Below are positions 1 through 31,873 of a stretch of DNA of 31,873 nucleotides, piece after piece. The translations under genes were made by a program, and so were the position numbers. Under the pieces are notes generated by a model that was given only the letters and a program-made list of their open reading frames with translations, was not told the origin of the DNA and made no database searches. Location: positions 1 through 31,873 of the forward strand of contig CAYRPF010000034.1 in the NCBI GenBank assembly GCA_964426185.1, given 5' to 3'. Source of the DNA: an uncultured archaeon. Its GTDB lineage: Archaea; Asgardarchaeota; Lokiarchaeia; Sigyniarchaeales; Promethearchaeaceae. Numbering within the stretch: position 1 is the stretch's first letter; the number at the start of each line of letters is the position of its first letter.

Positions 1-51
1 TTTCAATGGGTAAAATTTTTTTTCATAGTTTTTGCTTAGTGATTTAACCAT
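1..51 (-). CDS. Possible 5' end of a gene running off the left edge of the window (MVKSLSKNYEKKFYPLK...)
   Basis: ATG at 51 opens a frame that stays open to position 1; a BRE/TATA-like GAAAAACGTTTTATA lies about 32 nt upstream on the minus strand. Confidence 0.35.
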   Translation of the reverse strand, partial: MVKSLSKNYEKKFYPLK

Positions 52-353
52 TATCCGGAAATCCCAAAATGGACGATGATCCTATAAAACGTTTTTCATC
101 CAGTTCAACTCTTTAATCATCAACAAATTATTGTTCACATGAGAATGATCAGAAATTGCCGCTAAAATTTGTGGAAAACCAGCATCCAATCATCTCAGCT
201 ACCCCCCGAAATTCAGCGCTTTCTCACCGAAGAACTCGGCAAAGAACGTGAATTAAGCTAATTTTGGCTGAAAACTTGAAAAAAATGCGAATTTTTACCA
301 AAAAAAAAATTACTCCATTCTGTTCTAAAATAGAAAATACAGAAATTACGTAA

Positions 354-426
354 AGCCAGGTATGAGATTTGCACTCATGTAAAGAGGATCTGCAGTCCCC
401 CGCCTTAACTACTTGGCTAACCTGGC
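354..426 (-). tRNA. tRNA-Cys (anticodon GCA), intronless, CCA not encoded
   Basis: Reverse complement folds as a cloverleaf: acceptor GCCAGGT/ACCTGGC, D stem GCC/GGC, anticodon arm GGGGA-CTGCAGA-TCCTC, T arm ATGAG-TGCAAAT-CTCAT, discriminator U73 typical of tRNA-Cys; divergent from cysS. Confidence 0.96.
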
Positions 427-556
427 ACTTGTGAAATTAAAACAAATACCTTTTACATCATGTTACAAAGTTAATTCAGATTAAAATTTTTTGAATTCGC
501 GAGAATTTCATTATAAGAGCACAAACTTAAATTAATATTTCGTACTACACCTTCCT

Positions 557-2035
557 ATGATAACCATTTACGATGATCTATTGAATGAATATCGAGAATT
601 TAAACCAATTCGTGAAGGTTTCGTCTCCATGTATGTTTGTGGTATAACAGCCTACGACTCACCACATATTGGACATGCTCGGTCAGCGGTTTCATTTGAT
701 ATAATTCGGCGTTATTTAGAATTCCACGGCTATGAAGTGAAATTTGTGATGAATTACACCGATGTGGATGATAAAATGATCGCCCGGGCTAATGAAGAAG
801 AGACAACTATTTACGAGATTTCAGAAAAGTATATCAAGGAATATGAAGAGATGCAAAAGGCACTAAGGATAAAGCCCCCTACAGTTAAGCCGCGTGCAAC
901 ACAAGAAATTCCCGATATGATCAAAATGATTCAGATTTTAGAAGAAAAAGGCTATACATATGAATCGGGTGGTAGTGTTTATTTCGATACTTCTAGAATG
1001 GAAGGATACAAAACTTTATTCCAAAAGAAAGAAAAAATAAACGGTGATGATGAAGATGATTCGGGTTCAGAATATACTCAATCGGCATTTGCTGATGAAA
1101 AGAGAAACATCGAGGATTTTGTATTATGGAAAAAAGAGAAACCCGGAGAACCATCGTGGGATTCACCATGGGGAAAAGGTCGCCCTGGCTGGCATATTGA
1201 ATGCTCTGTCATGGCTCAAAAGTATTTAGGGCCTACCATTGATATTCATGGCGGGGGGAAAGATTTGAAACGTCCCCACCATCAAAATGAGATCGCTCAA
1301 TCAGAATGTGCCACAGGACATAAATTTGTAAATTACTGGATGCATAATGGCTTTCTGAATATAAACAGTGAAAAAATGTCAAAATCGTTAGGCAACTTTA
1401 TTCCGTTAATGGATTTGTTAGAAAAAGCATCCGGTACTTTGATTCGCTATTATTTTGCCACTTCATATTATAAAAGACCAATGGATTTTAGTATGGACAA
1501 ACTGGATGAAGCAAAAAAAAATTTGGAGAAAATCCAGAAATTTTACATCCAATTGAAAGAATATCCTACAGTTAAAGCAGATTCATCTCCAGATTCGCAA
1601 TATTTATTAGATCTACAGCGTGCTGAAGTTAAAAAATTCCAAGATGGATTTTTAGAGGCAATGGATTTTGATTTTAATTCGGCTAAAGCCATGGGATTCT
1701 TATTTGCTTTAATTAATTTCATGCAGAAAAAGGTAATGAATATCAATGCAGCACTTTTTGAATCTGTAAAGCAAGATTTGATTAACTTCTTGGAAGACAT
1801 TGATAATGTTTTTCAATTTATAGTTCCTTCATCCGATTCCAAAGAAAGCCAAGAAAAAGATTCTAAATGGAAGAAGATGTTAGATGATCTAATTGAAGAT
1901 CTACTCTCTTGGAGAAAGGAAATGAAAAAGGAAAAACAATGGGTGATCGCAGATCAGATTCGCGAATTGGTCTCAAAACATGGGATAAAAATTGAAGATC
2001 AAGGTATAGATTACAAGTGGGAATTTGAATTTTAA
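557..2035 (+). CDS. cysS: Cysteine--tRNA ligase (class I)
   Basis: YVCGIT, HIGH, TDVDDK, DFVLWK, WGKGRPGWHIECS, DIHGGG, PHHQNE and KMSKSLGN motifs; C-terminal anticodon-binding helical domain (ADQIR). Confidence 0.98.
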   Translation: MITIYDDLLNEYREFKPIREGFVSMYVCGITAYDSPHIGHARSAVSFDIIRRYLEFHGYEVKFVMNYTDVDDKMIARANEEETTIYEISEKYIKEYEEMQKALRIKPPTVKPRATQEIPDMIKMIQILEEKGYTYESGGSVYFDTSRMEGYKTLFQKKEKINGDDEDDSGSEYTQSAFADEKRNIEDFVLWKKEKPGEPSWDSPWGKGRPGWHIECSVMAQKYLGPTIDIHGGGKDLKRPHHQNEIAQSECATGHKFVNYWMHNGFLNINSEKMSKSLGNFIPLMDLLEKASGTLIRYYFATSYYKRPMDFSMDKLDEAKKNLEKIQKFYIQLKEYPTVKADSSPDSQYLLDLQRAEVKKFQDGFLEAMDFDFNSAKAMGFLFALINFMQKKVMNINAALFESVKQDLINFLEDIDNVFQFIVPSSDSKESQEKDSKWKKMLDDLIEDLLSWRKEMKKEKQWVIADQIRELVSKHGIKIEDQGIDYKWEFEF

Positions 2036-2045
2036 AAAAAAAAAA

Positions 2046-2669
2046 TTACTTTTTCCGCTTTTTTTTTCGTAATTGACGGGCATTTTCGAATAATTCTTTG
2101 GCTTTGGCCAATTGTTCTTGAGCTTTTTGGTCAGAAGGATTGGTGTCGAGAATTCTTTTAAAAGCTAGAATTGCTTGTTCAAAACGGTTTAATTCCATAT
2201 TAATCAAACCGATATTATACCATGGTTCCAATGCATCTTCTTTAATTTTTAAGGCATGAATAAAAAAATCGCGTGCTTTAGAATATTCTTTTTGAGAGAG
2301 ATAGTATTTTCCTTGAATAATGTCATTTTCATATTTGGAATTAAGATCTGCTTGTAATTCTTCATCTTCTTTAATTGGAACAGCAATGGGACCTCTGTTC
2401 AAAGTGATATCTTGAAGACGCTTTCTGAAGGTCAAAAAAGCAAGAATTAATAAAACAAATGTGGTTACCATTAAGCTTCCCAGCCCATTAACAAAAACCG
2501 ATAAAAGAGTTGTAACCACTGCCAGACCAATCAGAGAAAATGTTACAAATTTTACTTTTTTAGAGGGAATTCTTTGTTCTATTAATTTATAGAGAATATA
2601 AAACAACGCACCTCCAACAATGCTTGACAAGCTTATTGGGTCAATTGAATTCAGATCAAGAAGAGACAT
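2046..2669 (-). CDS. Membrane protein, about 3 N-terminal TM helices plus C-terminal TPR repeats (start probably MSLLDL at 2669; ORF track starts at 2735)
   Basis: Three hydrophobic segments, then TPR consensus (WYNIGLINMELNRFEQAILAFKRILDTNP). Confidence 0.8.
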   Translation of the reverse strand: MSLLDLNSIDPISLSSIVGGALFYILYKLIEQRIPSKKVKFVTFSLIGLAVVTTLLSVFVNGLGSLMVTTFVLLILAFLTFRKRLQDITLNRGPIAVPIKEDEELQADLNSKYENDIIQGKYYLSQKEYSKARDFFIHALKIKEDALEPWYNIGLINMELNRFEQAILAFKRILDTNPSDQKAQEQLAKAKELFENARQLRKKKRKK

Positions 2670-2792
2670 AAATCTATAATTGCTAATGTTGGATATAAAA
2701 AAAAATTTGGTAATATTTTGAATTTGATCGAACATAATTCTTATAAGGGTAAGGGATTGATATTGTTACTATTAGGATAACGAGGGAAAACC

Positions 2793-5666
2793 GTGGCGAC
2801 CGCATATTATTTAGACCATGAAGTTGAAACTCCCGCCCACATGCAATCAATTGAGAGCATTCTCAAACGATTTCATAGTTCACCGGAAGGTTTAACGACT
2901 GAAATTGCAACTACCCGATTAAAAAAGGCAGGATCAAATGAAATCCCCAAACCTCGACGGAGCTTCTATCAAAGATATATTAAACCTGTAGTAAATCTAA
3001 TGATGCTGATTTTGTTTTTTGCAGCATTAATTCAGATCTTCTTCTATTATAAATATCATGAGGGATCTCTTTTCGGTCCTGTTGTAATTATTGTAATTTT
3101 GATTTTAAATTTAATAATTGGGATGCGTCAGCAATATAAAGCCGAAAAAACGCTGGACGCTTTGGAAAAATTAACAGCATTTAAAGCAAAGGTCCTTCGG
3201 GATGGAAAAAGAGTAGAAATTCCTACGGATAAAATTGTCCCAGGGGATATTATGATTCTCTCTCAAGGAGATTATATTTCTGCAGATGCTCGTTTAATTG
3301 AAGCAAATGATTTTTCTGTAAATGAATCCGTCTTAACTGGTGAAACAAATCCAGTGTCTAAAATCGTTGAACAACTTGATAAACGTGAACTCCCTCTTCA
3401 AGATCGAATAAATATGGTTTTTAGCTCAACGTTTGTGGCTTCAGGTAATGCAAAAGCCGTTATCACGGCCACAGGGGTATATACAGAAATTGGGAAAATT
3501 TCAAAGGGAGTCGCATTAAAAGAAACTCGTAGCATACCACTTCAACACCAAATGAATAGATTAGCTACCGGTTTAGGTCTTTTAGTGTTGGGAGTAATTA
3601 TAGCTCTTTTTATTGTCCAGTATCTAAGAACGGGTCTAACAGATTTAATTCAGCAAATTAGTTGGCTGATTTATTTAGCAGTAGCTGCAATCCCTCTGAA
3701 TTTTCCCATTATTACTACCCTTATTTTACTCTCTGGAGTAATTCAATTGGCGAAAAAACAAGCAATTGTACGTAATTTGAATGCTGTTGAAACCATGGGT
3801 AGACTGACATATATCTGTACCGATAAAACGGGAACACTGACTAAAAACGAGATGACGGTCCAGAAAATTTACCACGATGATAAAATTTATACTGTTGAGG
3901 GAATCGGATATCAACCCGAGGGACAAATAACTCTCAACGACCATCCAGTCGATTTCAGGAAAGAACTTTATCTATGGAAAATGATTAGCATCGGAGCGGT
4001 AAATAATAACGCCCAGTTACAAGAAGAAACAGCCAAACTTAAAAAAGGAAATATTAAGCGGATGAAAGTTTTTGGAATGCCTACAGAAGGAGCCTTACTT
4101 ACTTTAGCTCTTAAAGCAGGCATAAATCCAGATGCCGAAAAAGCGAGTTGTGAGATCTTAAGGGAATTTAGCTTTAGTTCTGAACGAAAACGTATGACTA
4201 AGATAGTCCGACGTGAAGGTCTTCTACAAGCAATTACTAAAGGGGCAGTGGAAGTTCTTTTACCTCTGAGTACTCACACAATAATCAATGGAGAAATTCA
4301 ACCATTAACTGATGAAATCAAGGAAAAAATTCTTGATTCTACTCAAGGTTTTGCCAAAAAAGGTCTACGAACTTTGGGTTTTGGCTACATTTCGTTAGAT
4401 GAAAATGAAGATGTTAAGAATATTTCGTCAGCAGATGCAGAAAAGAATTTGATATTCTTAGGTTTTATGGGAATTCTTGATCCGCCTCGGGAAGGAGTCC
4501 CAGAAGCGGTAAAAATATGTCAAGATGCAGGCATAAAAGTCACCATGATAACGGGAGACCATCCGATGACTGCAGTTGCGATTGCCAAAGCAACCAATAT
4601 TTATAAAAAGGGGGATTTAGTTGCAACAGGTGCAGAAATTAAAAAAATGGATGCAGATACCATCGCTAAAACCTCTATTTTCTCAAGAGTTGCTCCTGAA
4701 GATAAAGAAATCATTGTAAAATCTCTTCAAAGTAAGGATCAAATAGTTGCTATGACTGGAGATGGAGTAAATGATGCACTAGCTCTGGAAAACGCAGATG
4801 TTGGAATAGCAATGGGTTTGAAAGGAACTGATGTGGCAAAAAATGCGGCAGATCTTGTTTTAACGGATGATTCATTTAAAACAATCGAAAATGCGTTGTA
4901 CCACGGCCGAGGCTTATTTAATAACATTCGATCTACTATTGTTTATTTATTAATAATCGATTTGATGGAATTGGCAGTATTAACCACCATTTCTTTGCTA
5001 TTTGGTGAAGAATTCCTAAACTCATTCCAATTAATTATTTTATACGCCACTATTCATTTCTTTCCTCCAATTGGGTTAATTTTTGATAATTACTCACTTG
5101 ATATCATGAAAGAGCCACCAAAAAAGAAAAATGAGCCCATGATTACTCGATCTTTTAAGGTAATGATGGGGATTCAAATAATATTCATTGGATTGCTTCT
5201 AATCGGTATTTGGCATGCAGTGTATAATGGAGTAATTCCCTTAACTCCCGAAAATTTAACAGATATTTCATTTACCAATCCAATAACGAGAGTTGGACAT
5301 GTGGGATACGTATATAATGGAGAATATATTGTCTATGAACCGGGGGTAAATGATCAACTCTTTCGGATCTTTAAATCTCAATCTATGGCCTTAGTAACTT
5401 TATTCCTATGTGAAATTTGGGTTGCAATTGAATGTCGTTCATATTGGAAGAGCTTTTTGAAAAATCAATTTAATCTGGTTATGAGCATCTTACTATGGTT
5501 TTCAATCGCAATTTTGATATTTTTAACTCAAAATCCAGTTGCAAGGGCTTATCTTAATATTCTTCCTCTAAATCAAATGGATTGGATTATTTCGGTGGGG
5601 TTGTCTTTAGTTTTCCTACTATTTGTTGAAATATTAAAAGCAATTATTCGCTCCCGCCGTCACTAA
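2793..5666 (+). CDS. P-type ATPase with type IIA (SERCA/PMR1-like) architecture and non-canonical membrane ion-binding residues; GTG start
   Basis: DKTGTLT phosphorylation site, LTGET, FSSERKRM, KGA, DPPR, MITGDH, TGDGVND, about 10 TM helices; TM4 reads AAIPLNFP instead of AAIPEGLP. Confidence 0.95.
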   Translation: MATAYYLDHEVETPAHMQSIESILKRFHSSPEGLTTEIATTRLKKAGSNEIPKPRRSFYQRYIKPVVNLMMLILFFAALIQIFFYYKYHEGSLFGPVVIIVILILNLIIGMRQQYKAEKTLDALEKLTAFKAKVLRDGKRVEIPTDKIVPGDIMILSQGDYISADARLIEANDFSVNESVLTGETNPVSKIVEQLDKRELPLQDRINMVFSSTFVASGNAKAVITATGVYTEIGKISKGVALKETRSIPLQHQMNRLATGLGLLVLGVIIALFIVQYLRTGLTDLIQQISWLIYLAVAAIPLNFPIITTLILLSGVIQLAKKQAIVRNLNAVETMGRLTYICTDKTGTLTKNEMTVQKIYHDDKIYTVEGIGYQPEGQITLNDHPVDFRKELYLWKMISIGAVNNNAQLQEETAKLKKGNIKRMKVFGMPTEGALLTLALKAGINPDAEKASCEILREFSFSSERKRMTKIVRREGLLQAITKGAVEVLLPLSTHTIINGEIQPLTDEIKEKILDSTQGFAKKGLRTLGFGYISLDENEDVKNISSADAEKNLIFLGFMGILDPPREGVPEAVKICQDAGIKVTMITGDHPMTAVAIAKATNIYKKGDLVATGAEIKKMDADTIAKTSIFSRVAPEDKEIIVKSLQSKDQIVAMTGDGVNDALALENADVGIAMGLKGTDVAKNAADLVLTDDSFKTIENALYHGRGLFNNIRSTIVYLLIIDLMELAVLTTISLLFGEEFLNSFQLIILYATIHFFPPIGLIFDNYSLDIMKEPPKKKNEPMITRSFKVMMGIQIIFIGLLLIGIWHAVYNGVIPLTPENLTDISFTNPITRVGHVGYVYNGEYIVYEPGVNDQLFRIFKSQSMALVTLFLCEIWVAIECRSYWKSFLKNQFNLVMSILLWFSIAILIFLTQNPVARAYLNILPLNQMDWIISVGLSLVFLLFVEILKAIIRSRRH

Positions 5667-6765
5667 TACCTTTTTTCCTTTTCTTTTCTCTCTTTCTTTT
5701 CTCTTTCTTTTTCTCATCTTTTTTACTTTCAGTTGAGAAAAAATATTCTGCAAATTCAAAACTTCGTTTGTATGCTTCTTTTTTAGAAATTGTCGGTTCA
5801 ATTTTGTATTTATCTTCCTTTTGAGATAAATGGGGTAATTTTTCCACTAATTCTGTCATAAATCCTTTAAATTTCTCTCGATTTATTATTTTAAATTTTT
5901 CTATAAATTCATCGAATGTAAAAATTCCACCTTGAAGAAGTATTTTCTCAAATTCTTTTCGCTCTTTACTCCGTCGTCTCATCATTTTATCAAAATTTAT
6001 GCTTAGGAATATCCATATGAAAATAAACACTGAACTAAAGCTAATGAGATCGGTTTGTGGATTGACGGTTTCCGATGGTCGGAATAAAAAGAGAATTTTC
6101 CCCCACCAATAATAGTTGGCAACATCTTCAAAGAAATTTGGATCGATACTCCCTACAACATAACCTAAAAAACAAGTGATACCGGTTAAAATAGTTTTTC
6201 CAATAACACAAGGTAGAAATGTCTTGTAATAAGGATATTTCATTAAACCCATGGGAACTAAGATCATGTCATCCGGTAATGGAGAAGCGGCAAATACAAA
6301 CACAATTAAAGGAACAACTCGAGGATTTCTTTCAAATTGTTCTTTCATTCGGTGAAATTTCTCTCCTACTTCAGATTCTTTCACAGATTTTACAGACCCA
6401 ATTAATCTCCCTATGTAATAACTGATAAATTCACCTAAAGCAGCCCCCAAACCGCTAAGTAATCCAATCCAAATCCATGCATGGGGATTTTCGATGGTTA
6501 ATGTATAAATTACCAAGACGTAAGGGATTATGATCATGACTGAACTGTTGCCGATAATGGAAATAAGAAAGGATATTAGTAGATAATTTGTTGAATTTGT
6601 GCCGATATCGCGAGACCATTGAGAAATATTCTCAATTGTCGTGTATAATGGAGTGCCTTCTCGTACAACCACAACAAGAGTATAGATAATGATCAAAATA
6701 ACTAAAGTAAAAATATCAATAAATCTGAAGCGTAACGTTTTTTTTCCGAAATGAATATCTACCAT
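5644..6765 (-). CDS. DedA/VTT (SNARE-associated Golgi protein-like) membrane protein with soluble C-terminal extension
   Basis: GLGAALGEFISYYIGR, FAASPLPDD and GLMKYPYYKTFLPCVIGK match the archaeal DedA/VTT pattern; overlaps the ATPase 3' end by 23 bp. Confidence 0.85.
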   Translation of the reverse strand: MVDIHFGKKTLRFRFIDIFTLVILIIIYTLVVVVREGTPLYTTIENISQWSRDIGTNSTNYLLISFLISIIGNSSVMIIIPYVLVIYTLTIENPHAWIWIGLLSGLGAALGEFISYYIGRLIGSVKSVKESEVGEKFHRMKEQFERNPRVVPLIVFVFAASPLPDDMILVPMGLMKYPYYKTFLPCVIGKTILTGITCFLGYVVGSIDPNFFEDVANYYWWGKILFLFRPSETVNPQTDLISFSSVFIFIWIFLSINFDKMMRRRSKERKEFEKILLQGGIFTFDEFIEKFKIINREKFKGFMTELVEKLPHLSQKEDKYKIEPTISKKEAYKRSFEFAEYFFSTESKKDEKKKEKRKREKKRKKGISDGGSE

Positions 6766-6828
6766 ATTTTTTTATTAGCACGTTCCCCTATAAGAATTTT
6801 AATAAAGTGCATCTAAGATTAAATTAGA

Positions 6829-7947
6829 ATGAAATTAATCCTTCCGATAGCTGGAGTAGGGCAGCGATTACGCCCATTTACATTTAGTAAACCTAAAGGA
6901 TTTGTTACCATTGCAGGATCCCGTGGTGTAGATCATATCCTTACCAAAATTGGAGCCAATCTCCCTAAAGAAACACCATTATGCATGATTACAGGATATA
7001 AAAGCCTACAAATTATGCAATATATGAATAAAACATACAAGGAAAAATTCGCAATTGATTATATCGAACAGACACCAGTTGGATATCAAGCGGACATACC
7101 TTATTTCTCTGGATTGGGGCATGCAATTTTGTTAACTAAAGATTGGTTTTATAATACTTCTGATGTTGTTGTTCCAGGGCGAGAACCTGATGAAACTCTA
7201 ATATTTCTAAGTGATATGATTCCTGTACGAGATTATAAATTCATTGTAGACGCTTTAGGAAATGTGAAATATGATGGGGTAATTGGCTCCATGATTGTAC
7301 CTCCTGAAAAAACACAGTTTTATGGAATATTAGAAACTGATGAAGAAAATATCATAACCAATATGGTTGAAAAGCCAAAACAGACAAATTCTACTCAAGC
7401 GATATCGGGAGTTTATGCATTTAAAGCAAAAACAATACGGAGATTATATGAGATTTTGGATCAGCAATTCAGCCAACATGAATCTGAAATTCAGCAGGGA
7501 ATTAGACAACGAATGGAATTTCAATTTACTCCAGCCCTTCAACAGTTAGTTGAAGAAGGATTTTGCATACTCAGTGCCCCATTTTCTGATGGAATTTTAG
7601 ATTTTGGCAGACCAGAAGCATTATTAGAGAGCAATCGAATTTTATTAGAAGCCCATCAAGCCAGAGTGGAAGGTGAAATTGCCAAAATCGAAAATTCTTA
7701 TATAGAAAATCCTTGTGCGATTGGAGCAGGAACTAAAATAACTCGATCTGTAATTGGTCCATACGTCAGTATCGGGAAGAGTTGTGTGATAGAAGACTGT
7801 AATTTACAAAATGTTGTGATTGGAGACCACTGCTACCTAAAAAACATCATTACTGCAGAGTCAATTATTGGAGATGAGGTAAAAATCGATTCTGTAATAA
7901 AAAATAAGATTACTTTGGGGGATAACAGTTACTTGCTGGAATTATAG
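6829..7947 (+). CDS. Sugar-1-phosphate nucleotidyltransferase with C-terminal left-handed beta-helix
   Basis: AGVGQRLRPFTFSKPK signature, GLGHAI, VEKP, DFGRPE and hexapeptide repeats (IGPYVSIGKSCVI). Confidence 0.9.
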   Translation: MKLILPIAGVGQRLRPFTFSKPKGFVTIAGSRGVDHILTKIGANLPKETPLCMITGYKSLQIMQYMNKTYKEKFAIDYIEQTPVGYQADIPYFSGLGHAILLTKDWFYNTSDVVVPGREPDETLIFLSDMIPVRDYKFIVDALGNVKYDGVIGSMIVPPEKTQFYGILETDEENIITNMVEKPKQTNSTQAISGVYAFKAKTIRRLYEILDQQFSQHESEIQQGIRQRMEFQFTPALQQLVEEGFCILSAPFSDGILDFGRPEALLESNRILLEAHQARVEGEIAKIENSYIENPCAIGAGTKITRSVIGPYVSIGKSCVIEDCNLQNVVIGDHCYLKNIITAESIIGDEVKIDSVIKNKITLGDNSYLLEL

Positions 7948-7999
7948 CTCTTTCCCCAAAATTTTATTTATTTTCAGAGTGAATAAATTATAGAGAAAA

Positions 8000-9529
8000 A
8001 TGCCATCAAAACCTTTTACAGTTGGATTTTATACAATAAAATCTCGTGGAAAAATAGATAGTAACTATAAAACTCTCGCTCAATTATTGCAAAATAGTGG
8101 ATTTGAACCAATTAAATTTACAGAATTTCCGATATCCCGCCATAATTTAGCAACAATTGACATATTAGTCATTCCTTGCCCAGATAATCATAAATTCAAT
8201 AAAACTGAAATCCAAGCGATAAAAAGTTGGGTTGCTGAAGATGGAGGAGGAATATTTATGCTTAGTCATGCGGGAGGCGATAAAGGCCGCCGTACTAATT
8301 TATCAGAACTTTCAGAACAATTTGGGATGGTTTTTGAAAATAATCAAGTACTTGATAAATTTCATAATCAAGGTGTTGAAAATCTCCCGATTATTGAAAA
8401 TTTTTCAGTTCCCCATCCTATTAATGAAAATCTTCACAGAATTGTTTTTCGAGCAGGTTGTAGTCTTTCAACAACTGGAATTAACGTTACTCCAGTTATT
8501 TCTTCTGGTCCAAAAGCAGATCCATTTGAATCTCCTTTGATACTTGCATGTGAAGATGGAGAAGGAAGAGCGGTGGCAATAGGTTCATATGAAATGTTTC
8601 GAGATAAGATCACAGGGGGAATTAACCAAGATGACCATCGACAATTAGGTTTAAATATTTTTAATTGGTTAAAAACTACGCGTAGAGAACAAATTAAAGA
8701 GGGTATTACTCCAAATATTTCACTTTCTAATTCATTTTCCGCGGATAAAACATCTACTACGAATCCCCAAATAACACCACAATTCCCAAACGCATCAACC
8801 GATGTACAATTTCAACCTTATATTGGTGCAAAGACCTATGAATCAAATGTTAAAATTTTAGCAGGAGAAGATTTGTTAAATGCCTTTGAATCAACCTTGA
8901 ATGAATTCTTCACTTTCAAACAACGTGTTTTAGAAGACTTAAACAAATTTGAGACCAATCTCGCGTTGCTCATGAAAGCAGTGCTTGCTTCTGAAAAAGA
9001 TATAATCGCCTTCAAACAACAGCAAGCATTAGAATCAAATTCAAGTGAATCTTCAACATTTAATAAATCAACTAAATCACAAGAATCTTCATCAAAAACA
9101 ACCACAAACGATCTCAGCGGAATGACTTCAACAAGCCCTACTCCCGATGAAGTTTTTGCAGATTTGAAGAAAGATTTTATTAAAACATCTAACTCTTCCC
9201 CAGAGATTGAAACAGCAATTGAAACACCTGCAGAAGTTAAATTGCGACAGAAACCAATTAAATCAACCTTATCATCTCCCTCTGCCAAAACTTCTTTAAA
9301 ACCAGATAATGTATCGGTTCATAAAACCAAGAAAGAGCTAGAAGATGAAATTATTACTTTGGAGAATAAACTAAACAGCATCAAAAATTTAAGAGAATTC
9401 GTAGAAAAAAAATTTGCTTCGGGAAATCTATCAGAAAAGCGCTATCAAAAACAAATTAAAAAATTAGATCAAGATGTGGAAGAAACGAAGTCAAGATTAA
9501 ACGAAATTCGAGATACACTCAAAAATTGA
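8000..9529 (+). CDS. GIFT (GldG/IFT52-like) domain protein with Ser/Thr-rich linker and C-terminal coiled coil; no signal peptide
   Basis: P-x2-3-KF-x3-E-x3-IK, GGG.F, GG-x5-TNL, FG and AVAIGSYEMF.D...FNWL motifs are collinear with the IFT52 N-terminal domain as recalled; heptad-rich C-terminus. Confidence 0.75.
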   Translation: MPSKPFTVGFYTIKSRGKIDSNYKTLAQLLQNSGFEPIKFTEFPISRHNLATIDILVIPCPDNHKFNKTEIQAIKSWVAEDGGGIFMLSHAGGDKGRRTNLSELSEQFGMVFENNQVLDKFHNQGVENLPIIENFSVPHPINENLHRIVFRAGCSLSTTGINVTPVISSGPKADPFESPLILACEDGEGRAVAIGSYEMFRDKITGGINQDDHRQLGLNIFNWLKTTRREQIKEGITPNISLSNSFSADKTSTTNPQITPQFPNASTDVQFQPYIGAKTYESNVKILAGEDLLNAFESTLNEFFTFKQRVLEDLNKFETNLALLMKAVLASEKDIIAFKQQQALESNSSESSTFNKSTKSQESSSKTTTNDLSGMTSTSPTPDEVFADLKKDFIKTSNSSPEIETAIETPAEVKLRQKPIKSTLSSPSAKTSLKPDNVSVHKTKKELEDEIITLENKLNSIKNLREFVEKKFASGNLSEKRYQKQIKKLDQDVEETKSRLNEIRDTLKN

Positions 9530-9544
9530 TCCTTTTTTCAATTT

Positions 9545-9763
9545 TTATTCGATTTTATACTCTAATTTTGTAACAGAAACCCCTCTTTCCACAAAATCTT
9601 CATCCAAAAAAATTATCGCAAAATGGTTTTCGTGGGGTACAACTAATGGATAAGGCCAATAATCAGCTGTTTCGCGAAATTTAGCTTGAAAGGCATCGTC
9701 CAGATTTATAGTAATTGTTTTCTGGCAATAATAACAATAAAAGCGAACTTTTTTGGCAACCAT
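9545..9763 (-). CDS. Small protein with CxxC plus HxxH, possible Zn-binding
   Basis: FYCYYC and PHENH...LDEDFVERG; clean 72-aa ORF convergent with its neighbour. Confidence 0.75.
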   Translation of the reverse strand: MVAKKVRFYCYYCQKTITINLDDAFQAKFRETADYWPYPLVVPHENHFAIIFLDEDFVERGVSVTKLEYKIE

Positions 9764-10058
9764 TTGGATCCTCTGTATAAAATTATGAAATGGAGCTTAA
9801 ATACTTATCTTAAATTTTGATTCTATTTTTAGACCGTGAAATTTCTTAAATTAGAAAATTTATGAAGTTAATTAGGAACCCTCTATACAATTTCGCTTAG
9901 TTGTGATAAATCTTTCTATTTTAATATGTTTTTTTGATTTAAGCAATTATATTTCATGTTTCGGTTTTAGTCAAACCAAATTATTATATAATTCAATTGC
10001 CATTAATACCATACCTACAAGGGAAATCAAACATTTTTTCCCGATTTAAGGTGAGCAT

Positions 10059-12236
10059 ATGAAATCAATGAAAACCATAGCAATTGTTAGTATCTTTCTT
10101 CTCTCAATGGTTTCGGTTCCCATCACAGATTTTGTGAAAGCTAATGGGGATTCTAACTATGGAAATGAAATAGATACTCCCCAAGAAGGGAAAGAATTAG
10201 CTTTTATTTTAGGTGATATGTTTTCCACATTTCGAGAATTTGGTGCTTCGGGAGAATTATTCGCTCAGGTTTTTGAATTAATGTTCTCTAATTTTGAAAA
10301 TATGTCCAATACTGAATCAGATGTAAAGGGAATGTATGTTTTAAACGCTTCAATTATTTCAGAAAAAAGCAGCACAGAAGTTGATTACGGCGATGATGAT
10401 GTTTCAACATATTTTCCATGGCGAATATATGATTTAGAAAACGCAACTAATCCTGATGATCAAGATGAATATCCATATTTTGTTCTGGAAAGAAATGGCC
10501 AATTAGTTATTAACAAAACTGAAGGTGCTTCTCTAACCTTTATTATTTGGGATGATGATGGCTCTTTTATTAAAGCCCTTGATAATGTAATCAACACAGC
10601 AAAATCGTTTATAGAAATCGAACGTGGTGTAGAAGAAGGTACAATCACTGATCAACAGGCACAATCTCGTGCTTTATCCGCTTTGGTTGAGGCAGTGTCT
10701 TATTTCTTGATCCATATCAATGACATTATCACTGGAGATGAAGTAATTATCTTAAATATCATTGGATTTACCAACTATCAAATGTCTTTTAATGGAACTG
10801 TCGATGGAACTTGGTATATCACTGAAAACGGAGTTCCTAACAATAATCGCACCTTAGACGAAGCCTATCCTGATTGGTTCAGTGATTTTAGTCTGCTAGC
10901 CCAATTATATGACGATGAATACATGCAATATCTTTTAAATGAAGATTATAACATGACTAACAGTAATCAAGAATATACTGCATTTTCTTTCGATTTAATA
11001 GAACTATGGTTGAAAGAATTTCAAGTTTCTATCGATGCGGAGGCAATTCTCGGTGCTATTGCTGGAGAAGAAGGTCATGAATACTTCAATGATAAAACTG
11101 CTACAGATATCTTTCAAGAATTAAAATTGGAATTCTACATCTTCACCCATCACTTTCAGAATTACTATTTATTTGATGATCAAAAATTCGATTCTCCAAT
11201 TTACTCCACAGAAGACCAAGCAAAGGCAAATAATGGGGTTCCTAATGTTATCTGGGAAAATGTCACCGAATATGAAGGAGATATGATTGAGCGTATAACT
11301 GATTCTGAAATAGAATACTATTTACTACTTAAAAATGCAGCAGACTGGACTTTTATTGAACCGACTTTTAACACCGCAGAAGGATCAGTTGAATGGGGAA
11401 TACATGTTGATGATCTTGAATTTCGCGTGCTACCTGTTGGGATGCAAGATGATCAAGTGGATGAAAGCGTAGCACCTATTGAAAAAATGGATTATTTGGA
11501 ACTTGGGTTTACATTCAAACCGAATAAACGTGAAAAAGTTGATACATCAGGATTTGATTATATTAATGCAAAAGGTGAAACCACCATGGGATCTGCTAAA
11601 GTAAAACTACTCCAGTCTTTTGGATTATGGGAGCGAGATACTGATGGAAAACCCTTTACACCTGCATTAAAAACCCATGAATATCAATTATCCACAGTAT
11701 TTATGAGTACTATCTTTCATTTCAAACTCTGGATTGAAAACAAACAAATAACCGAAGGAGCAGAGCAACCCAGTCAAGCACTCCTTAATGAGAGTAACTA
11801 TAACCGAGAAACATCGAAAGTAAAGGTCGGAAATGTTGAGAAAGATCTACCTTTAGCAGAAATCGATATTGCTGGCCCAGATTATGAGAAAACCACAGCC
11901 GATGATGTCACTACTACTCATCACGCAAAAACAACCACAATTCCAGCAGCTTACGCCGAATGGGAAGGCAAAAATAGCCAAACATATGTTCAAGAAGATA
12001 ATTCCACCGCTCGGCTTAATTCTACTATAAATTTCGATTTCTCCCTTCTGGTTTATGCAGTTTCATATGATGTGTTCTCTTCATCAGGAGATGAAATTGT
12101 TCATGACCCAACCTTTTCGATCTTTATTGTTTCGGAAAATCCCGGACTTTGGGCAGTAATTTTGGTGGTAGGAAGTGTATCGTTGGTAGGAATAGCCGCT
12201 TTCTTAATTACACGCCGAAAACAATTAGCAATGTAG
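10059..12236 (+). CDS. Secreted acidic cell-surface glycoprotein with C-terminal TM anchor
   Basis: GGTGAG SD, signal peptide, many N-x-S/T sequons, IVHDPTF motif before the TM helix, basic tail RRKQ. Confidence 0.85.
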   Translation: MKSMKTIAIVSIFLLSMVSVPITDFVKANGDSNYGNEIDTPQEGKELAFILGDMFSTFREFGASGELFAQVFELMFSNFENMSNTESDVKGMYVLNASIISEKSSTEVDYGDDDVSTYFPWRIYDLENATNPDDQDEYPYFVLERNGQLVINKTEGASLTFIIWDDDGSFIKALDNVINTAKSFIEIERGVEEGTITDQQAQSRALSALVEAVSYFLIHINDIITGDEVIILNIIGFTNYQMSFNGTVDGTWYITENGVPNNNRTLDEAYPDWFSDFSLLAQLYDDEYMQYLLNEDYNMTNSNQEYTAFSFDLIELWLKEFQVSIDAEAILGAIAGEEGHEYFNDKTATDIFQELKLEFYIFTHHFQNYYLFDDQKFDSPIYSTEDQAKANNGVPNVIWENVTEYEGDMIERITDSEIEYYLLLKNAADWTFIEPTFNTAEGSVEWGIHVDDLEFRVLPVGMQDDQVDESVAPIEKMDYLELGFTFKPNKREKVDTSGFDYINAKGETTMGSAKVKLLQSFGLWERDTDGKPFTPALKTHEYQLSTVFMSTIFHFKLWIENKQITEGAEQPSQALLNESNYNRETSKVKVGNVEKDLPLAEIDIAGPDYEKTTADDVTTTHHAKTTTIPAAYAEWEGKNSQTYVQEDNSTARLNSTINFDFSLLVYAVSYDVFSSSGDEIVHDPTFSIFIVSENPGLWAVILVVGSVSLVGIAAFLITRRKQLAM

Positions 12237-12279
12237 TGACAATTTTTTATAGTGTAATGTAGTGACAATTTTTTATAGT
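12230..12279. repeat. Exact 24-bp direct repeat (period 26) duplicating the stop codon region
   Basis: AATGTAGTGACAATTTTTTATAGT at 12230-12253 and 12256-12279. Confidence 0.95.
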
Positions 12280-12330
12280 TTTTTTATGTTTTTTCCTTTT
12301 CCTTACTTTTTTATGTTTTTTTTCCTTTTA
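12280..12330 (+). terminator. Duplicated oligo-T terminator tract
   Basis: TTTTTTATG(T)nCCTTTT occurs twice downstream of the surface protein gene. Confidence 0.6.
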
Positions 12331-12347
12331 ATTCTTGATTTGGTAAC

Positions 12348-12737
12348 ATGTCGAAAATAGGTCCTTTCTCTCCCTACGAAATCGGAGATAAATTGCAGAA
12401 AATTCCTCTTGATGAAATGAAAGCCTACCATCTCAAACGAATTAAAAAATATCGATGGTATACAATCGGAGCGGTAGTGTGGGCAATACTCTGTACAGTT
12501 GCATTCTTTCTTTTTGTAAATTTGCGAATTTATACTGCCATTGCTGCAATAATAGGAGTTATTGCTATTTCATATACTAAATTCGAACAACGAAAATGGA
12601 TTCGCCTTTACGAAAACTTACTATATTTTAAAAAGAGAAGAGAAAAAATCCATTCCGAAAAAAATAAATCAAAAAATCCTTATCAAAATCAAGATAAATA
12701 CCAACGAGCACTGAAACATAATAAAAAAAAGGATTAA
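12348..12737 (+). CDS. Hypothetical 2-TM membrane protein with basic C-terminus
   Basis: Hydrophobic hairpin at about aa 37-76; Lys-rich tail. Confidence 0.75.
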   Translation: MSKIGPFSPYEIGDKLQKIPLDEMKAYHLKRIKKYRWYTIGAVVWAILCTVAFFLFVNLRIYTAIAAIIGVIAISYTKFEQRKWIRLYENLLYFKKRREKIHSEKNKSKNPYQNQDKYQRALKHNKKKD

Positions 12738-12741
12738 AATT

Positions 12742-13794
12742 CTATTTTAATGCATTAAGAATAACTTTTTCAATAACAAGAATGCTATTTTCGATATCAT
12801 CTGCAGTTATACCGTAATGAGTGACAAATCTGATTCTAGGGCCCATATCGAATTGGTAAATTCCTTCTTTTTGTAATTGCTGTGATAACTCATAGGCATT
12901 AATATTTTCTGGAACAGGTAACATCACGATATTTGTTTCAGGCATCTCAATGTGAAAATCTGGAAAAGCATCTTGTATTCCCCTGGCCAATAGTTGAGCA
13001 TTCTGATGATCCTCTTGAAGTCGATGAATCCAATTGTCTTCAATGGCAACCAAACCCATTGCAGCAAGAATTCCTGCCTGACGCCACCCGCCTCCCAGCA
13101 TTTTACGTATTTTCCGCGCTTTTGTAATGAATTCCTCCGACCCCGCAATAATCGAGCCCACTGGACAAGAGAGCCCCTTAGAAAGGCAAAATTGAACTGA
13201 ATCAACATATTGTGTGAATTCGGAAGCGGGAATTCCTTTAGCAACTGCCGCATTAAATATTCTTGCACCATCCAAATGAACCTTCAAATTATTTGAATCT
13301 GCGAATTTACGTATATTTTGGAATAAATCTACTGGTAATATAACCCCGCCGTGATAATTGTGAGTATTTTCTAAGCAAATCATCGTTGTAGGAATTTCAT
13401 GAATATCCTCTGCATAGTGAATTAAGGGTTGTAGGTTGAAAGGATCAAAGATCCCCTTTTGAGAAGGATAAGTTCTCATTACCAATCCACCTAAACGAGC
13501 AGCGCCTCCAACTTCATATTTGTATATATGAGCGTATTCCTCGATTAGTATTTCTTCTCCAGGGTGCGTATGAGTGAGCAACGAAGTTAAATTTCCTTGT
13601 GTTCCAGAAGTTACAAATAAAGCCGCTTCTTTCCCAACCAATTTGGCACATTTTTCTTCCAATTTGTTAACTGTGGGATCTTCTCTTTCGACATCATCTC
13701 CTAAGTCATCATTTTTCAGCGATTTAATCGCTTCCCACATTTCAGAAGAAGGTTTAGTAACTGTATCAGAGCGAAAATCGAAAATTTGAGGCAT
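12742..13794 (-). CDS. ltaE: Low-specificity L-threonine aldolase (PLP-dependent)
   Basis: DFRSDTVTKP, SGTQGN, LENTHN, HLDGARIFNA, FCLSKGL (PLP lysine), RKMLGGG.RQAG, RFVTH. Confidence 0.95.
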   Translation of the reverse strand: MPQIFDFRSDTVTKPSSEMWEAIKSLKNDDLGDDVEREDPTVNKLEEKCAKLVGKEAALFVTSGTQGNLTSLLTHTHPGEEILIEEYAHIYKYEVGGAARLGGLVMRTYPSQKGIFDPFNLQPLIHYAEDIHEIPTTMICLENTHNYHGGVILPVDLFQNIRKFADSNNLKVHLDGARIFNAAVAKGIPASEFTQYVDSVQFCLSKGLSCPVGSIIAGSEEFITKARKIRKMLGGGWRQAGILAAMGLVAIEDNWIHRLQEDHQNAQLLARGIQDAFPDFHIEMPETNIVMLPVPENINAYELSQQLQKEGIYQFDMGPRIRFVTHYGITADDIENSILVIEKVILNALK

Positions 13795-13989
13795 AATGAA
13801 GAAAGTGAGTGCTTTTATTTGATTATTCGCATTACCTAAAAAACCTTTTTCGTTAATTTATAGTAGTATTGAAAGGGATGCAATCATGCCTACAATTCAG
13901 CAAAGTGCAGTTTTGGCAATGAAATTAAAAAAAACAGAAATGAAATAAGAAAAAAAACAGCAGAAATTTATTTTCTTAAAGGATTACAA

Positions 13990-15780
13990 CTATTCCTTAC
14001 CCTTCTTAAATAAAGGATCTGCTTCTTGAAGAGTTCGGCGCATTATTTTACCAACATTGCTCTTGGGAATTTCATCGATAATTTCTACGTATTTCGGTGC
14101 TTTCCACTTCGTCATGTTTTCCAAAGCCCATTGACGGAGTTCTTCGGCAGAAATCGTTCCACGGGCATTTGGTTTCAAGGCAACCCACGCTTTTACTGCT
14201 TCACCGGTTTTTTCATCTGGTAATCCCGCTACTGCAACTTCTAGCACTTTAGGATGCTCCCCTAATAAAGATTCTACTTCCTTCGGAAATACGGAATGTC
14301 CCGCCATTTTAATGAGTTGTTTCTTCCGATCACGGATAGCAATTCGGCCGTGTTCATCCATAAAGCCAATATCTCCTGTCAACAACCATTTACGACCATC
14401 CCACTCTCGAATGTGTGTGGCTGTTTGTTCTGGATTCTGATAGTAACCTTTCATAACTTGAGGTCCACAGCAGCAGATTTCGCCCGTTCCTTCTTCGCCA
14501 ATTTTATCAATAGGTCCTTTTGAGAAATCTTCAGAATCAAAGATCATCCAATCTGTTCCTGGTGTAGGGACACCTATATAACCAGGTTCCCGAATTCCGT
14601 AGAAGTTATTGCATGAAACAACAGGACTAGCTTCAGACAAACCATAACCTTCAGTGATTTTTGCACCAGTTTTTTCTTCAAAGGGTTTGCGTACATATTC
14701 GTGTAATGGTCCGGCGCCGCTGATGCACAATTTCAATTTACCAGAGAGAGGATGTTTATCCAATACTTCTTGCGGAAGTTCTGCAATTCGTTGAAAGAGT
14801 ATTTCAGCAGCACAATAAATAAACCCATTATAATCAGGTAAGGTGGTAATGGTTTCAATCAACTCTTCTGTGGGGGGTGGTTTGGGGAAAAGCATCATCC
14901 AACCTCCACAAGCAATGGATGTATTCATCACAGTTGTCATAGCAAAACTATGGTATAATGGGAGCACACCTACCATTCCAGTTTTATGTCCTAAAGGAGG
15001 AGCAGTACTTCCTTCGGGTTGTTGTTTAGTCAAGATTTCTAAGCATTGAATTGCATTAGAAACAATATTTTGATGAGATAAATCTGCAGCTTTAGGCACA
15101 CCTGTGGTTCCACCAGTCATAATCAAAGTGGCTGTGTCATTTTCTGCATCAATTTCTACTTTAGGAGGATTAGGTGCTATTTTTAAGCAATCCATATATT
15201 TTACAGCATTGGGTCTCTCAACTTTGGCCGATGGAATTTTTTTAATCAATTTTCCCAAGAATTTCTTAAAACCAGAAAGCCCTGTTGCTTGATCCACTAA
15301 ATTCGTGATTATAATCTTATCAAAAGAGTACTGATCCTCAATTTTTGTGATGTAATGGAAATATAGTGCGTCTAATGCAATAAGCACTTTAGGTTTACAC
15401 ATTTTGAACTGATGCAGAATTTCTAAAGATTGATAGGTTGGGTTAATCCCAGTAATGGCTGCACCGATCTTTACAGTGGCATAATAGGTCACTACATATT
15501 GGATGCAGTTTGGCAAATGAACTGCCACCACATCGCCCTTTTTCACGCCTATCGAATCTAAATAGGTCGCAAAGCGATCTACCATATCCTTTAATTCAGC
15601 ATAACTCACCCAAGAATCCAAGAACCAAATAGCAGGATCATTGGAATATTTGGCAACCGCATCATCCAGCATTTTCCCTAGAGTAAGAGAGTAATCATAA
15701 TCTAGCTGATGCGGGACTCCTTTTGGCCAGAATTTTCCGTAGAAAGGTCGGTTTTCATCGACTTTGAACTTAGTTGTCAT
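13990..15780 (-). CDS. fadD: Long-chain-fatty-acid--CoA ligase (AMP-binding family)
   Basis: TGGTTGVPK, LPLYHSF, EGYGLSEASP, GPQVMKGYY, TGDIG, DRKK, PKSNVGKI. Confidence 0.9.
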   Translation of the reverse strand: MTTKFKVDENRPFYGKFWPKGVPHQLDYDYSLTLGKMLDDAVAKYSNDPAIWFLDSWVSYAELKDMVDRFATYLDSIGVKKGDVVAVHLPNCIQYVVTYYATVKIGAAITGINPTYQSLEILHQFKMCKPKVLIALDALYFHYITKIEDQYSFDKIIITNLVDQATGLSGFKKFLGKLIKKIPSAKVERPNAVKYMDCLKIAPNPPKVEIDAENDTATLIMTGGTTGVPKAADLSHQNIVSNAIQCLEILTKQQPEGSTAPPLGHKTGMVGVLPLYHSFAMTTVMNTSIACGGWMMLFPKPPPTEELIETITTLPDYNGFIYCAAEILFQRIAELPQEVLDKHPLSGKLKLCISGAGPLHEYVRKPFEEKTGAKITEGYGLSEASPVVSCNNFYGIREPGYIGVPTPGTDWMIFDSEDFSKGPIDKIGEEGTGEICCCGPQVMKGYYQNPEQTATHIREWDGRKWLLTGDIGFMDEHGRIAIRDRKKQLIKMAGHSVFPKEVESLLGEHPKVLEVAVAGLPDEKTGEAVKAWVALKPNARGTISAEELRQWALENMTKWKAPKYVEIIDEIPKSNVGKIMRRTLQEADPLFKKGKE

Positions 15781-16030
15781 TTTTTAACACTTCCCTGATT
15801 TTACTTAAAAAACATCGCTTTTAGAATTTAGTAAGGAAAAGAGTTTTGTAGCACCAGTTGTAAAATTCATAGCATCTTCTTTCACTAAATTCTAAAAAAT
15901 GATGAATTATTTCTCCTTTCTCGGCGAACCTTATAAATGTTCATCTTTTGAAATAATATATACCTTAGGCATAATCTTGATATATTCTCCGAAATTTACC
16001 AATTTATTAACTAAATTATTGTGTACACAA

Positions 16031-17212
16031 ATGATAATCTTAGAAGAACCATATGTATCTGATTTTCTGCAGAAAACACTCCAACGCTTGAAAATTCCGG
16101 TATTAAAAAATCAAGCAGTTAATAACTTGAATTTATCTAAAGACCTTAATTTTCTTTCTGCAAATAAATTTATTGAAATTTTTCGAAACAATACTGAAGT
16201 TCCAGTATATTGTCCATCGGAAAATGGATTAGATTGGATTATCCGCAATTTTGGCTGCATTAAACCAGAATTAGCGAATCAAATAAATATCTTTAAAGAT
16301 AAATTCAGGCTGCGAACTTTACTTAAGCCAGTTTTTCCAAATTTTCGATTTGAAAAGGTCAAAATGGCAGATCTCTCCACTTATGATGTAAGTTCATGGG
16401 ATTTTCCTCTTATTGTCAAACCAAATATCGGATTTTTCAGTGTAGCAGTTTATCGGGTTGATTCAGCAGATCAATGGAATGAAACCGTGGAAAATATAAT
16501 CACGGAATTTAATAACATGCAAGACGTATTTCCTGCTACTGTTCTTGATAATTCCAATTTTATCTTAGAATCTTTCATCGAAGGAGATGAATATGCTGTC
16601 GATGTTTATTTTAACGATAAATCTGAACCGGTAATTTTGAATGTGATGCAACACATTTTTGCAGGACCGAAAGATACAAGTGATCGTCTTTACATTACTT
16701 CTAAAGAGATTATTGAGCACACGCTTGATCCTTTAACTCAAATATTAACACAAATCGGCCAGATTTCAGAAGTAAAAAGATTTCCCCTTCATACAGAATT
16801 ACGGATCTCGAAAAGTGGAGAAGTTGGAATAATTGAAGTCAATCCGATGCGGTTTGCGGGCTTATGTGTTACTGATTTAGCATATTTCGCTTATGGAAGT
16901 AATAATTATGAGTTATTTTTCAATCAGCAAGCACCAGATTGGGACCGTTTATTAACAGAAAAAGAAGGAAAAATATATGCTATGATTTTGGGAACACTTC
17001 CACGGGATCTCCCCTTAGAAAAAGTTGAATCAGTTGACTATCAATCATTTTGCACCAAATTTTCCCATGTATTAGAATGTCGAGAGATGGATGTGCACAA
17101 AATCCCCTTATTTACAATTACCTTCGCAGAATTTGATGAAAGCACTATGGATGAAATGGATTGGGCTCTACATTCAGATTTTCGGGAATTTTTTAAGTTA
17201 AAGAGAAGATAA
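16031..17212 (+). CDS. ATP-grasp domain protein (start probably MIILEEP at 16031; ORF track starts at 15899)
   Basis: DKFRLR, FPLIVKP..GF.S..V, ESFIEGDEYAVD, HTELR, IEVNPMRFAG. Confidence 0.88.
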   Translation: MIILEEPYVSDFLQKTLQRLKIPVLKNQAVNNLNLSKDLNFLSANKFIEIFRNNTEVPVYCPSENGLDWIIRNFGCIKPELANQINIFKDKFRLRTLLKPVFPNFRFEKVKMADLSTYDVSSWDFPLIVKPNIGFFSVAVYRVDSADQWNETVENIITEFNNMQDVFPATVLDNSNFILESFIEGDEYAVDVYFNDKSEPVILNVMQHIFAGPKDTSDRLYITSKEIIEHTLDPLTQILTQIGQISEVKRFPLHTELRISKSGEVGIIEVNPMRFAGLCVTDLAYFAYGSNNYELFFNQQAPDWDRLLTEKEGKIYAMILGTLPRDLPLEKVESVDYQSFCTKFSHVLECREMDVHKIPLFTITFAEFDESTMDEMDWALHSDFREFFKLKRR

Positions 17213-17233
17213 AACAGAAAAGGTTCTCATTTT

Positions 17234-18058
17234 TCAATTTTTACTTTTATGTGCCTTCTCTTTTTTCAATTTTTGCTGTTCTTGCATAAACTCCAATACT
17301 TCCAAAATCGGGATAATTGTCATCGAGGCATAGTTAGGTCTGATCCTTCTGGGGCTTTTCTTCGCTTCTAGAGAAGCTAAATCTTCCATTTCATTATATA
17401 TATCATAATATTTCTGAGAGACTTCCTTAGTTAAAGCCGAAGAATAATATGAAACCGATGTGAAAATTTGGCGTTCTTTTTGCATATTCTTGAACGAATC
17501 CATGATTTTCTGCACTTGTTCTTGATTATGTGAATTCTGAATTATTTGATTTCTAGTATCTTCGAGATATTCCTGCCAGTATTTCATGATTTTAATTTTA
17601 TTCTGGTTAAAACTCATAAATGTTTCAATTTTTTCGATAAACTTATCCACATCGGATTTTTCTTTTAAATTATCCATTTGATTTTTATCTGCAGGGCAAT
17701 GTTTGCCGACATATTTAGTTTTTTCATCCGAATCTTGTGTTAGAGAATAGAGATAACGATTTTTATCGGACCGGACTTCTTCTTCCCGACATTTTTCCAC
17801 AATACCCGCATTAGTCATAAATTTAATATGATTAAATACCGCACTCTTACTTTTTCCCAGTAAATCCGCCATGTGCTTCAGGCTTAATTCGGGATATATG
17901 GATAAGAGGCTGTGAATCATAAATCTAGTTTTATTTTTCAGAATTTCCGTAGTAGAAATTTCTTCATTATGCGAAAATTCGCTTAGACTTGTCTTTTTTA
18001 GGATTTTTTGCTCGGTATTTTTTTTATCTTGATATTTCTTCTGTCCTTTTTGCAGCAT
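17234..18058 (-). CDS. ArsR-like winged-helix transcriptional regulator with helical C-terminal domain
   Basis: LKNKTRFMI, ELSLKHMADLLGKSKSAVFNHIKFM..AGIV, YLYSLT wing. Confidence 0.85.
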   Translation of the reverse strand: MLQKGQKKYQDKKNTEQKILKKTSLSEFSHNEEISTTEILKNKTRFMIHSLLSIYPELSLKHMADLLGKSKSAVFNHIKFMTNAGIVEKCREEEVRSDKNRYLYSLTQDSDEKTKYVGKHCPADKNQMDNLKEKSDVDKFIEKIETFMSFNQNKIKIMKYWQEYLEDTRNQIIQNSHNQEQVQKIMDSFKNMQKERQIFTSVSYYSSALTKEVSQKYYDIYNEMEDLASLEAKKSPRRIRPNYASMTIIPILEVLEFMQEQQKLKKEKAHKSKN

Positions 18059-18191
18059 TTTTAACTCATCTCATTTTTCCTTATCTTAATTTTTTCTTGA
18101 TTTTTTCTCAATTGTTTCTTAATTTGTTCCCTAATTGTTTTCTAATTGTGTTTTAGCAATTTACTATAGACTTATTTTTTATGAAAATATT

Positions 18192-18286
18192 AACGTTCAA
18201 TAATTATATACAATACAGAACATTTAAATATTAACAATTCTATCTTAATAATTAACGTTCAAATAAATATTCTAAAATAGAACGTT
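18192..18286. promoter_or_regulatory. Two copies of the inverted-repeat operator AACGTTC-N19-GAACRTT in a divergent promoter
   Basis: 18192-18224 (AACGTTC..GAACATT) and 18254-18286 (AACGTTC..GAACGTT); both spacers are 19 nt and both sites are preceded by ATT. Confidence 0.8.
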
Positions 18287-18303
18287 CAAATGGAGGAACA
18301 AAA

Positions 18304-18582
18304 ATGAGTATCTATCAAGTAAAAAATAAATCGAGTGGAAGCACCCAACCAACCTTAACTAATCAGGTAGGGTATGAAATAACAAAAATCCAAGAAAATG
18401 TGTTGAAAAAAGCATTTAATATCCCAAAAATCTTTAAGAATTTCAATTCTTGGATTAAGAAAAAATATTCAGCCTACAATCAAGAAAGAATGAGCAACTT
18501 GATTCAGCGGAAAAATTTTAATTCAGAATTAGAATTCCGAACCTTGTATTCATACAAAGATTTTGCTTTTCATAATCATTAG
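18304..18582 (+). CDS. Small hypothetical protein (92 aa)
   Basis: GGAGG SD upstream of ATG, TTTAAATA box at about 18223, T-rich tract downstream. Confidence 0.75.
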   Translation: MSIYQVKNKSSGSTQPTLTNQVGYEITKIQENVLKKAFNIPKIFKNFNSWIKKKYSAYNQERMSNLIQRKNFNSELEFRTLYSYKDFAFHNH

Positions 18583-18644
18583 CAAAAAAATTTTTTCCCT
18601 TATTTTGTCTTTTGTATCAATCTTTTGTTTCAATCACTTTTCAA

Positions 18645-19613
18645 TTATTCAATGTTAGGTACTTCAAGAGGAATGGATAAAACCTGAATCCTCCGCTCTC
18701 GATGAACTGCGACAACATGCTTGCTTAGTATAATTATCCCAGCTATATTTAAAAGAACTCCAAAGACAGATAAGAACGTTAAATGAAAAGTAGAATCAAT
18801 AACCAGATATAATACCATTGGGAATGAGAGGAAAAAAGTGTTGTAAAAACCAGTCATTATGGGTGCTTTTGCATCCAAACTATATGCCCATTGGGTTAGA
18901 AAAAAGGAAAGACCCCCCATAAGAAGAGAAAGAAGGAATAAAATCCAGCCTGGAATAGTCATTGGTAAAAAGGATGATACATTAGACACCCCATATTCTT
19001 GTCCAATGTCCTTAAATATTGGATCTAATGAACCCATAACTCCAGCTACAGCACCAAAAACAATTCCGATTAGGGCTGACGATTTAACCTTTAATGCAAT
19101 AACAACTCCCATTGCAGAAAGAATAAAAATAACTGCAATGGTGATCCAGGCCGCAGTGAAGTCTAATTCATTTTTTTGAGGCACACGGAGAATATTTTCA
19201 ATGCCTATGAGTATTGTTCCTCCCAAAATTGCGTTAATTCCATACATTTGAATTCGTGGAATTTTGTCATGCATTACCTTTTTAGAATAGTAAAATAAAA
19301 TTAGCATTCCGATTGGAAAAACACTGGTGAAGTAGGGAGCTCGACCATATCGTGTGCCAATGGTTCCCCAAATAAGAGGTGTTTGATTAAGTAAAACACC
19401 AACCAAGTAAATCCACATATAAACTTTGGTATTTTTCGTAAAAATCTTTCGTAGATCATGGGTAAAACGATAGGTGGAACCTTGGTTAATGATTTTATCG
19501 CGATTTTTCTTAAAAAGGCGAATACCATGATCTTGCATAGCCCTAGAAAGATGTATGATAAGAGTATTTATAAGCCCCAACAAAACTGTCAACCATATTA
19601 AAGAACCGCTCAT
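18645..19613 (-). CDS. DMT-superfamily (NIPA-like) multi-pass transporter
   Basis: About 9 TM helices with DMT/NIPA-like Gly spacing; GGTGA SD. Confidence 0.65.
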   Translation of the reverse strand: MSGSLIWLTVLLGLINTLIIHLSRAMQDHGIRLFKKNRDKIINQGSTYRFTHDLRKIFTKNTKVYMWIYLVGVLLNQTPLIWGTIGTRYGRAPYFTSVFPIGMLILFYYSKKVMHDKIPRIQMYGINAILGGTILIGIENILRVPQKNELDFTAAWITIAVIFILSAMGVVIALKVKSSALIGIVFGAVAGVMGSLDPIFKDIGQEYGVSNVSSFLPMTIPGWILFLLSLLMGGLSFFLTQWAYSLDAKAPIMTGFYNTFFLSFPMVLYLVIDSTFHLTFLSVFGVLLNIAGIIILSKHVVAVHRERRIQVLSIPLEVPNIE

Positions 19614-20171
19614 GATCCACTATTTTCACCTAAGGATCTATAAGTATTTTAAAATGATCTTTAAGGAGAACACACGAGCCATTTTGCAAGAGAAAAAAAA
19701 AAAATTAATTATCAATCCATATCCAAAAACTTCATATTTAGATATACAAAAACCGAGACAATTAGACCCTTCTCGACCATTTTAGGGAAATAATCAAACC
19801 AAATTTCCACAAAATCCATTTTTTTTCAACATCTTTTTTGTCAAATATTGTCTTTGCAATCCATTCTTCTTCGAATTGAGTGAATTGACGGCTAAATTTA
19901 AAATTGTAAAGGAACTTTTTCTTATTTTTCTTTCGACACAGCCTTCAAACAATAAAGAAAATACCCATATTACCAGAGAAATCATCAATGTTATCATAAA
20001 AGATCTATAAATAAGAGTTGGTTGCCTTGCAACAAAATATCTTAAAAAATCGAGATTTTTTCTTTCTCAGTCATTTCATTTGGATATTGTATTAAAGGAA
20101 GAAGCAAATATTTCTAATTTTTGGCATTTATCTATGCTTTAAAATAAGTATAGTGATGATTTCATCTGCTT

Positions 20172-21119
20172 TCATCTGCCACCTTCATCAAATTGGGATT
20201 GGTATGCTTTGAGAACTCTTTGTGCACGTAAAGTATTAAAGGCACTGTATGCCCGTGGTTTTCCTAAAGGAAAAAATTTCTTTCCTGACATTTGTTTCCC
20301 TTGATAGTAAAATCCATCCCGCCCTTTATTTTGGATAATCCTTAACGCATCTTGCATTCTAGAATCATAGGGTACCTCAACACTCTGGAAATAATCGAGC
20401 GCAGTTAAAATATTATACTTCCATCGTGGTGGAAAGGAGATTTCGATGAAATCTTGATGAATAATCTTTTTCGTACGATGAGATTTATACAGTTCATGAA
20501 TTAATAGAAATTCATGAGCCGGTTGAATCAAATCATGCACCTTCAATTGATAGGAAGGATAATTTAGAGCCAATTCACGTAATCCTTCTAAAACAAGCAA
20601 AGTCGTATGCATCGAAGAGTGTTTGACTTTTTTATTCGGATATCGACCCAAACGGCAATTCCATCCTCCATCTGGAAGCTGATTTCTCTTGATATACTCG
20701 AAGAGATCCTTTTTTATTTTTTTTTGCTCCTTGAAAAATGCGAGAATAGATAACCCCATTCCTGTGATACAAGCATCTACTCGAGTCATATCTTGCTTCG
20801 GATCCGCAGTATTCCCTATTGATTCGATTTTAACTAATTCTGCGCATCCTTTCGAAATTTTAGGATCTTCAGGTGATTCAAAGCGTCGTAGTAACATTAA
20901 GGTGTAATGGGTGCTGATAAATTTTGGACCATAATAACCTTGTCTCCATGTGCCTTCCGGATCTTGGAGTGCTAGCAATTCTTTTACCCAACCCGATCTC
21001 AACATTGCATTGCGTTCGGCCCTAAGATCCCTTTCGTCGAGATTCAGTAGATCTCGTTTAGTTTGATAAACAACTGCTGGATCCGAATTGAGTAACCAAT
21101 TTATAACACTTTGGATCAT
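20172..21119 (-). CDS. Prenyltransferase/squalene cyclase-like alpha-alpha toroid protein, function unknown
   Basis: QW-type repeats QDPEGTW and QLPDGGWNC; WLL..DP.V.YQ..RDLL and FPPRW.Y motifs. Confidence 0.75.
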   Translation of the reverse strand: MIQSVINWLLNSDPAVVYQTKRDLLNLDERDLRAERNAMLRSGWVKELLALQDPEGTWRQGYYGPKFISTHYTLMLLRRFESPEDPKISKGCAELVKIESIGNTADPKQDMTRVDACITGMGLSILAFFKEQKKIKKDLFEYIKRNQLPDGGWNCRLGRYPNKKVKHSSMHTTLLVLEGLRELALNYPSYQLKVHDLIQPAHEFLLIHELYKSHRTKKIIHQDFIEISFPPRWKYNILTALDYFQSVEVPYDSRMQDALRIIQNKGRDGFYYQGKQMSGKKFFPLGKPRAYSAFNTLRAQRVLKAYQSQFDEGGR

Positions 21120-21449
21120 AAATATATAAGCACCTAAGTTGTTAAAAGAGTTTAATTTCTTAGAAATGTTAAATCTAAAACCTTTTCTAAAGCTATGCCC
21201 TAACTACAGTGAACTGCAGCAATATCGAGCACTGATGGGTTAAAGACAATGCAACAACACAATTACTTTGTAAACCGGAAGATATACTTTACTGAATCAA
21301 TAGCTCGGGTGTAGTGATGCGATTTTAAGTAAAATGAAGTTAAAAAAAAACTAAGTTTCGCTAACTTATGCCTTCATTTCCATACTTGTTTTTAAATCCC
21401 ACAAAACAGTTAAATAAGGTTAAGTGATTAAATAATTACTACTTTAGAG

Positions 21450-22493
21450 GTGAAGAAAATCTCATTTCAAACTACCGTTAATCCTTCAGATGCATACTAT
21501 CGATTCGGTCAAGCTATGAAAAAGTATGCGATTGCTCAATGGATTTCCTTGGGTGTCGGAATTATTTACGTAATTATTACATATGTTGGAATATTTGCAA
21601 TGATGAGTAGTTTTATTGACATGGAAGACTACTCTTATTACTCTACTTTTGGAATGATATCCCCTATTGGTGGATTTTCAGTCTTTAGTTGGGTATTATC
21701 AATTGTAATGCTGGGAATTGGAATTTTGGTATTGGTAAGATATATTCAATATCTACTTCGGTTAAAAGAGGCGACAGATATCTCTCAATCAACAAATCTA
21801 CAACAGCACTATAAATTTGAAATTTGGTCGTTGATTTTAAGCATTGTTCTGCCGATTATTGCAGTGATTGCAGTTTTAGGCTTATTCGTTCCTTTGGTAT
21901 TAAATTCTACATATATATCGATAAATCCGGTTTTCCAGCTATTTTTAGCGGTAAATGCTTCAGTTACTCAAGCGTCTTATACCTCATTTTTAGGCATAAT
22001 GATTCTCATCTTAATAATTCTTTTAATCTTTGGAATCCTTCTTTTCGTTTTCCGAGTGTTGAGTGTACTTCGCTTGGATGATTGGGCCTCGGAATTATTG
22101 GCTCAATACGGACCTAATATGGCTGAGATCAAAGAAGGCACCAATTTGATTAAATGGGGAGTGATAATTGCCATCATTCCTATTGCTAGCTCGGTTTCTA
22201 CTATAGTAACTCTAATAGGATTTACAAAGGCTGGAAAAGCCATTGAAAATACTTTTGCCGGTGGTGGTTTTTCAAGTGGATCAGAATTCGCTTCGTATAC
22301 CTCACCTGCTCCAGGAACCTTGGGAACATCAGGAACCCCTAGTGGGCCAAATGCTTCTGGAACTACTATACCCTCCACTTCCCTTCCACAAACCAACGGA
22401 GCTCCTTTAGAATTAAGATGTCCGTATTGTGGTGCGCTTATTCCATCAAAAGATGCTAAATTTTGCGGCGTTTGTGGAAATGCATTACGCTAG
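21450..22493 (+). CDS. Multi-pass membrane protein with low-complexity linker and C-terminal zinc ribbon; GTG start
   Basis: 5-6 hydrophobic segments, G/S/T/P-rich linker, CPYCG...FCGVCG. Confidence 0.8.
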   Translation: MKKISFQTTVNPSDAYYRFGQAMKKYAIAQWISLGVGIIYVIITYVGIFAMMSSFIDMEDYSYYSTFGMISPIGGFSVFSWVLSIVMLGIGILVLVRYIQYLLRLKEATDISQSTNLQQHYKFEIWSLILSIVLPIIAVIAVLGLFVPLVLNSTYISINPVFQLFLAVNASVTQASYTSFLGIMILILIILLIFGILLFVFRVLSVLRLDDWASELLAQYGPNMAEIKEGTNLIKWGVIIAIIPIASSVSTIVTLIGFTKAGKAIENTFAGGGFSSGSEFASYTSPAPGTLGTSGTPSGPNASGTTIPSTSLPQTNGAPLELRCPYCGALIPSKDAKFCGVCGNALR

Positions 22494-22778
22494 ACAGGTT
22501 TAAATACCTTTCTTTTTTATTTATTTATTTTAACCTTATGATCTCTCCTATTTTTGATTTTCTTCCTTAATTTACTTTCTCTCTTGATAAGTAACTTTAA
22601 AGCAACTTATTCATCCATTGGTTTATTCAACAATTCATCTAGCGGAATCTTTTTTATCATTAACTTTCATAAATACAATAGATGATGTAATCTAGGTTCT
22701 CTTAAGTTATTCCCCATTAAATATCAACACTACAAATTATGAATATTATTGATATTATCTAATCCGATGGTGATTCAT

Positions 22779-22976
22779 TTGGCTGAAGATCAAACAAAAT
22801 TCAGAAAAGAAGTCATTTCTTATTATCGCAGAAACGTTTATGATTATCAAGGTGAAGTGCTCGAATGGATTCCGAGAAATAAAACACGTATTCTTGATAT
22901 TATGAAAGAAAATTTCAAAGATCACTCACTCACTGAAATTGAACGGGTGTTAAACGAATATTACTCAAATATGTGA
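22779..22976 (+). CDS. Small hypothetical helical protein (start uncertain: TTG at 22779 after GGTGA, or 22767/22749)
   Basis: Protein-like composition, SD-like GGTGA, T-rich tract after the stop. Confidence 0.6.
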   Translation: MAEDQTKFRKEVISYYRRNVYDYQGEVLEWIPRNKTRILDIMKENFKDHSLTEIERVLNEYYSNM

Positions 22977-23169
22977 ACACAATATTTTTTCTTCCTTTTC
23001 ATACCTATTTCTTCCTATTTTTCTCTTTTCCAACCTATCTCTCTCTTTTCTTACTTAGTTATCTCCATTTTCTTTTATTCTATACGGATTTATAGATTTC
23101 CTAACGCTTAACTTCAAAAAAAGCATAAAAAATAAAATCTTGATTTAAAGAAAACGAAAATTCAGCAGA

Positions 23170-23496
23170 TCAAGCTAATTTCATTCCGGGTTTAATTTTT
23201 GCCTTATATATTGGATCTGGCTTCAATAACACAGCTGAATTATCAGCATCCACCGCTAACAAAAAGCCCTCAGAATTTAAACTATCTAACTTCAAATTCG
23301 TAGCAATCAACACGAATTCCCCTATTAAATCTTCAGGTTTATACCATTCCTTGATTGCAGATATGATTTTCCGGGGCTTTTCCTCACCCACATCTACTTT
23401 TAATTCCAACAAAGACTCTGAATCCGATATTTCATGGCATTCAAGAACTTTACCCAGTTTAATATCCAAATCATGAAATTCTTTAAAACTTGACAT
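23170..23496 (-). CDS. Stand-alone tRNA-binding OB-fold protein (Trbp111/CsaA/MetRS C-terminal-like)
   Basis: F..LDIKLGKV, LL.LKVDVGE..R.I.S.I..WY.PE.L.G, NL...SEG.LLA, KPG. Confidence 0.88.
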   Translation of the reverse strand: MSSFKEFHDLDIKLGKVLECHEISDSESLLELKVDVGEEKPRKIISAIKEWYKPEDLIGEFVLIATNLKLDSLNSEGFLLAVDADNSAVLLKPDPIYKAKIKPGMKLA

Positions 23497-24083
23497 CAAA
23501 ATTCATCCCACACTTTTTTATTGAGAGATACACCTTAAGATAATAAAGGAATTTAGCTTAATAAAACTATTTTGCGGGGCAACTTTCCATGGCAAAATAT
23601 TTCAAAATAAAGCAAATATACCCAAAACAGCATTTTGTTGAATTATGAAGAATATAACTTCCCAATATTCAACTTGTTCAACCATTACGTTGTATATCCA
23701 AGCAATTGTTGATCCTTTGGTGCTTGGTGTTATTGTAAACCACCAATAATACTACAAATTAACGGATTTAGAATTTAGAAAATCAAATGAAAATTAAAAT
23801 AAAAAAATTTAATTGCGACGAAGAATGTATTGACTGCCAATAATCCAATCCTTAACTTAAATAACCAGCAAGTACACATGTTTCTCCCAATTCGACTCTA
23901 AAGCTAACTACTTAATAATGTCGCCCACTAAATACCTATACTACCTTCGAATCTTCGATTTTTCCCCCAATTTTATCTCCCGCCGCCCAGGAAATTATAA
24001 GATCTGCATTCTGTCAGATTCTCCTTTTTGTCGCAATCATTATAGATCCAACCAAATCTGATTCAATCTTTGCCCCATTCCCC

Positions 24084-24098
24084 CCAAAGCTTTATATA
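24084..24098 (+). promoter_or_regulatory. BRE/TATA promoter of the histone locus
   Basis: CCAAAGC-TTTATATA; predicted TSS about 24121-24122. Confidence 0.6.
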
Positions 24099-24214
24099 CT
24101 TACTCTACCATATATTATTTAGATTGTGATCCCTTACTCATCCACACCGTTATACAAATTACACACGATGAGTCCCACAATCAAATGAATAATTAAATGC
24201 GGAGAAAGATTATT

Positions 24215-24436
24215 ATGGCAAAGAAAAGAAGAATTTTTGCATGGTCTCCTTTGCGCGCCTTGATGAAAAGCGCTGGAGCCGAAATTGTATCTCGTGAAGC
24301 TGTCGAATCCTTGCTCTTCTACTTAGAAGATCGAGCGAAAAAATTAACCGAAATGTCCTTGAAATTCGCGAAACACGCAAAGCGAAAGAAAATCACGAAA
24401 GACGATATGGGTTTAGCCATCGAGTACTACCACTAA
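24215..24436 (+). CDS. Archaeal histone, paralog 1 (start MAKK at 24215 after GGAG; ORF track starts at 24197)
   Basis: Histone fold: P+R.LM..AGA..VS..A, FAKHAKRKKITKDD; N-terminus matches paralog 2. Confidence 0.95.
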   Translation: MAKKRRIFAWSPLRALMKSAGAEIVSREAVESLLFYLEDRAKKLTEMSLKFAKHAKRKKITKDDMGLAIEYYH

Positions 24437-24491
24437 ACGTCGTATAGGAGAAAAACCCTTTTTTTCAATCTTAAATAAGAAGTGAACAATA

Positions 24492-24710
24492 ATGGCAAAG
24501 AAGAAACGTTTATTCGCCTGGTCACCTTTGCGTGCTCTTATGGCGAGTGCTGGGGCTGAGATAGTCAGCAGAGATGCAGTGGAGGTTCTTTTAGATTATT
24601 TAGAGAAGAGAGCGAAGATGTTGACTGAATCGGCTATAGTTTTTGCGAAGCATTCGAAACGGAAGAAAGTTTCGAAAGGCGATATGGAATTAGCAATAGA
24701 GAATTTATAA
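24492..24710 (+). CDS. Archaeal histone, paralog 2
   Basis: Histone fold; 53 of 72 residues identical to paralog 1 by hand alignment. Confidence 0.95.
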   Translation: MAKKKRLFAWSPLRALMASAGAEIVSRDAVEVLLDYLEKRAKMLTESAIVFAKHSKRKKVSKGDMELAIENL

Positions 24711-24730
24711 AATTTAAAGAGCGGAATAAG

Positions 24731-24772
24731 CCCGACCTATTAGGTTTGGGAGTTTTTTTTCCTTTCCTTTTT
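24731..24772 (+). terminator. Hairpin plus oligo-T terminator after the histone pair
   Basis: CCCGACCT-ATT-AGGTTTGGG followed by AG and T8CCTTTCCTTTTT. Confidence 0.65.
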
Positions 24773-25137
24773 GAGCAGAAATTTCAGTTTCACATTCATC
24801 TTTTAATTTATTTTCATTTTGAAATTTTAAAATTTTTGGCATCGTGCGATTCGGCTTGATGCGAAAAGCATCCTAATATTTATCCCATATTTATATTGAA
24901 CTTAATAATTTGATTTTAAAATCTAAATTCAAATATAACTACAAAATCAAATGTTTTAAATACGTTGAATTCTAGACAAATTATAGTAGAAAATATTTTA
25001 TGAATTTAAATTTGTAAAATATTTTATACATTATTACAAAAACTAATCTTTTTTTACTATTAAGTAAAATTTATTAGGATTCGTTATGTTTTTATTTTAA
25101 TCGCCACAACAAACATAACAACAGAGATAAGAAGAAA

Positions 25138-27126
25138 ATGCGAGAAATTCAAGAGGGCAATGAGGTTAAATTGCTTGAGAGGTTATTTCAGACCAGTCAA
25201 TTTCATGAAGGGTTAAAACTCTGCCAAGAAATGTTGCAAGATCAACTTCTTTCTTCAGCGGTCAAACAAAAAGTCGCCATCTTCAAGCTACGATTTTTAG
25301 AAAAACTGGAATATTATGAAGAGGGAATAAATAGTGCCCATGATCTCTTGAAAACTCCACCTGTGCTAAAAAATTCTCTATATCGAACAGACATATTGAT
25401 TGAGTTAACCAAATTGTATTTTTCAAGTGGTCAAATTAAGTTGGTGATTCGAACCATCCAGCGTGCCGAGGAATTACTCTATCATAATAAATCCATAGAA
25501 ACTGAAGAATTAGAGCAGAAAATGGCGGAATTAGTCCTCTTAAGGGGAGGATATGAATGGCAACAAGGGGAACTTGAAAATGCTTTGTTTTTCTTCAAAT
25601 TTAACTTGGAGCTTCGTCGAAAATACAACCATCTTCTCGATTTGGCTCATGCACTAAATAACGTAGGAGTAATTTATAATGCAATTGGTAATCTTTCTAA
25701 AGCATTGACTTATTTGAAGGAAGCTTACACGGAATATGAAAAAATAAAATCAACGCGCGGAATATCAAAAACGGGCTACAATATCGGAGCAATTCTAATT
25801 CAAATGGGAGAATTGGATGAGAGTTTGGAATATATGCGTAAATCCCTACAAATAGATGAAAAAGATAATTATCATGAGGGAATTCGTGTCGCTTTGCAAA
25901 ATATGGGAGAAGTTTACTGGCATAAAGGTCAGTATGATAGGGCACTAGAACTGTTAACAAAATGTATGTCGATGGTGGAAGAAAAAGACCAACATTTTGA
26001 GATGAGTGAAGTTTATATCCCGTTAATTGCAATCCATATTGAACAGAATAATGAATCTGCAGCCTATCAATGTTTGACCAAATTATATAGAATTTATTTT
26101 AATAATCCCAATAAAGTGATTGCACAACGTTATTGGCTGGGAAAGGGAATGTTTTTTAAATATCTGGACACTCATCAATCAAGGATAAAAGCAGAATACT
26201 ATCTAACTCAAATTATACAGGATGAAATGCGTTATTTTGACATCACCGCCATGGCTATGGTGGAATTAACCGATTTATATTTAGAAAAAATGAAAAAAGA
26301 TAGCACAAGTAAAATGCCATCTTCCTTAAGTCGTGTTTTGGAACAAATGATCACCTTAGCCCTGCATAATCATTCGTATTCCATGACTGCAGAAGTCTTA
26401 TTGTTGAAAGCTAAACTGATTTTCTTGCAAGGTGAAATAGGACATGCTCATGAACTACTTCAGAAAGCAATTCGTCTTGCAGAAGAACATGATTTGGAAC
26501 GAATTCACGTAAAAATTATTCAAGAATTAGATGAGTTCTTAGAAAAAAGTGCATTTTGGCAAGTCGAACTAATAACTGGAGATCAAAATCCTAACAGCAA
26601 GATCTCTTCCAACCAATATAATACTTTGAAAGAACAAATTAAGTCTATTTTTGCTCCAGATCAATCAGGAAATTCAGCTTCCACGAATTTAAATTCATTA
26701 TCTTCATTATCTGGCATAAATAGAGAATCCATCAAACCCGAATGCTTCCTTTTAATTAGTCCACAAGGCCGGGTTATTCTTCAAACACCTTTTCATTCTA
26801 AATGGGAAGCAGATTCACTGTATTTCAGTATTTTTCAAATCAATCTAATGGGATTTCTGCAAGATTTTGTTGCAAAGGGAATTGACATCACCAGTTATGA
26901 AGGTGTAAAACTTCACTTTTTCAAGATAAAAGAAATTATTGGATGTTTCATTTATCAAGGACCGCTATCTATCGCAGTTAAAAAAGTAGAAGAATTATTA
27001 CCTCGAATTGAGGAGTATTATCCCAGATTAACGCAATTTAAAGAATTCGAAGCACAACAGCGTGGATTTATGAATTTATTACAGCAAGAATTTTATTTTT
27101 TGATTACCAGCTTGAGTAGTGCCTAA
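25138..27126 (+). CDS. TPR-repeat protein with C-terminal longin/roadblock-like domain
   Basis: MalT-type TPRs (ALNNVGVIY, YNIGAI, QNMGEVY); C-terminal pattern FLLISPQG..I...F...F...L..F..D.V..GID...CFIYQG. Confidence 0.8.
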   Translation: MREIQEGNEVKLLERLFQTSQFHEGLKLCQEMLQDQLLSSAVKQKVAIFKLRFLEKLEYYEEGINSAHDLLKTPPVLKNSLYRTDILIELTKLYFSSGQIKLVIRTIQRAEELLYHNKSIETEELEQKMAELVLLRGGYEWQQGELENALFFFKFNLELRRKYNHLLDLAHALNNVGVIYNAIGNLSKALTYLKEAYTEYEKIKSTRGISKTGYNIGAILIQMGELDESLEYMRKSLQIDEKDNYHEGIRVALQNMGEVYWHKGQYDRALELLTKCMSMVEEKDQHFEMSEVYIPLIAIHIEQNNESAAYQCLTKLYRIYFNNPNKVIAQRYWLGKGMFFKYLDTHQSRIKAEYYLTQIIQDEMRYFDITAMAMVELTDLYLEKMKKDSTSKMPSSLSRVLEQMITLALHNHSYSMTAEVLLLKAKLIFLQGEIGHAHELLQKAIRLAEEHDLERIHVKIIQELDEFLEKSAFWQVELITGDQNPNSKISSNQYNTLKEQIKSIFAPDQSGNSASTNLNSLSSLSGINRESIKPECFLLISPQGRVILQTPFHSKWEADSLYFSIFQINLMGFLQDFVAKGIDITSYEGVKLHFFKIKEIIGCFIYQGPLSIAVKKVEELLPRIEEYYPRLTQFKEFEAQQRGFMNLLQQEFYFLITSLSSA

Positions 27127-27190
27127 ATAGTGTCTAAATGGAGCAAGAATATTGTCTGAATAATGAATAGTGCTTGAATTGTGCATAAAT
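27115..27190. repeat. Degenerate 11-bp tandem array starting across the stop codon
   Basis: agtagtgccta/aatagtgtcta/aatggagcaag/aatattgtctg/aataatg/aatagtgcttg/aattgtgcata. Confidence 0.75.
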
Positions 27191-27237
27191 TCTTTTTTTC
27201 AATTCAATATATCTTAATTTTCTTTTTCTACTGGTTC

Positions 27238-28176
27238 TCATACATTCTCAATCTTTTTATCAGAATATTTTTCAACTTTTTCTTCTTTGAATTCCCTCCA
27301 TGTCACTTCTAAGGGATCTCTCGGCGGAATCCGATTATATTTATATTTTGGATAACCTACAACAAAAACACTCCACGGAAAATAGCCTTTAGGAATACCA
27401 CAAAATTTTCTGATTTTTCGAAGTCTCATCATGACTTCTTGTGCAATACCAATCCAACATGTTCCCAATCCTAAGCTTTCGGCCGCTAACATTCCGTAGG
27501 TGGTAATAATCCCACTATCACAGCCGGCTAAATTACCGTATTTAGGAGAATAAATAATAACAACACACGGTGCATCAAAGAAAATTGGATCTAATCCAGC
27601 TTTAGAATTGGTCAGAAGACGATTTATAGAATACGAAATCCGATGATCGTATAATGTGCGCCTAAGAGGTGTGAGAAGGAGTAATTTTCGGATAAGCCAA
27701 TTTTGGGTGATTTTCTGAGTGATTGCAATCGCATAAATAATTTGCTTAGATAGAAGTTGTATTTCTTTTTTATCTGTGATTACCAATAATTTCCAATTAC
27801 GAGCATTTCTTGCGCTGGGAGCATAGCGCATGGTGCTTAAAATCTTTTCAATAAGGCCATAAGGTACTTTTTTAGATGAAAAATGCCGAATCGAGCGCTT
27901 GTTCCGAAGGAAATTATCTAAAGAATTATATGAAGGCTTCATTTCAAGAAAATTGGGAGGAATCGGAGATGATTTAAAATCTCCTTGATATATAATACAG
28001 TTTACAGGACAAATTGCTAAACAATGACCGCATTGGATGCATAATTGATTAGGATCCGCGAAATTAATCTGAGTAGACCCATCTTGAATAATATGCGAAA
28101 ACAGTTGAGAAGGACAATCAACCACACATTTTTTACAATTAATACATTTAGAATAATCGATTCCGGTAATCTGCAT
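27238..28176 (-). CDS. Nitroreductase with N-terminal 2x[4Fe-4S] ferredoxin domain (start probably MQITG at 28176)
   Basis: CINCKKCVVDCP and CIQCGHCLAICP; KRSIRHF, YAPSARN, LAAESLGLGTCWIG, VGYP. Confidence 0.93.
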   Translation of the reverse strand: MQITGIDYSKCINCKKCVVDCPSQLFSHIIQDGSTQINFADPNQLCIQCGHCLAICPVNCIIYQGDFKSSPIPPNFLEMKPSYNSLDNFLRNKRSIRHFSSKKVPYGLIEKILSTMRYAPSARNARNWKLLVITDKKEIQLLSKQIIYAIAITQKITQNWLIRKLLLLTPLRRTLYDHRISYSINRLLTNSKAGLDPIFFDAPCVVIIYSPKYGNLAGCDSGIITTYGMLAAESLGLGTCWIGIAQEVMMRLRKIRKFCGIPKGYFPWSVFVVGYPKYKYNRIPPRDPLEVTWREFKEEKVEKYSDKKIENV

Positions 28177-28437
28177 CGTGTTATATATAATTAGATTAGA
28201 TTCTTTATATTTATTCTCTTTTAATTTTTTTTCACCCAAAATTGTACTTTCCTAAGTCATTAGTGGGATGACATTCCACTATTACATTGTAATATGATTC
28301 TGTGGTCACCCCTTTGGTGCATGGTTGTATTGCAAATCCCACAATACTTTTAGATAATGATGAAAGTAATATTTAGGGTAAAAAGAAAAGAAAAAATTGA
28401 TGATTTTCAGATGATTTTTCTATACTTCTAATCATAC

Positions 28438-29562
28438 TTAGGTCGTTGTAGATGTTTTTTCGGCTACTTTCTTGGCTTTCTGCAATGCATAATATTCATC
28501 CTTCATCAAATCCAAAGCTTTCACCAATGCAGTGGGATTTTGAGCACGGGTACGATACTGCTTTCTAATCACATCCAGCATATAGCGGGGGTAGAATTTC
28601 TCGATATAGAAATCACTTACCAAACAGTAATATTCATTCCCTTTATCATCTTGAAAAACTGCAATCATCCGATTCTCCCAGAATTTCTTCAAAGACTGAT
28701 CTAAATCTTCTACTCCTTTTTTCCTGAGCTTCTCCAAATCGTTACGAGTTACCATGGCTTCTCTGAGGAGTTTAAGAATTTCATAGCACTGCGGATCCAG
28801 CATAATATTTTGGATTATTTCTAAATTATCCTTATCGGAGGGAACGTAGTTCAGGAAGAAATTTCGAACTTCCTTGAGATAAGAATCCTTGAGAGAGGAA
28901 GGCAAATGCCGATCTTCGGGATCTTTGATAAGATTCTTCGGAGGATAGCGTAACATCATTATATCTTGACCCAAAAAGATCATATCAGAAGAAAGCCCCT
29001 TTACGGATGAAATTTGAATCAATCCTACTTGAATCATACTCGTGAGAACATTTTCGACATCCACAAAGCCATCCCGGTATTGATCCTTCAACCAGATTGC
29101 AATTTCAGATTTACTGACGGTAGCTTCCTCTCGTAGACGCTGTAGAATCATCCGTTTGATTTCACTTTCGTATTGCATGCAAAGTCGCTGTTCTTCGGTA
29201 AGAGTGGGGAAAACAGACAGTCGTTGAAAGAGGGGAGGAAGTAAAGCGTCAAAATTTCCCGAATCCAAATTTGCAACAATCTGTCGCGATACTTCAACCA
29301 GCATCTCTTCGTAAACATCTCCATCTTCTTCGGCAGTTAGAAGTAATATAATATAAACCGCCGATTCAGGGCCTGTGTAATAAGAAGCTAAGTTGATGGC
29401 GCCCGCAGTAATAGAAACCAACCCAGGTTCGCCGGTGAATTCATGCTGAGAATACAGCTGCATCAAAGTTTTTTCCTGGATGGTTACTTCGCTGGGATAT
29501 GTCCCCAGAATTTCCACACCCATCCGTTCATCCCAGTGCATTAACACTATTCCAGTAGGCAT
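28438..29562 (-). CDS. Longin/uDENN-like N-terminal domain plus probable winged-helix regions (NPR2/DENN-like); start probably MPTG at 29562
   Basis: GIVLMHWDERMGVEILGTYP resembles the uDENN/longin first hairpin (F/W-D-x3-G-x-E/P-x4-YP); two wHTH-like segments; GGAGG SD within the upstream gene's last codons. Confidence 0.65.
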   Translation of the reverse strand: MPTGIVLMHWDERMGVEILGTYPSEVTIQEKTLMQLYSQHEFTGEPGLVSITAGAINLASYYTGPESAVYIILLLTAEEDGDVYEEMLVEVSRQIVANLDSGNFDALLPPLFQRLSVFPTLTEEQRLCMQYESEIKRMILQRLREEATVSKSEIAIWLKDQYRDGFVDVENVLTSMIQVGLIQISSVKGLSSDMIFLGQDIMMLRYPPKNLIKDPEDRHLPSSLKDSYLKEVRNFFLNYVPSDKDNLEIIQNIMLDPQCYEILKLLREAMVTRNDLEKLRKKGVEDLDQSLKKFWENRMIAVFQDDKGNEYYCLVSDFYIEKFYPRYMLDVIRKQYRTRAQNPTALVKALDLMKDEYYALQKAKKVAEKTSTTT

Positions 29563-29563
29563 T

Positions 29564-31873
29564 TTAGACACCTCCTAATTCTTCTTCAGAAGAAACTTCT
29601 TTGCTTGATTTTCCACCTAAGATGGAAGAAGGATCAATATCCAACATTTCCCAAGCATCTCCCAACCTTTCGATGATTTCATCGCTGATAGATAATGTGA
29701 GATCCTCATCAGAAATCGGTTTATCACCGGAGATCAACTTCTTAGTGCGGTCAATCTGCTTAATAATCAATGGAATTCTCGCATAGCGAATGTATCGGGT
29801 TGTTCCCGCAATTGCCACCGCAATCAAAGCCACACTGCCTCCGATGTAGACAAAAATTTTGGGTACTCCAACATTTCCGATAGTAAATTCTGGAGGAGTT
29901 ACTGATATAGTAATATCAAAAGGTGCAATCGTGTAATTGGCTTTAGTCACAGTAATGGTGGCAGTATCGGTAATTGCAGCCACTAACGCATTATATTCTT
30001 CGGAATTGGTATCAATAACATAACGATAGACTCCCGAAGTGTTAGTTTCCGGAATTGAAATATCCTTTCCTCGGTAATGCATTGTAACAGTAGCACCAGT
30101 GAGCGGAGCATTATCGACCGGGTCGGTCAAGTTAAATTCGATTACAATTAAGTTTCCTTCCGGCGTTTCAGCCACCTTAGAAGAAATTTGATCCCCTAAT
30201 TCCACAACCACCGGTCGTTCTTTGATGATGAGTGTTATGGTAGCAGATCGGGTGACAAAGTTGGTTTTACCGATGTAAATCGCAATTAAATACGTTCCCA
30301 CCGGTTTGCTAACGGTATTAAAATCTAACCGATAAAGTCCATTATTCATGTCTGTCAGCAATCCCGAATGAGTACCTGAATCATCTTCCCATTCATAGTA
30401 TTTAGTATTTGCCCCAGTAATTGCTGTTGTATCCACTTCATTATAGGAAATATAGAAGAAATGGCTGGTACTGACATTAATCTCCACATCTTCCCTTAGG
30501 AAAATCGTGTTGTTGATCCGAGTCTGCACCGGTAAAATTACAAGATAGAAGGTAATCGTTTGAGATATGTATTGATATTTCTCAGCTGTGACATAAATAG
30601 TGTAGCTACCCACACCCAAGAAATCAGTAGAATTCAAAGTTATGGTATATTGACCAGTTGTAACATGTGATAATGTTCCTTCTAAGCCAGCCTGCTGTCC
30701 TACCGTAAATGAAACTAAACCATCGGTAATTCCTAGTGTACGATAGGTGTCTGTAAACTGGACTGATAGGTCCAGAGTATCCCGCCAATTGATAGTATAG
30801 TTGGTCTGAGTGGTGGAGAAACTGGTAGGTATCACCAAAACTTGAATGGTCAATACCAACTGCTGGGTTTCATACTGATTCTTCGTGGCAGAAATTCTGA
30901 AATTATAGGTACCGGCTTGACCGAAATCAAGCGACTTCAGATCAAAGGTATATAATCCATTGTTTTGACTGGTAAGATAGCCGGAAGATACCGCCAGAGA
31001 AGCAGAATAGTAGGAAAGCGTTGCAGTTCCGATTCCCACTGGAGAACCAATGATATTTTCGAACGAAACGGTCAGGTTTATTGTTTCTTCCCAATAAAGT
31101 GTAATCGTATCATTTGTATAATCCGAAGTAAGCTGGGTGGGAATCTTCAAAATGGTTACCGTTATCACCAAGGTTCGGGAAGCATATTGGGGTTTAGATG
31201 CCGAAACTTCAAAGGTATAGGTGCCGGCTTGGCCGAAATTTAACGATTCTTGAGGTAATACATATGTACCGTTGTTTAAATTGCTGAAAACTCCAGAATC
31301 TGAATAATCCCCGGTACCGCTAACCACATAACTGATAATGGCACCTGAATCTATGGCTACAGGATTTTGCGAATCGTAAACATCGAAATAATCCACCGCT
31401 AATGTGAAATTCATTTCCCAGTAAATAGTAACTTTGGATGCATTTGAGGTAAAATTAACCGGTCGGATACCTATATCGATATTGATTACCAGAGATTGAG
31501 TCTCATACTGATTTTTAGTGGCGGTGATTACAAATGAATAGGTTCCATTCGTGCCAAAATAGGTAGTGTTGAATTCAATAACATAGGCATCGCTTGTGAT
31601 CGAATTTTCAATAGATCCACTATATTCAGGGTGTCCAGTAACCGTATACGTAACCGAACCATCCGTGATGTTGAGCCCGTTATCTTCATCGAAATAAACC
31701 ACCGATATCGAAAAGTTGTCATTCCATGCCACTGAAATCGTATCACTCGATGTTGTCAATGTAGTGTTAATTACTGCAATATTAACCGAAATTGAAATAG
31801 TCTGAGTCTGATACTGGCTTAGTTGGGCAGTTATTAGATATGTATAGGTTCCAGCTACAAATTGGCCACCTTC
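29564..31873 (-). CDS. C-terminal part of a giant Ig-like-repeat surface protein with one TM helix and an approximately 75-aa cytoplasmic tail (5'-truncated by the window)
   Basis: Frame is open to 31873 (EGGQFVAGTYTYLITA...); about 100-aa repeats ending GTY.F...A.K.QY.TQ; sequon-rich; TM IFVYIGGSVALIAVAIAG followed by RYIRYARIP. Confidence 0.9.
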   Translation of the reverse strand, partial: EGGQFVAGTYTYLITAQLSQYQTQTISISVNIAVINTTLTTSSDTISVAWNDNFSISVVYFDEDNGLNITDGSVTYTVTGHPEYSGSIENSITSDAYVIEFNTTYFGTNGTYSFVITATKNQYETQSLVINIDIGIRPVNFTSNASKVTIYWEMNFTLAVDYFDVYDSQNPVAIDSGAIISYVVSGTGDYSDSGVFSNLNNGTYVLPQESLNFGQAGTYTFEVSASKPQYASRTLVITVTILKIPTQLTSDYTNDTITLYWEETINLTVSFENIIGSPVGIGTATLSYYSASLAVSSGYLTSQNNGLYTFDLKSLDFGQAGTYNFRISATKNQYETQQLVLTIQVLVIPTSFSTTQTNYTINWRDTLDLSVQFTDTYRTLGITDGLVSFTVGQQAGLEGTLSHVTTGQYTITLNSTDFLGVGSYTIYVTAEKYQYISQTITFYLVILPVQTRINNTIFLREDVEINVSTSHFFYISYNEVDTTAITGANTKYYEWEDDSGTHSGLLTDMNNGLYRLDFNTVSKPVGTYLIAIYIGKTNFVTRSATITLIIKERPVVVELGDQISSKVAETPEGNLIVIEFNLTDPVDNAPLTGATVTMHYRGKDISIPETNTSGVYRYVIDTNSEEYNALVAAITDTATITVTKANYTIAPFDITISVTPPEFTIGNVGVPKIFVYIGGSVALIAVAIAGTTRYIRYARIPLIIKQIDRTKKLISGDKPISDEDLTLSISDEIIERLGDAWEMLDIDPSSILGGKSSKEVSSEEELGGV

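Follow-up and report, generated by a model that had tools for sequence, protein, structure and literature searches.

The window analysed here, a stretch of 31,873 nucleotides from an uncultured Asgard archaeon, contains a complete gene for a P-type ATPase, the 3' end of which is overlapped by 23 bp by a DedA/VTT gene. All five P-type ATPase domains were matched by Pfam models (N-terminal, E1-E2, HAD, Cation_ATPase and C-terminal), and the TIGR01494 score of 288.7 bits (cut-off 62.3) places the protein in the P-type ATPase superfamily (HAD-IC). Translation could begin at GTG 2793 or at ATG 2838, an uncertainty of at most 15 codons, and the AF2 model of the 957-residue product has a pLDDT of 85.1 and a pTM of 0.77. 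The features of the gene are:

2793–5666, + strand: P-type ATPase gene, complete, 957 amino acids from GTG 2793 (ORF list, translation, Pfam)
2985–2987, + strand: P65 in M1, aligned with SERCA Q56 and specific to the family (alignment)
3132–3134, + strand: Q114 in M2, aligned with SERCA E109, which leaves the acidic entry funnel neutralised (alignment)
3336–3347, + strand: A-domain dephosphorylation motif TGET (LTGET is residues 181–185; translation)
3693–3707, + strand: M4 motif PLNFP in place of PEGLP, with L302 at the position of E309 and N303 at that of G310 (translation, alignments)
3822–3836, + strand: phosphorylation motif DKTGT (D344), 43 residues past the M4 proline, as in SERCA (translation, alignment)
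4755–4778, + strand: hinge motif TGDGVNDA (translation, alignment)
4938–4982, + strand: M5 segment with D723 (N768 position, relaxed in the subclade) and E726 (E771 position, invariant) (alignment)
5025–5078, + strand: M6 segment with Y751 (N796 position), I754 (T799 position) and H755 (D800 position) (alignments)
5226–5351, + strand: insertion in the extracellular M7/M8 loop with family-conserved E820-N821 (AF2 model, alignment)
5391–5441, + strand: M8 segment with E874 (E908 position) and subclade-specific W876 and E880 (alignment)

The motifs quoted in an earlier, sequence-only reading of this gene are all present in its translation: LTGET, AAIPLNFP, DKTGT, TGDGVNDA, YLLIIDLMEL, QLIILYATIHFFPP (M6) and the M8 glutamate, E874. 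The window has a single instance of P-x-N-x-P with DKTGT 43 residues later, and 100 shuffles gave none. The TGE of the A-domain is invariant; the residue after it is not constant in the PxNFP subclade that holds the gene, and across the wider PxNxP family it is S, T, P, I, V or A. As judged from the motifs, the machinery for ATP-driven phosphorylation is intact.

The transport site was mapped by HMMER alignment to SPCA1 and by a 120-sequence MAFFT alignment that included canonical PEGLP pumps. Both alignments uphold the five replacements that had been proposed from a hand alignment with SERCA, i.e. E309 to L302, N768 to D723, N796 to Y751, T799 to I754 and D800 to H755, and both place N303 at the position of G310. 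Mutagenesis of SERCA has established that E309 and D800 are essential for Ca2+ binding. The claim that the gating carboxylates were lost in a concerted way stands in that the change is concerted and conserved, but only E309 and D800 are gone, and the equivalents of E771 and E908 are retained as E726 and E874. On the other hand, the change had been understated, because residues of the Ca2+ entry funnel are also replaced (Q56 by P65 and E109 by Q114).

Several of these replacements are invariant or nearly so among the relatives. At position 302 only I, F, L, V or M occur, and an asparagine follows in 170/170 family genes; E726 is conserved in all 162 readable genes and E874 in 147 of 151. The M6 position 755 is His in 157/157 readable family genes versus Asp in 51 of the 60 readable PE-type pumps. 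Similarly, M1 position 65 is Pro in 158/158 readable family genes versus Gln in 40/40 canonical pumps, and M2 position 114 is Gln in 160/163 versus Glu in 40/40. Within the PxNFP subclade, Y751 (36/37) and E880 (33/35; Gln, Ser or Thr elsewhere in the family) are conserved in addition, and position 723 is relaxed (16 N, 11 L, 6 A and 4 D). The M7/M8 insertion is modelled by AF2 as a small beta-sheet (DSSP strands within 826–846, block-mean pLDDT about 88–96); N821 is kept in both clades, and the whole segment is missing from the aligned canonical prokaryotic pumps. The invariance of two buried glutamates and a new histidine is the pattern of an ionic site that has been rebuilt, not dismantled. 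The conclusion that this is not a normal Ca2+ pump is supported, with the site II ligands replaced and the change conserved throughout the family.

The family comprises 170 relatives that carry P-hydrophobic-N-x-P in M4, and it was present in 59 of the 121 Asgard genomes sampled, with up to five copies per genome. Conservation of PLNF and of the M6 histidine across Asgard orthologs, which the sequence-only reading had put forward as a check, is borne out for the histidine and for the P-hydrophobic-N-x-P form of the M4 motif. The gene at 2793–5666 has all six marks of the family (M4 P-hydrophobic-N-x-P, M5 Glu, M6 His, M8 Glu, M1 Pro and M2 Gln) and lies inside the PxNxP clade, which has a support of 1.0 in the full-length tree and of 0.994 in a tree of the cytoplasmic domains only, from which the site columns were left out. 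Since one clade is still recovered in the latter tree, convergent acquisition of the motifs by unrelated pumps can be rejected, and the sequences, which form one clade, point to a single origin. The family also has residues of its own in the N- and P-domains (R337, N404, G524 and Q646). Strain-specific decay is rejected, as some 160 genes carry the motif set without variation. Candidate bacterial relatives from Actinomycetota, Clostridia and Saccharibacteria, found in a pattern scan of GTDB, were likewise rejected: all read PEN[LM]P and thus retain E309, and those from Clostridia and Saccharibacteria also keep N...TD.

The databases annotate the relatives uniformly as calcium or cation ATPases, and a look-up in the ESM Atlas returned only generic cation-ATPase clusters. 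Literature searches found no description of a pump family with PxNxP and the M6 histidine, and the proposal of an uncharacterised subfamily is supported in view of the conserved site change and the single clade. Of the outcomes that the sequence-only reading had named as refuting it, strain-specific decay and a clade already characterised are thereby ruled out.

The ATPase is P2-like, and not P4 or P5, by sequence, profile and fold; its placement relative to P2B, P2C, P2D, P3, P4 and P5 is one by profile scores and fold ranking, not by tree. The best sequence matches are SPCA1, LMCA1 and SERCA (HMMER, E about 1e-122), and the best 50 structural matches are all P2 pumps, with SERCA2b, SPCA1 and SERCA1 at the top (Foldseek, TM 0.7–0.8) and P4 flippases absent. 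With the P2A pumps (SERCA1/2, SPCA1/PMR1 and Listeria LMCA1) it shares the domain order, the ten-helix layout, TGE/DKTGT/TGDGVNDA, the spacing of the M4 proline from the phosphorylated aspartate, and the M5 and M8 glutamates. It nevertheless scores below the cut-off with both P2A profiles (482 versus 703 bits for TIGR01116 and 493 versus 798 for TIGR01522), it lacks the PEGL glutamate in M4 and the N-x-x-T-D in M6 (Y751, I754 and H755 instead), and in both trees it falls into a clade separate from the PEGLP pumps. The scores with the P4 profile TIGR01652 (133 versus 431 bits), the P5 profile TIGR01657 (223 versus 618) and the heavy-metal profile (218 versus 346) are lower still, and no gene of the genome reaches the P4 cut-off. 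It is best explained as belonging to a branch of the P2 calcium-pump lineage in Asgard archaea that was not found described in the literature.

The same genome encodes four PxNxP paralogs (the gene studied here and C9, C40 and C80) together with one canonical PEGLP calcium pump, C92, which reads AIPEGLP. The canonical paralog has 701 and 721 bits on the SERCA and PMR1 profiles (TIGR01116 and TIGR01522), versus 300–493 bits for the four PxNxP paralogs, which are all below the curated cut-offs. The 2793–5666 ATPase is only 35–38% identical to its PxN[IL]P sisters; the Asn/Glu/His/Glu set, P65, Q114, the M7/M8 insertion and the clade are common to all, whereas F304, Y751, F756, W876, E880, H704 and the relaxed N768 position distinguish its own subclade. 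This narrow PxNFP subclade, with the M6 tyrosine and the second M8 glutamate, was not encountered outside the taxonomic family to which the genome belongs. Because the paralogs differ at the pocket positions 751, 754 and 880, their selectivities may differ, and on the best reading there would be a division of labour between C92 and the PxNxP paralogs.

We consider it about an even bet (probability roughly 0.5) that the ATPase actively pumps some cation that is not Ca2+. The transport site has been remodelled in one concerted step, in which Ca2+ site II was erased by the hydrophobic residue at E309 and the tyrosine at N796, and the acidic cytoplasmic entry funnel was neutralised. With the geometry taken from homology to SERCA positions, a site-I-like pocket would be left that is formed by N303 (M4), E726 (M5), H755 (M6) and E874 (M8), and in the PxNFP subclade additionally by Y751, W876 and E880. 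M4 is probably still unwound as in SERCA, since its Pro-x-x-x-Pro frame is kept. The retention of two buried glutamates and a histidine argues for a charged ligand, and a single cationic substrate would be bound and moved, with a divalent transition metal or H+ as the leading guesses. The M6 histidine could either be a ligand or supply the counter-ion from within the protein, by analogy with the P1B-4 pumps (sCoaT type, HEGxT in TM6). Their sixth core helix has a conserved histidine beside carboxylate ligands, and in one P1B-4 metal pump of known structure this histidine serves as an internal counter-ion (Palmgren 2023, PMC10654040). It should be noted that P1B pumps differ in architecture, with only eight helices and, in M4, an SPC motif, and that the likeness is one of functional analogy only.

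Several observations fit a non-Ca2+ cation less well. A neutralised entry funnel is unexpected for a divalent cation, Pfam matched no metal-binding N-terminal domain in the 957 residues, and none of the conserved neighbours at the nine PxNFP-subclade loci examined codes for a metal regulator, a chaperone or an ion-homeostasis function. Furthermore, an amphipathic or organic substrate would likewise be compatible with a hydrophobic side chain at E309 and with the many aromatic residues in the pocket of the subclade (F302, F304, Y751, F756, F757 and W876).

A more far-reaching reading is that the family has left inorganic-ion transport altogether. Its cargo would be an organic cation, a lipid or a polyprenyl phosphate that passes an M4 pocket with a hydrophobic gate, and at some loci a DedA subfamily dedicated to the task would take part. 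We regard this as rather doubtful; if true, it would be an Asgard parallel to the change towards large substrates in the eukaryotic P4 and P5 pumps, or a remote precursor of it.

Its lipid version, a lipid or polyprenyl-phosphate translocase that perhaps works with a DedA-type protein, is unlikely, and lipid cargo is a minority alternative rather than the best-supported one. P4 flippases (ATP8A1/ATP8A2, Drs2p) have PISL in M4, with the isoleucine as gate, and DGET in the A-domain. Like them, the ATPase lacks a carboxylate in M4 and at the D800 position and has a hydrophobic residue followed by a small polar one (PLNF); the pattern is common to both, the sequence is not. The lost acidic funnel and the aromatic pocket would also agree with a lipid. 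However, the invariant M5 and M8 glutamates and M6 histidine are unlike P4 sites, and the parallel with lipid flippases drawn by the sequence-only reading, which was built on the hydrophobic residue at E309, is not supported as stated in the face of TGE[T/S] instead of DGET, the low P4 score and the P2 fold. The P4 partner CDC50/LEM3 (PF03381) had no match in the 92% complete genome and also none in 14 control genomes, so this search has no positive control.

The product of the DedA gene at the 3' end might work with such a translocase. Four other loci have a DedA gene immediately next to a family member and in the same orientation (one labelled Promethearchaeota, one Hodarchaeota and two from further archaea), all with DedA proteins closer to that of the window than to the two other DedA paralogs of the genome. 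The count is then 6 in about 112 loci, versus a naive expectation of about 1 (three VTT genes in 3.26 Mb). Yet in the nearest relative with enough flanking sequence three genes separate the ATPase from DedA, the conserved partner of which is there the divergent sugar nucleotidyltransferase and not the ATPase, and DedA was not seen in six other PxNFP-subclade loci within the sequence present (the contig of one, L007, ends 1.8 kb downstream of the ATPase). A functional partnership with the 2793–5666 ATPase is thus unsupported for the subclade: the arrangement is a local juxtaposition in this lineage that recurs elsewhere in the family, and the association is a family-level lead only. DedA proteins have also been tied to ion and PMF functions, so that the adjacency does not discriminate between substrates.

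Two further arrangements were discarded. A join of contigs C80 and C44, which would place a DedA gene after the paralog on C80, was rejected for want of an end overlap. A downstream HEAT-repeat and membrane-protein pair is present in three other subclade loci but was rejected as an operon with the ATPase; on contig C14 of the genome the pair is kept although RNase PH and the HEAT gene have no ATPase between them, and the arrangement is taken as inherited synteny.

A pump for an organic cation (a polyamine or methylated amine) held by glutamates in an aromatic cage, in analogy to the eukaryotic P5B pumps, has a low probability. P5B pumps have PPALP without a carboxylate in M4, two glutamates are surrounded in the subclade by additional Phe, Tyr and Trp residues, and a neutralised inorganic-cation funnel would be in keeping with such a cargo. 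However, the case is purely one of analogy: M4 of the ATPase reads AIPLNFP and contains neither PP[D/E]LP nor PPALP, the P5 score is far below its cut-off, the aromatic enrichment is limited to the subclade, and no polyamine-metabolism genes are neighbours at the PxNFP-subclade loci examined. Less probable still is a Ca2+ or Mn2+ pump with alternative ligands: the closest matches in sequence and fold, the kept E771 and E908 equivalents and the database labels would favour it, but E309 and D800 are replaced in all family members, a canonical PEGLP pump is already present in the genome, and the scores are far under the curated Ca2+-pump cut-offs. A non-transporting relic or regulatory ATPase, suggested by the heavily altered substrate site, is highly improbable given the intact catalytic motifs, the invariance of the pocket in about 160 diverged genes of several Asgard classes, and the multiple paralogs kept per genome.

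A few residues in the membrane helices decide to which substrate class a P-type ATPase belongs, and a strictly conserved new set of residues usually signals a new substrate. P4 and P5 pumps are regarded as eukaryote-specific and without prokaryotic relatives (PMC10654040). An Asgard lineage without the classical cation site would be an obvious test of a pre-eukaryotic origin of non-ionic transport, and nothing tested here links the ATPase to the eukaryotic lipid flippases. Orthologues of the PxNFP subclade are present in the cultured Promethearchaeum syntrophicum MK-D1, which belongs to the same taxonomic family as the genome, and in Lokiarchaeum ossiferum, and the question is thus open to experiment. 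As the genes are mislabelled, inferences on Ca2+ signalling and ion homeostasis in the closest archaeal relatives of eukaryotes rest in part on wrong labels.

The P-type ATPase gene (product P0001) is the sole long reading frame in its part of the window, with a stop-free translation of 957 aa; GTG 2793, from which residues are numbered here, and ATG 2838 are both possible start codons. The gene order is cysteinyl-tRNA synthetase (CysRS, +), TPR protein (-), ATPase (+), DedA/VTT protein (-), sugar nucleotidyltransferase (+) and GIFT-domain protein (+), with the following coordinates:

2793-5666, +, P-type ATPase
5644-6765, -, DedA/VTT protein, 373 aa, unusually long for its family, overlapping the 3' end of the ATPase gene by 23 bp
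6829-7947, +, sugar nucleotidyltransferase-LbH protein, divergent partner of DedA/VTT
8000-9529, +, IFT52-type GIFT-domain protein, 509 aa (PF23355, E 1e-14), adjoining the nucleotidyltransferase

The motifs quoted in the sequence-only reading are all present in the translation (LTGET, AAIPLNFP, DKTGT, TGDGVNDA, YLLIIDLMEL, QLIILYATIHFFPP and a Glu in M8), the Pfam set is complete (Cation_ATPase_N, E1-E2_ATPase, HAD hydrolase, Cation_ATPase, Cation_ATPase_C), and the phosphorylation engine is intact. An AlphaFold2 model computed from 77 input sequences is confident (pLDDT 85.1, pTM 0.77), and its best 50 PDB matches are P2 pumps, namely SERCA and SPCA, then Na,K- and H,K-ATPases, with no P4 or P5 structure among these 50; the predicted fold is that of a P2 pump.

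Among pumps of solved structure, those most similar to P0001 are SPCA1, Listeria LMCA1 and SERCA (E about 1e-122 to 1e-112). In the SPCA1 alignment, the PEGL Glu is replaced by L302, the M6 Asn by Y751 and the M6 Asp by H755, and an alignment of 120 sequences with canonical PEGLP pumps agrees, adding the equivalences of D723, E726 and E874 to SERCA N768, E771 and E908. The substitutions that had been proposed by hand alignment are thus confirmed, including the loss of the ion ligands at the E309, N796 and D800 positions, but the protein keeps two of SERCA's four carboxylates. The M4 Pro-x-x-x-Pro frame is preserved. Among curated NCBIfam profiles, the PMR1-type (493 bits, cut-off 798) and SERCA-type (482 bits, cut-off 703) Ca2+ pumps rank highest, yet both scores lie far under the cut-offs; the P5 and P4 profiles reach 223 and 133 bits.

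A search of 5.8 billion proteins placed two tiers of relatives ahead of the canonical PEGLP pumps: a close tier at 44-84% identity, its labels all Lokiarchaeial (including Lokiarchaeum ossiferum and Harpocratesius), with the signature AIP[F/L/I/M]NFP ... E ... LY..xHFFPP ... E, and a more distant one at 35-40% identity (Hod-, Thor-, Hermod-, Ran- and Lokiarchaeia), with MPIN[I/L]P ... N..E ... xHxFPG ... E. These were combined with the matches listed from a GTDB scan (one genome per species; P-x-N-x-P 43 codons ahead of DKTGT) to give at least 170 genes with a residue other than Glu after the M4 Pro, here termed the PxNxP family. Among the matches listed, and counting genes readable at each position, the residues are Asn 303 in M4 (170/170), Glu 726 in M5 (162/162), His 755 in M6 (157/157), Glu 874 in M8 (147/151), Pro 65 in M1 (158/158) and Gln 114 in M2 (160/163). 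At positions 65 and 114, the canonical pumps of this alignment carry Gln and Glu respectively (40/40 each); these correspond to SERCA Q56 and E109, residues of the cytoplasmic Ca2+ entry path. The alignments show that site II and the acidic funnel were lost in a concerted way across the family and that the Asn/Glu/His/Glu set is invariant. With the signature invariant or nearly so across at least 170 genes, the altered site reads as a family trait and not as strain-specific decay.

Bacterial scan matches do not belong to the family: among those listed, all read PEN[LM]P and so keep E309, and those from Clostridia and Saccharibacteria also keep N...TD and are therefore ordinary cation pumps. 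Nine Actinomycetota pumps (L012, L030, L034, L040, L053, L063, L074, L083, L088) combine PEN[LM]P with an apparent lack, in a provisional M5-M8 alignment, of the M5 Glu and M6 Asp; they make up a further non-canonical set of P-type pumps, which may correspond to the CtpE-like family (PMC5615198).

Two trees point to a single origin of the PxNxP family. A full-length tree, with the P1B pump of the window's genome as outgroup, recovers it as one clade (SH-like support 1.0) and the PxNFP genes, to which P0001 belongs, as a subclade (0.99); a tree of A, N and P domain columns, with every site column left out, recovers both (0.994 and 0.995). Family-specific residues also occur in the cytoplasmic domains (R337, N404, G524, Q646). 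The generic pattern is found in 59 of 121 sampled genomes of the phylum (34/52 among high-quality ones), being near-universal in some families (14/16, 15/17, 15/17, 4/4) and not found in others sampled (0/9, 0/7, 0/6). Named GTDB-scan records, among the matches listed, span Loki-, Thor-, Hermod-, Hod-, Heimdall-, Odin- and Atabeyarchaeia; matches listed without an Asgard label comprise two Nitrososphaeria (L023, L061), one Methanomethylicus (L055), one Aerophobetes MAG (L046) and further archaea. These four named MAGs carry the full PINIP...H...E signature; the non-Asgard-labelled members could reflect horizontal transfer or mis-binned contigs. Of 301 sampled genomes, five were found to carry the PxNFP subclade, and all five belong to the family of the window's genome, Promethearchaeaceae, where named matches include Harpocratesius and Promethearchaeum syntrophicum MK-D1. 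Compared with the sister paralogs, the subclade has F304, Y751, F756, W876, E880 and H704 in addition, and its N768 position is relaxed (N16/L11/A6/D4).

The window's genome (3.26 Mb, 92% complete) encodes six P-type ATPases: a CPC-bearing P1B pump, a canonical AIPEGLP pump whose Ca-pump profile scores are 701 and 721 bits, and four PxNxP paralogs (PLNFP, which is P0001, PVNIP, PINLP and PINIP). P0001 shares just 35-38% identity with its three paralogs, close to the value for the canonical pump. In the PVNIP paralog (contig C40, 16305-19145, -), the hinge region consists of consecutive N bases (X once translated); masked or unassembled sequence, not decay, thus accounts for its lower profile scores. 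PINLP-type and PINIP-type paralogs form a same-strand tandem with a spacing of about 3 kb in many Asgard genomes (for example at L019, L029, L047, L077, L094, L103 and L104, and in genomes within G008-G117); this conserved pair may work together.

No description of the PxNxP family was found in the literature on Asgard or Lokiarchaeota P-type ATPases, on P4 pumps in Asgard, on functionally uncharacterised P-type families or on P2A/P5A evolution, and the clade does not appear to have been characterised already. An Asgard transportome study gives orthologues simply as "putative Ca2+ ATPase" (PMC7997004), and a 2023 review by Palmgren, which describes P4 and P5 pumps as lacking prokaryotic counterparts, does not mention these genes (PMC10654040).

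The two nearest relatives share the order CysRS-TPR-ATPase, and the DedA-nucleotidyltransferase pair is kept in relatives (68% and 76% identity). In one of those two nearest relatives, 2.7 kb and three genes separate the pair from the ATPase; the stable partner of DedA is therefore the nucleotidyltransferase and not the ATPase, and the pair has the look of a unit for glycans or polyprenyl phosphate that is separate from the pump. No DedA gene lies near the ATPase within the available sequence of six further PxNFP loci (at L007, 1.8 kb of contig follows the ATPase), three of which (L010, L135, L137) share the order RNase PH, ATPase, HEAT-repeat protein and 370-aa multi-pass membrane protein; the window's genome keeps the other three genes on contig C14 (10008-13232), with a 477-bp gap in the ATPase's place. 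Across about 112 family loci, a DedA homologue occurs in six, where about one is expected by chance from three VTT genes per 3.26 Mb. In four it directly adjoins on the same strand (one Promethearchaeota label, one Hodarchaeota, two other archaea) and resembles the window's DedA more closely than the genome's two other VTT genes; at L094 it lies between the members of a tandem ATPase pair. The association at family level is thus real but confined to a minority. Since DedA proteins have been connected with proton-dependent functions as well as with the transport of lipids or polyprenyl phosphate, adjacency does not decide between cargoes.

At one PxNFP locus (L138), a gene for a small GTPase of the Arf/Ras family (6838-7350) begins 21 bp past the ATPase stop on the same strand. 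Eight Saccharibacteria loci (L036, L038, L048, L091, L095, L101, L107, L114) hold a PENLP pump and CysRS in one 8-kb block; CysRS is likewise two genes upstream of the window's ATPase, which is probably a coincidence.

The sequence-only reading had proposed that this is no normal Ca2+ pump and may belong to an uncharacterised subfamily for a hydrophobic or non-metal cargo, possibly a lipid, in parallel to the P4 transition; this is supported in part. Its premise of a conserved, concerted loss of site II held, alongside the retention of Glu at the E771 and E908 positions. A lipid, polyprenyl-phosphate or organic-cation cargo, taken jointly, seems rather unlikely: the neutralised entry funnel, the hydrophobic residue 302, the aromatic-rich predicted pocket of the PxNFP subclade and an ATPase setting without metal-related context favour it and count against a small cation, but the P4 profile score is low and the fold matches P2. 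The favoured cargo is a small cation, transition metal or H+. M4 would still be unwound, as in SERCA, and the Asn/Glu/His/Glu residues, because they are located at SERCA site-I and site-II positions, would line one predicted pocket that binds a charged substrate other than Ca2+. The M6 His would coordinate the substrate or serve as an internal counter-ion, the latter a role reported for the TM6 His in a P1B-4 pump (PMC10654040). P0001 may move a transition metal, a cargo in keeping with His plus carboxylates, or, alternatively, H+ through a Glu-His relay.

What the first reader, a model, noticed from the sequence alone, without database searches (positions are those of the whole stretch)
8000..9529. 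Cytoplasmic IFT52-like GIFT protein with a scaffold-type C-terminus
Seen: aa 1-225 follow the IFT52 N-terminal domain motif order (YK.L, P..KF...E...IK, GG.F, GG.....TN, G..L, V.S.G...P...P, AV.GS..MF.D, F.WL). There is no signal peptide or TM helix. A helical segment, a disordered S/T linker and a coiled coil follow. Known: prokaryotic GldG-type GIFT domains are typically extracytoplasmic and ABC-associated, while IFT52 is a cytosolic IFT-B core scaffold. Inference: candidate archaeal relative of a ciliary transport component. The IFT52 comparison is from memory.
Basis: partly seen in the sequence, partly recalled or inferred. Interest (0 to 1): 0.75.

Follow-up and report, generated by a model that had tools for sequence, protein, structure and literature searches.

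The report
Asgard IFT52-like GIFT adaptor protein
This Lokiarchaeial gene encodes a soluble protein whose front domain is a true relative of the head of the cilium-building protein IFT52, but the rest of it is unrelated to IFT52: it ends in a small helical hairpin of the kind that holds the ESCRT-I sorting complex together and sits next to a sugar-activating enzyme, so it is an undescribed adaptor and not an archaeal IFT52.

Summary
Residues 1-235 are a genuine IFT52-type GIFT domain: Pfam PF23355 scores 54 bits (cut-off 27), phmmer hits IFT52 crystal structures, and the AF2 model's best PDB matches are IFT52N (TM 0.80-0.87). Profile-profile probability against 59 eukaryotic IFT52 domains is 99.8%.

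Nothing after residue 235 resembles IFT52 (hhalign probability 0.1%). No IFT52-central, IFT52-C or IFT46 family was found in the genome, and the IFT-B2-binding residues are not kept. IFT52's position relative to the Asgard subfamilies is unresolved: the tree puts it outside all of them, but an AU test does not reject a sister position (p 0.46). Look-alike GIFT domains also occur in bacteria (a lead only).

Two further results. The conserved C-terminal hairpin (444-508) links by profile to the tail of the Asgard Znr_PH_CC_SB family, which matches the yeast Vps23 steadiness box. An apparently active sugar-1-phosphate nucleotidyltransferase gene lies directly upstream in 36 of the 39 orthologous loci with enough flank.

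The scan has met this family before on other DNA (159 notes, at least 96 genomes). I found no paper describing it. Function is untested.

The parts
8000..9529 (+). Gene for the 509-aa soluble GIFT - linker - helix - linker - hairpin protein (P0001)
   Evidence: ORF. More than 186 homologues, nearly all Promethearchaeota/Asgard. No TM helix or signal peptide.
8000..8704 (+). IFT52-type GIFT domain (aa 1-235), glutamine-amidotransferase-like alpha/beta fold
   Evidence: PF23355 54.4 bits against cut-off 27.2. IFT52 PDB chains by phmmer. pLDDT above 90. Foldseek top hits 5fmr/5fms with TM 0.80-0.87. hhalign 99.8% over 209 columns against eukaryotic IFT52.
8705..8866 (+). Disordered S/T/N/P/Q-rich linker 1 (aa 236-289)
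   Evidence: pLDDT below 50 for 243-276. 56% S+T+N+P+Q. Column identity about 0.2 in the family alignment.
8867..9043 (+). Long single helix (aa 290-348), moderately conserved; possible stalk
   Evidence: DSSP helix 290-348 with pLDDT 63-91. Column identity 0.33-0.46.
9044..9328 (+). Disordered S/T-rich linker 2 (aa 349-443) with a short helix at 382-394
   Evidence: pLDDT below 50 for 351-378 and 393-439. Gappy and poorly conserved.
9329..9523 (+). Conserved C-terminal helical hairpin (aa 444-508) of steadiness-box/CdvA type
   Evidence: Gap-free and about 60% column identity. pLDDT 92-98. hhalign to Znr_PH_CC_SB tails 89% (score 34.6 against shuffled 10.3+-2.2) and to a third hairpin family 96%. 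The Znr_PH_CC_SB tails hit the yeast Vps23 steadiness box at E 1.5e-6.
6829..7947 (+). Conserved upstream partner gene: sugar-1-phosphate nucleotidyltransferase with a left-handed beta-helix C-domain (372 aa)
   Evidence: PF00483 plus LbH hits; rmlA_long-like but far below equivalog cut-offs. Directly upstream on the same strand in 36 of 42 orthologous loci. Catalytic GxGxR..PxT..PK and EKP motifs kept in at least 95% of 117 orthologues.
7962..7974 (+). TATA-like T/A-rich element in the 52-nt spacer, about 30 nt before the ATG (possible own promoter, short or no leader)
   Evidence: Read directly from the sequence. Inference only; no experimental support.

Best explanation
The gene encodes a soluble, most likely non-catalytic, modular adaptor of an Asgard-wide family. 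Shown: the N-terminal 235 residues are a GIFT domain homologous along its whole length to the IFT52 N-terminal domain. The rest is two disordered linkers, one long helix and a conserved 65-residue helical hairpin. The hairpin is a portable module also found at the C-terminus of two other Asgard protein families, one of which (Znr_PH_CC_SB) matches the ESCRT-I steadiness box. The gene is chromosomally linked across distant Asgard lineages to a sugar-1-phosphate nucleotidyltransferase that keeps its catalytic motifs. Inferred: the GIFT head is a binding module. About 15 polar residues are invariant in the orthogroup (R16, C60, D62, H90, D94, R97, E113, Q116, D119, R151, C154, Y197, E198, R201, H213). 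Most lie just after beta-strands, where enzymes of this fold have their active site. Several of these positions are also conserved in IFT52 but with a different residue, so I read them as a specificity-determining surface. Also inferred: the hairpin bundles with like hairpins, its own or those of other hairpin-tailed proteins such as Vps28 and Znr_PH_CC_SB. This would tether the GIFT head, on long flexible linkers, to a larger assembly. The ligand could be the neighbouring enzyme or something made from its product. It shares one domain with IFT52 and is not an archaeal IFT52.
For: GIFT homology. Soluble. Architecture. Family is Asgard-wide: PF23355 in 196 of 201 genomes of the phylum, and the hairpin profile in 66 of 121 genomes, always at the end of GIFT ORFs of about 395-510 aa. 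Hairpin links: A2 vs A3 89% (score 34.6; 100 column shuffles mean 10.3, max 17.2), 85% with the 86-sequence alignment, A2 vs A4 96% and A4 vs A3 96%, A3 vs yeast Vps23 SB E 1.5e-6. The comparator in this genome has Zn-ribbon, PH/GRAM and Vps23_core-like parts, as described in PMC10936438. Vps28 is encoded in this genome. NTase adjacency holds in 36 of 39 loci with flank, at GIFT identities down to 33%, and its catalytic motifs are conserved. Invariant polar residues and their IFT52 counterparts. IFT52N is reported to lack catalytic residues and to act through a conserved surface patch (PMC4818760).
Against: No binding partner or ligand has been tested. I could not obtain model coordinates, so the clustering of the invariant residues into one pocket is inferred from secondary-structure positions only. 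The hairpin profile alone does not reach ESCRT-I chains in the PDB. The merged profile gives only marginal Vps28 hits among coiled-coil noise (E about 0.015). No member reaches the Pfam Vps23_core cut-off, and Foldseek on the hairpin is non-discriminating. The intergenic gaps to the enzyme gene (43-331 nt, median about 135) suggest separate promoters, not a tight operon. One subclade lacks the pairing. Two invariant cysteines, two histidines and acidic residues could instead form a metal or catalytic site.
Confidence: 0.55

Rival explanations
1. It is the archaeal forerunner of IFT52 in the functional sense: a cytosolic scaffold whose linkers are gripped by TPR proteins and whose C-terminus pairs with a partner. 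This would make it an IFT-B-core-like assembly before cilia existed.
For: IFT52N is the closest solved fold and the best Pfam family. The overall layout (GIFT head, flexible middle, small C-terminal pairing module) parallels IFT52. An AU test does not reject IFT52 as sister of this orthogroup (p 0.46). TPR proteins are encoded in the window.
Against: The post-GIFT region shows no similarity to the IFT52 post-GIFT region (hhalign probability 0.1%, E 0.55). PF23352, PF21178 and IFT46 (PF12317) were not found in the genome. R204 aligns to a variable position and the K130 loop is not conserved. Other Asgard GIFT subfamilies score as high or higher against IFT52. The free tree puts IFT52 outside the whole Asgard group. 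The TPR genes are not conserved neighbours.
Confidence: 0.1
2. The GIFT domain is an enzyme or a small-molecule or metal-binding regulatory subunit. It would work with the neighbouring nucleotidyltransferase on a sugar nucleotide, and the tail would only oligomerise it.
For: The fold is that of class-I glutamine amidotransferases and ThuA-like proteins. About 15 polar residues are invariant in 86 orthologues, including C60, C154, H90, H213, D62, D94 and E198. The gene pairs with an apparently active NDP-sugar pyrophosphorylase across Asgard lineages.
Against: The nucleophile-elbow position after strand 84-88 reads S-H-A-G-G, so the amidotransferase cysteine is absent. C154 lies at the start of a strand, not at an elbow. 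No enzyme family matched by sequence. IFT52N is reported as non-catalytic and not sugar-binding (PMC4818760). No NTase-GIFT fusion was seen among 186 homologues of 279-891 aa.
Confidence: 0.15
3. The C-terminal hairpin is only a generic antiparallel coiled coil for self-association. Its similarity to steadiness boxes would be convergent, and the protein has nothing to do with ESCRT.
For: Foldseek ranks serine-integrase, seryl-tRNA-synthetase and MexA hairpins as high as ESCRT-I chains, none significantly. Pfam hits are a mix of sub-threshold coiled-coil families. There is no direct PDB hit to ESCRT-I. The gene is not next to ESCRT genes.
Against: The profile-profile similarity is order-specific and spans the full hairpin including the turn (34.6 against shuffled max 17.2, reversed 14.7). 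It recurs with a second family at 96%. One linked family hits Vps23 SB at E 1.5e-6, and 12 of 33 tails give sub-threshold Vps23_core hits.
Confidence: 0.2

Closest known systems
IFT52 (OSM-6/BLD1), N-terminal GIFT domain; core subunit of intraflagellar-transport complex IFT-B1 (PDB 5FMR, 5FMS, 8BD7 chain B; Pfam PF23355)
   Same: The whole 235-residue domain is the same: same fold (TM 0.80-0.87), 18-25% identity, and about 25 shared conserved core positions (F10, L30, P61, E70, G82-G83, G92-G93-[DE]94, N100, G109, G153, P175, G189, G195-S196, F200, W223-L224). Both are cytosolic and lack the amidotransferase nucleophile.
   Different: There is no IFT52 central (IFT70/IFT88-binding) domain and no C-terminal (IFT46-binding) domain. 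The IFT-B2 contact residues are not kept. Residues conserved in each family differ at the same positions (D119/R, N128/K, R151/P, E113/N, H213/N). The tail and the genomic partners are different.
Asgard Znr_PH_CC_SB family (asCOG cog.011556; Makarova et al. 2024, PMC10936438), proposed ESCRT-I component
   Same: It has a C-terminal helical hairpin of the same profile family (hhalign 85-89%) placed after a long, partly coiled and disordered region. It is Asgard-specific. A copy is present in this genome on contig C133.
   Different: Its head is Zn-ribbons plus a PH/GRAM domain instead of GIFT. Its hairpin reaches Vps23 in the PDB directly (E 1.5e-6), whereas this protein's hairpin does so only through that family.
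Vps23/TSG101 (ESCRT-I), steadiness box; and crenarchaeal CdvA hairpin
   Same: The layout is head domain - Pro/Ser-rich linker - long helix - terminal hairpin. The hairpin model superposes on ESCRT-I headpiece chains (TM about 0.78) and on S. islandicus CdvA (TM 0.85, rmsd 0.6 A), and there are sub-threshold Pfam Vps23_core and CdvA hits.
   Different: The head is GIFT, not UEV. About 95 disordered residues separate the long helix from the hairpin, whereas the ESCRT-I stalk runs into the headpiece. No match reaches a curated threshold.
OST48/DDOST/Wbp1 luminal domain, GldG (PF09822 ABC_transp_aux), DUF4350, and the Salmonella cytoplasmic proteins STM3548/STM1381 (PDB 2GK3, 3SOZ)
   Same: They share the GIFT/amidotransferase-like fold (Foldseek E 5e-9 to 1e-7). 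51 of 86 orthologues also give weaker PF09822 hits.
   Different: These rank below IFT52 in both sequence and structure. GldG and OST48 are membrane-anchored and extracytoplasmic, whereas this protein is soluble, has no ABC-transporter neighbours and carries a hairpin tail.

Membership tests
IFT52 (IFT-B1 core subunit) | N-terminal GIFT domain matching PF23355 / the IFT52N structure | tested here: met
   54.4 bits against cut-off 27.2. phmmer to 5fmr_A E 7.8e-11. Foldseek TM 0.80-0.87. hhalign 99.8%.
IFT52 (IFT-B1 core subunit) | Central segment that binds IFT70/IFT88 (PF23352 IFT52_central) | tested here: not met
   No hit in P0001 at E<=10. No hit in the genome (the controls were also silent). 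Post-GIFT profile against 67 eukaryotic IFT52 post-GIFT regions: probability 0.1%.
IFT52 (IFT-B1 core subunit) | C-terminal domain that pairs with IFT46 (PF21178 Itf52_C) | tested here: not met
   No hit. Hairpin against IFT52 post-GIFT: probability 0.2%.
IFT52 (IFT-B1 core subunit) | Conserved IFT-B2-binding patch (CrIFT52 K130, R204; PMC4818760) | tested here: not met
   R204 aligns to position 178, which varies in the orthogroup. K130 falls in an insertion (HMMER) or opposite invariant N128 (MAFFT).
IFT52 (IFT-B1 core subunit) | Partner subunits in the same genome (IFT46 tested) | tested here: inconclusive
   PF12317 was not found in a 92%-complete genome, but the control genomes were silent too. 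IFT70, IFT88, IFT81 and IFT74 were not searched.
IFT52 (IFT-B1 core subunit) | Specific sister-group relation to eukaryotic IFT52 in a GIFT tree | tested here: inconclusive
   The free tree has an IFT52 clade (SH-aLRT 91) outside all Asgard soluble GIFT proteins (83). The constraint IFT52+orthogroup is not rejected (dlnL 3.4, p-AU 0.46). The tree holds no non-Asgard prokaryotes.
GldG / ABC_transp_aux (PF09822) type GIFT proteins | Membrane-anchored, extracytoplasmic, encoded with ABC-transporter genes | tested here: not met
   No TM helix or signal peptide. No ABC genes nearby here or in 42 orthologous loci. P0001 has no PF09822 hit at E<=10.
Class-I glutamine amidotransferases | Cys nucleophile at the elbow after the central strand, plus His/Glu | tested here: inconclusive
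   The elbow after strand 84-88 reads S89-H-A-G-G93, with no Cys. This assignment rests on secondary structure and alignment, not on coordinates. IFT52N is reported to lack catalytic residues.
ESCRT-I steadiness box (Vps23_core PF09454 and relatives) | C-terminal helical hairpin of about 65 residues | tested here: met
   Helices 444-473 and 479-508 with pLDDT 92-98. TM about 0.78 to 6vme headpiece chains, though not significant.
ESCRT-I steadiness box (Vps23_core PF09454 and relatives) | Sequence match to a curated SB model or a solved SB | tested here: inconclusive
   Direct tests: no Pfam hit over the cut-off (12 of 33 tails sub-threshold), no PDB hit, marginal Vps28 hits (E about 0.015). 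Transitive tests: 85-89% to Znr_PH_CC_SB tails, which hit Vps23 SB at 1.5e-6, and 96%/96% through a third family.
ESCRT-I steadiness box (Vps23_core PF09454 and relatives) | Assembles with Vps28/Vps23/Vps37-type hairpins into a headpiece | not testable with these tools
   Multimer prediction and biochemistry were not available. Vps28 is encoded in this genome; UEV was not detected.

The most novel reading that the evidence does not exclude
GIFT-stalk-hairpin proteins are alternative subunits or adaptors of an Asgard ESCRT-I-like assembly. Interchangeable heads (GIFT, Zn-ribbon/PH, an unknown helical head) would be plugged into a common steadiness-box bundle with Vps28. The GIFT head would couple a sugar-nucleotide or glycan-related client to membrane remodelling, and eukaryotic IFT52 would descend from this soluble Asgard GIFT lineage after swapping its tail for IFT46/70/88-binding modules.
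Probability: 0.12. Interest if true: 0.85.

Novelty: new variant of a known kind. Interest (0 to 1): 0.55.

Why it matters
IFT52 is the backbone of the IFT-B core, and where its domains came from is open. This family shows that a soluble, cytosolic IFT52-type GIFT domain was already widespread in the archaeal lineage closest to eukaryotes. The present data cannot say whether IFT52 came from it. Independently, a portable hairpin shared with a proposed Asgard ESCRT-I component appears on three different head domains. That suggests Asgard ESCRT-I-like assemblies may be more combinatorial than the eukaryotic complex, which is directly testable by co-expression. The conserved pairing with a sugar-nucleotide enzyme gives a first experimental handle on function.

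Tried and rejected
- **Direct hairpin-to-ESCRT-I match.** The PDB profile search with GIFT tails alone gave only designed repeat proteins and coiled-coil noise. Foldseek on the hairpin model gave nothing below E 0.08.
- **Outgroups for the tree.** tblastn of the GIFT domain and of the IFT52 GIFT domain against 72,556 plasmids found nothing. The genome-contig scan returned only Asgard loci because its patterns were orthogroup motifs. The representative-library search with IFT52's GIFT domain listed only IFT52-grade hits (all 150 below 1e-32), so the prokaryotic tail (about 1,540 representatives) could not be inspected.
- **Swapped gene order in three loci.** The downstream ORF of similar size in L006, L011 and L019 is an isocitrate/isopropylmalate dehydrogenase, not the enzyme.
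- **L045 as a hairpin on a new head.** It is a 5'-truncated remnant of an orthologue.
- **Catalytic Cys-His-Glu triad from C154/H213/E198.** I could not support this idea: C154 is not at the nucleophile elbow.
- **Circular-shift controls for hhalign.** These were uninformative because local alignment recovers the unshifted part.
- **Third hairpin family.** It was not found in this genome with one full-length query.
- **Model coordinates.** None were available to scripts, so residue clustering was not measured.
Full report
**Observation.** The window is from a Lokiarchaeial (Promethearchaeota) genome of 3.26 Mb, 92% complete. The neighbouring enzyme's closest named relative (84% identity) is from Candidatus Harpocratesius. 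ORF 8000-9529 (+) encodes 509 residues. It has no hydrophobic N-terminus, and its highest 19-residue hydropathy mean is 1.1, so it is soluble. An AlphaFold2 model built on 86 homologues is confident for residues 1-235 (pLDDT above 90) and for a C-terminal hairpin at 444-473/479-508 (pLDDT 92-98). It shows a long helix at 290-348 and three disordered S/T/N/P/Q-rich stretches.

**The head is a true IFT52-type GIFT domain.**
- Pfam PF23355 (IFT52_GIFT) is the only family above threshold: 54.4 bits against a cut-off of 27.2. PF09822 (GldG type) and DUF4350 do not appear even at E<=10.
- Plain phmmer against all PDB sequences finds only IFT52 chains for this domain: 5fmr_A at 7.8e-11, 8bd7_B, and 5fms_A.
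- Foldseek ranks Chlamydomonas and mouse IFT52N first (E 3.5e-16 to 5.6e-14, TM 0.80-0.87). OST48, the Salmonella cytoplasmic proteins STM3548 and STM1381, ThuA-like proteins, GH42 domains and amidotransferases follow.
- I seeded a search with a 76-residue piece of CrIFT52 exactly as a tool had printed it, and so obtained eukaryotic IFT52 sequences. A profile of the Asgard domain aligns to a profile of 59 eukaryotic IFT52 domains with probability 99.8%, E 5.8e-29, over 209 columns.

**It is not an IFT52 beyond that domain.**
- The region after residue 235 shows no similarity to the post-GIFT region of 67 eukaryotic IFT52s (probability 0.1%, E 0.55).
- IFT52_central, Itf52_C and IFT46_B_C give no match in the genome, although the control genomes were silent too.
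- Taschner et al. (PMC4818760) showed that IFT52N lacks catalytic residues and contacts IFT-B2 through a patch including K130 and R204. Here R204 aligns to a variable position (178), and the K130 loop has no conserved counterpart.

**A residue table clarifies what is shared.** About 25 of the 56 positions conserved in the orthogroup are shared with IFT52. These are mostly Gly, Pro and hydrophobic core residues, plus E70, [DE]94 and N100. A second set is invariant in each family but different between them: D119 vs R (92%), N128 vs K (97%), R151 vs P (97%), E113 vs N (86%), H213 vs N (100%), A91 vs E (85%). The orthogroup also fixes R16, C60, D62, H90, R97, Q116, C154, Y197, E198 and R201. Most of these follow beta-strands, where enzymes of this fold place their active site. 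However, the nucleophile-elbow position reads S-H-A-G-G. I therefore infer a binding surface with family-specific specificity and not an amidotransferase. I could not measure spatial clustering because no coordinates were available.

**Relationship to IFT52 is unresolved.**
- The genome has two further GIFT paralogues: a 498-aa soluble one on C91, and a domain in a 1787-aa frame on C14. The C91 paralogue is as similar to IFT52 as P0001 (42 vs 44 bits).
- PF23355 matches occur in 196 of 201 sampled genomes of the phylum, with 1-11 matches per genome.
- Using IFT52's GIFT domain as query against 1.84 billion representatives gives 1714 hits at E<=1e-3, 711 at <=1e-10 and 170 at <=1e-30. On that scale P0001 scores 1.7e-7 and its orthogroup 28-61 bits, while a 402-aa Asgard protein reaches 66 bits.
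- A 94-row maximum-likelihood tree (quick search, LG+C20) recovers eukaryotic IFT52 as one clade (SH-aLRT 91). All soluble Asgard GIFT proteins lie on the other side (83), with P0001's group nested several nodes deep.
- An AU test does not reject forcing IFT52 together with the orthogroup (delta lnL 3.4, p 0.46).
- The tree contains no non-Asgard prokaryotes, because I could not retrieve any. ESM-Atlas neighbours of both domains include clusters from Aquificota, Thermodesulfobacteriota, Bacteroidota (PF23355 in 97% of members), Actinomycetota, Thermoplasmatota and others. These are leads only, but they argue against an Asgard-exclusive link.

**The tail is a steadiness-box-type hairpin.**
- The last 70 residues are gap-free and about 60% conserved.
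- Individually, tails give only sub-threshold Pfam hits: KxDL 22 of 33, Vps23_core 12 of 33, CdvA 8 of 33. The tail profile does not reach ESCRT-I in the PDB.
- Following a lead from earlier notes of this scan and Makarova et al. 2024 (PMC10936438), I collected the C-terminal tails of seven proteins that weakly match Vps23_core in this genome and relatives.
- The one in this genome (776 aa, contig C133) has Zn-ribbon, PH/GRAM and Vps23_core-like parts, which is the published Znr_PH_CC_SB architecture. The profile of these tails hits the yeast Vps23 steadiness box (2p22_A at 1.5e-6, 2f66_A, 2caz_A) and TSG101 (0.021).
- hhalign between the GIFT tails and these tails gives 89% (E 2.2e-6, 63 columns). 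The score is 34.6, against 10.3+-2.2 (max 17.2) for 100 column shuffles and 14.7 for the reversed profile. With the 86-sequence alignment it gives 85%.
- Scanning the phylum with the hairpin profile finds it in 66 of 121 genomes. It always lies at the end of GIFT ORFs, including the 395-420-aa forms of other classes.
- The same scan finds it, more weakly, in a third family of 423-592 aa with an unassigned head. That family's tail links to the GIFT tails at 96% and to Znr_PH_CC_SB tails at 96%. It gives marginal hits to the Vps28 headpiece hairpin (E 0.02-0.04; also 0.014-0.03 in a merged profile).
- Vps28 is encoded in this genome.
- I conclude that the hairpin is a portable module of the steadiness-box/CdvA class (moderate confidence). 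Whether it joins an ESCRT-I-like bundle is untested.

**Gene neighbourhood.**
- In 42 orthologous loci from species genomes, all Promethearchaeota, a 360-400-aa nucleotidyltransferase/LbH gene lies directly upstream on the same strand in 36. Of the six exceptions, two lack flank, one is a truncated remnant, and three belong to one subclade with other neighbours.
- The enzyme family is likewise Asgard-wide. It resembles long RmlA and archaeal GlmU-type enzymes, but far below equivalog cut-offs. It keeps the GxGxR..PxT..PK, D129, E-K-P and D258 signatures in at least 95% of 117 orthologues, so it is probably active on an unknown sugar-1-phosphate.
- In most lineages the pair is preceded, co-directionally, by a GPN-loop GTPase and two unassigned genes (32, 24 and 21 of 42 loci). 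This window lacks those.
- Gaps between enzyme and GIFT genes are 43-331 nt, and the 52-nt spacer here holds a TATA-like element. Co-transcription is therefore uncertain, but the conserved adjacency at 33% protein identity argues for a functional link.

**Novelty and earlier work.** I found no paper containing both Asgard and IFT52, and none linking GIFT domains to Asgard lineages. Databases carry only automatic names such as 'IFT52 GIFT domain-containing protein'. This scan has reported the family before on other DNA (159 notes in at least 96 genomes), including the steadiness-box idea. I re-tested those points here.

**Limits.** Function is inferred, not shown. The tree lacks bacterial sequences and used a quick search. 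The steadiness-box link is transitive. The invariant-pocket idea lacks coordinates.

Noticed in passing
Loci L007-L044 (e.g. L007:2661-7362): In most Asgard lineages the enzyme-GIFT pair is the end of a co-directional five-gene array: an unassigned ~128-aa gene, an unassigned ~324-aa gene, a GPN-loop GTPase (PF03029), the nucleotidyltransferase, then the GIFT gene. These occur in 21, 24, 32, 36 and 41 of 42 loci. This window lacks the first three.
   Followed up: partly
L076-L081 (e.g. L076:1892-3505, minus strand): A third Asgard family (423-592 aa, head without any Pfam match) ends in the same type of hairpin. hhalign gives 96% to the GIFT tails and 96% to Znr_PH_CC_SB tails, and the tail gives marginal PDB hits to the Vps28 headpiece hairpin. 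It was not found in this genome with one query.
   Followed up: partly
G000 contig C133, L053:1376-3706 (+): This genome encodes a 776-aa protein with Zn-ribbons, a PH/GRAM domain and a Vps23_core-like tail. This is the Znr_PH_CC_SB architecture proposed as an Asgard ESCRT-I component.
   Followed up: partly
G000 contigs C91 (L001:1354-2850) and C14 (L003): There are two further GIFT paralogues in the genome. One is a 498-aa soluble protein beside a TYW2/Trm5-type methyltransferase; it matches PF09822 slightly better than PF23355 yet hits IFT52 structures as well as P0001 does. The other is a GIFT/DUF4350 domain inside a 1787-aa frame that also has a CARDB domain.
   Followed up: partly
L005:5179-6342 and L006:7283-7828: A Gtr1/RagA-like GTPase is inserted between the enzyme and GIFT genes in a Promethearchaeum genome. 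A Ras-family GTPase lies divergently upstream in a Sigynarchaeum-like genome.
   Followed up: no
L045:7122-8210: A 5'-truncated remnant of an orthologue: it keeps the GSYEIFRD motif, the linkers and the hairpin but has lost most of the GIFT domain.
   Followed up: partly
window 9545-9763 (-): A 72-aa ORF with a CYYC motif lies convergent to the GIFT gene. It is conserved only in the closest relatives (L004, L005) and weakly in L042, and has no family match.
   Followed up: no
window 10059-12236 (+): A 725-aa protein with an N-terminal signal-like segment and a C-terminal TM anchor has no Pfam or NCBIfam match. It is conserved next to the GIFT gene only in L005.
   Followed up: no
Proteins P0121-P0143 (eukaryotic IFT52): Eukaryotic IFT52 proteins themselves carry precomputed PF09822, PF03345 (OST48_N) and sometimes PF14258 hits. 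Overlapping GldG, DUF4350 or OST48 hits on an archaeal GIFT protein therefore do not argue against IFT52 likeness.
   Followed up: no
window 29564-31759 (-): A large protein has a sub-threshold-to-weak Ribophorin II second-domain match (30.5 bits against cut-off 23.4). This is a eukaryote-type oligosaccharyltransferase-associated signature.
   Followed up: no
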